Source: Minisyncoccota bacterium (GTDB lineage Bacteria > Patescibacteriota > Minisyncoccia > UBA6257 > GWB1-50-10). From it: 60,128 bases of DNA. Below, piece after piece: positions 1-60,128 of this stretch. The position numbers were made by a program, and so were the translations under genes. Under the pieces are notes generated by a model. The model was not told the origin of the DNA. It ran no database searches and worked only from the letters and a program-made list of their open reading frames with translations. The stretch is taken from contig JAGVBB010000002.1 of the NCBI GenBank assembly GCA_020059915.1, positions 1 to 60,128 of the forward strand, read 5' to 3'. Each line of letters begins with the position of its first letter. Positions within the stretch are counted from its first letter, which is position 1.

Positions 1-123
1 CTAGGATTCGAACCAAGGGCGCATAAAAACAAGGAGTATTTATAATACGACTATGTTTTTATTGCGTTTCGACCGAAGGGAGATAAGAATCCTAGTGGGC
101 CTGCCTGCGGTAGGCAGGGGCAC
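1..123 (+). repeat. tRNA-derived unit: antisense T-arm, hairpin spacer, tRNA-3'-end-like copy interrupted by a palindrome
   Basis: ctaggattc (1-9) and gaatcctag (87-95) are inverted repeats; inner stem gcataaaaaca/tgtttttattgc; palindrome at 100-118. Confidence 0.6.
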
Positions 124-130
124 AGACACC

Positions 131-156
131 AAATCCCGACATTTCTGTCGGGATTT
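131..156. terminator. Terminator-like hairpin
   Basis: aaatcccgaca-tttc-tgtcgggattt. Confidence 0.6.
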
Positions 157-194
157 GAATTTTTAATTATCAATTTTTAATTTTTAAATAAAGA

Positions 195-268
195 GGATTC
201 GAACCGCGGGCTGCAGGCTTCGAAGAGAAGCCGAAGATCTCGAACTCAGCAGAGTGAGAGGCGAATCC
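195..268 (-). repeat. 74-nt structured element, copy A
   Basis: Reverse complement aligns ungapped to 49367-49440 at 61/74 (hand count). Confidence 0.85.
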
Positions 269-296
269 TAATTTTTAATAACTATCATAAATAAAA

Positions 297-316
297 ATCC
301 CCCAACATTGGGGGAT
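297..316 (-). terminator. Terminator hairpin after the 84-aa ORF
   Basis: atccccca-acat-tgggggat with A/T-rich flanks. Confidence 0.6.
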
Positions 317-570
317 TATTTTTTATCCAATTCTTTTTTGGAATCATCACAAGAACATAAGCGTCCCTCAAGAATATATTTTTGAGCAAATGCTTCCGCT
401 CCTCCATTATCAACATAGTGAAGCGTTGCCTCTTCTCGGGACGGCTCACGCCCAAGTTTTTGTGACGCATAATACATATTATCGCAACCAAGTATCTCTT
501 TCTTTTCGAGTTCCCAATATTCCGCAAGCGACAATATAAGCTTCCCTGTTTCTGGATCTACTCTCGCCAT
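316..570 (-). CDS. Hypothetical protein, 84 aa
   Basis: AGGAG 6-7 nt before ATG, terminator at the stop, protein-like composition. Confidence 0.75.
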   Translation of the reverse strand: MARVDPETGKLILSLAEYWELEKKEILGCDNMYYASQKLGREPSREEATLHYVDNGGAEAFAQKYILEGRLCSCDDSKKELDKK

Positions 571-656
571 AATAAGCTCCTGGTTATTAAAAATCTAGAA
601 AGAATAATACTCCCAAATATAGGAAAAATAAAGTACTAACTATATATATTAAAACA

Positions 657-685
657 TTGCGAAAATCATTTTTTTGGTTTATAAT
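657..685 (+). promoter_or_regulatory. Sigma70-type promoter
   Basis: TTGCGA-17 nt-TATAAT upstream of the ORF at 718. Confidence 0.6.
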
Positions 686-717
686 ATAATTCTCATTAAC
701 AGGCGAGGTAAAACAAG

Positions 718-885
718 ATGGAAAATAAGGAACGGGGAATGTGCCCCGACTGCAACGGTATTGTTGTTGAAAAAATATATTCGAAATATGACCCGACACC
801 ACCAATGCACGAACCAAAATTCGAATGTACATCATGTAAAAAGAAGTTTGATAAATTTCCTCCTCTATCGGAGGATGAAAAATAA
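718..885 (+). CDS. Small zinc-ribbon protein, 55 aa (absent from the ORF track)
   Basis: Hand translation MENKERGMCPDCNGIVVEKIYSKYDPTPPMHEPKFECTSCKKKFDKFPPLSEDEK; two CxxC; GAGGT SD; promoter and terminator present. Confidence 0.8.
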   Translation: MENKERGMCPDCNGIVVEKIYSKYDPTPPMHEPKFECTSCKKKFDKFPPLSEDEK

Positions 886-908
886 AACCGCTGAAAAGCG
901 GTTTTTTA
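884..908. terminator. Bidirectional terminator between the Zn-ribbon ORF and nrdJ
   Basis: aaaaccgct-gaaa-agcggtttt. Confidence 0.7.
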
Positions 909-911
909 TTT

Positions 912-3635
912 TTATGAACACCCCCCCGAAGAACTTCCACACTGAAGACAGGTTTGGCAGGTGCCCGTCCGAACCATCATGCCTCCACATTTTTTACATA
1001 CCGTATCCCCTGCTGTTTGTCCCTTCTGATAAGTAGTAGTACTCTCTTTATATTCTTCCTTCTTCGTGGCAACAGAAACGGGTTCTTTTAATTCTCTTAT
1101 CCCCATGTGTTCTTCTCCAATTACTGGATTCATACCAAATTCGGAAAGATCATCCACTGAAAGAAAGCGCAATGAAAGATATCTAAAAATATAGTCGGCA
1201 ATACTTGTCGCAATTTTAATGTTTGGATTTTCAGTAAATCCAGCTGGCTCAAAACGTGTATAGATAAACTTTCGCGCAAACTCTCTAAATGGGACGCCAT
1301 ATTGCAATGCCATTGATACAGAAATCGCAAATGTATCAAGAAGTCCGGAAAGTGTGCTTCCTTGCTTTGACATACGAATAAAGATTTCTGCTAATGTTCC
1401 ATCCTCAAACATTCCATAAGTAAGGTATCCGCTATGTCCTGCTATAGAAAATTTATGAGTTTCAGAAACGCGTGTCATAGGAAGTTTTTTACGCAAAGGA
1501 ACTTCTGTGTGTCCCGCTGGTGTCTTCTTTTCTTTTTTCTCGGAAGTATTGAGTGGTTGTGTCGCTTTTGACCCATCGCGATATACCGCAAATGCTTTGA
1601 TCCCCAATTTCCACGCCATTGTGTACGATTCTGCAATTTCTTCAACACTTGTTTCGTGTGACATGTTGAACGTTTTTGAAATTGCTCCAGAAATAAATGG
1701 CTGTACTGCCGCAACCATTTTTACATGTCCTTTCCAAGAAATAGTTCGTGTTCCTTTCGCCGGACGAACAGCACAATCAAATACAGGAAGATGCGATTCT
1801 TTTAAGTGGGGTGCATTTTCAATTGTCCCCTCACTTGCTATCCATGCGACAATATCATTTTTTTCTGTTTCATTGTATCCAAGTTTTGTGAGAGCTGATT
1901 CAATACTCGTATTCACAATCTTCATCCATCCGCCACCAACAAGTTGTTTCATCTTCACAATAGAAAAATCTGGTTCAACACCCGTCGTATCACAATCCAT
2001 CATGAATGAAATTGTTCCCGTAGGAGCAAGCACAGTAACCTGCGCATTTCTATATCCCGATTTTTCTCCCATTTCATATGCCTCATCCCAAACAATTTCT
2101 GCCTCTTTTGCTAATTTTTTATCATCCAAATACATCGTATCAATTTCACGTGATGCCGTTTGATGCATTTTAATCACATTAAGCATTGGATCCTTGTTCA
2201 ATTCATATACTTCAAACGCTCCCATCCGCTTTGCAATTACCGAAGAAAATCTATACGCCTCTCCAGACATAAGTGAGGTAATTGCTCCTGCCCACGCTCG
2301 CCCCTCTTCTGAGTCATATGGAATTCCCTTAGTCATAAGGAGTGCCCCTAGATTGGCGTATCCAAGGCCTAATTGCCTCATTTTATGGGTGTTTTCCCCT
2401 ATTCTCTCTGTTGGATAGCTTGATGCATCTACGATAATGTCCTGGGCCAAAATAAACATATCAACTGCATGTCTAAACTCTTTTACCATAAACGATCCAT
2501 CTGCTCTCACAAATTTCATTAAGTTAATAGAAGCAAGGTTACACGCTGAATTATCAACATGCATATATTCTGAACATGGGTTTGATGCGTTGATGCGCCC
2601 AGAATTTGGACATGTGTGCCACTTATTAATTGTTGTATCAAATTGCACACCTGGATCTCCACACTCCCATGCGGCTTTTGCAATTTCTTGTAAAACATCT
2701 CGCGCTCTATATGTTTCTGCGATACGTTTTGATGTTACATATTTTGTTTGCCAATCTGCGTCTTTTTCAACAGCATCCATAAATTCATCGGAAATACGAA
2801 TAGAGTTGTTTGCATTCTGATATTGAATTGAATTCCATGCTTCATCATTCAAATCTCCCATGTTGTATCCCGCATCCATAAGTGCATGAATCTTTTTTTC
2901 TTCTTCTGATTTCACACGAATAAATTCCAAAATATCTGGATGATCAATATTTAACACAACCATCTTTGCTGCACGTCGTGTAGTGCCTCCAGATTTTATC
3001 ATTCCCGCAACAGAATCTGCTCCACGCATAAATGAAACCGGACCAGATGCATGTCCACCTTTAGAAAGTGATTCATTCTTTGCGCGTAATGAAGAAAGAT
3101 TTATTCCAGCACCAGAACCACCTTTGAAAATCATTCCCTCAGTTTTTATCCAATCAAGTATGGATCGCATATCGTCTTCAACAGAAAGAATGAAACATGC
3201 AGAACATTGTGGGCGCTCTTTTGTCCCCACATTAAACCAAACAGGACTATTAAACGATCCTCTTTGGTGTAATAGAATGTGTGTTAATTCATCTTCAAAA
3301 ATTTGTGCCTGTTTTATGTTTGTAAAATATCCAAACTTTTCCCCCCACGTACGAATTGTCTTTGCAACTCGTGTTATCATTTGTTTCAAACTTTCTTCAC
3401 GCTCTGGAGATCCTAATTTTCCACGAAAATATTTTGATACAGTAATATTTACTGCATTCGGAGACCAAGATTCAGGAAACTCGACATGCTCTTGTTTAAA
3501 TGAGGCAACACTCGCATCGCGAAAAACCCATTTCACTTCATCGAACGGATGTATGTTCTCTTTTGTAAACATACGACGAAATGCAATCTGACTTTTTGTT
3601 TTTACATTAATTTTGTCGAGTTTCTTTATTGCCAT
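912..3635 (-). CDS. nrdJ: Class II (B12-dependent) ribonucleotide reductase with TSCPD-like domain and C-terminal zinc ribbon
   Basis: FNSPVW, QCSACFI, ASNPCSEY, CNLASIN, APTGTIS and YRDGSK motifs; C-terminal CKKC..CLQC..GGCS. Confidence 0.95.
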   Translation of the reverse strand: MAIKKLDKINVKTKSQIAFRRMFTKENIHPFDEVKWVFRDASVASFKQEHVEFPESWSPNAVNITVSKYFRGKLGSPEREESLKQMITRVAKTIRTWGEKFGYFTNIKQAQIFEDELTHILLHQRGSFNSPVWFNVGTKERPQCSACFILSVEDDMRSILDWIKTEGMIFKGGSGAGINLSSLRAKNESLSKGGHASGPVSFMRGADSVAGMIKSGGTTRRAAKMVVLNIDHPDILEFIRVKSEEEKKIHALMDAGYNMGDLNDEAWNSIQYQNANNSIRISDEFMDAVEKDADWQTKYVTSKRIAETYRARDVLQEIAKAAWECGDPGVQFDTTINKWHTCPNSGRINASNPCSEYMHVDNSACNLASINLMKFVRADGSFMVKEFRHAVDMFILAQDIIVDASSYPTERIGENTHKMRQLGLGYANLGALLMTKGIPYDSEEGRAWAGAITSLMSGEAYRFSSVIAKRMGAFEVYELNKDPMLNVIKMHQTASREIDTMYLDDKKLAKEAEIVWDEAYEMGEKSGYRNAQVTVLAPTGTISFMMDCDTTGVEPDFSIVKMKQLVGGGWMKIVNTSIESALTKLGYNETEKNDIVAWIASEGTIENAPHLKESHLPVFDCAVRPAKGTRTISWKGHVKMVAAVQPFISGAISKTFNMSHETSVEEIAESYTMAWKLGIKAFAVYRDGSKATQPLNTSEKKEKKTPAGHTEVPLRKKLPMTRVSETHKFSIAGHSGYLTYGMFEDGTLAEIFIRMSKQGSTLSGLLDTFAISVSMALQYGVPFREFARKFIYTRFEPAGFTENPNIKIATSIADYIFRYLSLRFLSVDDLSEFGMNPVIGEEHMGIRELKEPVSVATKKEEYKESTTTYQKGQTAGDTVCKKCGGMMVRTGTCQTCLQCGSSSGGCS

Positions 3636-3731
3636 AACTTTACTGTATCACAGGTAAAAATCTTTACTATGTACATAACCACCCGACAAGAAAGAAAACG
3701 GGACAAACTGTCCACTTTTTTGCGAATGTGT

Positions 3732-3760
3732 AAAAACTCCCCAATATATGGAGAGTTTTT
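3732..3760 (-). terminator. Terminator after ftsZ
   Basis: aaaaactcccc-aatatat-ggagagttttt. Confidence 0.6.
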
Positions 3761-3776
3761 TATATGATATATACGT

Positions 3777-5000
3777 TTATTTCTTCTTTTTTCTTAAAAA
3801 TGCTGGAATTTCCCACTCCTCTTCTTCTTTTTCTTCCTGAGTCTTCTGTTTTTCTTCAGTGTTTTTCGTTTTTTCTTTTACTTCCTCCATTTTTGGGCTT
3901 TCATGATGCAAAACCTTCGGTATTTCTTCGGTCATAAATAATGTGGGGGCTATCATCCGTTGAGAAAATACTCCATTAAAGCCCGTTGCAATGACGGTCA
4001 CCTTAATACTCTTATCTTTTAGACTTCTATCATAATAAGATCCAAAAATAACACGAGCGTTTGCATCAAGTCCGCTAGAAACAGCGTTTGCAATCTCCTG
4101 TATTTCTGTCATTTTAATATCTTTTCCACCTGCAATGCTAAACAAGACACTCCGCGCTCCATCAATAGATATTTCAAGAAGCGGAGAATTAAGTGCTGAT
4201 TGTATTGCTTTTACCGAGCGCTCCTGTCCGGACCCGATACCGATGCCAATGAGTGTTGTTCCCGCGTCTTTCAATGTTGCTTTTACATCAGCAAAGTCAA
4301 CATTGATTAACCCTGGTGTATTGATAAGTTCTGCAAGTGATTGAACGGCATTTTTTAGTACCTCATCAATAAATCCAAATGCTCGCGCCATGGAAGTATC
4401 TCTATCAATCAAACTAAATATTCTATCGTTTGGGATTACCACCAATGCATCAACCTTATCCTTCAATCGCGTTATTCCCTCTTGGGCAATTTGTGCGCGT
4501 TGTGAACCCTCAAACATAAACGGCTTTGTAACAATCCCAATAGTAAGAATTCCTTTTTCTTTCGCAATCTCTGCAACAACCGGAGCACCACCGCTTCCTG
4601 TTCCTCCACCAAATCCCGCAGTAACAAAAACAATATCTGCACCATCAATAAGTTCACCAATTTCAGAACGATTTTCTTCCGCCGCCTGCTTTCCAATTTC
4701 TGGATTCATTCCAGCACCAAGTCCACGTGTTAATGCTTTTCCGATATATACCTTTCGATGAGCAGAAACAAAATCAAGATCTTGTGCATCAGTATTTACT
4801 GCAATAAACTCAACACCACGAACTCTTTCTGGAGATTCCATCATTCGTGAAATTGCATTTCCCCCACCACCACCAACACCAATAACTTTTATTTTTGCTG
4901 GTTGTATAGAAGATTTTTTTACTACTTTTTGTGATTTAGGAATTTTCTCCTCAATAATATTCTTTGCCGGTTTCTTTGATTTTGTTTCTTTTTTCTTCAT
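3777..5000 (-). CDS. ftsZ: Cell division GTPase FtsZ
   Basis: GVGGGGGN, GGGTGSG and INVDFAD motifs; C-terminal EIPAFLR. Confidence 0.98.
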   Translation of the reverse strand: MKKKETKSKKPAKNIIEEKIPKSQKVVKKSSIQPAKIKVIGVGGGGGNAISRMMESPERVRGVEFIAVNTDAQDLDFVSAHRKVYIGKALTRGLGAGMNPEIGKQAAEENRSEIGELIDGADIVFVTAGFGGGTGSGGAPVVAEIAKEKGILTIGIVTKPFMFEGSQRAQIAQEGITRLKDKVDALVVIPNDRIFSLIDRDTSMARAFGFIDEVLKNAVQSLAELINTPGLINVDFADVKATLKDAGTTLIGIGIGSGQERSVKAIQSALNSPLLEISIDGARSVLFSIAGGKDIKMTEIQEIANAVSSGLDANARVIFGSYYDRSLKDKSIKVTVIATGFNGVFSQRMIAPTLFMTEEIPKVLHHESPKMEEVKEKTKNTEEKQKTQEEKEEEEWEIPAFLRKKKK

Positions 5001-5073
5001 GATTTAATTCGTATTACTTTTGTTATTATATTGAATCCCTTTATTACTACCACACAATACACATGAACACAAT

Positions 5074-6300
5074 TTACGGGGTGAGGTTCTTCATAAACGA
5101 CTTAAATTTGTCGAAAATTCCAGAATTCCAGACCTCCTGTTTTTCCTCGTGCATGCCCCACAAAAGAAGTCCTAGCGCTGGAGCAAACTCCGGATCGTCA
5201 AGTAAATCATGATATGTTGGGGTGGCAATCTCAAATGGTGTTAAGTCGGGGAAACCAACTTGTGTGGGAAGTTTTAACTTCTCTCGCACATACTCGGTAA
5301 GTCCAGGCAGTTTAACTCCCCCACCAGTAATAACCACACCACCAGGAAGTTGTAGAGCTCTCCCTAATGCTGTTAGGTCTTTACCAATTATATCTACGAT
5401 TTGTTCCAGCCGCGCTTCAATAATTTCACATAAAAATCTTTTTGAAATTTCCCCATGAGCAGAAGAATCAATGTCTGCAAGATTGATAACTTCTTTTTTT
5501 GGTATTGTTCGGGAAATTGCATATCCATATCCAACTTTTAATTTCTCTGCGATGGGAATAGAGGTAGTAAATCCAATTGCTATATCATTTGTCACATATC
5601 CCATTCCAATAGGAATACATTTTGTGTGGAGAATTTTTCCTTCCTCATAAATAGAAACAGTGGTAGTGCCAAATCCAAAATCAATTAAAAGCACGCCAAG
5701 ATCTTTTTGTCGTTTTGAAAGTGTGGAACGGGCTGCAGCAAGAGGATTAAAAATAACTCCACCAACAGTAAGTCCAGCACGTTCCGCGTTCTTTAATAAA
5801 ATATTTACATGTGGGGCAAATGCCTCAACAATTAACGTACTTACCTCAAGACGATTTCCTGTCATCCCTAGTGGGTCTGCAATATCGCCAACATCATCAA
5901 CAAAAAATTCCCTAACAATGTTGTGGAGCACTAACTTATTATTCGCAAGTTTTACCGCTCGAGACGCTTGGACTACTCGATCAACATCATCTTGTTGAAT
6001 CTCTTGATCTGCTCGAGCAACCGCAACAATACCGCGGGACATTCTTGACCACACCTGTTCACTGGAAAAATTTAAAAATACATTTTTTGTTGCGCTCTTG
6101 GAAATTCGTTCTAGATCTTGAGCAATATTCCTTAGCGATTGACTCGCATCTTCAACATCAACCAATACACCGCGCTTGAAACCCTGTGAGGGTTGTTTGA
6201 ATGCGGTGATAACAGAAAGCGTTCCATCCTTTTTGGGGGTAGCAACAACACCTTTTATCTGTGCTGAGCCAATATCTAAAGCGGTAATAATTGTTGACAT
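5074..6300 (-). CDS. ftsA: Cell division protein FtsA
   Basis: ALDIGS, LIDFGFGTT and VITGGG actin-fold motifs; adjacent to ftsZ. Confidence 0.95.
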   Translation of the reverse strand: MSTIITALDIGSAQIKGVVATPKKDGTLSVITAFKQPSQGFKRGVLVDVEDASQSLRNIAQDLERISKSATKNVFLNFSSEQVWSRMSRGIVAVARADQEIQQDDVDRVVQASRAVKLANNKLVLHNIVREFFVDDVGDIADPLGMTGNRLEVSTLIVEAFAPHVNILLKNAERAGLTVGGVIFNPLAAARSTLSKRQKDLGVLLIDFGFGTTTVSIYEEGKILHTKCIPIGMGYVTNDIAIGFTTSIPIAEKLKVGYGYAISRTIPKKEVINLADIDSSAHGEISKRFLCEIIEARLEQIVDIIGKDLTALGRALQLPGGVVITGGGVKLPGLTEYVREKLKLPTQVGFPDLTPFEIATPTYHDLLDDPEFAPALGLLLWGMHEEKQEVWNSGIFDKFKSFMKNLTP

Positions 6301-6347
6301 AGTTTCAGTAAAAAAATCTCAAATTCTTGGGACCAACAAAAAAGAAT

Positions 6348-6776
6348 TTAAGATCGTGCAATAAAAGAAAGAATCTCATCTTCGACCCTTTCCATTATTA
6401 TCCTATCACGTTTTGTCTCGTGCGTGTATCCAAGAAGATGAAGCGTGCCGTGAACGGCAAGAAGTTCAATATCTTGTTTTTTTTTCTTTATAAATTCCGG
6501 AGCAAGATAGATTTCTCCAAGATACCCTATGATGTCCATACGAGGAAATCCATCAACCTCAAAGCTCAGTACATTGGTAGTTTTATTTTTTTTCCGAGTT
6601 AATTTACTGATGGTTTTCATTTCTGCGTTCGTTACTACATGAAGTTCCACAACCCCCTTTTTTTTCATTTTTTTGAGGGTTTTTATACAAACATCCCGAG
6701 CAACTGATGCATATCCATCAAACTCCTTTTTTGATACAAACAGAACAACAGAATCCATATACTGTTCATTGTACAT
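6348..6776 (-). CDS. ybeY: rRNA maturation RNase YbeY (start uncertain)
   Basis: TNVLSF, LGEIYLA, HGTLHLLGYTH (H3XH5XH-like). Confidence 0.92.
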   Translation of the reverse strand: MYNEQYMDSVVLFVSKKEFDGYASVARDVCIKTLKKMKKKGVVELHVVTNAEMKTISKLTRKKNKTTNVLSFEVDGFPRMDIIGYLGEIYLAPEFIKKKKQDIELLAVHGTLHLLGYTHETKRDRIIMERVEDEILSFIARS

Positions 6777-6800
6777 CAAAAAATCGGTTTCCAAAATTTA

Positions 6801-6829
6801 AAAAAATATCCCCCTTTGGGGATATTTTT
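6801..6829 (-). terminator. Terminator hairpin
   Basis: aaaaaatatcccc-cttt-ggggatattttt. Confidence 0.6.
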
Positions 6830-7286
6830 ATTTGAGTAATCCTTTAAGAATATTTGTCACCAACTGAGCATCTGCCTTTCCTTTTAAATCTTTCATAACA
6901 ACTCCCATGACCTTCCCAAAATCTGATGCGGGTGGATTTCCTAATTCATCTACTTTTTTCTTTACTACATCTTTAATTTCTTCCTCCCCCATCTGTGGCG
7001 GAAGATATATCTCAATAATTTTAAGTTCTGCTAGTTCCTTTTCAGCTAAATCGGCACGTCCACCTTTTTCATATAACTCTATCGCCTCACGACGTTTTTT
7101 TACTTCTCGTGTTACCACCTCTATTACTTCTTCTTCGGTAAGTTCTCCCGTACCAGTTTTTCCACGTTTCTCAATTTCTTTATTTTTAAATGCAGCGATT
7201 ACAAGGCGAAGTGTCTCTACTACTGCCATATTCTTTGCTTTTAACGATTGCTCATAATCACCAACTATTTTTCCCTGTGTTTCCAT
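6828..7286 (-). CDS. GatB/YqeY domain protein
   Basis: KKRREAIELYEKGGRADLAEKE, YLPPQM, GKVMG; ATG at 7286. Confidence 0.92.
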   Translation of the reverse strand: METQGKIVGDYEQSLKAKNMAVVETLRLVIAAFKNKEIEKRGKTGTGELTEEEVIEVVTREVKKRREAIELYEKGGRADLAEKELAELKIIEIYLPPQMGEEEIKDVVKKKVDELGNPPASDFGKVMGVVMKDLKGKADAQLVTNILKGLLK

Positions 7287-7338
7287 ATCACCATAATACC
7301 ACAACAAAAATTAACAAAAAACGCCTTTAGGCGTTTTT

Positions 7339-7554
7339 TTATTTGTGACCATATTTTTTCACCTTTACCAACTCGTCTCGTTTTTCAATGCGATACAATG
7401 CTGCATCACGTCGTTTTGTGCGATTCGCTGGTCGGGTAGTAAATGTTCGCTTTCGAGTTTCTTTTACCAATCCACTCTGCTGTACTTTTCGATTAAATCG
7501 ATAGATAAGTGAGTTTATTGCCTCGTTTTCGCGCTTTCTTGCTTCAATTGCCAT
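7339..7554 (-). CDS. rpsU: 30S ribosomal protein S21
   Basis: 71-aa basic protein; ENEAINSLIYRFNRKVQQSG resembles bS21; rpsU-yqeY synteny. Confidence 0.85.
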   Translation of the reverse strand: MAIEARKRENEAINSLIYRFNRKVQQSGLVKETRKRTFTTRPANRTKRRDAALYRIEKRDELVKVKKYGHK

Positions 7555-7556
7555 AC

Positions 7557-7970
7557 TTATATGTTTATAATTCTATTTTTTGTTTCTGTCAACGATTCTT
7601 TGGGTGGATTTTCAACAACACTATGAATTGACTTACCCTTATCATCTTTCCATCGAGGAATGATATGAATGTGCAAATGATCAACTGCCTGCCCCGCCCA
7701 CTTTCCATGATTGATCCCGATAGTGAATCCATCTGGCTTTAATGTTGTCTTTAGAAGTTCCGTAACCTTTTTTACCGCAGAAAAAATGTGCCGTTCTTTA
7801 TCATCGGGGACATCAAGGATGGTCTCTGCGTGGGCTTTTGGAAGTATCATGGTGTGCCCCGGAGAAATCGGATGAATATCCAACACAGCACGAACGTATT
7901 CATCTTCATAAATTGTTTCTGAAGAAAATTCACCATTTGCAATCTTACAAAAAATACAATGTTCTTCCAT
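7557..7970 (-). CDS. HIT family protein
   Basis: CIFCKI, GQAVDHLHIHIIPR. Confidence 0.95.
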   Translation of the reverse strand: MEEHCIFCKIANGEFSSETIYEDEYVRAVLDIHPISPGHTMILPKAHAETILDVPDDKERHIFSAVKKVTELLKTTLKPDGFTIGINHGKWAGQAVDHLHIHIIPRWKDDKGKSIHSVVENPPKESLTETKNRIINI

Positions 7971-7973
7971 GTG

Positions 7974-9263
7974 TTATTTGAGCCATTTGCGAACCTGTTC
8001 GGCTAATTTTTCAGTAACCAATGTTTCTTGCGCCCCTGTTTTTATATTTCGAATCATTACTGTTCCTTCAAATGCTTCTTTTTGACCAACAATAAGCGCT
8101 ATACCCGCTTCTTTCTCTGCTGCTTTTAATTGCAATCGTAGTGTTTTCTTTCCCAATTCTTCTGCAACAGGAATACCAACACCCCGAAGTTCATTAATAA
8201 GACGAACACTCATTTTTTTTGCCTGCTCACCAACTGCTATGAAAAATACCTTTGGTTTTTCTTTTTTCTGTGGATGAAGCCCTTTTGCTTTCATTCTATC
8301 CATAATTCTCTGGAGACTAAGTGCAACACCAACACCAGGAATTGTTTTTCCAAACAACATATCCGCAAGATAATCGTATCGTCCACCGCCAGCAAGAGAT
8401 AATGGATTATCTCCAGAAATTACTTCAAATATGGTCCGATTGTAATATTCCTTTTCACGAACAAAATATGGATCTGGTTCATATGCAATTCCATTTTCCT
8501 CAACGAACTCGAGAACAGACTTGAAATGGTTGTTACAACCCTGACAAAGAAAATCTAGAATAATTGGTGCCTCCTTGTGTATTGCTTTACATGAAGAATT
8601 TTCACAGAGAAAACAATGCATCGGATTTCCTTCAATTGTTTCCTTGCAATCCTCACACAATTTTTGTTTTTTTAAATATGCCCGTAATTTATCTCGATAG
8701 TTCGTTCTACATACTTTGCATCCAACAGTGTTTATTTTTACTTTCAAATCGGTAAACTTGAGTTGTTTTAACATTCCCATGGCAACCAACATAACCTGAA
8801 CGTCATATACAGGATCATTATCTCCAACAATATCAAAGCCCCACTGTTTTACTTCTCGCTCGAATCCATCTTTTATCGGTCCATTTCTGAACACCGGCCC
8901 ATAATGATATACACGAAGCGGTGAGGAAAAATATCCCAATCGATGCTCAACGTAACTACGAAGCACTGGCGCCGAGAGATCGCTCCGGAGAGCAAATCTT
9001 CCTTCCTTAGTTTCTATTTCAAACAAACGTTTTTTTGCAATATCTTTTTCAACTCCTGCGCTTCTTAAAAACAAATCAGTGCTTTCAATGATTGGTGTCT
9101 CTATGTATGCAAAATCATAAATCTCTGCGATTGCCCGCCCAGAATCAATAATTGCCCGCCACCACTCCCCATCCTTTGGATGTATATCCCTCATTCCTGA
9201 AACGCTAGCGATATCCTGTGAACTTTTTGTCTTTTTTTGTTTTATCTTTTTTTGTGTTGGCAT
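7974..9263 (-). CDS. hisS: Histidyl-tRNA synthetase family protein with degenerate catalytic motifs
   Basis: SGMRD, ETPIIE, GGGRYD and C-terminal anticodon-binding domain; motif 2/3 and His-pocket residues altered. Confidence 0.8.
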   Translation of the reverse strand: MPTQKKIKQKKTKSSQDIASVSGMRDIHPKDGEWWRAIIDSGRAIAEIYDFAYIETPIIESTDLFLRSAGVEKDIAKKRLFEIETKEGRFALRSDLSAPVLRSYVEHRLGYFSSPLRVYHYGPVFRNGPIKDGFEREVKQWGFDIVGDNDPVYDVQVMLVAMGMLKQLKFTDLKVKINTVGCKVCRTNYRDKLRAYLKKQKLCEDCKETIEGNPMHCFLCENSSCKAIHKEAPIILDFLCQGCNNHFKSVLEFVEENGIAYEPDPYFVREKEYYNRTIFEVISGDNPLSLAGGGRYDYLADMLFGKTIPGVGVALSLQRIMDRMKAKGLHPQKKEKPKVFFIAVGEQAKKMSVRLINELRGVGIPVAEELGKKTLRLQLKAAEKEAGIALIVGQKEAFEGTVMIRNIKTGAQETLVTEKLAEQVRKWLK

Positions 9264-9264
9264 A

Positions 9265-9807
9265 TTAATAGGTTGCTGGTTTTATTGAATCAATCGCGGA
9301 TACTGGCCACAGACGGAATTTCACAAGACCAGTAACATCATTTTTCGTAAGCGGTCCCCATGAACGTGAATCATAGCTAAAATCTCTATTGTCGCCCATC
9401 ACAAAATATTCATCCTCCGTGAGTGTTTCATCAATATTTTTTGCAATACTCATTCCTGAAATATATGGCTCAACTAATTGAATTTCTTTCCCATCAACGT
9501 CATACACAGTAACCGAGTCATCCTGGACCACTACTCGCTCTCCAGGTAATCCAATGATGCGTTTTATATAATATGCCTTGTGATCACCGGGATACTTAAA
9601 GACAATAATTTCACCTCGTGCTGGCTCCCTGAAACGATATGAGAGTTCATCAACAAGAAGATAATCGCCGTCTTTAAAATTTGGCTCCATACTTGATCCA
9701 CTTACCAAAAATGGTTGTGCAATAAATGTTCGGATGAGTATCACTGCAATAACAGCAATTGCAACCGTCTCGACCACCTCAAATAAGGACCAGAAAAATT
9801 TTCTCAT
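9265..9807 (-). CDS. lepB: Signal peptidase I
   Basis: SGSSMEPN, YIKRIIGLPG, GDNRDFSYDSR. Confidence 0.96.
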   Translation of the reverse strand: MRKFFWSLFEVVETVAIAVIAVILIRTFIAQPFLVSGSSMEPNFKDGDYLLVDELSYRFREPARGEIIVFKYPGDHKAYYIKRIIGLPGERVVVQDDSVTVYDVDGKEIQLVEPYISGMSIAKNIDETLTEDEYFVMGDNRDFSYDSRSWGPLTKNDVTGLVKFRLWPVSAIDSIKPATY

Positions 9808-9911
9808 CCCGTTAGAAAACCTGACAACTAAGTTTATTCGACGAAAATGATGTTTGTGTGTGTATATCCATATACGTTTTTATTTTCATGTATGTTCTGT
9901 TTTCTAACGGG
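9808..9911. mobile_element. 104-bp MITE-like element, copy 1
   Basis: Termini cccgttagaaa / tttctaacggg; homologous to 29494-29599. Confidence 0.65.
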
Positions 9912-9964
9912 ACTCATGTATTATATAGCAGTTTAACCCTAAGTATGCGATAATTTTACTCAAG

Positions 9965-10507
9965 ATGCCAATGGAGTTCAACCCTGAGACCATTTCGCTT
10001 GTTATAGGACTTGGAAATCCAGGAAAAGAATACACAAATACGTTCCATAATGCGGGACAAATTGTTCTCCACACGTTTTGTGGAGATAGTAAATTTTCCA
10101 ATCCTCGCCCATCGTTTTCTTACACAAAATATAACAATATATCTTTTATCATTCCTCAGGTATTTATGAATGAATCGGGTGTTGCTGTAGCAAACGCCAT
10201 TTCATATTTCAAATCATCTCCAGAACAAATTCTTGTTTTGCACGATGATACGGATTTGATGTTGGGAGAGACACGACTGCAGTTTGGCAGAGGAGATGCG
10301 GGACATAACGGAATTAAATCAATTGTTCAACATGTGGGAACTGAAGCGTTTTGGAGATTTCGTATTGGTGTCAGAGAACAAACAGAGCATTCAATTCGAA
10401 TAAAAGCAAAATCAATTGTTTTACAAGAAATGGGAGAGGAACATAAAGAAATAATAACAAAGACAGCAGAGATACTAAAAGAGCTCCTCAAACAAAAAAA
10501 CCTTTAA
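9965..10507 (+). CDS. pth: Peptidyl-tRNA hydrolase
   Basis: GLGNPGKEY, HNAG, FMNESG, HDD, GHNG. Confidence 0.95.
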   Translation: MPMEFNPETISLVIGLGNPGKEYTNTFHNAGQIVLHTFCGDSKFSNPRPSFSYTKYNNISFIIPQVFMNESGVAVANAISYFKSSPEQILVLHDDTDLMLGETRLQFGRGDAGHNGIKSIVQHVGTEAFWRFRIGVREQTEHSIRIKAKSIVLQEMGEEHKEIITKTAEILKELLKQKNL

Positions 10508-12018
10508 GAAGGTTTTTTTGTTTGAGGTATATATTTGAAAGATATTTGAAACCCAACTGTTCCATCTTCTCTAGAGGCTATCTGGGAAACTAGTAAATCT
10601 ACATTATCAAAATCTTTTTCTTTTATCAACGTATTTTTAAAGTCAACAATTGAGTTTGTGTCCGATCCATGTGCAATCATAGAGATTGGTTCATCAAACG
10701 TGCCCGCCTCTATTTTATCCACAATAATGTTTTGTGATGTAGTAATTTTTTCTAGTCTATCAAAAAATTCTGGCCATGGTTTTTTAGAAAGTTCAACATC
10801 TCCCACGTTCTTCACTAGAGCATTAAACAAACTGACATTTCCTTCTAATTGGGCGAGTTCTTTTTGTGGAAGATTTGCAGTGAATATCGCAAGATGATTT
10901 TTTGTTTTTAACAACTCATTTCCAAGAATGTAGGCGCCTCCAGCAAAAAGAATAAAAATAATACCCAACACAGCAACGGTAACCCCACGCCACAAACGAA
11001 TAAATCGAATTGTTTGTTCTTGGAGAAAGAAGTCTCCAGATGTGATAGGAGCAAAATTAATAGGATCACCGAATTTATATGAGGCATTTTCTCGAAGTGC
11101 TGCACCAATGGCGGCATACCAAGAAGAAGAGATGTTCCACGAAGGGATTGAAAAAAGAACAGTAGGAAGCGCAAAATGTGTCTTTATATACGTTTGCATT
11201 CCCTCTTCGAATCCAGGAGTCACCAAAAATATTCTTTCTGGAGCATCCTTGAATTTACTAACACAAAAATTAATAACTTTCTGGAGCTCTTCACCAACTA
11301 TAGATTCAAAGTAATCTTTTGTTATCTCTTTTTTGTCGCCCTGTATTGATGCCCAGGAACGGAAATAGTCAAAATAAAGTGCCTTGTTTTTTATGATTGA
11401 AAGGTTCATGCCATCAGATGATATAGAAATAAGAATCGCTGGTCGTTCTCCAGTAATGTTCGCGAGTTCGATAAGACGAGTGAGAGCAAGAGAAGAAAAC
11501 TCAAGAACAATAGGAGAAAAATGTGTTAATTCAAGTGTCTGTCGAATTCCATCAACAAATGCTTTCTCGGCAAATGCACCAAGTAATTCAAATTGATCCT
11601 GTGTTTCCCGAACTACCTGCCAAGTCATATATGCATGATCTGGGGACATAGGAGAAATCATCTGAATATTTAAACCCGCCGCCTCCTTTAATTTATCCAA
11701 TCCAATGTTCGGCACATTAAAACTTTGTGTATATATTCCTGAGGATGGGAGTATCACCGTAACAGGAATAATTACTCGTTGATCTTTAGTGAGAGCATCA
11801 TGGAGTTGTGTTAGTGCTTCACGAAATTTTTGTTCATCAATAACTCGTCCGCCACGAATTACTCCATAAGGAAGTTTTATGGTGTAGGGCTTTATTGATC
11901 CTGCTTCAATGGAAAGATATTGAATTGATGCATCAGTAATCAAAAGACCACCAATATTTGGTTTAGAACTCAACCGCTCCAAAAAATATTTTACCTTTTG
12001 AAGTATTTGTTTGTTCAT
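10504..12018 (-). CDS. PilM-like actin-fold protein with a C-terminal TM and PilN-like region
   Basis: GGLLITDASIQY, GVIRGG near the N-terminus; TM at about residues 345-365 followed by a ferredoxin-like segment. Confidence 0.6.
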   Translation of the reverse strand: MNKQILQKVKYFLERLSSKPNIGGLLITDASIQYLSIEAGSIKPYTIKLPYGVIRGGRVIDEQKFREALTQLHDALTKDQRVIIPVTVILPSSGIYTQSFNVPNIGLDKLKEAAGLNIQMISPMSPDHAYMTWQVVRETQDQFELLGAFAEKAFVDGIRQTLELTHFSPIVLEFSSLALTRLIELANITGERPAILISISSDGMNLSIIKNKALYFDYFRSWASIQGDKKEITKDYFESIVGEELQKVINFCVSKFKDAPERIFLVTPGFEEGMQTYIKTHFALPTVLFSIPSWNISSSWYAAIGAALRENASYKFGDPINFAPITSGDFFLQEQTIRFIRLWRGVTVAVLGIIFILFAGGAYILGNELLKTKNHLAIFTANLPQKELAQLEGNVSLFNALVKNVGDVELSKKPWPEFFDRLEKITTSQNIIVDKIEAGTFDEPISMIAHGSDTNSIVDFKNTLIKEKDFDNVDLLVSQIASREDGTVGFQISFKYIPQTKKPS

Positions 12019-12020
12019 AA

Positions 12021-12482
12021 TTATTGCACTGGCTGTTCGCTTATTGAACGAAGCTCTGCAAGTCCATTGGTAGTATTTAATAATAATACAGCAACAAGTT
12101 TTCGCTGTCTTGTTCCTGCAACACCGACAGAAGTTATAGTATATTCACAATTCTCCCCAACAACCGATTTAGAAACTGAAACATCAGCCATATCCTGATT
12201 TAGATCGATAGTATATGCACTTATATCTCCACAAAGAGTACCGTTACGCACCAGACGTATTTCTGCGTCCCGGATTCCCGAAGAAGCCACAGAAAGTGCT
12301 CGGGCCGACAGTCGCTCTCCCAACCCAGCACTACTCAAAAAGTAGGTAACAAATGATCCAGCAACAGCAATTTCTAAAATAAGTCCACTAATAAGGATAA
12401 TAAAGGAAAGTGTTGCCTGTCCTGAATGCAGTATAGTAGCCATTTTTTGGAGCCGCTGATGACGAATCATTGATATCATCAT
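12021..12482 (-). CDS. PilX/minor pseudopilin-like protein (start may be 12443)
   Basis: SG|QATLSFIILISGLILEIAVA hydrophobic N-terminus; upstream of the PilM-like gene. Confidence 0.5.
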   Translation of the reverse strand: MMISMIRHQRLQKMATILHSGQATLSFIILISGLILEIAVAGSFVTYFLSSAGLGERLSARALSVASSGIRDAEIRLVRNGTLCGDISAYTIDLNQDMADVSVSKSVVGENCEYTITSVGVAGTRQRKLVAVLLLNTTNGLAELRSISEQPVQ

Positions 12483-12526
12483 AACAAAAAACCCGATGTA
12501 TTCACATCGGGTTTTATAAACAGAGA

Positions 12527-12970
12527 TTAGTTATTCTCCTCTGTTTGTGGTTCTGGTTGTACTGGCTGCTGTTGTACTGGAGCTTGTTGTGGTTGTGCCG
12601 CTGGAAGTAAATCTGGATTCTCGGTGAATACTTTTGCAAGATCACTATCATCGCGAAGCGTTGTATACCAAACAACTTCTGAACGATTGATTTTTAAGAT
12701 GTCTGATGGTCCCCAAAACACATTCTTAAATCTCTGTACACTCAAAGGATTCTGTTGATTTGTCTGATTAACCTGTAAAAGATACGGCTGTTTCAAACCA
12801 AAGTATGGAAATCGAACGAGTTTTCCAAAATATAAATCGCCCGTTTTTAAATATACCGCAGTATATGTTGGCTTCCCTACTAACTCACGCACGATTACAA
12901 ATCCAGTAAGTAGAACGAGAAGCACAATAACGACGATGAGAAGAATTTTATTTGTCTTATTTATGCTCAT
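12527..12970 (-). CDS. Membrane-anchored hypothetical protein
   Basis: N-terminal TM, YTAVYLKTGDLYFG, Q/P-rich tail. Confidence 0.8.
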   Translation of the reverse strand: MSINKTNKILLIVVIVLLVLLTGFVIVRELVGKPTYTAVYLKTGDLYFGKLVRFPYFGLKQPYLLQVNQTNQQNPLSVQRFKNVFWGPSDILKINRSEVVWYTTLRDDSDLAKVFTENPDLLPAAQPQQAPVQQQPVQPEPQTEENN

Positions 12971-12989
12971 ATATATGTATTATACCACA

Positions 12990-13916
12990 TCAATGTTTTT
13001 CTCCACTGTGGAATACTTCGTATATATTGAGGACAGCTTTCACTGCATCTCCAACAGAAATATTATTTTGCCGATATGGAATATCAGTGATGTCCCCCGC
13101 TGCCCAAATACCAGAACACGAGGTTTTCATGGTGCGCGCATCAACAATAATTGCTCCATATTGGTTTCGTTCAACAAGATGTTCAACAAAACCACTGTTG
13201 GGGACGGCACCAATTTCCACAAATATACCATCAACAGGAAGTGAGATATTTTTGTTTGTCGTTTTATCGGTATAGGTAATCCCAGATACAGAACCACTCC
13301 CCTCTATGGATGTTGTTTCTGCGTTATAAATAATGTGTACCTTCTCTGATTTTTTTATTTTTTCCTGGGTAATCAAATCACCCTTAAGCTCACTGCCATG
13401 ATGAATAAGATAAATAGAAGACGCGTAGGGCATCAAATCAAGAACCGCCTCCAACGCGGAATTCCCACCACCAATAACCGAAACTGTTTTTTCTCCAAAC
13501 AATGGCGCATCACATATTGAACAATAAAACACCCCCTTCCCCTCGAATTCGGACTCGCCAGGAACATTCAACTTTCTTCTTCCACTTCCCGATGCAACCA
13601 AAATCATTTTTGTTTCATATGATTTTGTTTTTGTTTTTACAAAAAATGTTCCATCATCTTTTTTTTCAACGGCAATAACCGGCTCTCCATCATTGATTTC
13701 AACGCCCGACTGTGCTCGCAAATGTTTTTCAAGTGACTGTGCAAGTTCAAGCCCAGATATTGAGGGGGTACCAACCCAATTTTGAATGTCTGCAGAAACA
13801 ACCGACTGACCACCAAATAGGTCCGCAACGACAAGTGTTTTTAGTCGCTTTCTCCCTGCATACACACCACCTGCCACCGCCGCAGGTCCACCACCGATAA
13901 TAATAAGATCATACAT
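12990..13916 (-). CDS. trxB: Thioredoxin-disulfide reductase family
   Basis: GGGPA, CSICD redox pair, GGGNSA, AAGD. Confidence 0.9.
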   Translation of the reverse strand: MYDLIIIGGGPAAVAGGVYAGRKRLKTLVVADLFGGQSVVSADIQNWVGTPSISGLELAQSLEKHLRAQSGVEINDGEPVIAVEKKDDGTFFVKTKTKSYETKMILVASGSGRRKLNVPGESEFEGKGVFYCSICDAPLFGEKTVSVIGGGNSALEAVLDLMPYASSIYLIHHGSELKGDLITQEKIKKSEKVHIIYNAETTSIEGSGSVSGITYTDKTTNKNISLPVDGIFVEIGAVPNSGFVEHLVERNQYGAIIVDARTMKTSCSGIWAAGDITDIPYRQNNISVGDAVKAVLNIYEVFHSGEKH

Positions 13917-13923
13917 AGATAGA

Positions 13924-13951
13924 TTTTTAGCTTTTAGCGGTTAGCTATTAG
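13924..13951. repeat. Heptamer array (NNNTTAG)x4
   Basis: tttttag cttttag cggttag ctattag. Confidence 0.75.
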
Positions 13952-13975
13952 CATTACAATAGTTTAAACGACTTT

Positions 13976-14323
13976 TTATAATTTTGAAATAAATACATTA
14001 AGCATTTTCATTACTTCTTCTAACTTCCCCTCAATACATCGAAACAACTCAATATCAATTAAACCAATACGTTTAGCAATTTCAAGTTGAGTATTAAGTT
14101 CTGATCCAGAGCCATATGCAATCCGAAGAAATTGTTTAAACTCCTTATCTATTCCTCGCATTCGTCCCTCTGCAATATTTGATGGGATAGAAACAGCACA
14201 TCTTCTCATTTGTGAAACTAGACCAAACATCTCACTCCTTGGAAATTTTTCTGTGATTACATACACATCAGAGACAATGTCCATACTCCGCTGCCAAATT
14301 AAAAGATCTTTGTATGATTTCAT
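13976..14323 (-). CDS. Four-helix-bundle protein (23S rRNA IVS protein-like family)
   Basis: SYKDLLIWQ, FPRSEMFGLVSQMRRCAVSIPSNIAEG, GSGSELNTQL. Confidence 0.93.
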   Translation of the reverse strand: MKSYKDLLIWQRSMDIVSDVYVITEKFPRSEMFGLVSQMRRCAVSIPSNIAEGRMRGIDKEFKQFLRIAYGSGSELNTQLEIAKRIGLIDIELFRCIEGKLEEVMKMLNVFISKL

Positions 14324-14327
14324 ATAG

Positions 14328-14355
14328 CTAACAGCTAAAGACTAATGGCTAATTG
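14328..14355. repeat. Heptamer array (CTAANNN)x4, inverted relative to 13924-13951
   Basis: ctaacag ctaaaga ctaatgg ctaattg. Confidence 0.75.
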
Positions 14356-14359
14356 CTAG

Positions 14360-14524
14360 CTACTCTTCTGGCGGAATGAAATTCCAAAGAATAAACAGTG
14401 ATATAAGACACCCAGAAAATATATTGCTCCAGAGAGCAAGATTATATGAAGAAAATCCCAACACCCATGGAGATACAAGGATCCAAATCCCCAAACCGAA
14501 TACTATCCAATAATTCCAATGCAT
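14360..14524 (-). CDS. SPW-repeat small membrane protein, 54 aa (absent from the ORF track)
   Basis: Hand translation MHWNYWIVFGLGIWILVSPWVLGFSSYNLALWSNIFSGCLISLFILWNFIPPEE; TATAAT 6 nt upstream. Confidence 0.8.
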   Translation of the reverse strand: MHWNYWIVFGLGIWILVSPWVLGFSSYNLALWSNIFSGCLISLFILWNFIPPEE

Positions 14525-14587
14525 ATATCCATTATACGGATAATACGCATAAAATAAAATCTCCCTTTTAGGGGAGATTTTATCTCA

Positions 14588-15310
14588 TTATTTTTGATTC
14601 AATATTTCTTCCAGTGCCGCCTTAAACTGTTCTACTGGCATATATCCGTTCAATGGAAGATATTGTCCATTTGGTGCAATCACCACAGAATATGGGGTGC
14701 CCTGAAGTCCTGATTTATTTCCATCCTCAATATTTGTCTGAATCAATTTATCAAAATCTCCCGAGGTCAAACACTTCTCAAACTCTCCACGATCCACACC
14801 AACTTGTGTCGCAAACGTTGGAAGTAATGCGAGATCCAATCCGTCATTTGATTTTGTTGATTCAAAGATTTTATCAACATACTGCCAAAACGCTTCCTCT
14901 CCTCCCAAATCAGCAACACATTCAGTTGCTATTGCTTCCTGTTTCGCCTGCTTGTGCAACGTGGTAAGTGGGAAGTTTCTCAACACAAACTGAATCTTTC
15001 CCGGCATTTCCTGCATCACCTGCTTCAATACATTGTGATATTCCTTACAGAACGGACACTCAAGATCAGTAAAGCCAATAATTTTGATTGGCGCATCATC
15101 TGGTCCAAGTTTGTGATCTTTCTTTGAAATTGGTCTCACATTTTTTGCGGCCTGATCGCCAGCAACTGCGGGATTGTTGGGAACTCCTTCATTTGAAGGA
15201 TTGTTGGTTTTGCCCGCGTTATAAAATACTGCTCCCGCAATTAATACCGCGGCAATGAGAATGCTTGCGGGAAGTAAGTAATCTCTTTTTTGTTTGTGTT
15301 CGTGTTCCAT
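14588..15310 (-). CDS. DsbA-family oxidoreductase
   Basis: N-terminal TM, DLECPFC, RNFPL, GLQGTP. Confidence 0.92.
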   Translation of the reverse strand: MEHEHKQKRDYLLPASILIAAVLIAGAVFYNAGKTNNPSNEGVPNNPAVAGDQAAKNVRPISKKDHKLGPDDAPIKIIGFTDLECPFCKEYHNVLKQVMQEMPGKIQFVLRNFPLTTLHKQAKQEAIATECVADLGGEEAFWQYVDKIFESTKSNDGLDLALLPTFATQVGVDRGEFEKCLTSGDFDKLIQTNIEDGNKSGLQGTPYSVVIAPNGQYLPLNGYMPVEQFKAALEEILNQK

Positions 15311-15406
15311 ATCACATAATTATAGCGAATCGGTTTTTTCGCGCAAACTAAAATAGGAAAAAACTTCATTTGATAAATATAGAAATTGAGGTAGGATGAA
15401 ATCGAT

Positions 15407-16735
15407 ATGGGAGTACGAAAAAAGACCCTATTGCTTATCGGAGATGCATGTATGCTCTATGGGGCGCTGGCACTGGCGCTTGTCGTTCGCTATTGGGATA
15501 TATCCTCATTTCCTGAACAGTGGACAAAGCACCTACTTCCCTTCTCCGTTATATTTCCTTTTTGGCTTCTTATTTTCTATTGGAACGATCTTTATCGATT
15601 CAAAGCACTTCGCGATCGTCGACTTTTATTAAAATCTCTTTTTCGTGCAATACTCCTTGCGGTGTTGGGATCGGTACTGTTGTTTTATCTGTTCCCTGGA
15701 TTTTTCGGAGTTAATCCAAAAACAAATCTTTTCGTTCTTGGTATTTCTTCATTTTTTGTTTTATATATTTGGCGCGCACGCATACTTTCTTTGTTTGTAT
15801 CACGCGCAACAAATATCATACTTCTCGGAAATTCAAACAAAACACAAGAATTGTGTGCGTTTCTTGAAAGCAATCCACACGCAGGATTCCGTGTCGCGGA
15901 CACTATTACATCAGAAAAAGATTATTCATTAGAACGAATAAAGAATGATATAGAAAAAACAAACGCTCGACTCATTGTTGTGGAAAAACATTTTGCGAAC
16001 AATATGGAGTTTGTCCGATCACTCTACAAACTAATTCCCCTTGAAGTATCTATAATGCAGTTTTCTGATTTTTATGAGGTGATTTTCGAAAAAGAGCCAC
16101 TCGAAGAATTGGGAGAGGACTGGTTTGTTCAAAACATATCGGCGCGACGCCCCATGTATGACAGCACAAAACGAATTGTGGATATTGTATGTTCGCTCTG
16201 TTTTGGAATTATCATGATCGCACCATGGATAATAATTGCTATTCTTGTGAAACTCAGTTCGCGCGGACCAGTCATCTACAAGCAAACGAGGATTGGAAAA
16301 AATGGAGAATTGTTTACTATCTATAAATTCCGCACGATGCACGTAGATTCAGAAAAGAATGGTCCACAATGGTCTTCTGTGGAACATGATCCAAGAGTAA
16401 CCGCGCTTGGAAAGGTACTCCGCCACACACACCTTGATGAAACACCACAGTTTTGGAATATTCTCAAAGGAGACTGCTCTTTTGTTGGTCCACGTCCAGA
16501 ACGCCCAGAGTTTGTCTCTGTTCTCCAAAAAGATATTCCATTTTATGAAATGCGACACATCGTTCGTCCGGGACTCGCGGGTTGGGCACAAACAAATTAT
16601 AAATATGGATCTTCTATTGAAGATGCAAAAGAAAAGCTTGCATACGATATCTATTACATTCGCTCACGATCTCTTATGACCGATCTCTTTATTGTCATTC
16701 GTACTATCAAGCACATATTTGTAAAACTCATCTAA
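15407..16735 (+). CDS. Polyprenyl glycosylphosphotransferase (initiating sugar transferase)
   Basis: 4 N-terminal TMs; KRIVDI, YKFRTM, DPRVT, LDETPQ, SFVGPRPERP, VRPGLAGWAQ. Confidence 0.95.
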   Translation: MGVRKKTLLLIGDACMLYGALALALVVRYWDISSFPEQWTKHLLPFSVIFPFWLLIFYWNDLYRFKALRDRRLLLKSLFRAILLAVLGSVLLFYLFPGFFGVNPKTNLFVLGISSFFVLYIWRARILSLFVSRATNIILLGNSNKTQELCAFLESNPHAGFRVADTITSEKDYSLERIKNDIEKTNARLIVVEKHFANNMEFVRSLYKLIPLEVSIMQFSDFYEVIFEKEPLEELGEDWFVQNISARRPMYDSTKRIVDIVCSLCFGIIMIAPWIIIAILVKLSSRGPVIYKQTRIGKNGELFTIYKFRTMHVDSEKNGPQWSSVEHDPRVTALGKVLRHTHLDETPQFWNILKGDCSFVGPRPERPEFVSVLQKDIPFYEMRHIVRPGLAGWAQTNYKYGSSIEDAKEKLAYDIYYIRSRSLMTDLFIVIRTIKHIFVKLI

Positions 16736-17433
16736 TCTCTCCGCGGATGTAACAACCTATACCAGGCATAACATACAAGTTGTCCCGCAAATAAAAAATA
16801 TTCTTGGATGGAAAGTTTCGATGCGCTATGTGTTCGCATACGAAATGTAAACGGGAATTCCTGAATTGATCTCCATGTTCCCTTTACTAATATCTCAAAT
16901 AAAATTTTATATCCCTTTGTTTCAAGCGTTATTCCATGAATAACACTTTTCTTAAACATAAAATATCCGCTCAGTGGGTCATTTGATCCGGAGATCATTT
17001 TTGACATTCCAACGCCAACTCGTGAAGTAAGCTTTCTCCACCACTTCCAATCTTCTACCTCACTTCCCTCTGCAAACCTACTACCAATGACAATATCGTG
17101 TGTATCAAGTGCACGAATCATATCATTAAGGATTGTCGGGTCATGACTAAGGTCTGCGTCCATCACTCCAAGATATTCACGTTTTGATTGTTTGAATCCC
17201 TCAATCACCGCACTTCCTAGCCCCAATTTTCCGGAACGATGAATACATCGAATGGGATAGCTATTTTTTAAAGATTCAATAATGCCTCCCGTTCCATCGG
17301 GGGAATTGTCATCAACAAAAATAAATTCAATATCTGCAATTGTTGTATCAACAATATTAAAAATTTCCTCAAGAAACGGCTGTATGTTCTTTGCCTCATT
17401 ATATGTGGGAACAATTATAGAAATCGATTTCAT
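16732..17433 (-). CDS. GT2 polyprenol monophosphomannose synthase-like
   Basis: IIVPTYNE, VDDNSPDGT, MDADLSH, DPLSG. Confidence 0.92.
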   Translation of the reverse strand: MKSISIIVPTYNEAKNIQPFLEEIFNIVDTTIADIEFIFVDDNSPDGTGGIIESLKNSYPIRCIHRSGKLGLGSAVIEGFKQSKREYLGVMDADLSHDPTILNDMIRALDTHDIVIGSRFAEGSEVEDWKWWRKLTSRVGVGMSKMISGSNDPLSGYFMFKKSVIHGITLETKGYKILFEILVKGTWRSIQEFPFTFRMRTHSASKLSIQEYFLFAGQLVCYAWYRLLHPRRD

Positions 17434-17837
17434 GTTGTTTTATTTTTAAATACCCACAAACGATACAAGGCAAAATTCCACAATGTTGAACAAGCAATAT
17501 TTGAAAGACGAACGAGAATATACTGAATTCCCAAAATGTCATGTCCCAACCACATCCACAAAATTGCGATTCCATAATTGATACCAAACACTATATATAA
17601 TCGCATCATCTCCCCGCCAATGGTCCCATGAGATTGAAACGTCCAATACTTATTGAATATATAAATATATATACCCATCAGTATTTGGTTTAATACAACG
17701 GAAAGTACCGGCGTCATACCAAAAAACTCTTTAAACACATAAAGAACTGCAACATCAAGTAGCGTCCCCGTACCCCCAACCACTACATATCGGAAAAACT
17801 GTTTACTTAATATATATTTTTTTATAGTTTCTTTCAT
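17430..17837 (-). CDS. GtrA-family membrane protein
   Basis: QFFRYVVVG, NKYWTF, WNFALYRLWVF. Confidence 0.9.
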   Translation of the reverse strand: MKETIKKYILSKQFFRYVVVGGTGTLLDVAVLYVFKEFFGMTPVLSVVLNQILMGIYIYIFNKYWTFQSHGTIGGEMMRLYIVFGINYGIAILWMWLGHDILGIQYILVRLSNIACSTLWNFALYRLWVFKNKTT

Positions 17838-17894
17838 CTAATTATTTAAATAATTCTCTAAACAAACAAATATTCTTTCATTTTTGGTGACACT

Positions 17895-18482
17895 TTATAT
17901 TGTTCCGTGTTTTGTGACCTCAAAGATATGAACAAATTTGGCAATGTTCATATTATGTAAATCTTTAACAAAGTCACTAGGAATTTTCTTTTTTGCGATC
18001 CACACACTTTGCTGTAACAAAGAGAATCCCATATTCACAAGTGCCTCTCGTAACCACTCTCGCTTTGTTTTAATCTTCTCAGGAATATCAAAGGCAACAA
18101 TAGTATATCGTCCAGAATTCTCACAAATATACTTTTTTCGATCACTAAGGTCATGCGTCGCTTGTACACTATCCTTCCCATCTTTGGTTATACTCCACAC
18201 TCCATTTCCAGCACGCTCGACCAATCCTTGTTGTTCCAAACTATATAACGTTTTGTATAGTCCAATTTTTGTATTCCGATCAAAATAAAATTTCTTTTTT
18301 GGCATCATATTTCCCGCAAAACGGCTCGTGTTCATCCTTCCTATTTTCACCGAACCAACATATGTTTGAGCCAATAAATCTGCAATACAAAATGCTCCTC
18401 CTTTTAGTACTTCAAGAACTAACAATGTCTTGGTTCCATATCTTTTTCTCCTTCGTTTTATTTCTCTTTGTGTCATATTCAT
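17895..18482 (-). CDS. PaaX-like protein (wHTH plus Cas2/ferredoxin-like C-terminus)
   Basis: LYSLEQQGLVE..WSITKDG helix/wing; IVAFDIPEKIKTKREWLREALVNMGFSLLQQSVWI; AGGAGG upstream. Confidence 0.8.
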   Translation of the reverse strand: MNMTQREIKRRRKRYGTKTLLVLEVLKGGAFCIADLLAQTYVGSVKIGRMNTSRFAGNMMPKKKFYFDRNTKIGLYKTLYSLEQQGLVERAGNGVWSITKDGKDSVQATHDLSDRKKYICENSGRYTIVAFDIPEKIKTKREWLREALVNMGFSLLQQSVWIAKKKIPSDFVKDLHNMNIAKFVHIFEVTKHGTI

Positions 18483-18536
18483 TGAATTATTCTTACGCCC
18501 TCCTTTTATTGCATCTACTTTATTATTATACCACTC

Positions 18537-18578
18537 TCTGTACCCCTATAACGACGGCCGTCGTTATAGGGGTACAGA
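18537..18578. promoter_or_regulatory. Perfect 42-bp palindrome over the -35 region of the PaaX-like gene
   Basis: tctgtacccctataacgacgg|ccgtcgttataggggtacaga; minus-strand TATAAT at 18525-18530. Confidence 0.8.
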
Positions 18579-18724
18579 TTGGGGTGTTGTTCCCACGTTG
18601 TTTGTTATATCTATACATTTGTATTGTTTTTATATTATTTTATTAACTTTCCACCACGCACCTAAGCAAGTCGCGCGTGCTTTTCAAATAGGCGCAAAAT
18701 CGATAGAATGGATGGGATACTACC

Positions 18725-20170
18725 ATGCTGGAAAAGATTAAATCCTTCCTGTTTGAAAACAAAACGGAAAAGCAAATAATTGCAAAAAATACCTTTTGGC
18801 TCACCTTCGGGATGATTGTGAGTCGTTCTTTGCGCGCCATCATGATCATGTATGCTGCGCGCGTCTTGGGAACCGAAGGATATGGGGCCTTTTCGTATGC
18901 CCTGAGCTTCGCCGGACTCTTTGGGGTATTTTCCGATATGGGACTTTCTGGAATTCTCACACGACAAATCGTGCAAGAGCCGGAACGGGAAAAAACATAT
19001 ATCTCAACAACATTCTTTCTTAAGCTCATAGCCCTCGTGGTAACGGTATCTATAACAATCTTTGTTGGCCCATACCTTACCAATGTTGCTGGAATCAAAG
19101 AACTTCTTTTTGCAATAAGCGTGCTTCTCGCATTTGATTCATTGCGCAATTTTGCATTCTCTATCGCGCGATCAAAAAATAAGATGCAGGTTGAATCAGG
19201 TGGAGGAATCATTACCGATGGACTTATCACACTTCTCGGCGTTGTTGCTCTTATCATTTTTCCATCAGCAAAATTCCTTGCCTATGGATATACAGCGGGG
19301 GTAATTATCGGAACCATTATTACATTCTTCATTCTCCGAAAAGACTTCATTGGTGTGTTTTCCCATTTCAATCCATCGATAGCGCGCACATTAATCGTCT
19401 CTTCTTGGCCATTTGCACTCATGGGGCTCTTTGGCGGTTTAATGATTAATATAGACACGTTGATCATCGGATGGTTCCGAACAGCTCATGATTTGGGATT
19501 GTATGGAGCAGCACAACGCCCCATTTTGCTTTTGTATGTTCTTCCTGGGTTGTTCTCGGTAAGCATGTTCCCCATTATCAGTAAATACTTTGCAGAAAAA
19601 AATATGGAGGCGATACGAATTCGTGTAGAAAAAGCAATTGCCATTACCATGCTCGGTGCATTGCCGTTCCTTGCGGGTGGCATTGTCGTCGGGGTTCCAC
19701 TCACCGTTTTTCTGTTTAGCGACGCATTCATCGGCGCGGCGCTCCCCCTCCAGATACTTCTCCTCACGCTCCCGTTAGTATTCGCTGGAACAATTATGGG
19801 AAATGCGATATTCGCCTGCCACAAACAAAAAGTGTTTATCGTTGCATATGGAAGTGGTGCAGTCGCAAACATCATCCTTGACCTTCTTCTTATTCCAAAA
19901 TATGGAGTGGTGGGATCGGCGTTCGCTACGCTTGTTTCGCAGGCATTTTCGAACGGATGGCTTTGGATATATACCAGAAAAATGATTCACTTTAAATTAT
20001 TTGCTCCAGCAAAAAAAATCGCCATAGCGTCTCTCGGTATGGCAATTGTGTGCTTGGTCTTTTCTCTATTTTCTCCACACGTACTCGTTACTATAATGGT
20101 TGGTGGAATAACGTACGTTTCACTTTTATTCATCTTAAAAGAACCACTCGTGGAGGGTCTACTCAACTAA
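18725..20170 (+). CDS. Wzx-type flippase
   Basis: QIIAKNTFWL, LGTEGYGAFSYA, SDMGL, HDLGLYGAA; many TMs. Confidence 0.92.
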   Translation: MLEKIKSFLFENKTEKQIIAKNTFWLTFGMIVSRSLRAIMIMYAARVLGTEGYGAFSYALSFAGLFGVFSDMGLSGILTRQIVQEPEREKTYISTTFFLKLIALVVTVSITIFVGPYLTNVAGIKELLFAISVLLAFDSLRNFAFSIARSKNKMQVESGGGIITDGLITLLGVVALIIFPSAKFLAYGYTAGVIIGTIITFFILRKDFIGVFSHFNPSIARTLIVSSWPFALMGLFGGLMINIDTLIIGWFRTAHDLGLYGAAQRPILLLYVLPGLFSVSMFPIISKYFAEKNMEAIRIRVEKAIAITMLGALPFLAGGIVVGVPLTVFLFSDAFIGAALPLQILLLTLPLVFAGTIMGNAIFACHKQKVFIVAYGSGAVANIILDLLLIPKYGVVGSAFATLVSQAFSNGWLWIYTRKMIHFKLFAPAKKIAIASLGMAIVCLVFSLFSPHVLVTIMVGGITYVSLLFILKEPLVEGLLN

Positions 20171-21376
20171 CTCTTTTATTTTATTCAGAACAACTTCTGG
20201 TTGTGTGTCTGTTTTAAATACAGAAATTTTTTCATTGAGGAGTGGCACCATACACCGCGCACTCATTGAACTCAACGGAGACGAAAATCCTTTCAAATAA
20301 TAGGCGGACGTATTTATTAGGCAAATAGTTTTCGTTTTAACAGCAAGAGCAAGATGTGTTGGAAACGAATCTATACATAGGAGCAACTTTGCCTTCTTAT
20401 ACAAACTTCCTAATTGTGGGAGTGTTGCATCGGTCACTATGAAAACCGATTCTTGCTCTATTCCATTCACAATCTCTTCTATATATGTTCTTTGTGAAGG
20501 GATCCCTGTGAACACAATAATGCCTCCCCCATTTCTATATTGAGCAACAACATCTCGCCAATATTCCTTTGGCCACTCACGATCTTTATCAAACGAAACA
20601 GGGGCACACACTATATATGGTTCGTTTTGTAGTTCTTCTAACTCTCCGCGATTAAAAATAGAATCATCAAAATTTTCAAAAACTGGCCCAAAGAAAAAAT
20701 CTTCTCTGCTTATTCCCAATGGAAGTAAAAGATTCATATAGTTTTCCCATTCCTCGTCCTTGAGATTATATTCCGCCCAATAATCAGCAAGAAAACTCTG
20801 TTCAGAGATATCAAAAGAAATAAGATGTTTTGGTTTTATGAGTTTCCACCATATATTTGAGCTGGGAACAAACGCGCGTCCATTAATCACATAATCATAA
20901 TTTTCTCCCTTGAGTTTCCCGATTACTTCTTGATTATTTTTTAGTGCTTGAGCTATTGAAGTTTTTGATCCTTCCTTTCTCCCCGCAATAAAATGAAGGG
21001 CGACTTCGTCCCAAAAATAAATATTCCGTATATATTGATTGTTTTTTAAAATCGCTGACGTTTTTGGATTTACTAAATAATCAATTTCGCATTCTGGATA
21101 CTTTTTTTTCAAAATAGGAAGCAAAAATGTGGAAAACAACACGTCTCCAAATTGATCAATGCGAACAATGAGAACTTTCTGTGGGTTAATAAATTTCTTT
21201 TTAAAACATCGCCCCCAAAAGAAAAGGATGTCCCCCACCAATTCCAATGGAATTTCAACAACAAGAAACACAATTTTTATCCATTTCACAATCGTCTTTT
21301 GAATTGAAAACTTCTTGCGCACTATATTTGATCGCAATGAAATAAACAAACTCTTATATTTTCTAATAAATTCCAT
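20159..21376 (-). CDS. GT9 (heptosyltransferase-like) glycosyltransferase
   Basis: KVLIVRIDQFGDVL, REWPKEYW, CIDSFPTHLALA. Confidence 0.88.
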   Translation of the reverse strand: MEFIRKYKSLFISLRSNIVRKKFSIQKTIVKWIKIVFLVVEIPLELVGDILFFWGRCFKKKFINPQKVLIVRIDQFGDVLFSTFLLPILKKKYPECEIDYLVNPKTSAILKNNQYIRNIYFWDEVALHFIAGRKEGSKTSIAQALKNNQEVIGKLKGENYDYVINGRAFVPSSNIWWKLIKPKHLISFDISEQSFLADYWAEYNLKDEEWENYMNLLLPLGISREDFFFGPVFENFDDSIFNRGELEELQNEPYIVCAPVSFDKDREWPKEYWRDVVAQYRNGGGIIVFTGIPSQRTYIEEIVNGIEQESVFIVTDATLPQLGSLYKKAKLLLCIDSFPTHLALAVKTKTICLINTSAYYLKGFSSPLSSMSARCMVPLLNEKISVFKTDTQPEVVLNKIKELVE

Positions 21377-21384
21377 ATTCTGTT

Positions 21385-22191
21385 TTAGTAAGGATTGTAA
21401 TTCACTAAAAAACCCAAAAGAATCTTAAAAAATTTTATTACGACCAATATCGGATGTTTAAAAACAAATTTTTTATTTCGAATAAGAAAATTCAGAAGTA
21501 TTTTTGTCTGTATTTTCTTTGCTCTTCGCACGTCTCCACTTTCATTCTGCGAGTGAGACCTCCAGACAGCAAGTGGCTCATCTAAGTAAGCAAATTTAGA
21601 ACCCCGCTCTAATAATCGGAACCATAAATCATAGTCATAAGCACTAGTATATTGCTCGTTTATACCCCCGATGGCTGATAGCACATTGCTCCTAATCATA
21701 ACGACTAATGGCGCGCAAATAAAATTTCTCTCGAAAAGCTTCTTAGCACACTCAGTATATCCCCCAGTACATACAAAGACCTTTCGAGATTGCATCCATG
21801 TTTCATACCTCAGTGTTCCAGCCTCATCTCCTAAAAAAGCATCTGAATAAACAAGATCAACGTCTTGATGTTCATCCAAAAATTTTGCTTGTTTTTCTAA
21901 TTTTTCTGGCAACCACCAGTCATCTTGATCACAAAATGCTATATATTCTCCCCCTGCTTGCTTGATTCCAAAATTTACTGCCGCAGCCTGTTTTTCATTT
22001 TTCGTCGAAAAAATAGTGACATTGGAAAATTCTTTTGAGGCGTCTTTAAGCATCAAAAGCTCTTCCTCTTCAGATCCATCGTCTATGATAATATATTCAA
22101 AATCAGTGACAGATTGAGATTGTACTCCTTGGATACACTTTTTGATAAATTTTGATCCATTATAAAATGGAGTAATTACTGAAATTTTCAT
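21385..22191 (-). CDS. GT2 glycosyltransferase
   Basis: ISVITPFYN, IIDDGS, FCDQDDWW. Confidence 0.92.
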   Translation of the reverse strand: MKISVITPFYNGSKFIKKCIQGVQSQSVTDFEYIIIDDGSEEEELLMLKDASKEFSNVTIFSTKNEKQAAAVNFGIKQAGGEYIAFCDQDDWWLPEKLEKQAKFLDEHQDVDLVYSDAFLGDEAGTLRYETWMQSRKVFVCTGGYTECAKKLFERNFICAPLVVMIRSNVLSAIGGINEQYTSAYDYDLWFRLLERGSKFAYLDEPLAVWRSHSQNESGDVRRAKKIQTKILLNFLIRNKKFVFKHPILVVIKFFKILLGFLVNYNPY

Positions 22192-22193
22192 AA

Positions 22194-23096
22194 TTATTTT
22201 CTTTCAAAAATTCCCATTTTTCCAGCAAAAAAATCATAAAATCCCCAAAAAACATACCTCAACCTAATCCACTCTCTCCGTAATATTTTGGGAAGAACTT
22301 TATTAAATAAAGATGTTAATAACTCATAGGGCAACCAAAGAGGATAGAATTTCTTTATGAAATAAAGAAAATTTCTTGAATCATAATAATCTGGCATAAT
22401 TGATTTTCTCCCTCCAGAAGACGCGCTTCTTTTATGCCAAACGTGAGCGGGTCCAATATAAAGATACCCCCATTTTTCTCCTTTTATTTTCATGTGCCAA
22501 TCCACGTCTTCATTGTACATGAAATATTCTTCGGGAATTGTGTTAATTTTTTCAACAGCATCTCTCTCGAGAAAAATTGCGGCACCACCAATAAAATTTT
22601 TTTTATTATTCTCTAATCTAATTATTTTTGATCTATCTAAATTTTTTTTGACTTCATATTTGCCAAGAAACAAATTTAATTTATAGTATTGTTCCATAAC
22701 TTCTTCTGTTCCTTCAAAAAAAATAGTTGGTCCTGCTATTTTAGAATCGGTATTACTCGCCAAACCATCAACTAAAAATTTAAGTGCGTTTTTATCAACA
22801 ACAATATCATTATTTAATACCCAAAGATATTTGAATTTATTTTCAGAGAGAAACATCCTAATTCCTGGATTAACCCCTCCTGCATATCCAAAATTTTTTT
22901 GATTAGATAAAAAAGTAACTTTTTTGTTATATTCAAATTCCTTCTTAAGCTTCACCAAAGAATCGTCAGATGAGCCATTATCAATTAGCAAGATAATAAA
23001 ATCATCAAAAGTTGACCCCAATACAGAATCAATGCACTTTTTTGTGTCATTAAAATTATTCCAATTTAAAACCACAATAAAAACGGAGGTTGTCAT
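22194..23096 (-). CDS. GT2 glycosyltransferase
   Basis: VVLNWN, IDNGSSD, NFGYAGG, LNND, YNEDVDW. Confidence 0.92.
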   Translation of the reverse strand: MTTSVFIVVLNWNNFNDTKKCIDSVLGSTFDDFIILLIDNGSSDDSLVKLKKEFEYNKKVTFLSNQKNFGYAGGVNPGIRMFLSENKFKYLWVLNNDIVVDKNALKFLVDGLASNTDSKIAGPTIFFEGTEEVMEQYYKLNLFLGKYEVKKNLDRSKIIRLENNKKNFIGGAAIFLERDAVEKINTIPEEYFMYNEDVDWHMKIKGEKWGYLYIGPAHVWHKRSASSGGRKSIMPDYYDSRNFLYFIKKFYPLWLPYELLTSLFNKVLPKILRREWIRLRYVFWGFYDFFAGKMGIFERK

Positions 23097-24040
23097 ATTT
23101 TATCTGTACATTTTGGCCACATAACCAATGAAAGATAACCAATCGTAAAAAATCTTTTTGCTCTTTTCAGATAGGCATTATTAAATAAACTTAAAAGCAT
23201 CCATTGAATTCCACGAAGCACAAGACCAAAAAACATGAGGAATTTAACTATAAATACTAAATAGATTGGATAATATTTTTTTAAAAAAAGAATAGTACTC
23301 TCAACCCAATATTTATCGTAGCCAACACCGTCATTATTCTCATGGCTCACGAAGCTTAAATGAACAAGCTCTGATTCAGCACAATACCATGTTTCCCATC
23401 CGTTTTTCTTCGCCCTCATCGACAAATCAACATCTTCAGCGCCAAGAAAAAAACATTCATCCATTCTCCCAATTTTTCTAAATACATCCGCCTTTATAAA
23501 AAGCGCAACCGCATTGAGCCAATCAACTTTATGTGAAATATTACCCCTATCAGGCAAACCGAAAACTCTTTTAAAAAAAGAGACAACTTTTTGTGAAGAA
23601 TAAAATCCCAAAGCTAAAGACAAAAAAACACTACGATATGATCTCTGGTACTTTCCATTTTCGAATAACAACCTAGGACCACAAATCCCTATCTCTTTCT
23701 TGCTATCCATTAGAAAAACGAGTTTCTCTATAAAATTTTCGCTTGTTACAATAACATCGTTATTAAGTAAAAAAATATACTCCGCTCCATTGTTCAAGGA
23801 ATATTCTATTCCTGGATTCATTCCAGCACCATATCCATTATTTTTTTTATTAAAAAAGAAAAGGAATTCAGGAAATTCTTGCTTTAACCTTTTCGCTGAC
23901 TCATTTGTTGATGCATTATCTAAAACAATAACCTCATAATCTGGGTATTTTATTTTTTTTAGAGAACTAAGACATTTTTTTGTAATATCATAATTCTGCC
24001 AATGTAAAATTAAGATAAAAACCTTAGGACGTTTTTGCAT
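23093..24040 (-). CDS. GT2 glycosyltransferase (ATG at 24040)
   Basis: LILHWQ, LDNAS, LLNND, GAEDVDL. Confidence 0.9.
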   Translation of the reverse strand: MQKRPKVFILILHWQNYDITKKCLSSLKKIKYPDYEVIVLDNASTNESAKRLKQEFPEFLFFFNKKNNGYGAGMNPGIEYSLNNGAEYIFLLNNDVIVTSENFIEKLVFLMDSKKEIGICGPRLLFENGKYQRSYRSVFLSLALGFYSSQKVVSFFKRVFGLPDRGNISHKVDWLNAVALFIKADVFRKIGRMDECFFLGAEDVDLSMRAKKNGWETWYCAESELVHLSFVSHENNDGVGYDKYWVESTILFLKKYYPIYLVFIVKFLMFFGLVLRGIQWMLLSLFNNAYLKRAKRFFTIGYLSLVMWPKCTDKI

Positions 24041-24968
24041 ATTTCTTTTTAAAAACGGAAAATAGTCCACCACCGAAAAATAATTCGACTGGAGTGTAAA
24101 AAAATGGAAATGAATCAAAAATTAAAACAAAAAAAGAAATGATTTTGTTATATTTTTCTGAATCAAGTTTTCTCTTTATTAAAATACTTTTTAAAAAAGA
24201 TCCAAAAAGAACCTCATTTTCAATTTTTTCCTGAAAAAACCCAGCCCGCTCTAGCATTTTATTCAATGTTTTTTTATTAAAATGAAAAAGATGCCTTGGA
24301 AGATCTAAGTGATACCAGTTTTCCTCAAAAACTTTTTCACCAAGAGAATCAAAATTTGGAACAGCAATAATTAAAACTCCATCATCTTTTAAAATTCTAA
24401 AACACTCAACCAACACTGCGCTCGGACTTGGAACATGTTCCAATACTTGATTTAAAAGAATCAAATCAAAAAATTTTTCACCAAAACCAGATTCTTCTAA
24501 AACTCCACATTTTACATTAAAATCTTCTATTTTATTTGCTTCTTCATATGCAAACCTATCAGGTTCCACTCCATAAAATTTCCATCCAGGAAATTGTTTT
24601 ATCAAAAACTTTTCTAAGACACCAGTCGCACAACCAATATTTAAATAATTTCCCTGACTTTTTCCGAAAAATTGTTTTCTTTTTCTGAAAAATTTTCCAG
24701 TTGGTTTCTCTGTTAAAAAAAATGTTTTTATTTTTTTTAACAGAAATAAAATATTATTTAATCTCTTGGATTGCGAAAAATATTGCTCGCCATAATAAGT
24801 TGAGATATCTTCCGGTATGGCAAGTTGATCTGTGTAAACAAGGCCGCAATTTTTACATCTGACAACGAGAAATTCATCAGAGCCATCCCTTTTTATGCGG
24901 ACATCTTTTTGCGTGAAAACTTTCTCAAAACCAACGGTACCACAAATATCGCAAGGAATTTTTTTCAT
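24024..24968 (-). CDS. Class I SAM-dependent methyltransferase with N-terminal Zn site
   Basis: CDIC..CKNC, LNIGCATG, QVLEHVP, PRHLFHF. Confidence 0.88.
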   Translation of the reverse strand: MKKIPCDICGTVGFEKVFTQKDVRIKRDGSDEFLVVRCKNCGLVYTDQLAIPEDISTYYGEQYFSQSKRLNNILFLLKKIKTFFLTEKPTGKFFRKRKQFFGKSQGNYLNIGCATGVLEKFLIKQFPGWKFYGVEPDRFAYEEANKIEDFNVKCGVLEESGFGEKFFDLILLNQVLEHVPSPSAVLVECFRILKDDGVLIIAVPNFDSLGEKVFEENWYHLDLPRHLFHFNKKTLNKMLERAGFFQEKIENEVLFGSFLKSILIKRKLDSEKYNKIISFFVLIFDSFPFFYTPVELFFGGGLFSVFKKKYAKTS

Positions 24969-24970
24969 GA

Positions 24971-26203
24971 TTAAACAATCCACATCTCAGGAACTGGGAT
25001 GATAAACTTACCGCCATTCTTTCTGAATTCATCCTCGTTTTTCATAATAGCGTCGGCATAATTCCAAGCCAAGAGAAGAAAATAGTCCGGAACTTCTTTT
25101 TTTGCTTTCTCTGGTGAGAACACGGGGATACGAACGCCAGGAGTAAACTTTCCCTGCTTCATTGGGGTTGTGTCTGTCGCATAATCTATAACTTCTGGAG
25201 TCAATTCAAAATAATTTAAAAGAGTGTTTCCTTTTGCCGGTGCTCCATATGCAACAATTGATTTTCCTTCTTTTTTTAGGTTATAGAGTTTGTCTCGTAA
25301 AATTTTCTTATTTTTCTCAACCTTCTCTCCAAAATTCAAAAACGCTTCCTTTTTATCTAGTTGTATTTCTTTTTCTTTCTTCAATAAATCAAGTACCGAA
25401 TTTTCAACGGTTCTATTTTTAGAAATAAAAACTCGCATTGATTGCCCATGAAATGGGATTAATTCAACTCTAAATATGTCCATTCCAAGAGAATTAACAA
25501 GATTTTTTAATGCAGTTAATGACCAATAACACAAATGTTCGTGATAAATTTGGTCAAACCCCCCATCACCTATTAAATTCCCAACCCAATGTACCTCAAC
25601 CACAAGGATCCCATCTTCCCCTATAAGCACACCCGCTCCAGCAAACGCATCCCGTATGTCTGCAATATGCGCAAATACGTTATTAGCAGTAACTACTTTT
25701 GCACTTCCATACTTCTCTATGACCTTTTTTGCGGTCTCAGTGCCAAAAAAATCACTCAAAGTTTCCACCCCTCTTTCTCTCGAAAGCGGTGCAATATTTT
25801 CTGCTGGATCAATATTGAGAACGCGACAATTATCTTTTATCGCCGCCAAAAGCGTTCCATCGTTCCCCCCGACATCAACAAATAAATCATTTTTTGATTT
25901 TATAAACTCATTAGTCAAGGTTCGTGCCATACCCTCAAAATGCGGAATAAGTGGGGCACTTGCTGACGTTATATAATCATATTCCTTAAACAAAATGCTT
26001 GGGTTGACCAAATCCATTATTTGCAACAATGCACAGTCATTACAAAAAGCAACCGTAAGAGGAAATTTCTTTTCTTCACTCTTCAACTCCTCTTCATTAA
26101 GAAAGGCATTTGCCAGGGGCATCATCCCAAGGTCAAGAATTTGTATTAAGTTCTTACCGCCGCAACTTGAACAGGAATTTTTTTTAATAAAATTTTTTTC
26201 CAT
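24971..26203 (-). CDS. NDP-sugar C-methyltransferase
   Basis: CSSC..CNDC, DVGGNDG, NNVFAH, YHEHL, YGAPAKG, LLAWNY. Confidence 0.93.
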   Translation of the reverse strand: MEKNFIKKNSCSSCGGKNLIQILDLGMMPLANAFLNEEELKSEEKKFPLTVAFCNDCALLQIMDLVNPSILFKEYDYITSASAPLIPHFEGMARTLTNEFIKSKNDLFVDVGGNDGTLLAAIKDNCRVLNIDPAENIAPLSRERGVETLSDFFGTETAKKVIEKYGSAKVVTANNVFAHIADIRDAFAGAGVLIGEDGILVVEVHWVGNLIGDGGFDQIYHEHLCYWSLTALKNLVNSLGMDIFRVELIPFHGQSMRVFISKNRTVENSVLDLLKKEKEIQLDKKEAFLNFGEKVEKNKKILRDKLYNLKKEGKSIVAYGAPAKGNTLLNYFELTPEVIDYATDTTPMKQGKFTPGVRIPVFSPEKAKKEVPDYFLLLAWNYADAIMKNEDEFRKNGGKFIIPVPEMWIV

Positions 26204-26207
26204 TTTT

Positions 26208-27038
26208 TTATTTCCATTCTGATTCTAAATATTCCCTGAGCGCCTCTTGCCACGATCTCATAATATTCAAACTGGAATCCAAGCGATCATTTCCATTTCT
26301 ACTTGCATCCAAATTAAAAAAAGAAGAATTCACAGGGTTTACATCTATATTCAAGTTTAGAATATTAACAATCTCTTTTGCAACATCGTATCTAGAGCTT
26401 GATCCAGAATTTGGGAGATGAAAAATACCTCTTTTATCTTCATTAATTAAAACTTTTATTGCCTCAACAAGATCTTTTGCATAGGTTAGTGCCCCAAATT
26501 GATCATTAACAACATTTATTTTTTTTGTTCCATCTTTCTTTAATTGATTAATTATTTTTGAAACGAACTTCTGGTCCTTACTTGGTCCCCCACCCATCAT
26601 CCATGACACCCTTAAAATAAGATAATTATCCAAGAACTCTTTTATTACAAACTCGCCCAAAAGTTTCGAGTGCCCATAGAAATTTGTTGGATGGGGTTTG
26701 TCTATTTCAGAATATGGACCATTTTTTAGACCATCAAAAACCGCATTAGTAGATATATATACAACTTTTATACCAAGTTCAGCGGCAACAAGGGCAATAT
26801 TATAGGTTCCAATAGAATTTATAAAATAAGCATATTCGGGATCTCGCTCACATCGATCAACGTCTGTCTCCGCTGCAAAATGTAAAACAATTGCTGGTTT
26901 ATGGTTTTGAAAAACACCTCTAACCTCTTTTAGATCGGTGATATCTAAAGATCTCCTATTTGTTTTTATGCCAAAATTAACATAACTCCCCAACATACCA
27001 TCTCCGCCAGTAGTCAATACTTTAGATAAATCGTTCAT
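26208..27038 (-). CDS. rmlD: dTDP-4-dehydrorhamnose reductase family
   Basis: TGGDGMLG, AAETDVD, YISTNAVFDG, YGHSK. Confidence 0.88.
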   Translation of the reverse strand: MNDLSKVLTTGGDGMLGSYVNFGIKTNRRSLDITDLKEVRGVFQNHKPAIVLHFAAETDVDRCERDPEYAYFINSIGTYNIALVAAELGIKVVYISTNAVFDGLKNGPYSEIDKPHPTNFYGHSKLLGEFVIKEFLDNYLILRVSWMMGGGPSKDQKFVSKIINQLKKDGTKKINVVNDQFGALTYAKDLVEAIKVLINEDKRGIFHLPNSGSSSRYDVAKEIVNILNLNIDVNPVNSSFFNLDASRNGNDRLDSSLNIMRSWQEALREYLESEWK

Positions 27039-27041
27039 ACT

Positions 27042-27584
27042 TTAAATAATATCTTTAAATAATGGAGCGTTCTGATCTTTTTCAGAGATAATCAATTCGC
27101 CTTTTATCGGCCATTGAATATTAATATCTGGATCGTTCCACCTTATTGCACCATCATATCCCGAATAAAAAACTTCATCAACTTTGTATGAAACTCCCGC
27201 ATGATCGCCTGTTACATAAAATCCGTGTGCAAATCCCTTAGGGATATATAGTATTTTTTTATTTTCTTTCGATAAAACAAACCCCTCCCACTCACGAAAC
27301 GTTGGGGATTCTGGACGAATATCAATAATTACATCAAAAATTTCTCCTAAAACGCATTGAACAAGTTTGCTCGTTTCGTGTGGTTTTTTTTGAAAGTGCA
27401 TTCCCCTCACAACACCTTTTAGAGAAAACGAAAAGTTGTCTTGAATAAAAATATCCGTAATTCCGTTCTTTTTGAAATCATTTATATTGTACGACTCAGT
27501 AAAATATCCTCGTGCATCAGGAAATGACTTAGGTTCTATAATAAAAGCGTCAATAAATTTTGTTTTAATAAATTTTGGATCCAT
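27042..27584 (-). CDS. rmlC: dTDP-4-dehydrorhamnose 3,5-epimerase
   Basis: DARGYFTE, RGMHFQ, PKGFAHGF, WNDPDINIQWP. Confidence 0.95.
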   Translation of the reverse strand: MDPKFIKTKFIDAFIIEPKSFPDARGYFTESYNINDFKKNGITDIFIQDNFSFSLKGVVRGMHFQKKPHETSKLVQCVLGEIFDVIIDIRPESPTFREWEGFVLSKENKKILYIPKGFAHGFYVTGDHAGVSYKVDEVFYSGYDGAIRWNDPDINIQWPIKGELIISEKDQNAPLFKDII

Positions 27585-27635
27585 AAATCTATTTTTAATA
27601 TACTACAGATTATTTCTTTTATAAACACTCTAAGG

Positions 27636-28187
27636 TCAACTCCCCCACAACTCTTTTATATGTTCCTGTATCTTATCTGCCTTTTCTTGATCTCCCGTTG
27701 CCTGATAAAGCTCCAAAAGGCCAATTAAAAACTGTGGTCGGTCGGGGTTGATATTGTATCCACGAACAAAATATGTAACCGCCTTATCATAGTCCTCCAC
27801 GCTGTTATATTGGTTCCACATATTTGTGTGTATGGTCCCCAACATCATTACTAATTGTGTGTAATTCATTCCAACGCCACTTTCAATTTTTGGATCTGCA
27901 TATTGATGAAGAAAATCAACAAGCGTCTGAGCAACTATCTCATCATTTTTTCCCCCCGCAATCACATTTGAAATATCATTTGAAACAAAACGGATCATTT
28001 CGTCTTGCCCAATAGGAGATGGATAGTCCAGTGCATATTTAAATAGATTTACAAATTCCTGAACCGTTGCAGATTCTGCTTTTACTGCATCCACATATGC
28101 ACTCGCTTTCTTATACGGCTTTAATGCTCCATATATGATGGAAAGTATCGCCAATATCACACACAATAATGCAAAAAATTGTTTCAT
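27636..28187 (-). CDS. TM plus TPR-like protein; possibly the split C-terminus of the ligase
   Basis: N-terminal TM; YDKAVTYFVRGYNINPDRPQ..LYQATGDQEKA; starts 1 nt after the ligase stop. Confidence 0.7.
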   Translation of the reverse strand: MKQFFALLCVILAILSIIYGALKPYKKASAYVDAVKAESATVQEFVNLFKYALDYPSPIGQDEMIRFVSNDISNVIAGGKNDEIVAQTLVDFLHQYADPKIESGVGMNYTQLVMMLGTIHTNMWNQYNSVEDYDKAVTYFVRGYNINPDRPQFLIGLLELYQATGDQEKADKIQEHIKELWGS

Positions 28188-28188
28188 A

Positions 28189-29493
28189 TTATTTTGTTTC
28201 TGTATGTGTTCGCGACGTGGTATATGCAAGTAGAGTAAATAGCGCAAGATATGATGGAAAGATATCAAACAAAACAATCCCCTGCACAAGATAGGCAATC
28301 ATAATTCCCAACAACACTGCCCGTTCCCCCAATGAAATATGTTTTGTATCTTTTGTCTTTTTCCACACATAGAAAAATGAAAATATCATTCCCAACAGTC
28401 CAACAATCCCAACAATCCCCGTCCCGACAAGTGCATCAAAATACAAACTGTGTGCCCTATCAAACCAGGTTTCCCCTCCAGTTACCGGATCAAAGTGACG
28501 ATGGTCAAAATATTTATCAAACACCATACTGAAATTTTCCGGACCCCATCCAAAAATTGGGCGCTCCTTGAATCCCTGTAGTGCCGAATTCCACGTCCAC
28601 AATCGCGTTTGGGCTGTCTGTTCCTGAAGCGAGATGGTAAATACACGAAATCCTGGAATTTTCTGAAGTGTTGGATTGGTACGAAATGCAATAAGCAACG
28701 ATGAAACGATTACCAACCCCGCCAATACACCAAGCACTTTTTTGCGAAGATGCTTGTTGTTGAATGCAATAAAAAATAAAGAGAAAAATAATCCAACAAC
28801 CAATCCTAAAAACGCGCCACGCGTCTGTGAAGACCAAGAAGCAAGAAGTGATACTACCGCAATACCAAGGAACCAATTCTTTTCCTGTTTGGTGACGGCA
28901 CGAAACGCACTGATGAGTGCAAACGCCATTGTGAACAACATAAATGTCCCCACATATGCAGGGTTCCCCAAACTTCCTGCAAAACGAAGTCCCGCAGAAG
29001 AAAATGATTGTCCAACAAATCCGTTAATTCCCAATCCTGCCCCGACCCCATAGAGCATCACCAGGGCAGAAGAAACAATCCAAAATATAAAGAACCTTCT
29101 CCATGCCTTCCAATCCTTGAACAGTACCACTGCCATAAAGAAAAAGGCACCAAGATTCAATAACTGCAATCCCCCCTCTCCCCGTTCAAAGTTTGACCAA
29201 AATGATGCGGTGGGATTCACTCCAAAAAATCCAGCAACTACAAACGTAGCAACGTATACCAACGCGCCAATCGCAAGTGGATGTGTTATTACTCCCTTCA
29301 TTCTGGCAAGCATTTCATCGTTTTCATCCTTAAATACCAACCCCAATGAAAATGCTATTACTGCCAACCCAACACAGATCCTGAAAAATACATATTTCCC
29401 CACGATAAATGGAAATAAGGTAGAAGATGTAACAAGGACAACTGAAAAGATTGCTGCATATAGGAAAAATCGAGCAAGTTTGAAATAATCCAT
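28189..29493 (-). CDS. O-antigen ligase / oligosaccharyltransferase family
   Basis: LGNPAY, SQTRGA, RLWTW..ERPIFGWGPENF, DRAHSLYF; ATG at 29493. Confidence 0.92.
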   Translation of the reverse strand: MDYFKLARFFLYAAIFSVVLVTSSTLFPFIVGKYVFFRICVGLAVIAFSLGLVFKDENDEMLARMKGVITHPLAIGALVYVATFVVAGFFGVNPTASFWSNFERGEGGLQLLNLGAFFFMAVVLFKDWKAWRRFFIFWIVSSALVMLYGVGAGLGINGFVGQSFSSAGLRFAGSLGNPAYVGTFMLFTMAFALISAFRAVTKQEKNWFLGIAVVSLLASWSSQTRGAFLGLVVGLFFSLFFIAFNNKHLRKKVLGVLAGLVIVSSLLIAFRTNPTLQKIPGFRVFTISLQEQTAQTRLWTWNSALQGFKERPIFGWGPENFSMVFDKYFDHRHFDPVTGGETWFDRAHSLYFDALVGTGIVGIVGLLGMIFSFFYVWKKTKDTKHISLGERAVLLGIMIAYLVQGIVLFDIFPSYLALFTLLAYTTSRTHTETK

Positions 29494-29599
29494 CCCGTTT
29501 AGAAATCCTGACAATTTGGTTTGTTCGACAAAAATGGTTTTAATTTCATAAATATATAATTTCAGTGGTTATCCCGTACAAGTTCAGATTTCTAACGGG
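29494..29599. mobile_element. 106-bp MITE-like element, copy 2
   Basis: cccgtttagaaa ... tttctaacggg; left ~45 bp similar to 9808-9911. Confidence 0.65.
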
Positions 29600-29788
29600 A
29601 TCCATTACCAGTAAGTGTATCGCACTTATTGAAAGATTTAAAGATTGAAAATTGAAGAATAATGGAGGTAGGCCCCACTACAAGAGAAATCCTAATATCT
29701 AAAAACTAAATTCCAAACAAATTCAGAGAAATTTTAAACAGGAGAGTAAATTCCCGCTGGAGTTTATCCGCCGTGGCAAAAGAGATGG

Positions 29789-29880
29789 ATTCCCGTTTTC
29801 ACGGGAATGACAGAATGGGAACGTGAGTGACAGAAGGAGGACGGGAATGACGGGTATGAGTCGAGGATGATAGAACAGGT
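29789..29880. repeat. ATTCCC-N8-GGGAAT palindrome plus four degenerate 20-nt tandem units
   Basis: attccc gttttcac gggaat; units start at 29801, 29821, 29841, 29861. Confidence 0.7.
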
Positions 29881-29887
29881 AATGAAA

Positions 29888-29918
29888 TAAAAAAAGAACC
29901 CCCGAGGGGGTTCTTTTT
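29888..29918 (-). terminator. Terminator of the surface-protein gene
   Basis: aaaaaagaaccccc-ga-gggggttctttt. Confidence 0.75.
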
Positions 29919-29930
29919 CAACACGAATTA

Positions 29931-32900
29931 TTAGTAGGTGTTTGTTCCGAGACGGACGGTATCTGCATTATCCGAGTTCTTGTTCATATTCTTCAAAGAA
30001 GCATATGTGTTAAGAGTTGGGTTGTAGATATCATAACCATAGGTTACGTTTGCGTCAGTCCAGTAATCAGCTGTGTCAGATGCACTGTATCCTGCGCTTG
30101 GCATTACGAAGTCAACCAAAATGTTTGGATGATCCGTTGATGCTACACCAGTTCGAATACCAGATGTATCAGCATAAAGCTTGTACGTCTTGGTTGTTGA
30201 AATGGTGGTTGAAGCAAAGGTAAATACAGTTGATGTTGACACTGAAGCACCAGTAAGTGTCTGTGCTGTGGTTGCTACAGTTGCGCCAGAGTCTGCATCC
30301 TTAAGGGTAAACGTTGTTATCGTTGAAGATGCTGAACCGCCAGTGAGCTGTACACGCAATGTAAGTCCGGTGAGGATCACATTACGATCTCCCTGCTTAC
30401 CGACAGTTACGCGACCGATTTCTGAATCAGCTGCGCCCACGGTATTTGCTGAGAAACCAGAACCTGCTACAACAGTTGGAACAGTTGCCTGCACCTTGTA
30501 GTAGTTGGTTGCAACACTTGAGATGGTTACACCAGTATCCATCAAACCAAGTGATGCTGAATTAATTTCAAGATCATCGATTGATGAGCTGGTAACCGTT
30601 GCACGGAATACAGACTGAGGAAGAATTGCTGTGTTGGCGCTGATATCAGCCTTGATGGTCAATATCTTGTCGCTTCCCTGTGGCAATGTTACCCACTTAT
30701 CTGAACCCAATGTGATTACTGCTGCACCATTTATTACGCTGTTTGTTGAACCAAGTTCATTGGTGCCATCAAAGAGTTTTACAGCACTGAAGTTCTGATC
30801 AATTGAGCTCCACAATCCTGAGGATGCGGCTGCAAGATTGATAGTGATCTTTCGAAGTGAAAGATCTTCGTTCAATGCGGTGAACTTGATGTCACCAAGT
30901 GATACTCTAGTGGTGCCTGCAAGTAATACCTTTGATGTAATCGCTGAGTTATCACTGCTTGCAATGGTTACTGAAGGAGTACCAATAGCAATAGTTTGTC
31001 CTGCACCAGATGATACTGATTCAAGCGCTTTTCCTGATACTACACCATATCCACCAACGTTAGTGATGGTTACGTATGATGAGCCAGCTGCGTTTGATTG
31101 AATATCTGCGAACACAGAGACGGTCTTTGTTGTACCCTTTTCAACTTTGAAGTTGGAAATAGTAAAGTTGTTACCGGTTGCGCTTGGAGTACCAATGGTT
31201 GAGCCAAGCTGTGTGTCGCCAACCTTAATCATAAGGTTGCTGATGTTTCCTGATGTTGCAACGCTCAATGTGATGCTGTTGACTTGAATGTCATCAGCTG
31301 CTGAGGCCTGGAGATTGAATTGTCCAATCTTTACCGCCTGTGCACCCTGTGCACGGTTTGTGTTTGCAAACGATGCATCCTTGGTTGCAGTGAGTGTTAC
31401 ATCCTTCAAACTAAGTGAGTTTGCTGAAACGTATTTGCTTGCACCAGTGAGATCAACAAAATCGTTTGTTGAGAATCTCTTTCCATAGAAGTTTCCGATA
31501 GAAACTTGATACGATCCTGAAGTTGCGTTCGATGAAACCGAACCCAAAACCTGAAGTTTTACGGTCTGGTTTGATGAAAGCGGAAGGTATGAAGAAAGAG
31601 TCTGCTGAACTGCCGCTGCAGTTGAAGTGCCCTGAACACCTGTGGTATCTGCTGAAACTGAGAGATAGGTCTCGCCAGTTGCTGCATTCTTCACAGTAAG
31701 TGATCCAGTGAGAACTGGAGCAAGTCCTGAGCGAACTGCAATGACTTTCATCTTACGAATCTCAAGCTGTTCGCCTGAAGATTTGATCTCGAATTCACCG
31801 AGAACGGTGTTTGATGCTGCAGGAGCGATAGAACCGCTTGGTGATGCAGATGACTTAGAAACAGTCAACTGACCCTGCTTCATTTTGAACCATCCTGATG
31901 AATCATCCTTTGTATCTGCTTGCTCAAGTGAGTTTCCATCTACGTCAGTTAAAAGAACTGATGCGCCGGTGGTTACACCTGTTGCAACGATATCATAATC
32001 ATTCTGGATAGAAAGATTGAAGTATCGTCCTGATCCATCCATCACATCAACTTTTACAGAAAAGGTTCGGGAAAGACCCTTATCAATTGTGTAAGGTGAT
32101 GTAAGATTGAATGTTACAAAACGATCCTTGGAAGATTCTGTAGTTGCAAGAAGATTTCCTTCCTGTGAGTACAACTTCCAATTCTTGAGGTCTGTTGACT
32201 CAACAATATTTCCGCTTACATACACGGAAAGATTTTTAACCTGGATTGCCTCTTTCGAGTTATTCTGGGTTACTTTGAGTTTAAATACCTCACGCTGTGT
32301 TTCCCCGATTTCGAGGTTTCCAGTCACAGCTGAATCTGCTGCATTTGTTGATGACATACCAGCAACTGATTGGTCATTAATGCGAGCATCTCCGAGTGAT
32401 GCAGAACCATCAACCACGGTGTAGGTTCCACCAACCATTGGGAAGGTTCCCATGACTGGAGCGGTTCCTGATACCTTGACGTCTGATGCTGACATTACGC
32501 CGAAGTTCAAAGATGCTGATGTTGTGGTTGAATCAAGATTGATTGCCACTGAAAGCGTCTTTGTTGTTCCTGCTGGAACAGTCATCGGATCTGATCCGAA
32601 GTTGACGGTTACTTTACCGTCTGAAGTGAGGGAAGTCACAATGTTTCCATAGCGCTTTCCTGCTTCGTCCCACACGCTCACGCCGTTAATACGAGTGTTT
32701 GCGATGTATCCACCACGAGTTGCGGTGATACCAGTCACAACAACTGCGTCTTTTCCTGCGGTAAGCTTGAGGTTCAAGACCTTGTTATACAAGGAGCTTG
32801 ATGGGATGTTTCCACCAAGTGATGGAACTGCCTCTACTTTTAAGTATGATTCGGTTGCTGTTACAACACCACCGGTGCTGCCACCAGTCGAACCAGTACT

Positions 32901-33296
32901 ATTGATTTTTGCACGGCTTAATGGACCGAAATAACCCGATGCTGGGCTAACGGCATTTGCCTTTTGCCACTCAATGAGTGCTGCTTTGGTCATAGGACCA
33001 AACCAGTTTGTTGCTGTAGCTATTTTAAGGTAGCCACCTGCGATTAGAATGCTCTGAAGCTGTTTCACATCATCACCTGTTGAACCAATTGTGAGGTTTT
33101 TGGTAAAGGTGTACGAGCTCGTTGAACCAGTTGTCGTTGAAGACGTCCCCTGAAGCTGCATAAGCTGCGCCTGGAGAGCCTGGATTTGAGCAAGAAGATC
33201 TGCAACAGATACCTGAGCAAAAGCCGGAGCTGAAAGTGATGCTACCGTCATGATAGCAATACTTGCAGTCGCGATTTTATAAGTTAACTTTGACAT
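29931..33296 (-). CDS. Large secreted cell-surface (S-layer-like) protein with N-terminal peptidoglycan-binding domain
   Basis: Signal peptide (..APAFAQ); FTKNLTIGSTGDDVKQLQ..YFGPLSRA PG_binding_1-like segment; very S/T/G/A-rich beta-type body. Confidence 0.85.
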   Translation of the reverse strand: MSKLTYKIATASIAIMTVASLSAPAFAQVSVADLLAQIQALQAQLMQLQGTSSTTTGSTSSYTFTKNLTIGSTGDDVKQLQSILIAGGYLKIATATNWFGPMTKAALIEWQKANAVSPASGYFGPLSRAKINSTGSTGGSTGGVVTATESYLKVEAVPSLGGNIPSSSLYNKVLNLKLTAGKDAVVVTGITATRGGYIANTRINGVSVWDEAGKRYGNIVTSLTSDGKVTVNFGSDPMTVPAGTTKTLSVAINLDSTTTSASLNFGVMSASDVKVSGTAPVMGTFPMVGGTYTVVDGSASLGDARINDQSVAGMSSTNAADSAVTGNLEIGETQREVFKLKVTQNNSKEAIQVKNLSVYVSGNIVESTDLKNWKLYSQEGNLLATTESSKDRFVTFNLTSPYTIDKGLSRTFSVKVDVMDGSGRYFNLSIQNDYDIVATGVTTGASVLLTDVDGNSLEQADTKDDSSGWFKMKQGQLTVSKSSASPSGSIAPAASNTVLGEFEIKSSGEQLEIRKMKVIAVRSGLAPVLTGSLTVKNAATGETYLSVSADTTGVQGTSTAAAVQQTLSSYLPLSSNQTVKLQVLGSVSSNATSGSYQVSIGNFYGKRFSTNDFVDLTGASKYVSANSLSLKDVTLTATKDASFANTNRAQGAQAVKIGQFNLQASAADDIQVNSITLSVATSGNISNLMIKVGDTQLGSTIGTPSATGNNFTISNFKVEKGTTKTVSVFADIQSNAAGSSYVTITNVGGYGVVSGKALESVSSGAGQTIAIGTPSVTIASSDNSAITSKVLLAGTTRVSLGDIKFTALNEDLSLRKITINLAAASSGLWSSIDQNFSAVKLFDGTNELGSTNSVINGAAVITLGSDKWVTLPQGSDKILTIKADISANTAILPQSVFRATVTSSSIDDLEINSASLGLMDTGVTISSVATNYYKVQATVPTVVAGSGFSANTVGAADSEIGRVTVGKQGDRNVILTGLTLRVQLTGGSASSTITTFTLKDADSGATVATTAQTLTGASVSTSTVFTFASTTISTTKTYKLYADTSGIRTGVASTDHPNILVDFVMPSAGYSASDTADYWTDANVTYGYDIYNPTLNTYASLKNMNKNSDNADTVRLGTNTY

Positions 33297-33763
33297 TTGT
33301 ATTTTCTGTTTTTTTCTTTTGGGAATAATTTTGTTCGTATTCTCGCACCCCTAAGATTGTGCGAGGCGAACTCGACCTTTCGTGTTTCAGGACACCATTC
33401 TTTTGCTTTCGGGCCTTTTGTTGCGACTCCATGAAGTGAGGATCCGGAGCAATAAAAGAAGCGAAAAACAATGGTGGATCGATTACGAATAACTAACAAC
33501 AAGGGAATGACCAAACTATAAAAATTCCCGCTTGTGGCGGGCTTTATACGAAAAGAAAGGAATATCAAGAGACCTCGCAAACAACGTATACAAAACCATC
33601 GTTTGCGAGATCTCCATCTGTATATTCACAGTTCCTTTTGCGGTAGCTAGGCCTCACCCCAAGCTCCCTCAATGGGATAGTTTATACTATATACTTTTAA
33701 AACCATTTTTCAAGGTTTTGTCCGCCTAGGGCGGAAATAACCTTTTTTACGGTTCTATATATA

Positions 33764-33790
33764 GAACGACTGAAAAAGAAGATTGTTACA
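33764..33790 (-). promoter_or_regulatory. Candidate ECF-sigma promoter upstream of the surface protein
   Basis: TGTAAC-N16-CGTTC, same spacing as 51416-51441. Confidence 0.35.
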
Positions 33791-33835
33791 CCAAAATAGT
33801 GACTAGGGTTTGGGGATTAGTTATTAGAAGCTGGC

Positions 33836-34570
33836 CTACATTACCCATTTTCCTGTCATAAAGAGGAGAATGCAAACACCAATAAAAAGGATTATCTGCT
33901 CAAGAACGTATCTCCTATTCAACCCCCCTGAACAATGGGCAACTACAAGATCACGAACACCAAGCACTAGAAGCGACAACACTCCTGCTCCCGCAATAGC
34001 ACTTAATGGAAGTGCTCGAACAAGCAATATACATTCAAAGATAAAGAAACCAGTTCCCGCACTTATAAGGAGTATCCGTTTTTTCCATGGAAACTGGTGT
34101 TGTATACACAATTCATAGAGGAGCAGTCCGGAAACAAAGGCACCAAATAATGCGGAAACAAATCCCGAGGAGACAACAGAAAATAACAGCGCACCATAGA
34201 CAAGTGCTGTATGAAACAACGAAAGAACGAGTTCTTTTCTCTTAAAAAGAAAACGAACAATACCAATCCACACTACCATACCAACGCCCGCACATAACCC
34301 AAAAATAATTCCAGAATACACACTCGCATCAAGATATTCCGCCCATATTAACAACAATATGACATAGACAAGATACGAGCGAATATATGTTTCACGTTCT
34401 ATTGTCTCAATATAAAAAAGTATCCAGAACAACAGAGCAGAAATAATTAATGAAAAAATACCACCATACACATGGACAAAAAGTGCCAAACAAATTGCAA
34501 TGACAGTATTAACGACCAATGACCACTCGACGGTCTTTGGAAAGTGAGATAGTAAGTTTTTGGCCTTCAT
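33836..34570 (-). CDS. Multi-pass membrane hypothetical protein (start uncertain; overlaps the clpB end)
   Basis: Long ORF with about 8 hydrophobic segments. Confidence 0.75.
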
Positions 34571-37181
34571 TGATTTCTCCGCGAATAATTTTATCTGCAA
34601 GTGCGTCAACAATTACCTTTTCAATCAACCGTTTTATGGGACGCGCTCCATAGTCCGGATCAAAGCCCTCCTCACTTAAGTATGCCCTAACTTGAGGTTT
34701 TACGACAATCTTTATATTTTTTAATTTGAGTCGTTCTGCCACGCGCTCCAATTGAATATCAACAATCTGCTTGATTGCCTCTCCTCGAAGAGCGTTAAAA
34801 ATAACAATCTCGTCCAAACGATTCAAAAATTCAGGACGAAATGTTTCCTTGAGAGCACTGGAAACTCCTTCCTTAAATTCTTCTTCCTTATCTCTTATCT
34901 CCCGCTCTTTTTCATGAGTACCAAAACCAAGTCGTGACATCTCCTTGAAATATGAACTTCCCACATTTGAAGTAAGAATAATCACGGTGTTCCTGAAATT
35001 TACCGTCTTCCCCTTTCCGTCGGTAAGTCGTCCATTATCAAGAACTTGGAGTAATACATTAAACACTTCTGGATGCGCTTTCTCAATTTCATCAAACAAA
35101 ATCAAACTATATGGCCGATGACGAACAATCTGAGTAAGTTGTCCCCCCTCCTCGTGTCCTACGTACCCTGGTGGAGATCCAATAAGTCGGGAGACTGCAT
35201 GACGTTCCATATATTCCGACATATCAACACGAACAAGTGCCTTTTCATCATTAAACATAAATTCGGCAAGCGCTTTTGCAAGTTCTGTTTTTCCCACACC
35301 CGTTGGACCCAAAAAGATAAATGATCCCATCGGTCTATCTTCGTCGGCAAGTCCTGCACGAGATCTGCGAAGTGCTCGCGCAACTGCAGAAATAGCCTCT
35401 GTTTGTCCAACAACTCTCTTTCCCAACTCCTCGTCCAATCGCGAAAGTTTGTCCATTTCTGATTCAAGCATTTTTGACACAGGGATTCCTGTCCAACGTG
35501 AAACAACTCCAGCAATATCTTCTTCGTCTATTGTTTCTTTTATATATCGATGTGGTTGTTTTGTGTCTTTTTTCTTTCCCTTTTCTTTTTTTACCTCGTT
35601 TAATAAATATTTCTTTTCAAATGCCTTATATTCTTTTTCTGCCAAAGGAAGTTCCCCATACGTGATGCGCGCCACGCGCTCAAAATTTCCCTCACGTTCT
35701 GCAATTTCTGCTTCACGCTTTAGGTCATCAATCTTTTTTCGTAATGTCTGGAATTTTTCAAACGTAACCTTTTCATTGTGCCACTGACCAGAAATTTCAT
35801 CATTTCTTTTTTTATACTCTTGAAGTTCCCGCTCCACTTCTTTCAACCGATCGGTTTGTTTCTTTTGTCCTTTCTCGCCGGTGAGCGCAGATTTTTCAAT
35901 TTCCAATCGGGTGATTTCACGTCGAATTTTATCAAGTTCGGTCGGCATACTTTCCGACTCCAATCTCCGCGCTGCGGATGCCTCATCAATCAAATCAACC
36001 GCCTTATCTGGAAGAAATCTGTCGGTAATATAACGCGCAGAAAGATTTACTGCCGAAATAATTGCTTCATCGGAAATTTTAAGTCCGTGGTGCATTTCAT
36101 ATTTTTCCTTTAACCCACGCAGAATAGAAATTGAATCATCAATAGTTGGCTCATCAACAACAATTGGCTGGAATCTGCGCTCAAGTGCAGCATCTTTTTC
36201 AATATGCTTTTGATATTCCTTTAATGTTGTTGCACCAATTGCGTGGAGTTCCCCACGAGCAAGCGCTGGCTTCAAAAGATTTGATGCATCAATCGCTCCC
36301 TCTGCTGCCCCTGCACCAACAATCATGTGAATTTCATCAATAAATAATAAAATTCTTCCCTCTGCCCCCTGGACCTCCCTGAGAAATGCCTTGAGACGAT
36401 CTTCAAACTCACCACGAAACTTTGTTCCCGCGATGAGCGAACCCAAATCAAGCATGATCACCTCCTTATTTTTTAACGGCTCGGGTACATCGTTTGCCAC
36501 GATGCGTTGCGCAAGCCCCTCAACAATTGCTGTCTTGCCCACGCCTGGCTCGCCAATGAGTACAGGATTATTTTTTGTTCTTCGAGAAAGAATTTGCATT
36601 AAACGACGCAACTCTTCTTCACGCCCGATGACGGGATCTAATTTTCCCGCCCGCGCTTTCTCGGTGATATTGATCGCATATTTTTCCAAAACACGAAATT
36701 TATTTTCTGGTGATTCATCTGTAATACGCGTTGATCCACGAACCTCATGAAACGCTTTTAATAGAACATCTTTGCGAACACCAAATTGTGAAAGCAATTC
36801 TTGTGCGGGTGATGGAAAGTCGGTTATTGAAATAAGAATATGCTCACATGAAATAAAATCATCCTGTTCTGTGCGCGCAATCTCCCCCGCTCTATCCAAG
36901 ATACGGACCAGTTCCGGAGACAGATACATCTGTCCCGCATTTCCAATCCCTTGGAATATTTTTGGGAGGTGGAGTACCGCATCTTCAACACGAGAAACAA
37001 GCCCGCTAATATTTATGCGTGCACGTGTAAGAATTGGACGAACTAGAGTTGATTCATCATCCAAAAGCATGAGTAATACATGAAGTGCTTTTAATTCCCC
37101 ATGATTCTCGCGCATGGACATTTCCTGCGCTCCTTGAAGCGCTTCTTGTGCCTTGATAGTAAATTTGTTGAATTGTGGCAT
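34509..37181 (-). CDS. clpB: Chaperone ClpB
   Basis: Two AAA modules ([16 protein letters not shown]), M-domain coiled coil, [10 protein letters not shown]-like segment. Confidence 0.97.
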
Positions 37182-37270
37182 AAATATAAATAAATCCTAA
37201 TTTCTAATATTCAAATCCTAACTATATCTTATAATAGCCCAAACAAATTGGCAAACTATAGGTTTGAGTG

Positions 37271-38524
37271 CTAATCAGTATCTTTTGGGCGCTCCACAAG
37301 TGTCGCTTTAAGCGTTAATATTTCCTCTCCCCGTTTGATGGTTACACTAATTGTTTCTCCAATATCATATTTTTGAATAAGTGAACCAAGCGTGTTTTCT
37401 GAAGAAACCTTATCCCCATTTATTGCGGTAATAATATCATCCGACCGTATTCCTGCTTTTGATGCTGGAGAATCTTTCATTACTGCCGGACCATTCTCGT
37501 CTCCCCGCACCAGCGCCCCTTCGGTTGTCGTGATTTGTTGTTTCTTCGCGATATCTTCATTCAACATGATATACCGAACTCCAAGATATGCTGTCTTTAT
37601 ATCACCTGTTTTTTTAACCGACTCAATCGCCCGTTTTGCTTGGTTTATAGGAATAGCAAATCCGATATTTTGAGCGCCAGAAACAATGGCGGTGTTAATA
37701 CCAATCACTTGTCCCTTTAGGTTCAGGAGTGGCCCACCTGAATTTCCTGGATTAATTGCCGCGTCGGTTTGTATGACACCATTTATTGTTTCCACGCCGA
37801 CACCACTTCCTGATGCAGTAACGCTTCGAGAGAGACCTGAAACAACACCAACAGAAACCGTATTTCTGAATTCACCCAATGCATTTCCAATCGCGATTGC
37901 AGTCTGCCCAAGTTTTATTGAATCTGAATCTCCCAATTTTGCAGGAGTAAGGATTGCATCAACTTTTATAATCGCAATATCATTTACCGGATCTTTTGCA
38001 AGAACGCGTGCTGGATATTTTTTTCCATCACTCGTGAACACAGTATATTCCGCCTTTTCATCATAGATAACATGCTTGTTGGTGAGAATTAACCCATCTT
38101 CCGATATAACAAACCCACTTCCCCCACCAATCTCTTTTTTCTCTGTTTTCCCATTATCACATGGTTTTGAAAACCGCATACTTCCACCAAAAAAATCACG
38201 GAACTCTGGAGGAAGACCGCTGAACGGATCTTCAATACAATTTTCCAACAATGGAATGTCTTTTGTTGCAGAAATCGCAACTACTGATTGAGAAGCGAGT
38301 TCAACTGCCCCAGTCACCGCATCTTCGTATGTCTCTACAGGTTTGTATAATTCTTTATCTGTAGGTTCAAGCTTTGGAGATTCTTTGTTTGCCTCTTTAA
38401 ATACATGGAACTCCCAAGCATCTTTGATGATGTTGGTATACATGACCGCAGCTCCCCCCGCAACAACAAATACCGCGACAATAGAAATGATAGTTAATAT
38501 TTTTTTTGGTAAATATTTGCTCAT
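37271..38524 (-). CDS. DegP/HtrA serine protease with PDZ domain
   Basis: GSGFVIS, TNKHV, DIAII, AAINPGNSGGPL; C-terminal PDZ. Confidence 0.96.
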   Translation of the reverse strand: MSKYLPKKILTIISIVAVFVVAGGAAVMYTNIIKDAWEFHVFKEANKESPKLEPTDKELYKPVETYEDAVTGAVELASQSVVAISATKDIPLLENCIEDPFSGLPPEFRDFFGGSMRFSKPCDNGKTEKKEIGGGSGFVISEDGLILTNKHVIYDEKAEYTVFTSDGKKYPARVLAKDPVNDIAIIKVDAILTPAKLGDSDSIKLGQTAIAIGNALGEFRNTVSVGVVSGLSRSVTASGSGVGVETINGVIQTDAAINPGNSGGPLLNLKGQVIGINTAIVSGAQNIGFAIPINQAKRAIESVKKTGDIKTAYLGVRYIMLNEDIAKKQQITTTEGALVRGDENGPAVMKDSPASKAGIRSDDIITAINGDKVSSENTLGSLIQKYDIGETISVTIKRGEEILTLKATLVERPKDTD

Positions 38525-38583
38525 ATGATTACATAATTAAATTGCAAAGGCAGACACGGAGACCTTCCCGTGTCTGATATTTG

Positions 38584-39360
38584 TTACTTAATTTCGTACT
38601 GCAAAGAAATATTCACAACCACATCCTGAGATCCCGCTTCAATTGAAGGTGCTGGCGCCCCACCACCAAGACTCTCTGCCATACTTACCTTTGCATTACG
38701 GAGATAGCTATCATATACCGGCTGGTAGCCACCCTCGCTGATACCCAACAATCTTCCCACTGAAAATCCTCCCGCGTCTGCAATCTGTTCTGCTTTTTCT
38801 TTTGCTTTTTCAATCGCTTGCTCACGTGCTTTTGCCATCACAGAAGATGGATCATCAATAGTGAATTGAAGTCCGGAAACATTGTTTGCACCGTTTTGTA
38901 CTACGCCAGAGAGAATATCTCCTGCTTTTTCAAAATCACGGACCTTCACTCCAACCGATTGGGTAACCGTGTACCCCACAATTTCTGCTGGTGGACACGA
39001 ACCACCGTCTTTACATCCATAATATTGATATCGTGGATCTACATTAAAGCTTTCTGTTTTTATATCCTTATCCGCAACTCCCTGATCTTTTATGTATGTG
39101 ATTGCCTTGTTCATCTTTTCGATATTCTGCTTTTGAAGATCTCCAAGATTTTTTCCGCCTTGCGTGATAACGCTGAACGAAAATTTAGCAACATCAGGAA
39201 CGGCAACTACTTTTCCTTCGCCGGACACGCTGAAACTCCTGAAGGAGCCTGGCTCAATAGTTTTTGAATAAGTATTTGCATATGACCACGATGCAATACT
39301 GAGTATGAGTGCGGCAACGCCAACACTCATGAGTGTATATTGTTTCATTTTGTTTTCCAT
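38584..39360 (-). CDS. SIMPL (DUF541/YggE) domain protein
   Basis: VSGEGKVVAVPD, DKDIKT, AREQAIEKAKEKA, IEAGSQDV. Confidence 0.9.
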   Translation of the reverse strand: MENKMKQYTLMSVGVAALILSIASWSYANTYSKTIEPGSFRSFSVSGEGKVVAVPDVAKFSFSVITQGGKNLGDLQKQNIEKMNKAITYIKDQGVADKDIKTESFNVDPRYQYYGCKDGGSCPPAEIVGYTVTQSVGVKVRDFEKAGDILSGVVQNGANNVSGLQFTIDDPSSVMAKAREQAIEKAKEKAEQIADAGGFSVGRLLGISEGGYQPVYDSYLRNAKVSMAESLGGGAPAPSIEAGSQDVVVNISLQYEIK

Positions 39361-39401
39361 ATACGTATTATAATTTTTTCTTTCTTTTTTGGGAAATATG
39401 T

Positions 39402-40577
39402 CTATTTACCAAAAATATTAGAAAGACGCTGTAATGCTTCCACTATATCTTCCTTTGTTGTCTGATAACCAAAACTTGCTCGCACACCATTTATTTTTTT
39501 ATCATCCCCTCCATACATTGCGGATAATACATGTGATGCGCTGTGTGCACGTGCAGAACAGGCAGATCCAGAAGAAAAAGCAACGCCCAATAGATCTGCT
39601 TGTGTTAAAAATTCTTCTCGATTCATTTCTTGTAAATGAATATTAACAATATGTGGCGCATGTTTGCCGACTCCGTTTATCTTGCTTTCCGGGAAAATTT
39701 TCAAGAATCCTTTTATAAATTCTTTCCGTAGCAACTCAACGCGTTTCAGTTCTTTTTTCCTGTTTTTTTGAGCAACAGAAAATGCTTCTGTACAACCCAC
39801 AATATTTTGAACATTCTCAGTCCCCGATCGCAAACCAAATTCCTGACCACCACCAGTAATGATGGGGGTTAGTGGGTGGGGGTTAGGGGGTAGAGTAGAA
39901 ACAAGAACACCAACACCTTTTGGTCCACCACATTTATGTCCGGAAACAGTAAGCACATCAACACCAAGTTCTTTCAGTGAACAATCAAAATATGAGAATG
40001 CTTGGACGGCATCGGTGTGAAAGATAGGGGTTAGGGGGTGGGGGTTAGGGGGTAGAGATTTTTTAAAGTCAGAAACGATACAGGAGATTTCTTTAATTGG
40101 TTGAACAGATCCAATTTCGTTGTTCACATACATAATGGAAACAAGAGCAGTATTTTTTGTTAAAGATTTTTTTAGTTCATCCAATAAAATAATTCCATCT
40201 TCATCAACGGGGAGAAGCACAAGGTCTATTTTCTTTTCACGTTCAAGTGTGCGAGCAGTTTCAAGAACAGATTCGTGTTCAATACTCGAAATAACAACTC
40301 GTGGCACACCATTTCCCCTCCAGTTAGCAACAACCCCTCTCAAGGCAAGATTGTTTGCCTCGGTTGCAGAGCCACAGAACAACACACCGCGAAAATCAAC
40401 ATCAAATATCTTTGCTATTCGTTCGCGCGCACCATCAATGGCTCCCATGGCCTCCTGGCCAAAAGAATGAAGCGATCCTGGATTTCCAAACTTTATATTA
40501 AAGTATGGGATCATCGCTTTGATAACCTCTTTTCTTACTGGCGTTGTCGCCGCATAATCAAGATAAATTCGCCTCAT
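39402..40577 (-). CDS. Cysteine desulfurase (NifS/IscS class V)
   Basis: YLDYAATTP, GNPGSLH, HTDAVQA, SGHKCGGPKG, RSGTEN, SSGSACS; ATG at 40577. Confidence 0.94.
   Translation of the reverse strand: MRRIYLDYAATTPVRKEVIKAMIPYFNIKFGNPGSLHSFGQEAMGAIDGARERIAKIFDVDFRGVLFCGSATEANNLALRGVVANWRGNGVPRVVISSIEHESVLETARTLEREKKIDLVLLPVDEDGIILLDELKKSLTKNTALVSIMYVNNEIGSVQPIKEISCIVSDFKKSLPPNPHPLTPIFHTDAVQAFSYFDCSLKELGVDVLTVSGHKCGGPKGVGVLVSTLPPNPHPLTPIITGGGQEFGLRSGTENVQNIVGCTEAFSVAQKNRKKELKRVELLRKEFIKGFLKIFPESKINGVGKHAPHIVNIHLQEMNREEFLTQADLLGVAFSSGSACSARAHSASHVLSAMYGGDDKKINGVRASFGYQTTKEDIVEALQRLSNIFGK
39861..39895. repeat. In-frame heptamer insert, copy 2 (encodes LPPNPHPLTP)
   Basis: 33/35 identical to 40023-40057. 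Confidence 0.9.
40023..40057. repeat. In-frame heptamer insert, copy 1 (encodes LPPNPHPLTP)
   Basis: Coding strand ctacccc ctaaccc ccacccc ctaaccc. Confidence 0.9.
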
Positions 40578-40617
40578 CACTCCATATATTGCCACACTTG
40601 ACAAAATACACAATAAT

Positions 40618-40646
40618 TTGACAAATATGTATATTTGTGCTAAAAT
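40618..40646 (+). promoter_or_regulatory. Sigma70 promoter of the Nudix gene
   Basis: TTGACA-17-TAAAAT. Confidence 0.7.
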
Positions 40647-40678
40647 TATGCTAATTCATTAAAAACTAGAGGAAGTAT

Positions 40679-41206
40679 ATGGATATCAAAGAAGTTTTGA
40701 AAAAACCGTTGGATGGAACCTATTCGGTTTCGTCCCAGGTGATCTTATTCTCCGATAACCAAAAACAGATTTGCTTGGTCCTTGAAAAAGGAGGATGGAA
40801 AAAAAAATTCTTGTTCTCCTTCAAAAAAGATAAGGCTTGGGGAAACCCAGGCGGAGGCGTTCACAAAGGAGAAACTCCGGTTCAGGGGGCAATTCGTGAA
40901 CTCATCCAGGAAACAGGATTTCCAGAACATGTGTATCAAATTAATCCAGAACCAGTTGATTATAAAATTGAAGGCACCGACAAAAACCTTCACTATAAAA
41001 TTATCTTTATCGCAAGAATTACATGTAATATAGATGATTTCCCATTTGTTCTGAATCCAGTCGGTGATACTATCGCAAGAAAATTTATCTCCATCTCCGA
41101 ACTTCCGAGTCCAAAAGCTCAGAAATTCTGGAAACTAGATGGATCCGGGATATTTCCATCCCATCTAGATTATATTTTAGCCAATCAACGGCTATCAGCG
41201 CTTTAA
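40679..41206 (+). CDS. Nudix hydrolase
   Basis: GGGVHKGETPVQGAIRELIQETG Nudix box; GAGG SD. Confidence 0.88.
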   Translation: MDIKEVLKKPLDGTYSVSSQVILFSDNQKQICLVLEKGGWKKKFLFSFKKDKAWGNPGGGVHKGETPVQGAIRELIQETGFPEHVYQINPEPVDYKIEGTDKNLHYKIIFIARITCNIDDFPFVLNPVGDTIARKFISISELPSPKAQKFWKLDGSGIFPSHLDYILANQRLSAL

Positions 41207-41220
41207 CAGCGCTGTTTTTT

Positions 41221-41760
41221 TTATTTATACGAAGGATTTTTTTCTTCTATCCCCCGCTTTCTGTTTTCATATCGTGCAAATGCAAAAAACACACTTGAGA
41301 GTCTGTTTGAGAATGTTTTTAAATCTGGAGAAATTGCATAATCGTCTTCAATGCCCACAAGTAATCGCTCAAATGTCCTTGACCGCACGCGCGCAACTTC
41401 CATTCGCAAAGACGCTTCACTTCCTCCAGGAATAATAAAATTTTTTATTGGAGGAATCTCTTTATCACACACCTCTATCATCATTTCCAATTCTTTTATA
41501 TGATTACTGGTAATATGTGGAGCTTTTCCTCCAAAAATAAGCGATGCAATCTCTGCCTGAACAATAAATAAAATCTCTTGAATTCTTAAAACAAATTTTT
41601 TTATTGATGGAGATGCAACAAGCGCGGCATATCCAGCACACACATTAACCTCATCACAAAATCCCAAAACATCAAAACATGGATCAGATTTCTTTTTATT
41701 CTTTTTTCCGATGATTACTGATCCAGTATCTCCTGATCCAGTAAAAAATTTTGTATTCAT
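41221..41760 (-). CDS. PduO-type cob(I)alamin adenosyltransferase
   Basis: FTGSGDTG, GFCDEVN, FIIPGGS, FER, NRLSSVFFAFAR. Confidence 0.85.
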   Translation of the reverse strand: MNTKFFTGSGDTGSVIIGKKNKKKSDPCFDVLGFCDEVNVCAGYAALVASPSIKKFVLRIQEILFIVQAEIASLIFGGKAPHITSNHIKELEMMIEVCDKEIPPIKNFIIPGGSEASLRMEVARVRSRTFERLLVGIEDDYAISPDLKTFSNRLSSVFFAFARYENRKRGIEEKNPSYK

Positions 41761-41791
41761 TAGTGTTTATTATAAAACTATAAACACTAAC

Positions 41792-41825
41792 AAAAATCCC
41801 GCCAGTGTATGCACTGGCGGGATTT
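41792..41825 (-). terminator. Terminator hairpin
   Basis: aatcccgccagtg-tatg-cactggcgggattt. Confidence 0.7.
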
Positions 41826-41831
41826 GGTTTG

Positions 41832-42152
41832 TTACTGAATTTTTTCTATATCTTTATTAATTGATTCCATATCTGCAGTTATGTCACCAATGTTCAATCC
41901 TGTTAAACTTTCTTCAATTGAAGTGGTAGTATCTACTTCCTGAGTTGTAGTAGTTGTTACCGCTGGCACATTCTGCTCATTTTGATTTACCCCTACATCA
42001 CTATTCTCTGGCGCTTTTGTAGTATTGCTCATTGCAAAAAGAACAATACACACGAGGATAACAAGTGCCAATATAATCAACCAAAGCTTTCCACTCTTTT
42101 TTTCTTCTACTGGCTGGGTTGGTGGTGTATTTTGTTGTAATTGTTCTTCCAT
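41832..42152 (-). CDS. Single-TM low-complexity hypothetical protein
   Basis: TM followed by a T/Q/E-rich region. Confidence 0.75.
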   Translation of the reverse strand: MEEQLQQNTPPTQPVEEKKSGKLWLIILALVILVCIVLFAMSNTTKAPENSDVGVNQNEQNVPAVTTTTTQEVDTTTSIEESLTGLNIGDITADMESINKDIEKIQ

Positions 42153-42153
42153 A

Positions 42154-43215
42154 TTATTGTGTTACTGTTGTTGATTCTTGCGACTCTTTTTCAGGAGATG
42201 TTGTATCCACTGAAGAAACTGGTTTGTTTATATTTGGAATTTTTTGTAGTTCCATAAGTGCTGAGAGAACTCCTGCGTGTGCTGTTTGAACTTTTTCTTG
42301 AACAGCTTTTAAATCTACATGAAGTGCATCTCGTGCTACTTTCAAATCATCTGCAACTTTTGCCTCAGTAGAAACTGAAACTGTATATACTTTCCCCGCT
42401 TGAGTAGCAACTGCAGATCGTGCAGTAGTAATTGCATCTTTTGCAACTTGCACAGCAGCTAACACTGCGGTTACATCGCTTCCATTTGCCGTTGCTTTAT
42501 CTGCTCTTGTTGATATATTTGTTAACGCATTTTCAAGTGCATTGATATTATTTGTAAAACGATTTACGGCATTTTCGCTTACTTTATTCAGATTTTCTCC
42601 GACTCGTTCAGTGATCTGTTTTTTCTGTTCGTCCTTGAATTGCTCTATTTTTGTTTTCAATTCCTCCTTCTTCGCTTCTATAACTTTCTGTGCTTCTGCG
42701 CGACGCTCTTCAATTGTATTTTTCAATTCCTCCTTCTTCGCTTCTACTTCTTTCTGAAATTCTGCGCGTCGTTCTTGTAATAATTTAACCGCCTCCTGCT
42801 GCCCCTCAGAAACTGCTTTTAATATATCTTCGCGCTCCGCCTTAAATGCTTCTCTTGCTGCTTCCGTTTCTTTTTTTATCATTCCCTGAATTGCTCCCGC
42901 CTGAGCTTTTAGCGTCTCTCTGGTTGTCTCAATTTGCTGCTTCATCACCTCCCTCCCTTCTTGAATTTGGTTTTTTAACGCAGAATCTTCACCAAAATTC
43001 CGCGTCCTTTGTTCTTCACGATTCATCTGTAATTGATCTTCCTCATCTGTAGCGTCCTCCTGATTTTGCTTCATAATCTCAATCGGTTTCACGGGAAGAA
43101 CTGAGCGTATTGGCTCAAAAACCTGCACTGGCCTTGCAATATTTGTTGGCGTTTGCGCAAAAGCAATTGCACCACCAACAAAGAATAATAACGATCCAAT
43201 AATTATTTTTTTCAT
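42154..43215 (-). CDS. Secreted coiled-coil protein with a 22-aa tandem repeat
   Basis: Signal peptide (AIAFAQ); ERRAE..EAKKEELK..IE twice. Confidence 0.85.
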   Translation of the reverse strand: MKKIIIGSLLFFVGGAIAFAQTPTNIARPVQVFEPIRSVLPVKPIEIMKQNQEDATDEEDQLQMNREEQRTRNFGEDSALKNQIQEGREVMKQQIETTRETLKAQAGAIQGMIKKETEAAREAFKAEREDILKAVSEGQQEAVKLLQERRAEFQKEVEAKKEELKNTIEERRAEAQKVIEAKKEELKTKIEQFKDEQKKQITERVGENLNKVSENAVNRFTNNINALENALTNISTRADKATANGSDVTAVLAAVQVAKDAITTARSAVATQAGKVYTVSVSTEAKVADDLKVARDALHVDLKAVQEKVQTAHAGVLSALMELQKIPNINKPVSSVDTTSPEKESQESTTVTQ

Positions 43216-43281
43216 ATATATTTTTATTTTTTTCGTACCTTTTGGTGATTACATATCACCACTATGTTTAGTATACCAATT

Positions 43282-43950
43282 TTAACTAAGCTCATACACC
43301 ATATAATTCCATCGTGATGGGGAGATGCGCGAATCACACACGCGTGAATGATAACCACACTCTTTTATACACTCACGCAGATAACCCATATCACACAACG
43401 ATGAACAAACAACAAATATTTTTCCATTTTCCTGCAAATGGTTTTTTGCTTCCTCTAAAAATCTTTGGAAAAGGATATACTGCGGGTCAGTAATCATATG
43501 ATCCAAGATATTTTCTGATTCAAACCATAGATGCGGTGGATTGAAAAATATTCTATCAAACTTTTCAGGAATTCTTTGAAAACAATCGCTTTCTCTTGCT
43601 TCAAGTTTTTTCTCAACCTGATATCGCTCTGCATTCCATCGCGCGGTTTGTACTGCTCGAGGACAAATATCACTTGATAAAACAAATGCGCCACGCAAAG
43701 CGGCGACAACTCCCTGAATCCCAGAACCGGTACCGAGATCAAGCACCGACATGTTTGGTTGTGTTTCAGCATCTACAACATGAGCAAGAATTTTTGAATC
43801 TTCCCACAACGGTGGATGCACTCCCCACGGGACCATGAGACGGACGGATGATCGAGGAAGACAAACTTTTTTTTCTTTTTCTGATCGCGCAATCTCATCA
43901 CGGACACGAATCATCCATTCGCGTCGCTTTGCAATTTCTTGCTTGGACAT
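43282..43950 (-). CDS. HemK-related SAM methyltransferase (start uncertain)
   Basis: VLDLGTGSG, IFFNPPH. Confidence 0.82.
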   Translation of the reverse strand: MSKQEIAKRREWMIRVRDEIARSEKEKKVCLPRSSVRLMVPWGVHPPLWEDSKILAHVVDAETQPNMSVLDLGTGSGIQGVVAALRGAFVLSSDICPRAVQTARWNAERYQVEKKLEARESDCFQRIPEKFDRIFFNPPHLWFESENILDHMITDPQYILFQRFLEEAKNHLQENGKIFVVCSSLCDMGYLRECIKECGYHSRVCDSRISPSRWNYMVYELS

Positions 43951-44077
43951 CCGTGGTGTGTGCACGTGCATACACCTATATCATACACCCCACAAAAACT
44001 CCCGATAGAAAGGAACAAGGCAAAAAAACAATGTCTAGAACATGCTTTTTTTGTTGTGGATAACTGGGGACTCGCAA

Positions 44078-44276
44078 AGGTTATGAGTTTTTAGAGCCCG
44101 CTCCATATATCGACAAGCCAGCTTGTCGATATAAAGGCCGCTTGGCCAAGTCTTAGTCTCCAAAAACTCACAACCTTTTCTCGCTGAGAGGTATGGGTTT
44201 AGAGATTTAGTCTCTGCACACAGAAGTATTTGTTCGTTTTAAAAAAAATATTTCAATCTTCAAAAACTTATAACCT
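44078..44276. repeat. Two tandem ~90-100-bp units with terminal inverted repeats
   Basis: aggttatgagtttttagag / ctccaaaaactcacaacct; second right end cttcaaaaacttataacct exactly 100 bp further. Confidence 0.65.
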
Positions 44277-44295
44277 TTCCTCATTGGAAGCAGAG

Positions 44296-44643
44296 ACTCC
44301 GACAAAAGTCGGAGTTTTTTTATGGGCGGCTATTTATTAGATTGGGAATTCTTTCAACTAACCACTCGCCGTCGCTCGTGGTTGTTTCAAGCCTGGGCTC
44401 GCTGTGCTCGTTACTACTCGCACAACGCTCCGCCCTTCAATTCCTAATCAGAGACAATAAATTGTCTCTGATTCTATCCGCCAAAAAACTCCGACAAAAG
44501 TCGGAGTTTCTTTTTGGGCGGCTAGAGGGAATTTTTCTCCCCCAACCTCATTATCATTCGGCTTCCTCCGAAACCTGCCGCACCCGCTCGGACCAATGGC
44601 GCGGGTGTCGGCTTCAATTTCTTTTTAATTGCCCAACTACGTT
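44296..44643 (-). repeat. Two tRNA-His 3'-end duplication units
   Basis: 19-bp copy at 44515-44533; degenerate copy at 44324-44350; identical 20-nt hairpins at 44296 and 44488. Confidence 0.85.
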
Positions 44644-44644
44644 G

Positions 44645-44716
44645 GGCGGCTAGAGGGAATTGAACCCTCGATTACGGGACCACAACCCGTCGTTTTACCA
44701 CTAAACTATAGCCGCC
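44645..44716 (-). tRNA. tRNA-His(GTG) with encoded G-1
   Basis: Cloverleaf GCGGCTA/TAGCCGC; anticodon stem ACGGG/CCCGT; GGTTCAATTCC. Confidence 0.95.
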
Positions 44717-44794
44717 ATCCAATACATATCAAAGCAGAAAATATGTTTTCTTTCAAGGATTTTATTTAATGTCCCAATTTTTGCATTTTATGTT

Positions 44795-45490
44795 TTGATT
44801 TTTGAGTTATCTTGGTGTATATATAGAGGAATGGAGAGTGTAATGGATGGTTTAGGCGCTCTAATTCAACAATACCCCGCATGGGGACATTTTATTATTG
44901 GCATAGCAATACTCATACAAGGAGAGTTGGGGGTTTTTCTTGGCACATTTCTTATTGCCCAGGGAAGTTTTGGATGGATTGACTATATTACTGGAGCATT
45001 AATAACAATATTCATTGCTGAATCTCTAGTATTCTTTTTTGGTCGCTTTATGCGAACTACTAGGTTTGGGTGGAGAATTTATAGAAACAAGATAAAACCA
45101 AACAAAAAATATCAGCCATATTTCTATTATCTAAGAACCAATTTAACAAAACTGTTTGTGAGTGCACGTTTTTTAGTTGGTGTTAATTTTTTTGTTCTGT
45201 TTCTGTCTGGTTGGTCAAAAACAAAATACGGAAAATTTCTAAAGTCTTACATTATTGGTCTTTTATCATGGTTTATCCCAATGACAATAGTTGCTTACTT
45301 CTTTATGTCCGGACTCAGTTATTTGAAACATGAGAAGATATTTAAACAAGCAGAATATGGTATTATCCTTCTTCTACTTATATTCTTTGGCGTTGAATTC
45401 TTGGTAAAAAAATATATGAAGAAAAAATCTCCGTTTGGAGGAAAAGAGGATGTGAGTGGATTTCTAGATGAGGAGGACGAGAAAAAATAA
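44795..45490 (+). CDS. DedA/VTT-like membrane protein (start may be 44831)
   Basis: IQGELGVFLGTFLIAQG, FVSARFLVG; several TMs. Confidence 0.7.
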   Translation: MIFELSWCIYRGMESVMDGLGALIQQYPAWGHFIIGIAILIQGELGVFLGTFLIAQGSFGWIDYITGALITIFIAESLVFFFGRFMRTTRFGWRIYRNKIKPNKKYQPYFYYLRTNLTKLFVSARFLVGVNFFVLFLSGWSKTKYGKFLKSYIIGLLSWFIPMTIVAYFFMSGLSYLKHEKIFKQAEYGIILLLLIFFGVEFLVKKYMKKKSPFGGKEDVSGFLDEEDEKK

Positions 45491-45523
45491 ACCCGGCATA
45501 TGCCGGGTTTTTAAAATAAATAC

Positions 45524-45898
45524 CTACTCAATCAATTCTTTTTTAAATATCCATTCAAAAAAAGAATAAATAATAAAAAATGCTACAAACATCAAGATGT
45601 GATAAAACGTTGAAACTGTAATCATCTTCAAAACAGAAAGAAATGCGACAGTGAAATCTCTGCTTATAAGCAGAATGAGACTGAATATAATAATACTCCC
45701 CGCGATCGCTATTATTTCTGAAAGCGTGTTCTTTCTTTCGTGCGTAAATGAGATAACACCAGAAAGAAATACAACGAGAAAAAAGAAAAATGTTTTATCA
45801 ATAAAAAAGTTGAAATCAAAAAAGATATTGTAAAAATAGGAAAAAACTGCCAACAAGAAAGGATATAAAAAATACAATCTTGCTTGATACTTAGTCAT
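45524..45898 (-). CDS. 4-TM hypothetical protein
   Basis: GAGGAG SD, own promoter and terminator. Confidence 0.75.
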   Translation of the reverse strand: MTKYQARLYFLYPFLLAVFSYFYNIFFDFNFFIDKTFFFFLVVFLSGVISFTHERKNTLSEIIAIAGSIIIFSLILLISRDFTVAFLSVLKMITVSTFYHILMFVAFFIIYSFFEWIFKKELIE

Positions 45899-45934
45899 TT
45901 CTATTCTCCTCTAAAGTTTGTTAATGATATGCAA

Positions 45935-45963
45935 ATTATAATATAAAACATATTAATAGTCAA
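45935..45963 (-). promoter_or_regulatory. Sigma70 promoter
   Basis: TTGACT-17-TATAAT. Confidence 0.8.
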
Positions 45964-45992
45964 ATATAAATCCCCTGCAATGCAGGGGTTTA

Positions 45993-46524
45993 TTATTTTT
46001 CATAATAAAGAAAAGGATCTCCATTGCTGTAACCAATGCTTACTTTCTTCATAGTCGGATCTTTTTGTTTTGCCAAATGTTCAATATATCCAACTGTTAC
46101 CATCGGATGAACAACAATTTCATCTTTGTTTTTCCATTTTGGTATGGGTAGAATGCTAAAAGATTCATTTTCAACATTTTCCGGCGTTCTAAATACTTGG
46201 ATGCGATCCACTGAAACATCGGGAAATTTAATCGAAGAAAGCTCTTTTAATTCGCTGACGCTGCCATATAATAACGCGCTGACCGCTTCATTTTGATTAT
46301 GTATTGGTTTTCTAATATTCATCAAATATGATAAAGCAGTAAAAATGGTAAGAATAACTGAGGACAGACAGGAAAATGCATTGATAAGTTCGGACATCTC
46401 TACAAGCGATGAAAGCCTAAACATTTGTATTGCAGTAAACAGTTTTGAATATCAGAAAAAATACTGCATATCCAACAATCCACGAACCAACCCAAAATAA
46501 TAAAAGTTCAAGAAATAACAACAT
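45993..46524 (-). pseudogene. Membrane protein apparently split by a 1-nt frameshift (ORFs 46417-46524 and 45993-46424)
   Basis: GAGGAGG SD before ATG 46524; removing one base from the run at 46443-46446 gives one 176-aa ORF. Confidence 0.5.
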
Positions 46525-46558
46525 AAAAACCTCCTCATAAATTGTTAATGTTGAAAAT

Positions 46559-46587
46559 ATAATACATTTTTATTTCTTATTTGTCAA
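46559..46587 (-). promoter_or_regulatory. Sigma70 promoter
   Basis: TTGACA-17-TATTAT. Confidence 0.75.
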
Positions 46588-46617
46588 ATATAAATCCCCC
46601 GCTGTGCGGGGGAATAA

Positions 46618-47580
46618 TTATTTGTTTCTTTCAGGAATTCGGAGCGTGTATACACCTTTTGGTATCCCCTCTCTACTCAAGATGTGCGCATTCGCACGCT
46701 GAATTTCTTTTGTAGATATTCCAAATTTTTTAGCAAGTTGATTCCACGATTCAAACTTCTTTACAGAATAATCAACGAGTTTTATTTTTGCTCCCCCAAA
46801 TTTCATTTCTCTCACAAATCCATATCGCTCTGGATTTTCCAAAATGAGCTTTAAAGCAATGATCCTTGGAATATATTGTTCTGTCTCCTTTGGAAGTGAG
46901 GTCAAAAGAAAATAAGATCGCTCATTATCTTTCCTTATTGCCTGCCAGACTCTCCCAGATCCAGCATTATATCCCGCAAGAGCAAACATCCAACTTTCGA
47001 ACGGACCAAATTCCTTAAATTCTTTCTGTAGGGTTTTTAATTCATCACACGCAGCGACTGTTGCTTTTTCAAAATGAAAGCGCTCGTCAATCACTCCATT
47101 GATTGTAAGATTGTTTCGCCTTCCTGTTCCCAACGTAAATTGCCAACCACCTTTTGCACCAGCCTTCGACACAACAGTTGTGTTTAGCTCCGACTCCGCA
47201 ACAGAAACATATCCGGCATCAGGTGAAATGTCCATTTTCTTGAATGTGGAATTCATCTTTGGGAAAAATTCTGGTTTTCTTTCAAGATATAAAATAATTC
47301 TCCACCTATTTTTTGGGGCAACATAATATCGGATCCAAAAATCAATATCATCTGAAACTCCATAATATTGAAGTGGTACATTTCCACCAAAAAAAGAAAT
47401 TGAGTCGGGAATATATGGTTGATCCTTCACTGCAATCGCCCGCTGAACGTCCCTAACTTGTTTTGTTATATCATTAATAGTATTTTTCTGTTTTTCAACC
47501 GTATCTTCTGTCATTCTCAACTGAACCGCTAAATAAACAATAAGGAGAAGCACAACAAGATATTTGAAATACTTATCCAT
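46618..47580 (-). CDS. MltD-like lytic transglycosylase (SLT plus LysM-like)
   Basis: VSVAESEL, GAKGGWQF, LAGYNAG, LPKETEQYIPR; GGAGG SD before ATG 47580. Confidence 0.9.
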   Translation of the reverse strand: MDKYFKYLVVLLLIVYLAVQLRMTEDTVEKQKNTINDITKQVRDVQRAIAVKDQPYIPDSISFFGGNVPLQYYGVSDDIDFWIRYYVAPKNRWRIILYLERKPEFFPKMNSTFKKMDISPDAGYVSVAESELNTTVVSKAGAKGGWQFTLGTGRRNNLTINGVIDERFHFEKATVAACDELKTLQKEFKEFGPFESWMFALAGYNAGSGRVWQAIRKDNERSYFLLTSLPKETEQYIPRIIALKLILENPERYGFVREMKFGGAKIKLVDYSVKKFESWNQLAKKFGISTKEIQRANAHILSREGIPKGVYTLRIPERNK

Positions 47581-47668
47581 AACTTCCTCCGTTTTATTAT
47601 TAATTTTCTCGTTATACTCTACCCCATATTCAAACACACCACAAGAAAATATATAGTAAAATATCTCA

Positions 47669-48313
47669 GTGGTAGCAAATAAAATAATCTGGACAGAAAA
47701 CATTGCATATGCCGTTGGAGTAATAGCCTCTGATGGTAATTTAAATAAACTAAGAAAAAGAATACAGCTAAAATGCGCGGATTTTGAGCTTGTTAATAAT
47801 TTGAAAAAATCTTTAAATCTAAAGGAAAATATAAAAACAACAAAAGCAAAAAGTGGACGAATACATTACTATATAATGTTTACACAATCAGATTTTTACG
47901 ATTTTTTAATCTCTATAGGAGTTGAACCAAAAAAATCTCACTCAATAAAACATGTTTTAGTTCCAAAAAGATTTTTCAATGACTTTCTTCGTGGTTTATT
48001 TGATGGCGATGGAACATTTTATACATTTTGGGATACAAGATGGAGAAATAGCTTTGGGTATCAGATTTCATTTTCCTCTGCTAGTAAGGCATTTATTTCG
48101 TGGTTAAAAAAAGAAAACACAAAAAATTTTTCTGTTAAAGGATTTATTAGGAAAGGTAAAAATGTATATAATTTGCGGTATGTAAAGGGAGACACTAGAA
48201 ATTTATTTAAAATGATGTACTATAATAGCCATAGTCTTTCTCTTACTCGAAAAAAGATGAAAATGGTTGAAGCGTTTAAAAAAGAGAGAGATATAAAGAA
48301 AAAGCCACGGTAG
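47669..48313 (+). CDS. Two-motif LAGLIDADG homing endonuclease (start uncertain)
   Basis: AYAVGVIASDG and FLRGLFDGDG. Confidence 0.9.
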   Translation: MVANKIIWTENIAYAVGVIASDGNLNKLRKRIQLKCADFELVNNLKKSLNLKENIKTTKAKSGRIHYYIMFTQSDFYDFLISIGVEPKKSHSIKHVLVPKRFFNDFLRGLFDGDGTFYTFWDTRWRNSFGYQISFSSASKAFISWLKKENTKNFSVKGFIRKGKNVYNLRYVKGDTRNLFKMMYYNSHSLSLTRKKMKMVEAFKKERDIKKKPR

Positions 48314-48378
48314 CTCAGTGGTGGAGCGCTGCCCTGAAGAGGCAGGCGTCGGGGGTTCGATTCCCTCCCGTGGCACCA
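48304..48378 (+). tRNA. tRNA-Phe(GAA), CCA encoded
   Basis: GCCACGG/CCGTGGC acceptor; CTGCC-CTGAAGA-GGCAG anticodon arm. Confidence 0.95.
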
Positions 48379-48467
48379 ACACAAATATACAACAGCCTTT
48401 TAATACTAGGGATAAGGCACTAAAAGGCGCTCTGTTTATTTCTTAAAATAATTATCAATAATACAAT

Positions 48468-49211
48468 ATGTTTATACAGATTCTTATTGCAAGTTTTGTT
48501 GGAAGTATTCTCTCTCTTATCGGGGGAATTCTTTTGTTAACAAAAGAACATATTGCAAAAAAAATATCCCTTTATCTCGTTAGCCTTGCTGCAGGAAGTC
48601 TGATTGGTGCAGCCTTTTTGGATCTTATTCCAGAATCTTTGGAGGCGGGAGGAGATGCACATACTATATTTATTTTTGTAATCGCGGGAATTGTTGTGAT
48701 GTTCTTGTTCGAAAAATTTTTAAAGTTATATCACTGTCACAACAAAGAATCATGTAATTATCACACATTCTCAAGTTCCATCCTTGTAGCAGATACAATT
48801 CATAACTTTATAGATGGGGTAGTAATTGCACTCAGTTTTAGTCTTGGTACAGAAATTGGAATCACTACTACAATAGCAATATTTTTTCATGAAATACCAC
48901 AAGAAATTGGTGACTTTGGAGCACTCATACACGCGGGATGGAAACGATCAAAAATAATTTTCTTTAATGTGTTCACTGCGCTTGCAACGTTTGTTGGTGC
49001 AATTCTTGGATATTTTATGCTCCCAGTTCTTACATCAATCCTTCCTTTTATTATTGCATTTGCTGCGGGCACATTCTTATATATCGCAATTTCTGATCTC
49101 ATGCCTGAGGTAAAACATGCAGCAAAACCAAAAGAATTTATGCATATTGCGGTAATAGGGTTGGGAATATTTATTATTTATTTATCGGGAATGGTCTTTG
49201 GATCTCATTAA
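48468..49211 (+). CDS. ZIP-family metal transporter
   Basis: LAAGSLIG, DTIHNFIDG, HEIPQEIGDF. Confidence 0.95.
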   Translation: MFIQILIASFVGSILSLIGGILLLTKEHIAKKISLYLVSLAAGSLIGAAFLDLIPESLEAGGDAHTIFIFVIAGIVVMFLFEKFLKLYHCHNKESCNYHTFSSSILVADTIHNFIDGVVIALSFSLGTEIGITTTIAIFFHEIPQEIGDFGALIHAGWKRSKIIFFNVFTALATFVGAILGYFMLPVLTSILPFIIAFAAGTFLYIAISDLMPEVKHAAKPKEFMHIAVIGLGIFIIYLSGMVFGSH

Positions 49212-49253
49212 AAAGTTCAGATGAAAAAACATTCCGCGATGCGGAATGTTTTT

Positions 49254-49531
49254 TTTGTCGGCACTTCGCACTGCTGTATTCAGCACCTCCTTCGCCTTCG
49301 CTTTTTGTCGGCACTTCGCACTGCTGTATTCAGCACCTCCTTCGCCTTCGCTCAGTCGGGATGCCGGGAATCGCCTCTCGCTCTACTGAGCTCGAAACCT
49401 ACGACCTCTCTTCGAGGTCTGCGGCCCGCGGTTCGATTCCATTTCAAAAAATAAAAAACGGGGCAAGAAGCTCCGTTTTTTATTTGTCGGTACTTCGCAC
49501 TGCTGTGCTCAGCACCTCCTTCGCCTTTGCT
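49254..49531. repeat. Three 49-bp direct repeats, a 22-bp tRNA-Pro 3'-end copy and the 74-nt element (copy B)
   Basis: Copies at 49254, 49304, 49483; 49352-49373 equals 49531-49552. Confidence 0.9.
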
Positions 49532-49534
49532 CAG

Positions 49535-49605
49535 TCGGGATGCCGGGAATCGAACCCGGCCTACCTGCTCCCAAAGCAGGCGTACTACCGATATACTACA
49601 TCCCG
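49535..49605 (-). tRNA. tRNA-Pro(TGG)
   Basis: CGGGATG/CATCCCG; CCTGC-TTTGGGA-GCAGG. Confidence 0.95.
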
Positions 49606-49668
49606 CCCCACTGCACTTCAATTTATACTATTTCTGTTGTAGAATCAAACCGTATTAAAAATTTAATC

Positions 49669-49740
49669 GCCCCCGTAGTTCAACGGATAGAATAGCTCCC
49701 TTCTAAGGAGTAGATTGAGGTTCGATTCCTCGCGGGGGTA
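49669..49740 (+). tRNA. tRNA-Arg(TCT)
   Basis: GCCCCCG/CGGGGGT; GCTCC-CTTCTAA-GGAGT; GGTTCGATTCC. Confidence 0.92.
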
Positions 49741-49789
49741 CTAAATATAAAACACTGTCCTTCGACGGTGTTTTATATTTTTTATTTTT

Positions 49790-49906
49790 GAGGAATTGAA
49801 CCTTTTGCCCCCGTGGAGGAAAGTATTGAAAACCGAGAGGTTTTCAAAGTTAGGGGGTCGGGGGCAAAAATTGTGTTTATGTGAGATTTCCTCGCGGGGG
49901 TACTAA
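49790..49906 (+). repeat. tRNA-Arg antisense-T-arm / spacer / 3'-end duplication unit
   Basis: gaggaattgaacc at 49790; 19-bp copy at 49888-49906 equals 49726-49744. Confidence 0.85.
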
Positions 49907-49991
49907 GAATATGAATACTCGGTAAATTGACATAATCGCCTTTTTTTGTTTTACTTTTTTAGTTCATTATCATAATAATAGCGAGGAAACT

Positions 49992-50396
49992 ATGGCCCCA
50001 AAGAGTGAAAAATTAACCAAGAAGTGCGCTGAAAAAATAAAAGAAAAAATCCTTGAGGAACTCGAAAATCAAAAAACGATGCTGGATGGGTTCCTAGAAC
50101 AACTACAAACAAACGACAGCACTATTTATATTGGAAATCCAAATGCAAATAATGAGGAAGTTCTTTCCAATCTCCAGGCGCAAATAGCACGCAAAAATCT
50201 TGAAGTTGAGAAATTACACAAACGTCTCGTGGTAGTAGAACATACCATACAATTCAGAAAGGAACATCCAAAAATGGAAATTCCTGAAAATCCCGATATG
50301 TATACGGGAAAATGTATAAAGTGTCATTCTCTTATTCCTCAAGCACAGCGAATTGCTCGTTGTGCCCCCATAACATGTGTTTCGTGCTCACATTAA
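49992..50396 (+). CDS. Divergent DksA/TraR-like C4 zinc-finger protein
   Basis: N-terminal coiled coil; YTGKCIKCHSLIPQAQRIARCAPITCVSC; GAGG SD. Confidence 0.65.
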   Translation: MAPKSEKLTKKCAEKIKEKILEELENQKTMLDGFLEQLQTNDSTIYIGNPNANNEEVLSNLQAQIARKNLEVEKLHKRLVVVEHTIQFRKEHPKMEIPENPDMYTGKCIKCHSLIPQAQRIARCAPITCVSCSH

Positions 50397-50418
50397 AAAC
50401 CCCCTTTCGGGGGTTTTA

Positions 50419-51045
50419 TTATTGAATTGATAAATCAAACTCCGTTATCTTTGATTGAAATTCATCATTCAACTCATTAATTCTCTTTACGTTCGCGTTT
50501 GCACGAGCAACTGCTGCTTCAATTAATTTTTGATCCTGCTTTCCCATCTCAATACCACGCGCGATTGATACAATCGCTTCGTTAAGATTCTTGGTATACA
50601 CAATATACTCAGAAACAAGTGAAATTTCTGCGGTCATTGCCCCATAGGCATACCGTTGTGATTTTCCACCAGGCATTCCGTTTATATATCCAATAAGTAC
50701 CTGAAGATGCCGAGAAAGCTCTGCTGCATTTCTTGCCGCTTCATTGTTTGCAATTTGAGCTTCATTAAGTAATAACTCTGCACGTGCGTTGTCTTTTGCA
50801 TATTCCGCTTCATTTGCCTGTTTCATCTTTTCACGGGCAATGTGTGAGAGTTCTGCAACCTGACGACTGGTGATTCCCGCATTATATCGTGCAACACGAA
50901 ATTCATCAGACACAACAACTTTTTTTTCTTCATTGAAAGACGCAGAAAGAGCAATTCCTGCAACAACAAGAACCACTGCAGATATTGCAACTACAACAAC
51001 CATACCTCTTTTATTCCTTATCCAATTAAATCTATGCACCACCAT
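50419..51045 (-). CDS. Membrane-anchored helical hypothetical protein
   Basis: N-terminal TM, coiled-coil-like body. Confidence 0.75.
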   Translation of the reverse strand: MVVHRFNWIRNKRGMVVVVAISAVVLVVAGIALSASFNEEKKVVVSDEFRVARYNAGITSRQVAELSHIAREKMKQANEAEYAKDNARAELLLNEAQIANNEAARNAAELSRHLQVLIGYINGMPGGKSQRYAYGAMTAEISLVSEYIVYTKNLNEAIVSIARGIEMGKQDQKLIEAAVARANANVKRINELNDEFQSKITEFDLSIQ

Positions 51046-51137
51046 ATCATAGTGGAATACTTTAAATTATTCAATAAATATATCCCAAAAAGGGTTTGCA
51101 AATTATTACTATGTTTTGTATTATAATCCTTGATGTC

Positions 51138-51208
51138 GCGGGTATCGTATAGCGGCATTACACCACCCTTCCAAGGTGGATACACGGGTTCGAGTCCCGT
51201 TACCCGCT
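51138..51208 (+). tRNA. tRNA-Gly(TCC)
   Basis: GCGGGTA/TACCCGC; CCACC-CTTCCAA-GGTGG. Confidence 0.95.
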
Positions 51209-51248
51209 CAGTAAGGCTCCGCTTGCGGAGTTTTTTAGTTGGTGGGTA

Positions 51249-51320
51249 AATCAAAAACAACTACTTGTTTTTGATTAGGGACTCGAGGGGCGGACCTACC
51301 TACCGGCAGGCAGGGCGATG
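51249..51320 (+). repeat. Partial tRNA-associated unit homologous to the His distal unit, with a palindrome insert
   Basis: aatcaaaaacaa/ttgtttttgatt hairpin, agggactcga, gggcgga, insert at 51295-51314. Confidence 0.75.
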
Positions 51321-51415
51321 TTTATACTCTTCCTGTAACAACCTATATAAAAGCATTTGTAAATAATCAGTTTTCTATGTTATTCTTGACAAAAAGGGCG
51401 TTACAGGGGTGTTAC

Positions 51416-51441
51416 GAAACATAATCCAAACATATTCGTTA
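51416..51441 (+). promoter_or_regulatory. Candidate autoregulatory ECF promoter
   Basis: GAAAC-N16-CGTTA, 5 nt before the ATG. Confidence 0.55.
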
Positions 51442-51446
51442 TATAT

Positions 51447-51995
51447 ATGAAGAGCGAAGAAGAAATACTGATAAAAAGGGCAAAAAGTGGAGATCACGCT
51501 GCTTTTCAAGCACTTTATGACCAATATGTAGTTCAGATTTATCGTTTTGTCTTTTTAAAGGTTGGGCAAAAACAAGACGCAGAAGATCTAACGCAACATG
51601 TGTTTGTAAATGCCTGGGAAAACATTCCATCATATGAACATCGTGGGTTTCCCTTTTCGAGCTGGTTGTACAGAATCGCATCGAACGCAACAGTAGATCA
51701 TTTCAGAACAGGTGGTAGAACGGTTGATATAGAGAACATTCCAGAGGAATATCTCGGCGGTGATGAAAATCAAGAAGATGCGGTGGATACTGCAATCGAG
51801 GTGGAAACCATAAAAGCAGTTCTCACAAAATTAGAACCGGATCAACAGAGTGTGCTGATCATGAAATTCATAGAAGATAAAACAAATAAAGAAATTGCAG
51901 AATCATTACAGAAATCAGAAGGTGCAATTCGAGTAATTCAACATCGAGCACTCAAACAATTAAAGACACTAATACATGCACGAAGAAATAATTAA
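51447..51995 (+). CDS. ECF sigma-70 factor
   Basis: GDHAAFQALYDQY, DAEDLTQ, FSSWLYRIASN, KEIAESL..SEGAIRVIQHRALKQL. Confidence 0.96.
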   Translation: MKSEEEILIKRAKSGDHAAFQALYDQYVVQIYRFVFLKVGQKQDAEDLTQHVFVNAWENIPSYEHRGFPFSSWLYRIASNATVDHFRTGGRTVDIENIPEEYLGGDENQEDAVDTAIEVETIKAVLTKLEPDQQSVLIMKFIEDKTNKEIAESLQKSEGAIRVIQHRALKQLKTLIHARRNN

Positions 51996-52431
51996 ACAAT
52001 TAAAGACACTTAAGAATATTTCTCCAGATTCTGGGTTTGTTTCTCATACAAGAAATCTTTTTGTCCCCATACCAACCCCGCAAAGGGTTGTTTCGGCATT
52101 TACTTGGCAATATGTTGGGGTCTTTGCAGTAGTAGTCATTTTTGTGTTCTCTATCCCCTTCCTTTTCTTTGTGCCAGAACCAACACTCGCATCACTTGAT
52201 GCGGTTTCAATAACAAATGAGGTTCGGGAACTGCCTATTAATATACAATTACAAGAGATAAAATATAGTGAAGATGTACAAAATACTATAACCAATGCTA
52301 TTTCTGAAGCATCAAACACTGATGTAAATCATCTGAATTATATGTTGTTAAAAGACGAAGAAGCATCAATACAAAAAACTAAAGAGATCAATACATCTGT
52401 CGATGATCTCATAAATAAAGCAATTCAATAA
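51976..52431 (+). CDS. Single-TM protein, putative anti-sigma factor
   Basis: Overlaps the sigma stop; short cytoplasmic N-terminus then TM. Confidence 0.6.
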   Translation: MHEEIIKQLKTLKNISPDSGFVSHTRNLFVPIPTPQRVVSAFTWQYVGVFAVVVIFVFSIPFLFFVPEPTLASLDAVSITNEVRELPINIQLQEIKYSEDVQNTITNAISEASNTDVNHLNYMLLKDEEASIQKTKEINTSVDDLINKAIQ

Positions 52432-52432
52432 C

Positions 52433-53302
52433 ATGAAAATAACCCAATATATAAAAGTTATGCTTTGTGCAGCGATTGTGACCCTTCCATTACTGGGACC
52501 CTCACACATATTTGCCGCAGAAGGCACAACTCAAAATGCAGTCGACTCGGTCAAAGAAGCAATCAGCAATCTTGTTTCAGCTAAAGATGAGAAAAAATCA
52601 ACTGAAGCACCACTCCGCATTGATACGCTCAAAAAAGCCGTTTCCCTTGCCACTGATGAGGCAAAAGATCTTAGGTTAAAACTTCTTGCTTTGGACGATT
52701 TGTCTGGAGATTATAAATTATGGAAAGAAGCAAAAGCGTCATCTTCCAAAAAGATGGTTGATGCTCTCGAAGGTTTTGAAAAAGAGATACTTATCATTGA
52801 AAAAAGTGATTTAGATATAGATGAGCAGGTTAAGGTATTGGGAAAAAAGATAAAAGAGTGGAGAGAATATGTATACCTTCCATTTGCAACAGAGGTACAG
52901 GATTATTTCTTTGTTATTGAAGAAGATAAAACAATTGAAACAACAAAAAGCAGATATGAGAAAATTCGTCTAGATATTGTGAAACTTGAAAAAAATAAAA
53001 AGAAAGTTAATGACCTCAAGAATCTTCTCGCAAAAGCGAATGAATCAATAGATGAATCAGTACTACTTAATAAACAAGCAAAAGAGTTGTTTGAATATGC
53101 TTATTTCCCCAAAAAGGATGTTGAAATATTAAGCATAGAAACATCCTCAACAACGCAGGCGACCATACAGGAACATGTAGAAGAAAATGTCGCCCCACCA
53201 AAATCAATACGAGATCTCGTGAAAGATTCCTCAAATAAAGTGAGGGACTCGTATAAGATCTTTATTGAAATGAGTGGTCTTGTGAGGAGACTACCCAAAT
53301 AA
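52433..53302 (+). CDS. Secreted helical hypothetical protein
   Basis: Signal peptide; K/E-rich. Confidence 0.8.
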   Translation: MKITQYIKVMLCAAIVTLPLLGPSHIFAAEGTTQNAVDSVKEAISNLVSAKDEKKSTEAPLRIDTLKKAVSLATDEAKDLRLKLLALDDLSGDYKLWKEAKASSSKKMVDALEGFEKEILIIEKSDLDIDEQVKVLGKKIKEWREYVYLPFATEVQDYFFVIEEDKTIETTKSRYEKIRLDIVKLEKNKKKVNDLKNLLAKANESIDESVLLNKQAKELFEYAYFPKKDVEILSIETSSTTQATIQEHVEENVAPPKSIRDLVKDSSNKVRDSYKIFIEMSGLVRRLPK

Positions 53303-53303
53303 T

Positions 53304-53334
53304 AAATAAACCGCCTAACAGGCGGTTTATTTAT
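53304..53334. terminator. Bidirectional terminator
   Basis: aataaataaaccgcc-taaca-ggcggtttatttatt. Confidence 0.75.
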
Positions 53335-53791
53335 TATATTTATTTTGCTTTTGATTAATAGTAATTGCCCTATATAACTGCTCTACAAGTATTACCCGTG
53401 CAAGCTCATGGGGGAATGTAAGAAGAGATAATGAGTGTGTTGTGTAGCTATCTTTAAATGATTCAGTGAAACCAAACGAGCCACCAATAACAAAGATTAT
53501 TTCATTTTTTTTACCAACTATGAACTTCGCTAGATCAGAAGAACTGTATTGTTTCCCATCCTCTGAAAGAAGTACAACGTCACCCTTTTTCTTTTCTAAT
53601 ACCCTCTTAATTCTTTCCTCTTCTTCTCTTTGCACCCTCTGTATATCACCATCAGAAAATGAAGGAGACGATTCTACCTCAATTATTTCAATTTTGGCGA
53701 ATGTATTGATTCTTTTTATATAATCCGCACAAACAATACTGAACTGCTTATCTTTTAACTTTCCAACCGCAATAATTGTTATATGAAACAT
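53327..53791 (-). CDS. rlmH: 23S rRNA pseudouridine1915 N3-methyltransferase
   Basis: IIAVGKLK, GKQYSS, FVIGGSFG, TFPHELARVILVEQLYRA. Confidence 0.95.
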   Translation of the reverse strand: MFHITIIAVGKLKDKQFSIVCADYIKRINTFAKIEIIEVESSPSFSDGDIQRVQREEEERIKRVLEKKKGDVVLLSEDGKQYSSSDLAKFIVGKKNEIIFVIGGSFGFTESFKDSYTTHSLSLLTFPHELARVILVEQLYRAITINQKQNKYNK

Positions 53792-53886
53792 TAATCTAGA
53801 TAATAGCACTCCGCACCTCTTATAAAAAGGTGCGGAGTTTTTTGTTCTTTCTTATATAAAAGCTTCAGAGATCTCTTAAGCTTGGT

Positions 53887-54162
53887 TTAGAGAACTGCTT
53901 CTTTGAGAAGCTTCCCAGCGCGGAATTTTGGCTTTGTTGATGCTTTAATTTGAATCTTCTCGCCTGTTTTTGGATTAACGCCCATACGAGCTGCACGCTT
54001 TACAACGCGGAAGGTGCCAAATCCGGTAATAGCGACTTCTTCGCCGCGAGCCATTGTTTTTACAATAGCATCAAAGACCGCCTCTACAGCAAGCGTCGCC
54101 TGCTTCTTGGTCTCAATGCCTGCCCCCTTCATTACTGCCTCCACGAGTCCATCTTTTTTCAT
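53887..54162 (-). CDS. hup: HU DNA-binding protein
   Basis: GFGTFRVVKRAARMGVNPKTGEKIQI..PKFRAG. Confidence 0.95.
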   Translation of the reverse strand: MKKDGLVEAVMKGAGIETKKQATLAVEAVFDAIVKTMARGEEVAITGFGTFRVVKRAARMGVNPKTGEKIQIKASTKPKFRAGKLLKEAVL

Positions 54163-54253
54163 ATGTAAGTGGATTGAAAAATAGTGTGGTTTGCGACCTT
54201 TTCTCAATTATATCAAATATACCTCAGAAAACCTATATTTTTTCAATATTTTG

Positions 54254-55777
54254 CTATCTAGCAATTTCTACCGCCTTTACCTCTCTTATAACCGTAACTT
54301 TTATCTCTCCAGGAAATTGTACGTCTGATTTTAATTTTCCAGCGATTTGTTTAGCTAGTTGTAATGCCTTAAAATCATCTACTTTTTCTGGAGTAACAAA
54401 TACACGCACCTCCCTTCCTGCAGAAATCGCATATGATTGTCTTACTCCTTCAAAACCATTAACTACTGTTTCAATCTCTTCCAGTCGACGTAGGTATTTT
54501 TCTAATGTCTCACGGCGCGCACCCGGACGCGCTGCGGAAATTGCATCAGCAGCTGCGACAATATATGATTCCGGCGAAGAAAATGGATATTCTTCATGAT
54601 GCGCTTCCATTGCGCGTATAACCGCCTCTTCAATACCATACTTCTTTAATAATTTCCTTCCGATTTCAACGTGTGTCCCCTCAACCTCATGATCAATCGC
54701 CTTTCCAATGTCATGAAGTAGTGCTGCCTTTTTAACAACCTGAACATTTAAATGAAGTTCTGTGGCAATCATTGCTGCAATGTGGGTCATTTCAATAGAA
54801 TGTTGTAATACATTCTGTCCATAACTAGTTCGATAGTTAAGTCTTCCAAGAACTGGAATTATCTCCTTAGGAAGATCAAGAATCCCAACCTCATATGCCG
54901 CATCCTCTCCGGCTTTTCGAACACACTCATCAAGTTCTCGTTTTGCCTCCTCTATTTTTTCTTCAATTTTTGCTGGTTGAATACGTCCATCTTTAATTAA
55001 TTTTTCAAGTGCAAGCCGAGCATGTTCTCTGCGAAGCGGATCAAAAGAAGAAATAACAATACTCTCTGGAGATTCATCAACAATTACCTCAACGCCAGTA
55101 AGGCGCTCAAATGCTCGAATATTTCTTCCCTCTCTTCCAATAATCTTCCCCTTAATTTCCTCGTTTTGTATTGGTACAACACTGGTTGTTACATCATTAA
55201 TACACTCCCGAGCATATCTTTGTATTGCTGAGGTAATTATTTCTGTACTCTTCTTCTCTATTTCATCCCTCCGATCTCTTTCAAGACGAGTTATTACTCC
55301 GGAAATTTCCTGTTCATACTCCTCTTCAGATTTTTTTATTACCTGATTTTTTGCCTCCTCTCGTGTGAGTCCAGCAACCTTCTCGAGCTCTTTGTTCATT
55401 TTTTCATGAGCTCCTTGAACCTCTGTCTGTAGAGTTTTTACTTTATCTTTCTCTTCTTGAATTTTCTTTGTTTCTCGATCTATTGAAACACGCTCAGCCT
55501 GAAGTGCGTCATCCTTCTTTTCCAAACGCTCCTCAATTCTTCGAAGTTCACTCTTCTGCTCTTTTTCTTCTTTTTGTGCATTCTCAATTATTGAAGCTGC
55601 CTTTGCTTTTGCCTCAACAACAATCTCCTTTGCTTTTGTCTCTGCGGCTTCGACTTCCGCTTTTAGTGCGGCGTCATTAACCTCTTTTGTCTTTTTTCCA
55701 AACCAAAGACTGATTATATATCCCCCTACGAATGCGATGATCGCTATTCCTCCCGCAAGAAATGGTGTTATGTTCAT
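54254..55777 (-). CDS. rny: Ribonuclease Y
   Basis: N-terminal TM, coiled coil, KH domain KGKIIGREGRN, HDIGK; ATG at 55777. Confidence 0.97.
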   Translation of the reverse strand: MNITPFLAGGIAIIAFVGGYIISLWFGKKTKEVNDAALKAEVEAAETKAKEIVVEAKAKAASIIENAQKEEKEQKSELRRIEERLEKKDDALQAERVSIDRETKKIQEEKDKVKTLQTEVQGAHEKMNKELEKVAGLTREEAKNQVIKKSEEEYEQEISGVITRLERDRRDEIEKKSTEIITSAIQRYARECINDVTTSVVPIQNEEIKGKIIGREGRNIRAFERLTGVEVIVDESPESIVISSFDPLRREHARLALEKLIKDGRIQPAKIEEKIEEAKRELDECVRKAGEDAAYEVGILDLPKEIIPVLGRLNYRTSYGQNVLQHSIEMTHIAAMIATELHLNVQVVKKAALLHDIGKAIDHEVEGTHVEIGRKLLKKYGIEEAVIRAMEAHHEEYPFSSPESYIVAAADAISAARPGARRETLEKYLRRLEEIETVVNGFEGVRQSYAISAGREVRVFVTPEKVDDFKALQLAKQIAGKLKSDVQFPGEIKVTVIREVKAVEIAR

Positions 55778-55800
55778 ACATTGTTGTTCTATGCTTTGAT

Positions 55801-55920
55801 GTTTCGCGAAGACCAGAAATAGACACACTCCCACGAATGAGTGCGTGTTTTATATATGCCATTATTGATAGAGCATTATTATTCATTTTTGGTTCCAGTA
55901 TCCCAACTAAATTGCGAAAC
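55801..55920 (-). ncRNA. Candidate structured RNA upstream of rny (possibly 6S-like)
   Basis: Terminal stem gtttcgc/gcgaaac, inner pairing, hairpin; found by eye only. Confidence 0.3.
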
Positions 55921-56012
55921 AAACGACTTTTCTAATTTATCCTACCTTTTCAGTATACTCCATTCATCGTCTTGGGTCAAAAGAATTATTTTGAGGTACA
56001 ATTAAAGAATAT

Positions 56013-57566
56013 ATGAAGCGAACGATAGTACTTGCGATACTTGATGGTTGGGGAATTGGAACATGTGATGAATCAAATCCAATTTATTCTGCACACCCCC
56101 CAACAATTCTCGAAATTGAAAAAAATTATCCATGCGGAGCACTCCAAGCATCTGGACTTGCGATTGGACTCCCCTGGGAAGAAGAAGGAAATAGTGAGGT
56201 GGGACATCTTACCATCGGCACCGGAAGCGTCTTTTATCAAAACTATCCGAAAATTTCTTTAGCAATAGAGAATGGAACTTTTTTTTCTAATGAAGCGCTT
56301 GTAGGCGCATATCTCCATGCACAAAAGAATGAAAGCGCCCTTCACCTTATTGGACTCATATCAAAAGGAAACGTGCACTCCTCTCTCAACCATCTCGAAG
56401 CACTTATCATTATGGCGGAACGAATGAATATAAAAAAATGCTATATTCACGCAATCACCGACGGAAGAGATAGCCCACCAGAATCTGTTATTTCAATAAC
56501 AAATAGTATTGAGGAGATTGTAAAACAACACAATGTGGGAATGATTGTCGCTGTTGTAGGAAGGTATTATGCAATGAACAGAGATGAACACTGGGACAGG
56601 ACAAAAATGGCCTATGATTTATTTACAAAAGACACATATCCAATACGTACAATTGATGAAGCAGCAAAAAAAATATATGCACGAGGATACAACGACGAAT
56701 TTATAGATCCAACTGCAGTAACGGAACATAAACCAATTACAGATAACGATGCAATAATCTTTTTTAATTTCAGAGAAGACAGTATGAGGCAATTAATTTC
56801 TGCATTTTGTATTCCAGAGTTTGATAAATTCCCAACAAAAAAACTTAATAACTGTTATATCGCAACATTTACTCAATATCTTGATACGATATCGACACAT
56901 GTCGCATTCCCTAAAGAAGTTGCAAAAACATGTCTTTCAAAAATATTTTCTGACTTGGGAAAACAACAACTCCATATTGCTGAAACACAAAAATATGCAC
57001 ATGTAACATATTTCTTTAATGGGCTCATAGATGCTCCATTCCCCAATGAATATCGCGTCCTTATCCCAACTCTTGATATTCCGCACCCAGAACAGAAGCC
57101 TGAAATGATGGCATCAGCAATAACTGATCGGGTGCTTCTTGCATTACGAGAAAACACATTTGATTTTATCGTGGTCAATTATGCCAATCCAGATATTATG
57201 GCTCATACAGGGAACTACAATGCCACATTAGAGGCTGTATATGTGATTGATAAAGAAATCAGACGTCTCTATGAAGCAGTACAAAAAGAAAATCATATGT
57301 TACTCATTACTTCTGATCATGGAAATGCGGAAGTCTTGCTCAATATAAACACCGGAGAACCAGAAACAAAACATAATCCAAACCCAGTTCCTTTTTATCT
57401 TATTGCAAATGAATTTAAAAAAACAAAACCACGAGAAGGATTTTATCGACTGAGGACTATCGGAATACTTTCTGATGTTGCCCCAACCATACTTGAGTTA
57501 GCAAAGATACAAAAACCACTTGAAATGACAGGACAAAGTCTCCTCTCTCAGTTAAAATATATGTAG
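56013..57566 (+). CDS. gpmI: 2,3-bisphosphoglycerate-independent phosphoglycerate mutase
   Basis: ILDGWG, GNSEVGH, DGRDS, GRYYAM, AETQKYAHVTYFFNG, DHGNAE. Confidence 0.96.
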   Translation: MKRTIVLAILDGWGIGTCDESNPIYSAHPPTILEIEKNYPCGALQASGLAIGLPWEEEGNSEVGHLTIGTGSVFYQNYPKISLAIENGTFFSNEALVGAYLHAQKNESALHLIGLISKGNVHSSLNHLEALIIMAERMNIKKCYIHAITDGRDSPPESVISITNSIEEIVKQHNVGMIVAVVGRYYAMNRDEHWDRTKMAYDLFTKDTYPIRTIDEAAKKIYARGYNDEFIDPTAVTEHKPITDNDAIIFFNFREDSMRQLISAFCIPEFDKFPTKKLNNCYIATFTQYLDTISTHVAFPKEVAKTCLSKIFSDLGKQQLHIAETQKYAHVTYFFNGLIDAPFPNEYRVLIPTLDIPHPEQKPEMMASAITDRVLLALRENTFDFIVVNYANPDIMAHTGNYNATLEAVYVIDKEIRRLYEAVQKENHMLLITSDHGNAEVLLNINTGEPETKHNPNPVPFYLIANEFKKTKPREGFYRLRTIGILSDVAPTILELAKIQKPLEMTGQSLLSQLKYM

Positions 57567-57569
57567 GAT

Positions 57570-57938
57570 ATGGGATTTATCACAAAATCATTATTTAGAA
57601 TATTTTCAAACACTCTTGCTGTTTTTGTTGCAGCATATCTTGTTCCTGGCTTCCACCTTTCTGATAATGTGTTACATATTCTTGTTGTTGGGTGTATACT
57701 CACCCTGATAAATCTCACCGTAAAGCCATTTTTAAAACTCTTTTTTGGTCCATTTATTCTTCTTTCTCTTGGGCTCTTTCTTATTGTTATAAATGCACTA
57801 ACACTCATCATCCTTGACTTTTTCTCCTCTAACCTTACAATCCAAGGGTACCTTCCGTTAATTTACGGCACACTTATCGTGAGCGTGGTGAACATGGTAC
57901 TCTCCCTTATTGGAAGAACATTCTCACATAAAGATTAA
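57570..57938 (+). CDS. 4-TM phage-holin-family (YvlD-like) membrane protein
   Basis: AAYLVPG, VKPFLKL..P..LSLGLF..VINAL. Confidence 0.85.
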   Translation: MGFITKSLFRIFSNTLAVFVAAYLVPGFHLSDNVLHILVVGCILTLINLTVKPFLKLFFGPFILLSLGLFLIVINALTLIILDFFSSNLTIQGYLPLIYGTLIVSVVNMVLSLIGRTFSHKD

Positions 57939-57942
57939 ATAT

Positions 57943-58164
57943 ATGCTTACCATAATCCATATCATAGTTTCGATAATACTTATTGTGCTTATCCTCCTTC
58001 AGGACAGATCAACAGGAACATCTGGACTTTTCGGTGGCACAGCAGCGGACTCCTCATATCAAACACGTCGGGGTTTTGAAAAGTTTATTTTTGTCGGAAC
58101 AATTGTTTTTAGTGCATTATTTGGAATAATTGCTCTTATTAACCTCACCGCTCCAAAGATATAG
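57943..58164 (+). CDS. secG: Preprotein translocase subunit SecG
   Basis: ILLQDRSTGTSGLFGG, TRRGFEKF. Confidence 0.9.
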   Translation: MLTIIHIIVSIILIVLILLQDRSTGTSGLFGGTAADSSYQTRRGFEKFIFVGTIVFSALFGIIALINLTAPKI

Positions 58165-58237
58165 CTTCCATAAACACACAAAATCCTGTTATATTAAGAG
58201 GGCGGAATCGCTCTCTTTTTATAGACTATTTTATGTT

Positions 58238-59872
58238 ATGCAAAGTATAAAATTAATTATCAAAAATATAACACACAAAGAACGTGTTTTATTATTTGTT
58301 GCCGGATCCATACTAATTCTCGCACTTATCGGTATTATTGCTCTCACCATACAAACAAAAGGAGTGATGAAGCCAGTTCGAGGGGGAACATTTACCGAGG
58401 GAATAATAGGACAGCCTGTTATGGTAAATCCCGTCGGAGCGGAAACAGTTGCCGACAAAGATCTTGTTGCACTTCTTTATTCCCCTCTTTCTGATTTGGT
58501 AAACACTATAGAAGTTTCTCCAGATAGGAAACAATATGCAGTCAAATTAAAAGAAGACCTTCTTTGGTCCGATGGAGAACACCTCACGTCTGATGATGTG
58601 ATATTCACGATAGAGCTCATACAAAAAATGGGAAATGATTCTCCGCTCTATACAGAGTGGCAAGGAGTAAGTGTAACAAGAGAAAGTGAGCTCCAAACAG
58701 TAATGACTATTTCACAACCCTTTACTTTCTTTGAAAGAAATATACAGACACTCCGTATTATCCCCCGTCATATTTTTGGGTCTATACCACCAAAAAACCT
58801 TCGTTTGTCAGCATACAATTTTGAACCAGTAGGAAGCGGTCCTTATGTTGTAGAAAGTATAGATAAAAGAAAAGATGGTTTTATAACAGAATATAATCTT
58901 TCTGAAAATAAGTTATATGCGGGCACCCCTCCATTTATTCCAAATTTTTCGATAAAGTTTTTTGCAGATATGGACGCTCTCATTCATGAAGCGGAATTAA
59001 GAACAATCCAAGGATTTGGAATAACAAATTTTGTTCCCGATGAAGTCTTTAGTCTTCCTCGTATAGCAATAAAGGCAATTTCCATGCCAAGATATTATGC
59101 ACTCTTTTTCAATCAAACAAACAACCCCGCTCTACAAAACAGAGAATTGCGAAATGCGCTTAACAAGGCAATAAATAAAGATCGTATTATAAAAGATATA
59201 TTAAAGGAACAAGGCACGCGCATCGAGGGTCCATTATTGAGACAGCTTGCTGGAATAGAAAAAATTCCATCAACATATGAACCAGAAGAAGCAGCACGAG
59301 TGATTAGCGCAACAGACAATTTAACATTGGCGGTAGTTATTCCAGAAATACCAATTCTTGAGGCGGTTGCAGAAAAAGTGCGCGAAGATTGGATCAGTGC
59401 TGGCGTTGGTGAGGTGAATATTTATCCATTACCAATTTCCGACATACAAGAGGTAATAAAATCGAGAAACTATGACGTGCTTCTTTTTGGAAATACATAT
59501 AAGAATACTGCCGATCTCTTCCCTTTTTGGCACTCATCCTTTAGATTTTCTCCTGGAATGAATTTGTCATTATATAAAAACTCAGAAGTTGATAAAACAC
59601 TTGAGGATATTCGACAAACAAAAGAAATAACCCAAACACAGATAGATCGATTAATAAAAATAGATGAGCAGATTATGAGTGACGCACCGGCATCATTTCT
59701 CTTTTCTATGCCATATTTTTATGTGCACACCACACGAATGGATGGTGGTTTTCCAGACGTCATGTTTGATGTTTCAGATCGATTTTTAAATGTTTCTTCA
59801 TGGAATGTTAATAGAGTTCGTGTTATTGGAGGAGATACCTCTACAACAACAGAAGATAATACCACCAATTAA
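58238..59872 (+). CDS. ABC transporter substrate-binding protein, family 5 (OppA-like), TM-anchored
   Basis: GGTFTEGIIG, LLWSDGEHLTSDDVIFT, PVGSGPY, LFPFWHSS. Confidence 0.9.
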   Translation: MQSIKLIIKNITHKERVLLFVAGSILILALIGIIALTIQTKGVMKPVRGGTFTEGIIGQPVMVNPVGAETVADKDLVALLYSPLSDLVNTIEVSPDRKQYAVKLKEDLLWSDGEHLTSDDVIFTIELIQKMGNDSPLYTEWQGVSVTRESELQTVMTISQPFTFFERNIQTLRIIPRHIFGSIPPKNLRLSAYNFEPVGSGPYVVESIDKRKDGFITEYNLSENKLYAGTPPFIPNFSIKFFADMDALIHEAELRTIQGFGITNFVPDEVFSLPRIAIKAISMPRYYALFFNQTNNPALQNRELRNALNKAINKDRIIKDILKEQGTRIEGPLLRQLAGIEKIPSTYEPEEAARVISATDNLTLAVVIPEIPILEAVAEKVREDWISAGVGEVNIYPLPISDIQEVIKSRNYDVLLFGNTYKNTADLFPFWHSSFRFSPGMNLSLYKNSEVDKTLEDIRQTKEITQTQIDRLIKIDEQIMSDAPASFLFSMPYFYVHTTRMDGGFPDVMFDVSDRFLNVSSWNVNRVRVIGGDTSTTTEDNTTN

Positions 59873-60027
59873 AGGATTTTTTCCTCATATGGACAAAATA
59901 AAAGCAATCTGCTATCATACGTTAGTCAATTACCTCTCCTAATATTTTGTCGGCAAATTTTTTCTAAAGTATTATTTATAGTGTGAGACGTATTCCGTTA
60001 TATTTTTTATATACGGAACATGGATTT

Positions 60028-60109
60028 GCCGAAGTGGTGGAATTGGTAGACACGTACGGTTCAGGGCCGTATACCGAAAGGTTTGAGGGTTCAAATCCCT
60101 CCTTCGGCA
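60028..60109 (+). tRNA. tRNA-Leu(CAG)
   Basis: GCCGAAG/CTTCGGC; TACGG-TTCAGGG-CCGTA; long variable arm. Confidence 0.95.
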
Positions 60110-60128
60110 CAGAAGTAAAATCAAATCT

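Follow-up and report, generated by a model that had tools for sequence, protein, structure and literature searches.

Two nearly identical 35-nt tracts built of tandem C-rich heptamers lie in frame in a cysteine desulfurase family gene of the window, i.e., the whole stretch of 60,128 nucleotides (60 kb) that was analysed. We consider that these tracts are probably heptanucleotide simple-sequence repeats at the DNA level, tolerated by the protein and copied between two of its loops, rather than a conserved protein feature. Repeats of this type are known in bacteria as arrays of 4–5 heptanucleotide units capable of forming a G-quadruplex (G4). Among the long simple-sequence repeats of prokaryotes, those with heptanucleotide units are the commonest, and no established origin or role was found for them in the literature consulted. 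The locus is a clean case of a heptamer array residing, twice, inside an essential-type enzyme.

The host gene (39402–40577, minus strand) was assigned to the NifS/IscS-like class-V aminotransferases based on Pfam, PDB and synteny. It starts with ATG at 40577, ends with a stop codon at 39402–39404 and encodes a product of 391 aa; the mechanical ORF extends to a TTG at 40613. The product matches PF00266 (E 2.5e-62), and its top PDB matches are cysteine desulfurases (E 8e-77). It possesses the PF00266 fold, the PLP lysine (SxHK), the His/Asp/Gln contacts to PLP and the catalytic cysteine (SSGSAC) of this class. Residues H102, D190, Q193, K216 (the PLP lysine), C341 and R367, numbered on the 392-aa translation starting at GTG 40580, are invariant among 26 homologues. 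The NCBIfam models for NifS, DndA and IscS all match, each below its equivalog cut-off (for NifS, TIGR03402, 323.7 versus 530.75; for IscS, TIGR02006, 290.8 versus 643.2), and judging from sequence the gene is best classed simply as a ‘cysteine desulfurase family protein’. The order NUDIX/desulfurase/SIMPL/HtrA/ClpB is common to the window and the orthologues (syntenic loci L001–L007), and homologues and synteny put the window in Patescibacteria/Paceibacterota. The nucleotide identity between the desulfurase gene and its orthologues was 0.80, 0.90 and 0.44 at codon positions 1, 2 and 3, respectively, which indicates purifying selection on the gene. The GC content of the genome is 38%.

The site-1 tract (40023–40057, minus strand) has the coding strand CTCTACCCCCTAACCCCCACCCCCTAACCCCTATC and encodes (S)LPPNPHPLTPI, and the site-2 tract (39861–39895, minus strand) has the coding strand CTCTACCCCCTAACCCCCACCCACTAACCCCCATC and encodes (T)LPPNPHPLTPI. 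On the plus strand, the letters are gataggggttagggggtgggggttagggggtagag at 40023–40057 and gatgggggttagtgggtgggggttagggggtagag at 39861–39895; as a DNA oligonucleotide, the site-2 tract is GGGGGTTAGTGGGTGGGGGTTAGGGGG. The tracts are identical at 33 of 35 positions, the two differences being C/A and T/C, and both are read as CT CTA CCC CCT AAC CCC CAC CC(C/A) CTA ACC CC(T/C) ATC, giving LPPNPHPLTPI. The first immediately precedes FHTDAVQ and the second ITGGGQE, exactly as the earlier note had read them. A repeat search widens the pair to 38 nt (35/38 identical), with a start-to-start distance of 162 nt, or 54 codons. Site 1 is located between the helix 162–175 and the strand bearing H188/D190/Q193, and site 2 between the strand after the PLP lysine (224–228) and the GGGQE loop. 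The PLP-binding core (FHTDAVQ...SGHK...GVGVLVS) is encoded by the segment between these direct repeats (39896–40022, minus strand, 127 nt); if the two tracts recombined, 54 codons would be lost in frame, among them that of the catalytic lysine.

Each tract consists of the units CTACCCC CTAACCC CCACCCC CTAACCC CTATC, several 7-nt units arranged head to tail as in other bacterial heptanucleotide arrays. The description of the tracts as CTAMCCC heptamers holds as regards their heptamer basis but is approximate, since CYACCCC and CTAACCC alternate and the effective repeat unit is 14 nt, present in about 2.4 copies. TRF reported periods of 7, 8 and 14; the cleanest was 14 (1.9–2.1 copies, 93–100% matches), and period 7 gave 4.4 copies with 79% matches. 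The 13-mer GGGGTTAGGGGGT, with at most two mismatches, occurs four times in the 60-kb window, in every case within the two tracts; the mean in shuffled sequence was 0.51, and none of 100 shuffles reached four. A search of both strands of the whole 60 kb with the G4 regular expression G3+N1-7G3+N1-7G3+N1-7G3+ matched only the two tracts, both on the plus strand, i.e., the template strand of the gene. The G4 capability ascribed to this strand beforehand is therefore borne out by the motif search; ViennaRNA with G-quadruplex terms also predicts a G4 in both tracts (RNA parameters only).

No inverted repeat, palindrome or hairpin was found at or around the tracts, and no terminal repeats or target duplications were seen. 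The 60-kb window contains no further tract copies, either at up to two mismatches or in loose C-run/G-run scans. An exact 20-mer of the tract gave five matches, all unrelated, in a collection of genome contigs without this genome, and a 26-mer variant gave two matches in metagenome contigs, both to unrelated high-GC intergenic arrays; the window's tract variant was absent from other genes in these two collection scans. The only Rfam matches of the window at the gathering threshold were six tRNAs; neither the tracts nor the arrays around the four-helix-bundle (4HB) gene discussed below gave any.

The codons of the tracts are atypical. CCC makes up 11% of proline codons in the genome and CTA 6% of leucine codons, and the probability of the observed codon string given the peptide is about 1e-9. 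The two sites share 9 of 11 codons, for which the probability (at least 9/11 identical, given the same peptide) is 3.5e-3. With codons this rare, the identity of the two sites lies at the DNA level. LPPNPHPLTP is the only open frame of the C-rich array: TAA-bearing units alternate with TAA-free ones, and two TAA units 14 nt apart close two frames (14 = 2 mod 3), while TAG closes every frame of the G-rich strand. This frame closure by TAA/TAG explains the orientation of the array, its 14-nt period and its limit of about 2.4 units. In all arrays compared that lie inside long ORFs, the spanning open frame was on the C-rich strand, and no comparable spanning frame was found on the G-rich strand among these in-ORF arrays. 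It is also worth mentioning that the two 14-mers are translated in different frames. These observations suggest a rule for the survival of such arrays in coding DNA: alternation of TAA-bearing and TAA-free units, the C-rich strand as sense and no more than about 2.4 14-nt units.

The AF2 model of the desulfurase (pLDDT 87.8) places both tracts in coils flanking beta strands, at residues 176–185 for site 1 (pLDDT about 85) and 230–239 for site 2 (pLDDT about 65). Based on this model, the two sites are predicted to be solvent-exposed surface loops; together with the intact catalytic residues, this agrees with the proposal of the earlier note that the loops are permissive. The site-1 loop is longer by 9 aa than that of PDB 9wep and by 3 aa than those of the repeat-free orthologues L004 and L005, and the site-2 loop is longer by 3 aa than that of 9wep and equal in length (0 aa) to that of L004. 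With a net change of +3 aa and 0 aa, the tract mostly replaces loop sequence. The view that it was inserted in frame twice is correct as to the frame and the number, but little was added to the protein. The tracts sit in coil of a conserved protein and are absent from L004, L005 and L006, as is expected of in-frame elements.

The alignment with orthologues, which the earlier note had named as a check, revealed no conserved Pro-rich loop: the motif was present at site 1 in 2 of 112 homologues and at site 2 in 5 of 112. The closest orthologues (L004, L005 and L006) keep the gene and have no repeat at either site. Other syntenic orthologues carry arrays with a period of 7 or 14 at the same loops. 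L001 and L007 have two copies of CCCTACCCCCTAAA and of CCCTATCCCCTAGA, respectively, at site 2, and L001 exceeds the window gene there by 7 aa, that is, by three additional degenerate heptamers (21 nt). Arrays of five NCCCTAN units are present at both sites of L103, and (AAATTCG)3 is found at both sites of L003; L102 has ATCCTAW at site 1 and MACCTAM at site 2, and L104 has CTACYAC at site 1. Wherever an orthologue has the tract peptide, its DNA there is periodic. These alignments show both loops to be recurrent repeat hot-spots, with sequences that are the same within one gene and different between lineages.

Paralogous copies are more alike than orthologous ones. Site 1 of the window gene is identical to its own site 2 at 33/35 positions, to site 2 of L001 at 30/33 and to site 1 of L001 at only 25/33, against a background third-position identity of 0.44 versus orthologues. 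At three positions, the paralogous copies agree within the window gene and within L001 but differ between these genomes. In L002, a block of 78 nt is identical at both sites and includes native site-1 codons (SDFKNSL); this is an unambiguous site-1-to-site-2 copy carrying native flank. A block of about 100 nt is common to both sites of L105, and a peptide of at least 10 aa is common to both loops in 4 of 112 homologues. The window/L001 identities, the three paralogue-concordant positions and the L002 block together uphold the idea of homogenisation by local conversion that had been put forward from the window alone. According to this comparative evidence, two loops of one gene repeatedly exchange sequence, a natural case of intragenic conversion reshaping protein loops.

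A strain about 95% identical to the window, assembled independently from groundwater metagenomes, has both tracts without gaps or joints. It differs within them by point changes only (G>A at 39864, 39889 and 40040), giving 3 differences in 70 nt of tract and 48 in 955 nt of the rest of the gene. As the tracts diverge at about the gene-wide rate, homogenisation would be episodic, not continuous. In contigs from four related metagenome runs, which contain only this 95% relative, no 162-nt deletion joints, indels or unit-number variants were found; this is a weak test, as contigs drop rare variants. The exact desulfurase protein is recorded from three contigs. A separate observation concerns run X2, in which one unrelated contig matches the tract alone and then continues with other G-rich heptamers, leaving a loose end at 40057.

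Based on the above results, the following scheme can be suggested. Arrays of 4–5 heptamers with an effective 14-nt unit, a C-rich sense strand and a G4-capable template strand occupy the two loops. The second copy would most likely have arisen by intragenic non-allelic copying between the loops, 162 nt apart, through gene conversion or replication template switching. Microhomology may have come from the native codons at the end of each loop, which are TAYCCNCTN-like and encode YPLF (site 1) and xLxPII (site 2). Slippage within the array may then homogenise neighbouring units and alter the length in 21-nt (7-aa) steps; however, a 14-nt step shifts the frame, which makes identical adjacent 14-mers awkward in an essential gene. 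The copying mechanism, any role of fork stalling induced by G4 and the absence of a function at the protein level are what we infer from these patterns. A counterpoint is that no tract copy exists elsewhere in the 60 kb and none of the window's variant in the two collection scans. For the window gene taken alone, the pattern is also compatible with two insertions of one lineage-specific sequence, and the two readings cannot be fully separated there. The ATC (Ile) common to both sites may belong to the array instead of being native site-2 flank.

The latter reading, in which one short element was inserted or used for patch repair twice independently, is possible but unlikely. The current heptamer array of the lineage would have targeted two loops with array-like native codons (TAYCCNCTN), and it could have been produced by templated synthesis or carried by a very small mobile element akin to the inverted heptamer arms around PF05635 genes. 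An almost identical stretch of about 32 nt (CCCTATCCCCTAAACCCTATCCCCTAAACCCT) is indeed present in frame in unrelated genes (TIM, MurD, TatD, ATP synthase gamma and DnaE) from different CPR phyla, in several of which native residues are replaced rather than length added (TIM −3 aa, MurD +2 aa), but the likeness among these CPR matches is partly imposed by the search pattern. Furthermore, TIM and MurD of WY2.bin70 differ in their unit variants (TAT versus CAT twice), which points to local evolution and not to a genome-wide template. Inverted heptamer pairs around 4HB genes include CCCTAA-type arms (L126, L094, L170), and inverted pairs that enclose no gene exist as well (L098, L038, L013), of which one is in frame within an ABC ATPase (L024); the arrays beside the window's 4HB gene, however, use another heptamer, TTAGCNN, and the tracts show neither visible terminal repeats or target duplications nor a further copy within 60 kb. 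Insertion also leaves the copying of native flank between the sites of L002 unexplained. Less probable still is a selected DNA-level element, with the template G4s or the C-rich mRNA regulating transcription, replication or recombination of the gene, or with the direct repeats acting as a switch (frameshift or 54-codon deletion). It would account for the absence of any G4 motif in the 60 kb other than the two tracts, which have four G runs each and a G4 predicted for both by ViennaRNA (RNA parameters only), for arrays that remain C-rich in a 38% GC genome and recur at the loops across deep divergence, and for the in-frame spacing of 162 nt; a preference for four units and in-vitro G4 formation are also documented for published heptamer repeats (PMC4692102). 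Yet the closest orthologues L004–L006 keep the gene without a repeat at either site, and the loops of L003, L102 and L105 hold AT-rich heptamers or unrelated repeats incapable of forming G4. The four-run contigs, which drop rare variants, contain no unit-number or deletion variants, the tracts of the 95% relative diverge at the gene-wide rate, and the host gene, with its housekeeping role, is atypical as a contingency locus.

Native Pro-rich loops under protein selection, for example for partner binding, with incidental repetitiveness of the DNA, are very improbable and largely refuted. Peptides of the type L-x-P-x-x-Y/H-x-L-x-P-I-I are common at site 2 of CPR homologues, the length of the site-2 loop is bimodal (15 and 19 residues) and the native ends YPLF and LxPII overlap the tract peptide. 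Against this stand the rarity of the motif among the 112 homologues, the non-Pro loops of the same length in the closest orthologues and the rare codons, 9/11 of them identical between the sites. Selection on the peptide would not maintain periodic DNA in all peptide-bearing orthologues with 14-mers read in different frames, and the same peptide occurs in unrelated enzymes. That the tracts result from faulty assembly or sequencing, for instance by chimeric joining to reads that contain repeats, is hardly credible. Metagenome-derived CPR contigs are prone to repeat-induced errors, and the unrelated X2 contig matching the tract alone could be taken in this sense; but the gene is intact and reads through both tracts in frame, both recur with point differences in the independently assembled 95% relative, the exact protein is known from three contigs and homologous arrays occupy the same sites in orthologues from other studies. 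Tolerated DNA-level repeats copied between the loops remain our preferred reading. One consequence concerns annotation: recurrent low-complexity peptides of the ‘LSPKPYPLNP’ type in CPR proteins can be explained as translated repeats, not motifs.

Heptamer arrays were also found in other contexts. The tract-type 14-mer lies in frame in the CPR housekeeping genes for TIM, MurD, TatD, ATP synthase gamma and DnaE, and a pattern scan detected CCCCTAA/CCCCTAT arrays in Chamaesiphon, Microcystis, Xenococcaceae and Oscillatoria. In this window and in other phyla, four-helix-bundle genes of the PF05635 family (Avd-like, ‘23S rRNA IVS protein’) lie between inverted pairs of heptamer arrays. Arrays were present upstream at 15 of 80 such loci, downstream at 16 and on both sides at 7, a 14-fold local enrichment; these counts are conservative, since the stringent lag-7 scan misses the desulfurase tracts themselves with their effective period of 14. 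The association came from this search, and the converse one, with a CPR-type profile, located a 4HB gene at only 1 of 89 C-rich array loci (L094). No link between PF05635 genes and heptamer arrays was found in the literature searched. The only Avd-like gene of the window is 26 kb from the tracts, between genes for a thioredoxin-reductase-like flavoprotein and a DsbA-like protein, both read by eye from the ORF translation. The earlier note had matched the tracts to the arrays around this gene; the 7-nt period, the TTAG core and a general array–gene association stand, but the window's arrays have the unit TTAGCNN, not GGGTTAG, and derivation of one from the other gains no support. A TR/VR pair of a diversity-generating retroelement was considered and rejected, as there is no RT beside the Avd-like gene, the differences are C/A and T/C over 35 nt only, and the host does not have a variable-protein fold. 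It is conceivable, if quite doubtful, that heptamer arrays are the arms of a widespread PF05635 cassette family, with gene-less pairs and solo arrays as derivatives and in-gene C-rich arrays as patches made by the same machinery, surviving only if their one open frame comes to lie in a loop that tolerates it. If true, this would provide a generating mechanism for bacterial heptamer repeats, STRR-like arrays included. If the heptamer arms around PF05635 genes are borne out, the origin of the repeats becomes experimentally testable.

The tracts can be compared with several known systems. Interstitial telomeric repeats of eukaryotes are inserted during break repair. Like them, the tracts are short telomere-like blocks in unique sequence, and several CPR genes show replacement, not addition; unlike them, the tracts have a unit that is no known telomere repeat, and no telomerase or linear replicon is in evidence. 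A telomeric repeat was rejected for 35-nt tracts internal to a gene in the middle of a 60-kb window, and the term ‘telomere-like’ does not survive beyond a resemblance of letters, nothing terminal or telomerase-related having been seen. The cyanobacterial STRR sequences reported by Mazel et al. in 1990 are said to have the units CCCCAGT, TTGGTCA and CAACAGT and to form long, mostly intergenic arrays. The analogy with STRR drawn earlier is sound as to kind, both being tandem heptanucleotide arrays, but not as to membership, given the patescibacterial host, the different unit and the array of 35 nt. Rickettsia palindromic elements, reportedly described by Ogata et al. in 2000, are 100–150 nt long and occur as dozens of dispersed copies, inserted in frame within genes for proteins, and the Coxiella MITEs in coding regions may be similar. 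The tracts share with them the character of selfish or neutral repeat DNA residing in frame at tolerant surface positions of conserved proteins; a mobile element of this type was rejected, however, as the tracts are 35 nt long, not palindromic and have no more copies in the window or in the two collection scans. Like phase-variable contingency loci, the tracts are slippage-capable tandem short repeats in or near coding DNA, in which a 7- or 14-nt step shifts the frame; unlike them, they show no length polymorphism in the four-run contigs, which drop rare variants, lie in a housekeeping PLP enzyme and comprise about 2.4 14-nt units.

The elements of Geobacter metallireducens described by Aklujkar et al. 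in 2009 (PMC2700814), four tandem heptanucleotides GGACCGG in 49 copies with a proposed regulatory role, are the closest published description to the tracts, from which they differ in unit, organism and that proposed role; in the parts of that paper searched, neither the reading frame, nor the position in loops, nor exchange between copies of one gene is analysed. The G4-forming heptamers GGGNATC and GGGGA(C/T)T of Xanthomonas and Nostoc (Rehm et al. 2015, PMC4692102) occur in hundreds of dispersed copies, mainly intergenic, under-represented in coding DNA and enriched near ORF ends, whereas the tracts amount to two copies in 60 kb, both in frame within one gene of a CPR genome, with the unit GGGGTTA/GGGGGTR. 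The repeats of Rehm et al. form G4 in vitro (PMC4692102), and the G4 of the tracts is predicted from sequence. Both are nevertheless tandem 7-nt units with a G run that strongly favour about four units and so supply four G tracts, and each of our tracts contains at least four G tracts of at least three G with short loops. Within ORFs, the G-rich strand of the Rehm et al. repeats is mostly non-coding, as in the desulfurase gene, and tandemly inverted pairs of these repeats are also known.

The two tracts lie in a gene (39402–40577, minus strand) encoding a protein of 391 aa of the class-V aminotransferase family (PF00266, E 2.5e-62). Its closest solved structures are cysteine desulfurases (E 8e-77), and the protein does not reach the equivalog cut-offs for NifS or IscS. 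Among the homologues, no variation was seen in the PLP lysine, the His/Asp/Gln contacts or the catalytic cysteine. Based on the names of the homologues and the conserved synteny (NUDIX/desulfurase/SIMPL/HtrA/ClpB), the gene was placed in Patescibacteria/Paceibacterota. Orthologue identity at codon positions 1, 2 and 3 was 0.80, 0.90 and 0.44, and by this signature the gene is apparently under purifying selection. On the plus strand, the site-1 tract (40023–40057) reads gataggggttagggggtgggggttagggggtagag and the site-2 tract (39861–39895) reads gatgggggttagtgggtgggggttagggggtagag; both encode LPPNPHPLTPI, which abuts FHTDAVQ at site 1 and ITGGGQE at site 2. Structure modelling had been proposed in the earlier note, and in the AlphaFold model (pLDDT 87.8) each site falls in a coil, joining a helix to a buried strand at site 1 and a strand to the GGGQE loop at site 2. 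A third hypervariable site of the family (columns 128–190 of alignment A1, approximately residues 85–93 of the window protein) carries low-complexity inserts of 40–60 aa in the homologues P0020, P0046, P0103 and P0108 and no insert in the window protein.

The tracts are identical at 33 of 35 positions, and a repeat finder extended the pair to 38 nt (35/38 identical) with a spacing of 162 nt. A 13-mer of the tract, allowing up to two mismatches, occurred four times in the 60 kb, always within the tracts; for shuffled sequence the expectation was 0.51, and four was never reached. Both tracts are kept, gap-free and with three point differences, in a ~95%-identical strain assembled independently from groundwater metagenomes. 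This rules out an assembly artefact, and an assembly or sequencing error as the source of the tracts is hardly credible. The three changes (G>A at 39864, 39889 and 40040) produce a synonymous CCC>CCT, Pro>Leu and His>Tyr on the coding strand, the last recreating the TAC (Tyr) variant of the orthologue L001. The two in-frame, near-identical heptamer tracts read earlier from the sequence are thus real and beyond chance. Compared with PDB homologues, the loops are longer by 9 aa (site 1) and 3 aa (site 2), but the net difference from the closest repeat-free syntenic orthologues (L004, L005) is only +3 and 0 aa, so the tract mostly substitutes for loop sequence; of the in-frame insertion proposed earlier, the frame stands, while the insertion is mostly replacement. 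It is very improbable that the tracts are native protein loops, since the motif was found in only 2 of 112 homologues at site 1 and 5 of 112 at site 2, and the conserved Pro-rich loop that the earlier note had named as contrary evidence was not seen at both sites. The codons also argue against a native loop: the genome, at 38% GC, seldom uses them (CCC 11% of Pro and CTA 6% of Leu codons), the codon string has a probability of ~1e-9 given the peptide, and the two sites share the same codon at 9 of 11 positions (P = 3.5e-3 under peptide-only selection). Judging from codon usage, the tracts are evidently a feature of the DNA and not of the protein.

Tandem Repeats Finder called periods of 7, 8 and 14 in the tracts, 14 being the cleanest. 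The true unit is 14 nt and consists, in alternation, of one heptamer lacking TAA (CTACCCC or CCACCCC) and one bearing it (CTAACCC). Since 14 = 2 mod 3, two TAA units shut two frames and leave one open; a third would shut the last, and the G-rich strand contains TAG in all three frames. Owing to this closure, the C-rich strand is always sense, coding copies end at ~2.4 units, and the single open frame always gives the peptide L-[SP]-P-x-P-[YH]-P-L-x-P. All three features held in every in-ORF example found elsewhere.

Both loops are repeat hot-spots across the desulfurase family. Site 2 of L001 contains CCCTACCCCCTAAA x2 plus two degenerate units, and that of L007 (49% identity, 51% GC) contains CCCTATCCCCTAGA x2. 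Among the other orthologues, L103 carries NCCCTAN x5 at both sites, L102 has ATCCTAW at site 1 and MACCTAM at site 2, L104 has CTACYAC at site 1, and L003 has (AAATTCG)3, encoding IRNSKFEI, at both sites (3521–3559, 3721–3748). The unit differs by lineage and neighbouring units within one gene are often identical, a pattern that would be expected of ongoing local homogenisation. Site 1 of the window gene matches not only its own site 2 (33/35) but also site 2 of L001 (30/33) better than the orthologous L001 site 1 (only 25/33). At three positions both window copies have one base and both L001 copies another; the third-position background identity to orthologues is 0.44. In L002 (3001–4332), a 78-nt block including the native site-1 codons for SDFKNSL is identical at both sites, and site 2 terminates in the remnant CCCCCCTAACCCCTAT; on sequence comparison, this reads unambiguously as a site-1 to site-2 copy. 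The block also holds an internal hairpin-like CCTGCCTGCCGGTAGGCAAGG (peptide LPAGRQG). In L105 (588–1919), ~100 nt of an unrelated repeat of CPR (Patescibacteria) are common to both sites; the shared block encodes NSKLEARNxKQIQN...ISNFDIRISDL. A peptide of at least 10 aa was common to both loops in 4 of 112 homologues, the usual longest stretch being 2 aa. Site 2 of L001 exceeds that of the window gene by 7 aa, i.e., three additional heptamers, and such a 21-nt step can be made by slippage with the frame intact. In the ~95%-identical strain, change in the tracts has kept pace with that of the whole gene, so homogenisation is occasional; with this restriction, the comparisons back the local conversion suggested in the earlier note. 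We suggest that the tracts are probably a tolerated heptanucleotide array: intragenic copying would have doubled it into the second of two permissive loops, and its intermittent recurrence would keep the two arrays alike, while the sole open frame sets the peptide. A less likely origin is that an array, generated or mobile, was inserted twice independently. The tracts are the window's only canonical G-quadruplex (G4) motifs on either strand, which agrees with the G4 capability noted earlier at the level of motif; that they represent a selected G4 or switch element is more doubtful still.

A two-unit degenerate pattern found 89 loci in 185,579 species genomes, with ~0.004 expected by chance (our own arithmetic, assuming uniform base composition); sequence likeness among these matches is partly forced by the search pattern. 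The loci took three forms: long intergenic arrays (cyanobacteria, Chloroflexi, Acidobacteria and others), inverted G-rich/C-rich pairs, and ~32-nt tracts within real CPR genes. The CPR hosts of in-frame tracts were housekeeping genes unrelated to one another, namely MurD (L016/L087), triosephosphate isomerase (TIM; L037/L063/L080), ATP synthase gamma (L068), TatD (L069), DnaE (L100) and a TraG-like ATPase (L078). In several CPR lineages, the C-rich array is CCCTATCCCCTAAA x2.3 with the peptide [KQN]TLSPKPYPLNP. A beta strand directly follows the tract in the desulfurase model and, by our reading of the alignments, in TIM, TatD and MurD, and the tract partly replaces native residues (TIM −3 aa, MurD +2 aa, TatD +9 aa). 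In WY2.bin70, both MurD units share one T>C change that is absent from its TIM. An Anaerolineae locus (L024, ~392–418) has an inverted G-rich/C-rich heptamer pair in frame in an ABC-transporter ATPase (peptide IRDKGQGSEVPLSPNPYPLTPA), placed after the N-terminal strand and before the Walker A region; akin gene-less pairs occur in L013, L031, L032, L038 and L098.

The earlier note had also linked the tracts to the arrays around a four-helix-bundle gene (PF05635/TIGR02436, Avd-like, '23S rRNA IVS protein'; 13976–14323, minus strand, 115 aa). This gene is flanked by inverted heptamer arrays (span 13925–14358), with TTAGCNN on the gene strand before the ATG (14328–14358) and GCTAANN after the stop (13925–13952). 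They are the window's only arrays with at least four units of CTA every 7 nt (0.01 expected). Among 80 further such gene loci from many phyla, stringent period-7 arrays lay within 150 nt upstream in 15, downstream in 16 and on both sides in seven, where the two arrays are reverse complements. Array density adjoining the gene was 14 times that elsewhere in the same 80 loci, and complementary flanks occurred in 46/74 loci vs 0/74 in the mismatched-locus control. The heptamer sequence is lineage-specific, with CCCTAA-type arms in L126 (Daviesbacteria), L170 and L094. The association makes the cross-reference worth pursuing, but the window's own arms are TTAGCNN and no sign was seen that the desulfurase tracts derive from such cassettes. 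A search of one paper library found no description of heptamer arrays flanking PF05635 genes. Elsewhere in the window, a perfect tandem duplication of the 50-nt unit TTTTTGTCGGCACTTCGCACTGCTGTATTCAGCACCTCCTTCGCCTTCGC (49252–49352) adjoins a tRNA gene cluster (49535–49605, 49669–49740, 48304–48375).

Heptamers are the most frequent long simple-sequence repeats of prokaryotes (PMC4679880). The G4-forming GGGNATC-type repeats of Xanthomonas and Nostoc show a marked four-unit preference and are under-represented on the ORF coding strand (PMC4692102). The desulfurase tracts belong to this general kind of bacterial heptamer repeats. Membership tests did not support their assignment to STRR (cyanobacterial heptamer repeats), RPE/MITE, telomeric, DGR or contingency-locus repeats; the analogy with STRR drawn earlier holds for the tandem-heptamer kind, but not for membership. 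Unlike the published heptamer repeats, the desulfurase tracts reside as an in-frame pair within a conserved enzyme, in its catalytic core region, and they show a frame rule and documented exchange between two loops.

Follow-up and report, generated by a model that had tools for sequence, protein, structure and literature searches.

Families of GC-rich structured elements bounded by copies of the local tRNA end lie 3′ of tRNA genes in Patescibacteria

Integrase islands at tRNA and tmRNA genes are flanked by a direct repeat of the tRNA 3′ end that starts in the T-loop (attL/attR); they leave the tRNA intact, accrete in tandem and also use tmRNA as a host. In integron attC sites and the attP(+) site of CTX phage used by XerCD, a stem of two inverted arms mimics the target duplex and encloses a short conserved inner helix with extrahelical bases and a variable structured middle; folding is strand specific and arrays form at one site. 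A third set for comparison comprises MITEs, REPINs and GC-rich palindromic mini-elements, of which yeast mitochondrial GC clusters and the double-hairpin elements of Allomyces are examples: small non-coding GC-rich hairpins that occur as families in AT-rich genomes and show presence/absence polymorphism. Plant tRNA-snoRNA dicistrons, mitochondrial t-elements and the mascRNA of MALAT1 form a fourth set; in each of them a structured RNA neighbours a potential recruiter of RNase P or RNase Z, either a tRNA or a helix resembling one.

The units described here share these features and depart from each system. Unlike integrase islands, they are 100–200-nt inserts without genes or integrase, carry one in-place-conserved core at many tRNA identities, and have as left boundary an inverted tRNA-end copy running into the trailer. 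Their inner helix P1 with its AA bulge recalls attC and attP(+), but they lack the GTTRRRY/RYYYAAC box and an IntI context, and their arms are templated from the local target instead of being constant. They differ from the mini-elements in having target-derived terminal repeats, no fixed short target duplication, a strict position and orientation 3′ of tRNA genes, and phylum-wide conservation at the level of tRNA. Young units resemble an acceptor/T-stem minihelix ending N73-C74 like the tRNA-linked small RNAs, whereas processing is only putative, the mimic decays in old copies, and the units are bacterial, multi-family and duplicative.

The window, a 60,128-nt stretch of DNA from a Minisyncoccota bacterium, carries seven units, located after tRNA-His, -Pro, -Arg and -Gly and at the window start. 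A unit consists of A′ (reverse complement of the tRNA T-loop region), a structured core rich in GC, and A, which repeats the tRNA 3′ end in direct orientation (about positions 56–74). All pieces reported in the original prediction, namely a T-loop reverse complement, a core and a 3′-end copy downstream of tRNAs, were found, including the lack of a right arm at tRNA-Gly, where only A′ is present. Exact matches to GGAWTYGAAC outside true tRNAs are confined to the units of the window, and positions 44296–51320 consist chiefly of ordinary genes lying between the arrays.

At the window start, unit 1 (family 2, 1–101, plus strand) consists of A′ CTAGGATTCGAACC (1–14), the core (15–86) and the right arm GAATCCTAGTGGGCC (87–101). 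Its host tRNA, beyond the contig end, is probably tRNA-Trp, and it is homologous to a unit after tRNA-Tyr in locus L004 (z=5.8). It is followed by a recurrent mini hairpin, the 20-nt GC palindrome CCTGCCTGCGGTAGGCAGG (100–118, no strand assigned), which recurs as CCTACCTACCGGCAGGCAGG at 51295–51314 (likewise unstranded) and in L044 and L073. Unit 2 (family 1, 193–270, plus strand) has a 66-nt core (199–264), the P1 left arm GAGGATTCG and the right arm CGAATCCTA with a truncated A tail; it matches the R1 covariance model with 91.5 bits (E=3.6e-22).

The tRNA-His (GTG) gene (44644–44715, minus strand, as is its array) is followed by two units in tandem. His1 (44514–44619) starts with A′ AATTGAA (44613–44619), continues with a GC-rich core and ends in A, which repeats the tRNA-His 3′ end without mismatch at 44515–44533 (19/19; 20/20 as a repeat match); its orthologue in L087 and L088 is 90% identical, shows compensatory stem changes and shares the C>T acceptor change of its tRNA. 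His2 (family 3, 44323–44445) consists of A′ GGAATTGAA (44437–44445), a core of two hairpins and a right arm in which an 11-nt insert separates GAATTCCC from TAGCCGCCCA. It is homologous to a unit after tRNA-Phe in L089 (z=4.3) and absent from L087 and L088. Each unit is followed by a terminator-like hairpin, at 44489–44506 and 44297–44314, respectively, and the latter forms with the adjacent A end a 37-nt repeat that matches the copy after His1 at 95% identity. In the L087 orthologue the stem is different, and this hairpin duplication is therefore younger than the species split.

The Pro array also lies on the minus strand. Directly 3′ of tRNA-Pro (TGG; 49534–49605) follow a 48-nt GC hairpin element (49486–49533), the terminator hairpin T1 (49445–49485) and the Pro unit (family 1, 49355–49442), with A′ GGAATCGAACC at 49430–49440, the core at 49371–49436 and, at 49355–49373, a 19/19 copy of tRNA-Pro positions 56–74; the match to the R1 model reaches 98.8 bits (E=3.6e-24). 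Two further, tandem copies of the 48-nt element (TGAGCRAAGGCGAAGGAGGTGCTGA..GTRCCGAC; 49257–49354, as 49257–49302 and 49307–49354) stand directly after the A copy of the unit. Because this separate element follows both A copies, the Pro repeat runs 48 nt past the tRNA. The element is missing in L087 at both positions, and its hairpin resembles helix P4 of family 1 (covariance-model match at 49493–49512). The distal terminator hairpin T2 (49224–49256), shared with the convergent ZIP gene, is orthologous in L087.

On the plus strand, tRNA-Arg (TCT; 49669–49741) is followed by a terminator hairpin T1 (49743–49780) and the Arg unit (family 4, 49790–49905), in which A′ GAGGAATTGAACC (49790–49802) and A TTCCTCGCGGGGGTACTA (49888–49905) enclose a long GC hairpin; it has a local motif in common with the unit after tRNA-Met in L052. 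The partial unit after tRNA-Gly (TCC; 51138–51209, plus strand) extends from 51240 to 51286 on the same strand and has a split A′: the acceptor-strand reverse complement TGGTGGGTAA (51240–51249), an inserted hairpin (51250–51275) and the T-stem/T-loop reverse complement AGGGACTCGA (51277–51286). Such a split A′ also occurs in L016 and L013, and the region differs in relatives (joint 51240>51355).

The spacers had been thought homologous between tRNAs. This is correct for the Pro unit and window-start unit 2, which have the 66-nt family-1 core in common, but not for His1, His2, Arg and start unit 1; these fall into other families, and each of those has relatives elsewhere, at other tRNAs. Family-1 cores were found at 85 Patescibacteria loci, 22 of them genome loci (all Patescibacteria MAGs) recovered with a 29-nt pattern and 63 metagenome loci recovered with a separate 31-nt pattern, and the family is spread across the whole phylum. 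Among 64 unique copies, 46 have a tRNA gene of the same strand just upstream, representing 14 amino-acid identities, and the remaining copies lie mostly at contig ends. One copy follows tmRNA; wherever context is available, the core lies 30–100 nt 3′ of a tRNA or tmRNA on the same strand. A good intrinsic terminator precedes over half of the units and follows only about a quarter, and tandem arrays are present in L016 as well as after tRNA-His of the window. The units are copies of several Patescibacteria-specific families of GC-rich structured elements with a core of about 65–100 nt, located directly 3′ of tRNA or tmRNA genes and oriented as the tRNA is. Rfam gave no match to them, searches of IMG/VR, phages and plasmids found none, and the literature yielded no described RNA or mobile-element class matching family 1.

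The family-1 core is a three-way junction formed by P2-P3, which carries a GAAGA loop, and P4, which contains tandem G.A pairs, and it is closed by P1, the innermost 7 bp of both arms (T-loop 56–62 and its complement). Three helices covary strongly: 95.1% of the cells are paired, compared with 33–45% in slid controls, and 190 cells are changed on both sides versus 56 in shuffles, with none of 500 shuffles reaching 190. P1 covaries with the T-loop variant of the host (CGAATCC, CGATTCC, CGAGTCC, CAAATCC or CGACCCC); P2 has invariant G.U pairs and no covariation. In helices 3–4, G.U is found 16 times versus 3 non-pairs, a bias in favour of the tRNA-sense strand as the one that folds. No unit transcript was seen: in the contigs of a low-depth groundwater metatranscriptome, depth over the unit was zero, whereas the adjacent tRNA-Ser assembled into an 88-nt contig.

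In its left arm, A′, a unit reproduces the local tRNA between about T54 and C74 as the reverse complement; its right arm, A, repeats about C56 to C74 in direct orientation and sometimes reaches into the trailer or terminator. A is identical to the host tRNA (19/19) at 26 of 46 loci, and A′ complements A and is not a copy of tRNA 5′ strands (L018, L021). At least 12 of the last ~24 nt of the tRNA are predicted to pair with the A′ region at 44 of 49 loci, and the best loci give nearly continuous in-register predicted hairpins as long as ~40 bp. Young copies combine the tRNA 3′ end, its trailer and A′ into a single long palindrome in register; old ones retain P1 alone, and the intact arm may be either one (L053 and L082 versus L011). 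Both arms are at first complete copies of the local tRNA end, matching its trailer in register, and decay later. The inverted copy runs on in register beyond the tRNA into its trailer, which points to DNA synthesis and not to site-specific exchange; the direct repeat ranges from 19 nt to ~66 nt (L004, L083, window Pro). The antisense T-loop, once considered to act on tRNA precursors, is for the most part the 5′ strand of the helix that closes the element itself. Beyond 7 bp, A′:A pairing falls to ~45%, so A′ is not maintained as antisense against the tRNA.

Comparison with the syntenic sister species L087 revealed conservation and turnover side by side. The Pro core is identical at 64 of 66 positions (97%) and tRNA-Pro at 70 of 72, in contrast to 84% for T1 and 56% for third codon positions of the ZIP gene; direct reading of the orthologous pairs L050/L051 and L028/L064 gave a like pattern. 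The core is under purifying selection in place. At the same time, units are gained or lost between relatives: L087 differs from the window in three of five units, and the His2, Arg and Gly units are absent from it. Neither an empty/filled pair with clean junctions nor a template-switch intermediate was found.

A copy matching at least 13 of the last 16 nt of the tRNA lies within 320 nt downstream at 55 of 111 distinct tRNA loci, most of which were chosen via a unit pattern, and upstream, as a control, at 2 of 101. The exact family-1 pattern is missing from 57 loci, yet 15 of them carry a 3′-end copy, about 10 of these in other unit families. The proposed recurrent, gene-less architecture tied to tRNA 3′ ends is borne out. 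Contigs do break at the inverted repeats (L019 and L021; the ends of the independent contigs L093 and L094 coincide exactly with window position 1), as chance similarity or misassembly at repeated T-arm sequences would predict. This reading has a negligible probability and was rejected: independent JGI, ENA and Logan assemblies agree, the 85 loci come from many studies, downstream copies outnumber upstream ones 55 to 2, and the covariation statistics are strong.

Among the mobile readings is one in which a site-specific recombinase, acting in trans, moves the units as non-autonomous mini-integrative elements, including by way of a folded-hairpin att site as in CTX phage or integrons. A′-core-A would then serve as the att module, with the tRNA-proximal A contributed by the element and the distal A representing the host end that was displaced. 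The order A-T1-A′-core-A is as expected from a small circle opened at the T-loop, the proximal unit of the His array looks younger, and, in line with the original prediction's remark on the window, no recombinase is present among the Pfam-annotated genes of the window (~43 of 60 kb). Moreover, a large serine recombinase family of Patescibacteria sits at tRNA 3′ ends in five of five contexts, its ORF running antisense into the tRNA. In L078 this ORF runs straight into A′ of a family-1 unit, and from A′ onward this strain is 99.98% identical to strain L047, where the island is missing; L066 has a 1.46-kb cargo between tRNA and unit, and a 4.7-kb island in L097 ends beside a unit-like module. However, the junctions of this recombinase lie at the extreme tRNA 3′ end, at GCGG/CCGC (L066, L078, L100), not in the T-loop, and no family-1 core was found in five recombinase loci or in the IMG/VR, phage and plasmid searches. 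For these islands, tRNA ends and the A′ of units appear to be mere targets. The arms match locally at no fewer than 14 tRNA identities plus tmRNA, which a carried att arm could not do, the T-loop is split with its left half inverted, unlike att sites of tyrosine integrases, and neither the in-register inverted copy nor the varying repeat length fits. Old copies without recombinase are moreover 97% conserved. We therefore regard mobilization in trans as unlikely, and the "spacers" of a supposed acquisition array fall into a small number of conserved families instead of each being a unique capture.

Decayed scars of larger islands or prophages, with cores as leftover ends devoid of a present role, are less probable still. 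A duplicated tRNA 3′ end is the classical island scar, real islands exist at these sites (L066, L078, L097), and L002 has a classical attR-like pseudo-T-arm copy, but neutral decay would be expected, yet the core is conserved like the tRNA amid diverging surroundings. Its design is identical across classes of the phylum, with compensatory changes, and the inverted arm and in-register palindrome would be left unexplained. The units could instead be purely host non-coding RNA genes that keep tRNA-derived arms for function, either as a minihelix mimic recruiting RNase P, RNase Z or the CCA-adding enzyme, or as a three-segment switch (tRNA A : A′ : unit A) controlling maturation of the upstream tRNA. 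Conservation at the tRNA level, covariation, the G.U bias and a constant orientation to the tRNA argue for this, as does A following the changes of its own tRNA (His C>T in L087; the tRNA-Asp series L007, L050, L051 and L034). Nevertheless, the core stays intact though either arm is lost or truncated, A′ is not kept beyond 7 bp, the arms obey one logic in several unrelated core families, sister species differ in their units, and terminators often separate tRNA and unit, which makes a purely host function doubtful.

Our preferred reading, to which we assign a probability of about 45%, is that the units are structured elements, probably tRNA-sense RNA, copied to tRNA 3′ flanks by fold-back or template switching seeded at the palindromic T-loop. 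The core would act as a single strand in the tRNA sense, most likely produced by read-through or co-transcription with the tRNA. The terminators ahead of over half of the units, the lack of covariation in P2 and, as weak evidence, the zero depth over the unit in the metatranscriptome count against this reading. In a newborn copy the arms would pair into a stem resembling a minihelix, made up of T-stem and acceptor stem and ending N73-C74, which tRNA-processing enzymes could trim. New copies would arise by a duplicative, synthesis-based process rather than a dedicated recombinase: judging from the anatomy of the units alone, fold-back and template switching may occur at the near-palindromic, universally conserved T-loop (TTCGAA), which matches the ends of all existing units, T-loop-like as these are. 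GC-rich folded elements stand just 3′ of most tRNA genes in this ultra-small bacterium from groundwater. Their conservation in place speaks against purely selfish elements, and their frequent gain, loss and arm decay against purely host genes, so that an explanation needs both.

ARAGORN and Rfam identified six tRNA genes in the window (His, Phe, Pro, Arg, Gly and Leu), and cloverleaf models (ARAGORN, RF00005) gave no further matches even when relaxed to E ≤ 10. The window belongs to a Patescibacteria contig from groundwater; 20.7 kb of it are identical in an independent JGI contig, and homologues of its ZIP protein are labelled Jorgensenbacteria or Parcubacteria. The layout that had been proposed for the flanks of tRNA-His, -Pro, -Arg and -Gly and for the window start is present in the sequence. 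Read in the tRNA sense, the tRNA is followed, usually after a terminator-like hairpin (T1), by the reverse complement of its T-loop region (A′), a GC-rich folded stretch, and a direct repeat covering the tRNA between T-loop and 3′ end (A). Also in agreement with the original prediction, two such units follow tRNA-His (His1 and His2), and the Gly flank lacks the 3′-end copy, containing only an A′ that is split by a hairpin. No unit follows tRNA-Phe, and the flank of tRNA-Leu falls outside the window. Each unit is 100–200 nt long and contains no ORF, and the GC content of these stretches is 50–53%, compared with ∼30–40% in their surroundings. All of them face convergent genes or terminators, unlike a riboswitch or 5′ leader, which precedes the gene it regulates on the same strand. 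The tRNAs for His, Pro, Arg and Gly encode N73-C74 without the full CCA, and tRNA-Phe encodes CCA; the direct repeats mostly terminate at C74 or A75.

Two other features lie in this region. Inverted repeats of 17–21 nt (AAAGGTTATGAGTTTTT / AAAAACTYAYAACCTTT) are located at 44060–44290, between a methyltransferase gene and the His array. A 214-aa LAGLIDADG_3 ORF (E = 2e-7; 47669–48313, plus strand) ends within the start of tRNA-Phe at 48304. Both this ORF and tRNA-Phe are absent at the corresponding position of L087, a contig from a syntenic relative, and the ORF looks like a free-standing homing-endonuclease gene tied to the tRNA.

The Pro unit and the second unit at the window start have a 66-nt core in common, which defines family 1. 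A 29-nt pattern of this family occurs at 22 loci in the GTDB species set, every one of them in a Patescibacteria MAG (labelled Paceibacterota, Kaiserbacteria, Minisyncoccia or “Saccharibacteria”), and a second pattern, in which the 5′ third was left unconstrained, at 63 metagenome loci. A same-strand tRNA is found upstream in 46 of 64 unique copies, its 3′ end mostly 30–70 nt ahead of the core, and these hosts comprise 14 amino-acid identities. One copy is preceded by a tmRNA gene, and copies without a detected tRNA are mostly located at contig ends. Cores rarely deviate from 66 nt, with optional expansions at two hairpin tips. No match to it exists in IMG/VR, INPHARED or PLSDB, by which we ruled out a phage or plasmid origin.

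Within family 1, the “antisense T-loop” forms the closing helix P1 by pairing with 7 nt at the start of A (T-loop positions 56–60 plus C61 and C62). P1 is followed by an AA bulge and a CC/GG step, then by P2–P3, a 6-bp stem capped by an invariant GAAGA loop, and by P4, a stem with tandem G·A pairs. Across 56 distinct sequences, 95.1% of the cells in these helices are paired, and both sides have changed in 190 cells versus 56 in shuffles (0 of 500 shuffles); slid controls give 33–45% pairing. P3 and P4 each contain three hypervariable base pairs, in which changes are always compensated; nearly all unpaired core bases are invariant, and P1 varies in step with the T-loop variant of the host tRNA. 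Helices 3 and 4 contain G·U in 16 cells versus 3 non-pairs, which indicates single-stranded folding of the tRNA-sense strand. The loops are rich in purines, as would fit an RNA. Helix P2 shows no covariation and is only tentatively part of the fold.

A comparison with the syntenic relative (L087/L088) revealed how the units behave over time. The two genomes have the same gene order over 20 kb, and their ZIP proteins are 82% identical. Present in the relative are His1 and the Pro unit; His2 and the Arg and Gly units are missing, and a 134-aa ORF without Pfam match downstream of the Arg unit (49992–50396) is absent together with that unit. At the Pro locus, 64/66 positions of the core and 70/72 of the tRNA are identical, compared with 84% of T1 and 56% of ZIP third codon positions. 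The degenerate outer A′ is common to both species, so the Pro unit is older than their split. His1 is 90% identical with compensatory stem changes, and the C>T change of its own tRNA is also present in its A. In further orthologous pairs, read directly from the listed sequences, the core was likewise kept while the flanks diverged. This pattern of conserved cores in diverged flanks shows purifying selection on the core where it is sited, and units are also gained, lost and truncated.

Family 1 is not the only core. Its covariance model (R1) detects nothing in the window beyond the two copies of family 1, indicating several unrelated cores with a common arm logic. These others have relatives elsewhere: the first unit at the window start resembles the unit after tRNA-Tyr in L004, His2 the one after tRNA-Phe in L089, the Arg unit has a motif in common with the unit after tRNA-Met in L052, and His1 has its orthologue in L087. 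The unit flanks additionally contain two smaller GC hairpins. A 48-nt GC-rich element is present in three copies at Pro (49257–49354 and 49486–49533), directly after both tRNA-Pro 3′-end copies and with the third in tandem. All three are missing in L087, and some family-1 cores have exactly the hairpin of this element (GAGCACAGCAGTGCGA) as their helix P4. The second, a 20-nt palindrome (CCTRCCTRCSGGYAGGCAGG), directly follows tRNA-end copies in several genomes (100–118 and 51295–51314 in the window; L044 and L073).

Both arms reproduce local tRNA sequence. A is a perfect match (19/19) to host tRNA positions 56–74 in 26 of 46 loci, and the direct repeats D11 (Arg unit) and D13 (His1) place the tRNA 3′ segment on both sides of the insert. 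Outside the 7 bp, pairing between A′ and A drops to ∼45%. The full A′ is kept and A lost in some loci (L053, L082, L045 and L030) and the reverse is seen in others, which implies that, at the outset, both arms are local and complete; maintenance is confined to P1. For tRNAs with stem mismatches (L018 and L021), A′ complements the 3′ strand instead of repeating the 5′ strand. Extensive pairing between the stretch that runs from T54 to the end of the tRNA and on across its trailer and the sequence leading up to A′ is seen in 44 of 49 loci, with a predicted partner in the A′ region for at least 12 of the last ∼24 tRNA nucleotides; in the best loci this gives a single, nearly continuous in-register hairpin of up to ∼40 bp. 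Because this register continues beyond the tRNA end, the inverted copy includes the non-tRNA trailer. The direct repeat, too, can extend through the trailer or the entire terminator (L004, L083, L016 and His2 of the window), and it ranges from 19 to ∼66 nt. We ruled out a tRNA pseudogene (no cloverleaf matches, and A′ complements A rather than copying the 5′ strands), a primer-binding site for or retro-copy of mature tRNA (the arms run on as gene trailer and not as CCA/TGG, as in L016) and a relic of an earlier host tRNA (the outer A′ matches the local tRNA or nothing). In several assemblies, contigs stop precisely where the inverted copy of the T-arm lies (window position 1; L019/L021; L093/L094), and we conclude that the units break short-read assemblies.

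How do these units relate to known mobile or structured elements? As in islands of tyrosine integrases at tRNA sites, a direct repeat of the tRNA 3′ segment surrounds the insert. However, such islands carry an integrase gene in or beside the element and one fixed identity segment for one cognate tRNA, whereas no recombinase domain turned up in the genes called near the arrays or elsewhere in the annotated portion of the window, and the same unit core occurs with arms matching 14 identities plus tmRNA. MITEs have family-conserved terminal inverted repeats related to an autonomous IS and a short target-site duplication of fixed length; the arms of the units vary with the host tRNA, with only 7–11 T-loop-like nucleotides in common, and their variable-length repeat is accompanied by an extra inverted copy. 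Integron attC sites are defined by R″/R′ boxes (RYYYAAC/GTTRRRY) in an IntI-associated array, in contrast to the inner helix GGAWTCG/CGAWTCC of the units, the 3′ arm of which lacks GTT. In Xer-exploiting elements (IMEX) or a CTX-type hairpin attP, the stem mimics dif and is recombined by XerCD; that of the units mimics a tRNA 3′ end. No unit reaches the gathering threshold of any Rfam 15 family, riboswitches, ribozymes and sRNAs included, and only noise matches appear at E ≤ 10. The suggestion of an acquisition array was not borne out either, since the “spacers” belong to a few conserved families common across genomes instead of being unique acquired sequences between constant repeats, as in a CRISPR-like array. 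Every testable known class thus differs in at least one defining feature, and no description was found in full-text searches of open-access papers.

A serine recombinase could nevertheless mobilise the units, and we consider this a rival and not the main explanation. Three closely related strains vary between tRNA-Ser and its family-1 unit. The gap is 19 nt in L017/L047, and in L066, which is 99.6% identical to L017 upstream of tRNA-Ser, it is 1.46 kb and contains three small genes. In L078, 99.98% identical to L047 from A′ onward, the C-terminal part of a large serine recombinase lies between tRNA-Ser and unit, its ORF running into A′. Homologues of this protein are common in Patescibacteria, and in 5 of 5 contexts (L095–L099) the 3′ end of the recombinase gene overlaps the tRNA 3′ end in antisense. 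One of these, L097, carries a 4.7-kb island at tRNA-Arg with a recombinase, a reverse transcriptase and, at its far end, a unit-like module. The recombinase was followed through 7 contexts in all. However, the junctions lie at the tRNA terminus (GCGG/CCGC) and not at the T-loop, the R1 model finds no family-1 core in the recombinase loci, and a recombinase ORF abutting or overlapping the tRNA 3′ end is seen in L095–L099 and L078 but at no unit of the window. These sequences fit islands that may target tRNA ends as well as the inverted copy of such an end in the unit.

Some observations on these loci may be added. The tRNA hosts of the recombinase ORFs (L095–L099, L078 and L100) are Ser, Arg and Met, and in L098 and L099 the gene calls place the resolvase domain in an upstream ORF of its own. 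Many of the homologues consist of ∼235-aa fragments on ∼900-nt contigs, which suggests a repeat inside or beside the recombinase gene. The RVT_1 reverse transcriptase gene of L097 (742–1740) is cargo of the island. In L074 (1990–2300), a partial duplicate of the tRNA-Gln 5′ part and an 83-aa ORF, GIY-YIG-like by eye, lie directly upstream of the intact tRNA-Gln; the related locus L055 has neither.

For the origin of the units, we favor a synthesis-based fold-back or template switch over recombinase exchange. Such an event would account for the inverted and direct copies of local sequence, the register held into the trailer, the variable repeat ends, and boundaries at the TTCGAA palindrome, which match the T-loop-like ends of every unit. 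The arms at birth would form a T-stem plus acceptor-stem helix ending in N73-C74 that tRNA-processing enzymes could trim. Conservation, covariation and strand bias of the core point to a functional single-stranded molecule, most simply RNA in the tRNA sense. In the single informative metatranscriptome, the tRNA was detected and the unit was not; many units sit behind a terminator. We put the combined reading, copying by fold-back or template switch together with a core acting as tRNA-sense RNA, at a probability of roughly 45%. A broader scenario, in which the units are a genetic element of a class not recognised before, is rather unlikely to hold in full: small structured RNA families would colonise the 3′ flank of essentially every tRNA kind and of tmRNA in Patescibacteria, spreading without an enzyme encoded by themselves via the near-palindromic, universally conserved T-loop as point of homology and strand switch. 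Copies would be born in a minihelix of the host tRNA's end on which tRNA-processing enzymes could act at once, and the core then kept by the host under tRNA-like constraint. Candidate roles for such a retained RNA include tRNA 3′-end metabolism or membership in a phylum-specific RNP.

A large share of bacterial diversity belongs to Patescibacteria (also called the candidate phyla radiation), whose genomes are minimal and whose RNA-processing machinery is reduced; few members are cultivable and genetically tractable. Most tRNA genes seen here bear at least one of the described elements, one family of which shows the same degree of conservation as tRNA. In practical terms, inverted tRNA-end repeats break assemblies and add tRNA-end targets used by islands. 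If the core is an RNA, it would represent a new and abundant class in a lineage in which RNA processing is reduced. Should the proposed copying mechanism prove correct, it would illustrate how DNA can spread transposase-free by way of a structural motif conserved in tRNA genes.

Follow-up and report, generated by a model that had tools for sequence, protein, structure and literature searches.

The tRNA-His locus of a small patescibacterial genome is a two-step stack of structured modules from two apparently undescribed families that target tRNA ends

What are the two repeat-bounded units that lie behind the tRNA-His gene in this genome, and in which order did they arrive? CPR bacteria (Patescibacteria) have tiny genomes, in which transposable elements were considered nearly absent. 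The first-pass annotation described a tandem array of two units and likened it to CRISPR or integron arrays. We analyzed the window, i.e., the whole stretch of 60,128 nt, which corresponds to C3:1-60128 of genome G000, a 686-kb genome in 7 contigs with 37% G+C, scored 100% complete, a profile in keeping with a CPR bacterium. The target and anchor of the array is an intact tRNA-His(GTG) gene at 44644-44715 on the minus strand (ARAGORN; Rfam tRNA match with 71.4 bits). A promoter-like match at 44705-44732 lies inside the tRNA and was discarded as spurious. The features described below are on the minus strand as well.

The duplicated segment, S0 (44642-44661), consists of the last 18 nt of the tRNA, starting with A57 of the T-loop, and 2 trailer nt. 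It recurs as an exact 20-nt direct repeat (TTGGGCGGCTAGAGGGAATT) at 44514-44533, where this copy, S1, closes the first unit, E1. The third copy, S2 (44322-44350), is decayed: in the tRNA sense it reads AATTCCC[AATCTAATAAA]TAGCCGCCC and is split by an insertion of approximately 11 nt, which the orthologue in the same-genus genome G001 has as well. The exact second and degenerate third copies reported before were thus both found. The tRNA-end copies are spaced 128 and 192 nt apart, corresponding to unit lengths of 128 bp and 192 bp. No gene-coding ORF was detected in the units; 44296-44643 contains a single, mechanical frame of 103 aa, which spans both units on the opposite strand.

The left junction of E1 (44631-44641), read directly from the sequence, consists of CGTA followed by GTTGGGC in the tRNA sense. 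The latter heptamer is complementary to the 3' strand of the acceptor stem and to the trailer, and the tRNA end and the junction are joined in a predicted fold-back palindrome, GCCCAAC-GTA-GTTGGGC. The E1 core (44525-44622) has the antisense T-loop AATTGAA at its start (44613-44619) and GGGGGAGAAA at its end. It is followed by T1 (44483-44512), a terminator-type hairpin (ACTCCGAC TTTT GTCGGAGT in the tRNA sense) with A and T runs on either side, whose stem-loop is identical to that of the second terminator hairpin, T2 (44296-44315). The shared hairpin (ACTCCGACAAAAGTCGGAGT), which had already been noted after each copy, occupies 44488-44507 and 44296-44315 and scores as terminator-like. Together with the start of the tRNA-end copy, it forms a 37-nt repeat (44296-44332 and 44488-44524) with 95% identity.

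The second unit, E2 (44331-44482), begins with an arm named A5 (GGCGGATAG; 44474-44482), which is complementary to the 3' strand of the tRNA-His acceptor stem. In G001 this arm co-varies with tRNA-His: it reads GGCGAATAG, and the tRNA has GCGAC.../...GTCGC. The arm is followed by the P1 hairpin (44446-44473; inverted repeat I8), by an antisense T-loop (GGAATTGAAG; 44435-44444) and by hairpins with the loops AGUA and GAGCGACGGCGA. The plus-strand text ttcaatt at 44613-44619 and 44436-44442, previously recorded as T-loop text in the opposite orientation, is indeed the reverse complement of the tRNA-His T-loop.

The two intervening sequences differ, as originally stated, and they belong to different families, one of approximately 150 nt (E2; model R1) and one of approximately 100 nt (E1; model R2). 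Homologues of E2 were found at five other sites of G000, just 3' of the genes for tRNA-Val(TAC), tRNA-Asp, tRNA-Ile(GAT), tRNA-Thr(CGT), and tRNA-Leu(CAA), each on the tRNA strand. The alignment of the six copies from this genome showed a multibranched fold in which 23 of 36 pairs have compensatory changes, and a covariance model (R1) was built from them. It matches E2 with 148.8 bits, and a search of G000 retrieved the six copies and a truncated one behind tRNA-Gly(TCC) (51240-51377). R1 was detected in 13 of 41 related genomes, with 1 to 10 copies each, and in 13 of the 301 genomes that made up a phylum-wide sample (4%). Among 40 distinct R1 sequences, 93.4% of cells were paired, compared with 65.3% in shuffles, and the covariation score was 0.70, compared with 0.20 in shuffles and at most 0.11 in slid controls. 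In helix 1, which corresponds to the P1 hairpin, all pairs (9/9) showed compensatory changes.

For the second family, five type-2 members from four genomes yielded 24 pairs, and compensatory change was seen in 14. The resulting model, R2, matches the E1 core with 97.7 bits and was detected in 14 of the 41 related genomes (1 to 11 copies each). In 30 distinct R2 sequences, 96.4% of cells were paired (72.5% in shuffles), with a covariation score of 0.65 (0.23 in shuffles). In silico, the antisense T-loop and the sense copy of the 3' end of the tRNA (S) form the closing helix (helix 1), which co-varies with the host tRNA T-loop. The nearest relative of E1 lies behind tRNA-Leu(CAA) of G001 (84% identity over 89 nt). 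Folding z-scores were -3.9 for E1 and -7.0 for E2. Both modules are protein-less, 100 to 150 nt long, and conserved in structure by compensatory change.

Overall, the units sort into at least five core types. Rfam searches at permissive thresholds with the locus region and five better-preserved copies returned tRNAs and chance-level matches only, and in the literature searched the elements are not described. R1 and R2 are two apparently undescribed multicopy families residing behind many CPR tRNA genes. A pattern scan of genome contigs with CGCGAG...GAGCGACGGCGA was dominated by chance matches in GC-rich genomes and yielded approximately six CPR records.

Three occupancy states at tRNA-His (empty, one unit, and two units) were found among relatives and provide direct evidence of the insertion order. 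In X1, a Logan contig from a related metagenomic population, the distal flank and the terminator T2 are joined straight to the tRNA (join 44321->44642; 44322-44641 absent). This contig, a single one of 159 nt and low depth from a fairly distant relative, is an empty site. In G001, tRNA-His is followed by the terminator, the E2 orthologue, the same broken S, and the terminator again, with no E1 present. The populations X2 and X8 harbor a single type-1 unit with an intact S, and one contig of X4 is identical to tRNA-His and the proximal part of E1. The empty state (X1), the E2-only state (G001), and the E1-plus-E2 state (G000) give the order: an empty site received a type-1 insertion, and a type-2 unit then entered on the tRNA side of it. 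The two insertions stacked at this locus are independent. E2, which is distal, common to the sister species, and closed by a broken tRNA-end copy, is the older one; E1, which is proximal, absent from the sister species, and closed by an exact copy, is the younger one.

The same polarity was observed at other loci. At tRNA-Leu(CAA) of G001 and G002, the order is tRNA, linker, type-2 unit, and S. In G000, this tRNA and the orthologous linker are separated by a type-1 unit with an exact S, whereas the distal S has decayed. Arrays of G004 and G009 likewise combine an exact proximal tRNA-end copy with a decayed distal one. These data support polarized, sequential insertion next to the tRNA. The first-pass annotation had proposed such growth from the more decayed appearance of the distal copy, and the comparison across relatives and metagenome contigs bears this out, with unit content varying at the tRNA-proximal end.

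The architecture of the units was seen at more than 20 tRNA species and, as identified by eye, apparently also at two tmRNA-like 3' ends and at intron-interrupted tRNA-Phe genes. Nearly all copies are located directly 3' of a tRNA or tmRNA-like 3' end and on the same strand. In the tRNA sense, the order is a variable linker (often a terminator), A5 and P1 in many type-1 copies, the antisense T-loop/T-stem, the conserved core, and S. Each copy starts with the reverse complement of the host tRNA T-loop and adjoining T-stem and is bounded on its far side by the sense copy of the host tRNA 3' end. Among 30 units of G000 and G001, S never started 5' of C56; it started at C56 in 10 and at R57 in 8 (18/30), and in 24 of the 30 it reached 0 to 4 nt past the tRNA end. 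In several loci, the direct repeat does not stop at S but takes in linker or terminator sequence as well; tRNA-His is one of these loci, and the terminator is therefore present twice there.

In predicted folds, the antisense arm or arms pair with S, which is fully base-paired in the folded strand. The antisense T-loop matches unusual T-loops, such as TCCGATT in tRNA-Ile, even where S lacks the corresponding bases, indicating that it is templated by the tRNA gene and not maintained by pairing with S alone. In the 400 nt downstream of a tRNA, a match of at least 13/16 nt to the 3' end of that tRNA was present for 11 of 47 tRNAs in G000 and for 21 of 46 in a same-genus genome. Since approximately 0.0015 such matches per tRNA are expected by chance, chance is excluded as the source of these repeats. 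The sets of occupied tRNAs differ between the two genomes.

The units also turn over. Near-identical cores (93.5%, 96.2%, and 96.6% in BLAST) were found behind different tRNAs and with different arms, namely in the pairs tRNA-Leu(GAG)/tRNA-Thr(CGT), tRNA-Ala(TGC)/tRNA-Ser(CGA), and tRNA-Arg(CCG)/tRNA-Gly(CCC). The segment common to such pairs is bounded by the inverted and the direct T-loop (ATTTGAAC ... GTTCAAAT). In X2, a core 98% identical to that of E1 (2 of 91 nt differ) is embedded in another flank context, and the host DNA around tRNA-His is approximately 9-10% different. Within conserved flanks, cores were replaced at tRNA-Arg(GCG) and in the second unit of tRNA-Leu(CAA). Tandem duplication was detected at tRNA-Met of G014, where the units are identical, and partial second units occur elsewhere. 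Instead of transposition, ectopic gene conversion among elements already in place could also have produced the near-identical cores.

The locus is probably best explained by stacked insertions of small, nonautonomous mobile modules that target the T-loop-to-3'-end segment of tRNA genes. According to this explanation, the modules would integrate at this segment, and a new unit would always land beside the intact tRNA and displace older units outward. As a tentative route, a single-stranded form may fold so that its antisense arm or arms, paired with S, restore the target as a duplex; strand exchange with the tRNA gene near position 55/56 might follow, carried out by recombination or repair enzymes of the host, much as at the attP hairpins of CTX-type phages or at integron attC sites. 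Such a folded-single-strand model fits the anatomy best and predicts the observed order of tRNA, linker, antisense copy, core, and sense copy, as well as growth at the functional site. No free, circular, or single-stranded form was seen, and the model leaves unexplained how a unit acquires arms that match a new tRNA. The fold-back palindrome at the left junction of E1 and a palindrome in G002 that consists of antisense and sense copies with no core between them hint at snap-back synthesis, as judged from their sequence.

A further, speculative possibility, which we regard as improbable, is that the modules form a new class of mobile elements that are programmable and protein-less. Pairing of the antisense arm or arms with the target would bring a conserved folded core to any tRNA-like 3' end, and the arms and S would be re-templated from the new target at each move, for instance by fold-back or template-switch synthesis, using host enzymes only. 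One core family could thereby serve more than 20 tRNAs and tmRNA.

Among known systems, integrative mobile elements exploiting Xer (IMEX; CTX-phi and TLC-phi) share several traits with the units. IMEX integrate at dif with the host XerCD via a folded single-stranded attP. Both kinds of element lack a recombinase of their own, and both contain inverted and direct target copies that pair into a duplex mimic of the target, which for the units is seen in in silico folds. In both, one inverted copy stays inside after integration, and both stack at one site with the newest element beside the functional site. The differences are that the units target the T-loop-to-3'-end segment of tRNA and tmRNA genes and not dif, any role of Xer being hypothetical, and that they are only 100 to 190 bp long and geneless, the same core families serving more than 20 targets with matching arms. 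The units also resemble MITEs, REP sequences, and Rickettsia palindromic elements in being small, noncoding, multicopy, hairpin-rich, patchily distributed, and often located at contig ends. Unlike these repeats, they are strictly specific for tRNA-like 3' ends, their arms are copies of the target instead of fixed terminal repeats, and the duplication is approximately 20 nt as opposed to 2 to 10 nt. A partner transposase was not found either: Y1/HUH (IS200/RAYT) transposases are absent from G000 and, among the 41 related genomes, were present in 9 of 17 element-bearing and 7 of 24 element-free ones, which shows no association.

Could the units be host RNA genes and not mobile DNA? In such a case, they would be small structured RNAs produced from the tRNA transcription unit that arose and were maintained by local duplication and gene conversion, and their tRNA-like paired 3' end would help to process or stabilize them or would mimic the 3' end of the cognate tRNA. 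The structural covariation is very strong, and the units are invariably on the tRNA strand. One copy lies between tRNA-Ile(GAT) and tRNA-Ala(TGC), with no terminator separating it from tRNA-Ile. At tRNA-His and tRNA-Asp, A5, the antisense T-loop, and S follow species-specific changes of the tRNA. On the tRNA-sense strand, 46 G-U cells were counted versus 27 A-C cells, in an alignment fitted on that strand; transitions in the antisense arms were wobble compatible in 15 cases and incompatible in 16 overall (8 versus 3 in the well-aligned subset). Arms that track the tRNA and a slight excess of G-U would also fit an RNA function. Against this stand the differences in presence, absence, and even core type at the same tRNA between species of one genus, the high frequency of truncated and partial units, the patchy spread (approximately one-third of the related genomes and 4% of the phylum sample), and the near-identical cores behind different tRNAs. 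We therefore consider a host RNA function unlikely as the explanation of the locus.

Movement through an RNA intermediate would likewise account for some of these traits. A transcript of the element would be reverse transcribed, with a template switch onto the pre-tRNA 3' end, and the hybrid cDNA would recombine with the tRNA gene; this would resemble the Mauriceville retroplasmid of Neurospora, which integrates at mitochondrial tRNA genes. The repeats (S-X) include the tRNA trailer or terminator in several loci, as if a primary transcript had been copied, and the structure is best on the transcribed strand. Reverse transcriptase genes were found in 11 of 17 element-bearing relatives versus 4 of 24 relatives without elements, a statistical enrichment that is confounded by relatedness, and six element-bearing genomes have no reverse transcriptase match. 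In G000, both reverse transcriptases are encoded beside Avd genes and so correspond to diversity-generating retroelements. In addition, S never includes CCA, and near-identical cores differ by ordinary transitions that show no adenine-specific pattern. Taken with the counterevidence, an RNA route is quite unlikely.

The repeats could, with very low probability, be attL/attR scars of larger integrase-carrying islands or prophages that once resided in tRNA-His and have since been deleted. The classic footprint of integration by tyrosine integrases is a duplication of the tRNA 3' part that starts in the T-loop, as in the units, and decay increases with distance from the tRNA. What lies between the repeats is a conserved structured module of 100 to 150 nt present behind more than 20 tRNA species, and every unit contains an inverted T-loop copy, which att scars leave unexplained. 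No phage-type integrase was found in G000 or G001. In each genome examined, with or without elements, a single tyrosine recombinase match was obtained; that of G000 (C3:124479-124991) is 80 kb from the locus and presumably of Xer type. Because this single match is present irrespective of the elements, a dedicated integrase was rejected. In total, our search found no integrase, transposase, or dedicated reverse transcriptase for the units.

tRNA islands, prophages, and elements of the tycheposon type, which use a tyrosine integrase and the T-loop sublocation, nevertheless share with the units the direct repeat of the tRNA 3' part from the T-loop onward. Islands and units both leave the tRNA intact and accumulate in tandem with decaying partial tRNA repeats. 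The units differ in being approximately 100 times smaller, in having no integrase inside and no phage-type integrase in the genome, in adding an inverted target copy, and in the use of one core family on many tRNAs.

To an adaptive array of the CRISPR or integron kind, in which the tRNA-end copies are repeats and the intervening sequences acquired memory or cargo units, we give next to no credence: it shares the polarized growth at the tRNA-proximal end, but there are just two units with unequal spacing, the "spacers" are members of R1 and R2, which contradicts such a reading, ORF cargo is lacking, as are cas or IntI matches in the ten flanking ORFs, and each genome has a single tyrosine recombinase match. 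CRISPR arrays consist of many identical repeats of 23 to 50 nt with regular spacing and unique spacers, with cas genes nearby. Here, there are three tRNA-end copies, one of which is inside the tRNA, and both intervening sequences belong to multicopy families. A Pfam scan of the ten flanking ORFs (39.4-47.7 kb) yielded no match to cas-like or integron integrase families; the matches include a methyltransferase, a Nudix hydrolase, an aminotransferase, and an SLT/LysM protein. Of the likeness first proposed, only the polarity is supported, since the spacers are members of conserved structured families and not captured sequences, and the repeat is a tRNA 3' end.

The resemblance to integrons extends to some further details. 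Integron cassettes also carry folded imperfect palindromes of similar size (attC, 57-141 nt) with structure conserved more than sequence, and their arrays are ordered, with new units at the attachment-site end, as found here at tRNA-His (E1 absent from and E2 present in G001) and at tRNA-Leu(CAA). The integron core site GTTRRRY loosely resembles the T-loop GTTCRA. The units have neither IntI nor promoterless ORF cargo, as models R1 and R2 account for them in full; their attachment site is a tRNA, and their arms are target specific instead of a fixed core site. TIGR-Tas arrays, which are present in CPR bacteria, were rejected too, as they consist of 36-nt box C/D-like units beside a Tas gene.

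In the two same-genus genomes, between a quarter and almost half of all tRNA genes carry small structured inserts, with a turnover faster than that of the genes around them. These inserts break assemblies at tRNA loci, produce false "att sites" for island-finding programs, and place terminators and paired antisense segments beside essential tRNA genes. If the arms indeed guide integration, the modules would constitute a minimal, enzyme-borrowing, sequence-addressable insertion system for tRNA-like ends, and this would bear on how site-specific mobile elements are retargeted.

As a separate observation, a 19-mer from the first hairpin of E1 was used as a query. It retrieved no further tRNA-linked copies and matched an unrelated-looking 43-nt palindromic insert in Alphaproteobacteria.

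Directly 3' of tRNA-Gly(TCC) (51138-51209), the window carries a truncated type-1 module, a member of the ~150-nt structured family, at 51240-51377. The module comprises A5 (the segment antisense to the acceptor 3' strand), the P1 hairpin and the antisense T-loop; only the beginning of the core follows before the module stops. Behind the same tRNA-Gly(TCC) in the same-genus genome G001, a complete type-2 module (the ~100-nt family) was found in place of type 1. Units were also present behind tRNA-Pro(TGG) (49534-49605, - strand; unit region 49355-49533) and tRNA-Arg(TCT) (49669-49741, + strand; unit region 49742-49906). Their cores are of types other than type 1 and type 2, and the tRNA 3' end is copied exactly in each; the tRNA-Arg(TCT) site of G001 is without a unit. 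At the tRNA-Pro locus (window about 49250-49533), a ~47-nt sequence (GAGCRAAGGCGAAGGAGGTGCTGA..CAGCAGTGCGAAGTRCCGAC) was observed in one copy between the tRNA and its unit and in two tandem copies beyond the tRNA-end copy of the unit. This sequence was not found at the G001 orthologue of the locus.

The source genome, G000, contains a second, divergent tRNA-His(GTG) (C2:35671-35743), whose T-loop (GGTGCAAGTCC) is unusual and behind which no module was found. A set of loci in related genomes (L020 in G013, L209 in G005, L212 in G020 and L214 in G027) carries modules at two further kinds of site. Some of these modules lie behind tRNA-Phe genes that appear to contain an intron about 230-330 nt long, which is why the genes were missed by ARAGORN. 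The others follow 3' ends that, judged by eye, resemble those of tmRNA. Together with the intron-bearing tRNA-Phe genes, these sites would widen the range of module targets to any tRNA-like 3' end.

Some type-1 cores contain a 20-nt mini-palindrome, CCTGCCTRCCGGYAGGCAGG, as an optional insert. It was located in G000 at C3:136.9 kb, at C1:12.5 kb, at window position about 51300 and at the tRNA-Leu(GAG) locus, where it splits the tRNA-end copy. The mini-palindrome looks like a nested insertion, smaller still than the modules.

Distal to the tRNA-His array, a noncoding stretch (44070-44290) harbors a further small repeat. Its inverted ends, AAAGGTTATGAGTTTTTAGAG and CTCCAAAAACTCACAACCTTT (44076-44096 and 44158-44178), enclose a perfect palindrome (44106-44133), and a third copy of the end is present at 44262-44278. 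Related sequences were detected in G000 at C3:71.45-71.54 kb and in G002, another same-genus genome, behind its tRNA-Ile(TAT) unit.

The first hairpin of E1, the proximal unit of the array, contains the 19-mer CGCGCCATTGGTCCGAGCG (44575-44593). Metagenome stretches with an exact match to it number at least 120, as do genome-record stretches. Among the records listed, the hosts were mostly Rhodobacterales and other Alphaproteobacteria. In most contexts examined, the 19-mer sits at the tip of a palindromic insert ~43 nt long, which had no Rfam match and interrupts many genes; at locus L270, taking it out restored the frame of an IS5-like transposase.

Several MAG contigs start or end within modules (the starts of G002:C3 and G002:C6, and the end of G000 C1), showing that short-read assemblies are broken by modules at tRNA loci. 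G000 additionally encodes two diversity-generating retroelement cassettes (C2:138479-141885 and C2:147318-148722), in each of which the Avd gene adjoins the reverse transcriptase. One cassette is adjoined by a pilin-like protein of 493 aa, which is probably its target.

Follow-up and report, generated by a model that had tools for sequence, protein, structure and literature searches.

Rickettsia palindromic elements (RPEs) are about 100-150 bp long and restricted to the genus. GIY-YIG homing endonuclease genes are either free-standing or intron-borne, as exemplified by I-TevI and the seg genes of T4. Prophages and ICEs are integrative elements that target tRNA genes, and folded single-strand attachment sites are known for the CTX phage and for integrons (attC). 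REP sequences were reported to insert in other palindromes and in repair genes (Di Nocera et al. 2013, PMC3733652).

The present analysis deals with a 20-nt palindromic insertion, designated here PAL, which is located in a folded element (class A) behind a tRNA-Gly gene of a CPR bacterium. The host genome has a size of 686 kb (7 contigs, 37% G+C, 100%-complete), and the window, i.e., the whole stretch of 60,128 nt that was analysed, corresponds to C3:1-60128; coordinates without a contig prefix refer to the window. Six tRNA genes were found in the window, tRNA-Gly(TCC) and tRNA-His(GTG) among them. In the Rfam scan of the window, the gathering score was reached by tRNAs only, and neither class A nor PAL has an Rfam family. 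The host was compared with 61 related genomes, two of which (G001 and G002) belong to the same genus, and alleles of natural strains were read from assembled contigs of the public runs X1, X3, X4, and X6. In the RNA runs X9 and X16, coverage was limited to the sigma-factor gene adjoining the unit behind tRNA-Gly.

Class A elements behind tRNA genes

The preliminary description of this region treated the units behind tRNA-Gly and tRNA-His as homologous. According to the analysis with an nhmmer profile, both belong to class A, and their layouts can be aligned. The features of the two loci, together with a site at the start of the window, are as follows.

87..123, plus strand: copy of the tRNA-Lys tail (18 nt) split by a 19-nt PAL variant at 100-118 (direct reading)
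44315..44487, minus strand: full-length class A element behind tRNA-His, the His distal unit (nhmmer E = 1.6e-40)
44516..44643, minus strand: class D folded element, between tRNA-His and the first copy of the tRNA-His tail (attccctctagccgccc)
44644..44715, minus strand: tRNA-His (GTG) (ARAGORN; Rfam)
51138..51209, plus strand: tRNA-Gly (TCC), whose tail is mirrored by the Gly unit (ARAGORN; Rfam tRNA, 64 bits)
51215..51236, plus strand: terminator-like hairpin ggctccgcttgcggag, then T6 (direct reading)
51241-51323, plus strand: Gly unit, 5' fragment of a class A element (nhmmer E = 1e-12)
51241..51249, plus strand: antisense of the tRNA-Gly acceptor 3' strand (ggtgggtaa); this arm matches its own tRNA in every copy
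51249..51276, plus strand: class A helix P1, aatcaaaaacaa ctac ttgtttttgatt (compensatory changes across six copies)
51277..51287, plus strand: antisense of the tRNA-Gly T-loop (agggactcgag, against ttcgagtccc of tRNA-Gly)
51288..51294, plus strand: GGGCGGA, the 5' strand of helix GGGC:GCCC and the 3-nt bulge GGA (consensus fold)
51295..51314, no strand assigned: PAL, 20-nt palindromic insertion CCTACCTACCGGCAGGCAGG (empty allele in the X6 contig)
51315..51323, plus strand: GCGATGTTT, start of class A helix P3, where the Gly copy ends in the host (full copies, X6 contig)

Seven class A copies were detected in the host using a profile built from three long copies, namely, those of tRNA-Leu(caa), Val(tac), His, Asp, Thr(cgt), and Ile(gat) and the Gly fragment, which matches the profile of three other copies with E = 1e-12. 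The elements are ~170 nt in length, gene-less, and strongly folded, and are located behind tRNA genes. The final ~19 nt of the tRNA recur in antisense as the 5' arm, which is divided by hairpin P1. This antisense is carried by all copies, and in the full copies the tRNA tail is repeated in sense at the 3' end. A full copy is arranged in the order terminator, antisense of the acceptor 3' strand, P1, antisense of the T-arm, and GGGCGGA, followed by GCG-hairpin(AGTA loop)-CGC, GAGCCC, a helix with the loop GAGCGACGGCGA, then AGTTGAAA, the sense tail, and a terminator. Of the 36 pairs in the consensus fold, 23 show compensatory changes among the six full copies, and these copies share one fold once PAL is taken out. 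A single helix is flipped completely between class A subfamilies (GGGC:GCCC, GCCC:GGGC, and GGTC:GACC).

The His distal unit is arranged in the order ggcggatag, P1, aggaattgaa, GGGCGGA, GCGTTG, with the P1 hairpin formed by aatcagagacaa and ttgtctctgatt around the loop ttta (44473-44446, minus strand). As had been described, the P1 hairpins of Gly and His differ by two compensatory G-C to A-T pair swaps, and the antisense T-loop follows each tRNA, being gggactcga in Gly and ggaattgaa in His, where it pairs with ttcaattcc of tRNA-His. The homology of the Gly unit was thus upheld; its completeness was not. Judging from the alignment with the full copies, it represents only the 5' part of an element of ~170 nt, which breaks off after GCGATGTTT. 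The X6 contig corresponds to 51207-51294 of the window followed by GCGATGTTTTGTCAGTAGACAAAACCGCGA, which is the normal P3 hairpin. Behind tRNA-Gly, public strains match the host through 51236-51240 and are divergent beyond, and G001 and G002 carry other elements at this place.

Comparison of natural strains showed that class A elements are themselves mobile, as far as assembled contigs reveal it, since whole copies are present in some strains and absent from others. At tRNA-Val(tac), the strain of run X4 lacks exactly 202 nt, corresponding to class A, while 211 nt at tRNA-Leu(caa) are missing from the X1 and X4 strains, with a joint ambiguity of 19 nt that equals the repeated tail; the class A element of this tRNA is also missing from G001 and G002. 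The ambiguity of the class A joints is 19 nt and 2 nt, the tRNA remains intact, and its 3' end is directly repeated. The inserts (170-211 nt) contain no ORF, hence no element-borne integrase.

The His locus harbours two different elements in tandem, class D and class A. Homologues of the class D element are located behind tRNA-Leu-caa in G001 and G002, and the element is missing from the strains of runs X1, X3, and X4. In other strains, the elements are absent from the His locus, and a terminator follows directly after tRNA-His.

Copies of the palindrome and their empty sites

PAL at the Gly locus has a 7-bp stem and a 6-nt loop and is a G4>A variant. It is located directly 3' of GGGCGGA (51288..51294), so that Gly reads GGGGCGGA-CCTACCTACCGGCAGGCAGG-GCGATG, whereas His reads GGGCGGA-GCGTTG, its PAL site being empty between 44429 and 44428 (GGGCGGA^GCG). 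The two units differ by exactly 20 nt; the boundary can be placed in one way only, and neither flank is repeated. A clean insertion at 51295-51314 had been proposed previously; its removal indeed gives GGGCGGA-GCG, and the X6 contig carries the same Gly unit without PAL (GGGGCGGA^GCGATG), i.e., the empty allele. In shuffles of the window, 0 matches to the palindrome pattern are expected.

The family comprises ~22 members of 19, 20, or 21 nt in the host; nine are exact, and most are intergenic. Among the class A copies, those of Leu, Gly, and Val contain PAL at GGGCGGA^GCG, and those of His, Asp, Thr, and Ile are without it. The orientation is TACCGGCA in Leu and Gly (loop ACCGGC) and TGCCGGTA in Val (loop GCCGGT). 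The insertion site corresponds to a 3-nt bulge between two helices (columns 58/59 of the consensus fold); PAL therefore adds only a hairpin and leaves the fold unbroken.

The other copies are found in various surroundings. The preliminary description mentioned a near-identical palindrome at 100-118 interrupting a unit similar to those above. The copy is real, being a 19-nt variant, and the interrupted sequence turned out to be a tRNA-Lys tail copy: without 100-118, the sequence reads GAATCCTAGTGGG^GGCAC and is identical to the 18-nt tail of tRNA-Lys (C1:71380-71454). Likewise, PAL at C2:63823 splits a copy of the tRNA-Leu(gag) tail, which is regained exactly on PAL removal. In folD, a 21-nt PAL (C3:139450-139470, CCATGCC...) lies in frame and encodes HAYRQAG, i.e., seven codons, and uvrC also carries an in-frame copy (LPAGRQG). 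Two copies are associated with terminators, one directly after the terminator stem (C4:22632) and the other inside the terminator loop (C4:34424). A dispersed cluster is located at C2:285-289 kb, and nested copies are also present. Seven of the 22 host copies are at most 300 nt away from a tRNA gene, a zone that makes up 3.7% of the genome (p = 1e-5). No paired inverted PAL doublets (REPINs) at a fixed spacing were found among the ~22 host copies.

PAL-free alleles were found at several sites besides Gly. For the class A copy at tRNA-Leu-caa, the comparison with run X3 reads '474 left out 20', precisely at PAL. For folD, the comparison with run X1 reads '3051 left out 21', and G001 and G002 are also without PAL there. 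The sites C4:22632 and C4:34424 are cleanly empty in both G001 and G002, and C2:63823 is empty in G002. No target duplication was detected at the seven sites with empty alleles or empty relatives, and no target consensus is seen at empty sites, whose flanks have no motif in common. In the copies from the various phyla, PAL is followed by C or T in 93% of cases, and the boundary is then ambiguous by 1 nt. Analysis of 118 rebuilt empty sites indicated that their flanks are more structured than controls (p = 0.0015). Targeting of hairpin loops as a rule was considered but is not supported statistically, the junction falling in a loop in 23% of the folded empty sites vs. 18% of the controls (p = 0.22).

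As judged from assembled contigs, alleles with and without PAL were shown to coexist in nature at four sites, Gly included. Comparison of these sequences showed PAL to be an independent, recently active, and precise insertion that occurs in either orientation and without duplication, in accordance with the original suggestion of a very short mobile palindrome. Each PAL allele taken singly may fit insertion or precise excision alike. The suggested search for further copies, including those in coding sequences, and for orthologous flanks without PAL thus yielded both.

PAL occurs in 25 of the 61 relatives (0-13 copies each), and a reversed control pattern gave 0. Exact PAL is present in 1 and 3 copies in the two congeners vs. 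9 in the host and 13 in G010. Beyond these genomes, the exact 20-mer was found in at least 120 contigs of GTDB species genomes, a set of 596 Gb in which chance would give ~1 match. IMG/VR viral contigs contain it in 12 stretches. One phage contig holds three PALs, and its examined part shows no candidate enzyme. The matches listed belong to Bacteroidota, Ignavibacteria, Chloroflexota, Nitrospirota, Planctomycetota, Omnitrophota, and several CPR groups. The cultured isolates with PAL are Olivibacter oleidegradans CCM 7765, Flavobacteriaceae bacterium R38, and Thermobacterium salinum TK19130. Among the matches listed across phyla, 14 of 125 copies are near a tRNA, compared with 3.2% of control positions (p = 5e-5). 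The flanks of these copies are unrelated, and some PALs sit at the centre of a further PAL or within a different hairpin.

A literature search for the PAL sequence found no paper containing it. The REP survey (PMC3733652) does not include the sequence and shows no CPR hairpin family. In the passages of the RepRanger paper of 2025 (PMC12306157) retrieved with Patescibacteria and RAYT terms, Patescibacteria are not mentioned and no CPR hairpin family appears.

Candidate enzymes and rival explanations

Taken together, the above data probably reflect small mobile DNA without genes in two nested layers, class A elements and PAL, with PAL moved in trans; having no coding capacity, PAL must be moved in this way. 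The gene inventory of the host includes three mini GIY-YIG ORFs (C2:90599-90820, C2:131703-131903, and C2:200972-201181), a single tyrosine recombinase, and two reverse transcriptases, and no match to Y1_Tnp/RAYT (PF01797) was detected in its genome. The reverse transcriptases are unclassified, neither of them reaching any curated cut-off for the retron, Drt, or group II families. The gene of one of them is adjacent to a PAL copy, which is the sole tie between the two.

Among the relatives, PAL lies within 100 nt of a match to PF01541 at 8 of 56 sites (p = 8e-13, kinship ignored), and PAL-positive genomes contain 4.7 GIY-YIG matches per genome vs. 2.9 in the others (p = 0.006, kinship ignored). 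The corresponding cassettes have a common architecture, namely, a pseudo-tRNA 5' piece with PAL, then an ORF of 80-95 aa, then an intact tRNA. The pseudo-tRNA piece comprises the first 20-35 nt of the tRNA and is interrupted by PAL either within the D-loop or immediately behind the D-arm; some pieces contain two PALs (L047, L061). PAL-adjacent nuclease genes of the relatives include G004:C12:3672-3905 and G027:C4:23166-23378. This architecture was found in seven relatives and in six loci of other phyla (L023, L047, L061, L079, L117, and L127); L078 differs in that the ORF is followed by a 3' pseudo-copy whose T-loop contains PAL. The presence of PAL in the D-loop or T-loop of cassette tRNA pieces indicates that it accumulates in redundant tRNA pieces of tRNA-colonising elements, whose host counterparts are the tail copies and class A elements.

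In the profile search, a mini GIY-YIG ORF adjoins PAL at 7 of 120 other-phyla loci among the matches listed. A strict GIY-YIG regular expression applied to the PAL loci found one locus and was evidently too strict, because the profile search finds seven. Every GIY-YIG match in the other-phyla loci listed is at most 122 nt from PAL, and ~94% of the PAL copies among these loci do not adjoin a nuclease gene. In the host, none of the three GIY-YIG ORFs adjoins any of the ~22 PAL copies, and they have other end repeats; G010 contains 13 PAL copies but just two GIY-YIG matches. The association of PAL with GIY-YIG genes could stem from both independently favouring tRNA loci.

The physical and statistical linkage to PAL in relatives and other phyla is the reason for considering the ~85-aa GIY-YIG nucleases as candidates. 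Our tentative proposal is that PAL may travel as a single-stranded hairpin with the help of a structure-specific nuclease of this kind. The nuclease cassettes sit inside tRNA genes and duplicate the displaced tRNA piece, and PAL is located in loops and junctions of the redundant tRNA pieces. The surviving insertions would be those in which an extra hairpin is harmless, as may be the case for pseudo-tRNA pieces, class A junctions, terminator loops, and, with 21 nt in frame, surface loops of proteins. A broader version, to which we give somewhat less credence, is that PAL might take the non-autonomous part in an undescribed mobile system, carried by phages and nearly pan-bacterial, whose autonomous members would be the ~85-aa GIY-YIG tRNA-gene cassettes. 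The nuclease would then recognise folded, tRNA-like single-stranded DNA and splice the 20-nt hairpin into loops or junctions without duplication, and the gene-less tRNA-tail elements of classes A-D would likewise ride on the GIY-YIG machinery.

Several other explanations were weighed against this one. The occurrence of PAL at the same position in Leu, Val, and Gly might mean that class A gained it once and that gene conversion or a PAL-bearing master copy then spread it, as opposed to three insertions at GGA^GCG. The conserved flanks GGGCGGA and GCG(A/T)T in copies of the A1 subfamily agree with such a history, as does the finding that PAL has no target consensus elsewhere. The opposite orientation of PAL in the Val copy speaks against it, many PAL sites outside class A are left unexplained, and PAL-free Leu and Gly copies at the same loci in other strains indicate that PAL status changes after the element has settled; on the whole, a single gain appears rather unlikely. 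Part of the class A pattern may stem from gene conversion between paralogous elements. PAL might also be of REP/REPIN type and be moved on single-stranded hairpins by RAYT, an IS200/IS605-like Y1 HUH transposase. Its 20-nt size, hairpin form, and absent target duplication fit this mode, and, as for REPs (PMC3733652), copies are located inside other palindromes and repair genes (uvrC); moreover, Y1_Tnp-like ORFs are present in 22 of the 61 relatives, G001 and G002 included. However, the host is without Y1_Tnp and yet has the second most PAL copies among the 61 genomes (9 exact, after 13 in G010). The two are distributed independently in the 61 genomes, with 10 genomes containing both, 15 only PAL, and 12 only Y1 (Fisher p = 0.6), and the terminal GTAG/CGTC tag, a conserved flank, and REPIN doublets are all lacking. 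Movement by RAYT is consequently regarded as unlikely, and clearly more so than a single gain in class A.

Two host cassettes have 11-nt inverted ends, CCCGTTAGAAG / CTTCTAACGGG and CCCCGTGAGAT / ATCTCACGGGG, each pair of which would give a 22-nt palindrome if fused. PAL could accordingly be viewed as the fused terminal inverted repeats of a GIY-YIG cassette, a solo-TIR deletion derivative. Cassettes bounded by CCTGCCTRCC ... GGYAGGCAGG would then be predicted, but 120 metagenome stretches with two PAL halves at a spacing of 235-265 nt contained no GIY-YIG ORF, and the real cassettes hold a whole PAL on one side only, within the pseudo-tRNA piece, at a varying position and sometimes twice; such an origin is very improbable. 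Even less probable is an immobile PAL, be it an optional native hairpin of class A (expansion segment) or a regulatory or terminator hairpin of the host. It is true that the class A site is a junction tolerating an extra helix and that some copies are at or in terminators (C4:22632, C4:34424), but the same 20 nt are found in folD, uvrC, and tRNA tail copies, nested in PAL, and in many phyla and phage contigs, and exact presence/absence alleles exist. Finally, an identical short GC-rich palindrome in many unrelated MAGs may raise the suspicion of an assembly or sequencing artefact. Given the same positions in independent runs and studies, the three isolate genomes, the in-frame copies in genes, and the length variants of 19, 20, and 21 nt, this is hardly credible.

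Comparison of the palindrome with described systems

At two tRNA loci, the strains form an allelic series with no element, the element, and the element plus hairpin, which is direct evidence of precise movement of a 20-nt hairpin in a 686-kb genome without a recognisable transposase. The data speak against the REP-RAYT system and toward the candidate GIY-YIG nucleases; if true, these would constitute a new autonomous/non-autonomous pair, and PAL would be among the smallest mobile elements known and would naturally write peptides of seven residues into essential proteins. A common mobile system would explain why PAL is shared by Bacteroidota, CPR, Chloroflexota, Nitrospirota, Planctomycetota, and phages. 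PAL mobility would also account for short in-frame inserts in essential genes and for assembly breaks and fast turnover beside tRNA genes in small genomes.

Among the kinds described so far, PAL comes closest to REPs and RPEs, and it is far smaller than the latter. It resembles REP/REPIN sequences as a 20-40-nt imperfect palindrome with many copies, patchy among relatives and without target duplication (PMC3733652), found inside palindromes and occasionally inside replication or repair genes. In contrast to REPs, PAL flanks (125 listed copies) contain no conserved tetranucleotide, GTAG being internal only and in one orientation. PAL has no doublets, no host RAYT, and no association with Y1 in the 61 relatives, its identical 20-mer is common to several phyla, and it is linked to mini GIY-YIG cassettes and tRNA genes. 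PAL thus fails the tested REP-defining features (end tag, RAYT, and doublets). With RPEs it shares the occurrence of a palindromic repeat in frame in essential genes, which stay intact, in a small-genome bacterium (summarised in PMC3733652), but PAL has 19-21 nt (exactly 21 nt in coding sequences), is pan-phylum, and is unrelated in sequence. MITEs, which derive from elements with a DDE transposase, have terminal inverted repeats plus a target-site duplication; no such duplication was found at the seven PAL sites with empty alleles or empty relatives.

The GIY-YIG cassettes are similar to homing genes in being small, nuclease-only mobile cassettes in conserved genes. The ORFs here, however, have ~85 aa with a predicted catalytic domain only, and the cassettes duplicate a tRNA piece, leave the tRNA intact, and are accompanied by a separate 20-nt hairpin. 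As with tRNA-integrating elements, class A is inserted at the tRNA 3' end with a direct tail repeat and an intact gene, and, as with the folded sites of CTX and attC, the tail and its inverted copy could fold together when the DNA is single-stranded. Class A differs from such integrating elements in its size of 170-210 nt, the absence of an integrase gene, and the conserved covarying core, and the host holds a single tyrosine recombinase. Finally, the GC clusters of yeast mitochondria (PMC4478555) are, like PAL, very short GC-rich mobile hairpins in an AT-rich genome with population polymorphism; they differ from PAL in being mitochondrial and eukaryotic and in having other sequences.

In-frame hairpins in uvrC and folD

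In the genome under study (G000), the hairpin-forming palindromic insertion (PAL) occurs in frame in uvrC and folD, each time near other repeats or hairpins:

C2:245540-245620: heptad repeats (ttcaatt) flanking a PAL, in frame in uvrC
C3:139486-139506, outside the window: second, distinct 21-nt in-frame hairpin in folD (ATCTACCTACCAGATAGGTAG)

The heptads and PAL of G000 uvrC together encode the peptide KLKIENLPAGRQGSKLKIG. In two other genomes of the genus, the heptads are present in G001 uvrC with the PAL absent, and in G002 uvrC they lie in the opposite orientation, accompanied by an 18-nt PAL variant. As for folD, comparison of G000 with G001 showed that the G001 gene does not contain the ATCTACCTACCAGATAGGTAG hairpin, and G002 (locus L137) carries a different 21-nt hairpin, GATCTTGTCCGCCTGGGGCGG, at the identical codon position. 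The ATCTACCTACCAGATAGGTAG hairpin was also observed to begin 15 nt beyond the PAL in G000 folD.

Palindromes in other settings and likeness to a 16S rRNA hairpin

Variants of the PAL were additionally detected in clustered form:

C2:285661-289457: six 21-nt PAL variants, five of them CCTGCCTGTCCGGTAGGCAGG and one ending GGTAGG

These variants are embedded in longer nested palindromes, in the upstream regions of large surface-protein genes and also within the genes themselves. In a relative (locus L295, G047:C7:14350-15050), two pseudo copies of the 5' part of a tRNA precede an ORF encoding a mini GIY-YIG nuclease; a PAL interrupts one of them, and in the second copy the anticodon-stem strand is replaced by a 15-nt palindrome distinct from the PAL, TCCGCCGACGGCGGA.

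A fuzzy search indicated similarity of the PAL with the universally conserved 16S rRNA hairpin near the EUB338 site (16S rRNA gene, C1:24016-24033). The alignment (CCUAC-GGGAGGCAG vs. CCUACCGGCAGGCAG) has one gap and 13 matching positions out of 15, a likeness that by a rough estimate (about 0.1) is within chance.

Turnover behind tRNA genes and the contig ends

According to the public metagenome runs X1-X6, near-identical strains differ by turnover at the tRNA-Gly locus (window 51192-51355): in most strains, a 48-52-nt AT-rich spacer stands where G000 has the fragment of class A, a gene-less folded element, and another element, class B, lies within the tRNA-Gly tail. The class B element of run X2 itself contains a PAL, placed after GGACTCGAAGGGTATTCGA. 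The tRNA-His locus includes a further folded element:

Window 44516-44643, minus strand: class D element (gaagccgacacccgcgccattggtccgagcgggtgcggc...) separating tRNA-His from the first copy of its tail

Its homologues in G001 and G002 are located behind tRNA-Leu(caa).

Contig C3 opens (window 1-123) within an element copying the tail of tRNA-Lys, and the tRNA-Lys gene itself is located right at the end of contig C1 (C1:71380-71593 region). The end of C1 and the start of C3 may therefore adjoin, since the assembly probably broke at this tRNA-Lys-tail repeat.

Y1_Tnp-like ORFs and reverse transcriptases

ORFs of ~225-270 aa resembling Y1_Tnp (PF01797) are common in the family, being found in 22 relatives (G001, G002 and 20 others), and match only the C-terminal two thirds of the Pfam domain; such partial ORFs were not found in G000. 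Two reverse transcriptase genes were identified in G000:

C2:147318-148322: ~335-aa reverse transcriptase, IGNLTSQ-type motif
C2:138479-139492: ~335-aa reverse transcriptase, IGNLTSQ-type motif

A PAL (C2:147255-147274) lies 44 nt past the stop codon of the former. Against the retron, Drt and group II families, both proteins scored under every curated cut-off. The IGNLTSQ-type motif is typical of diversity-generating retroelements.
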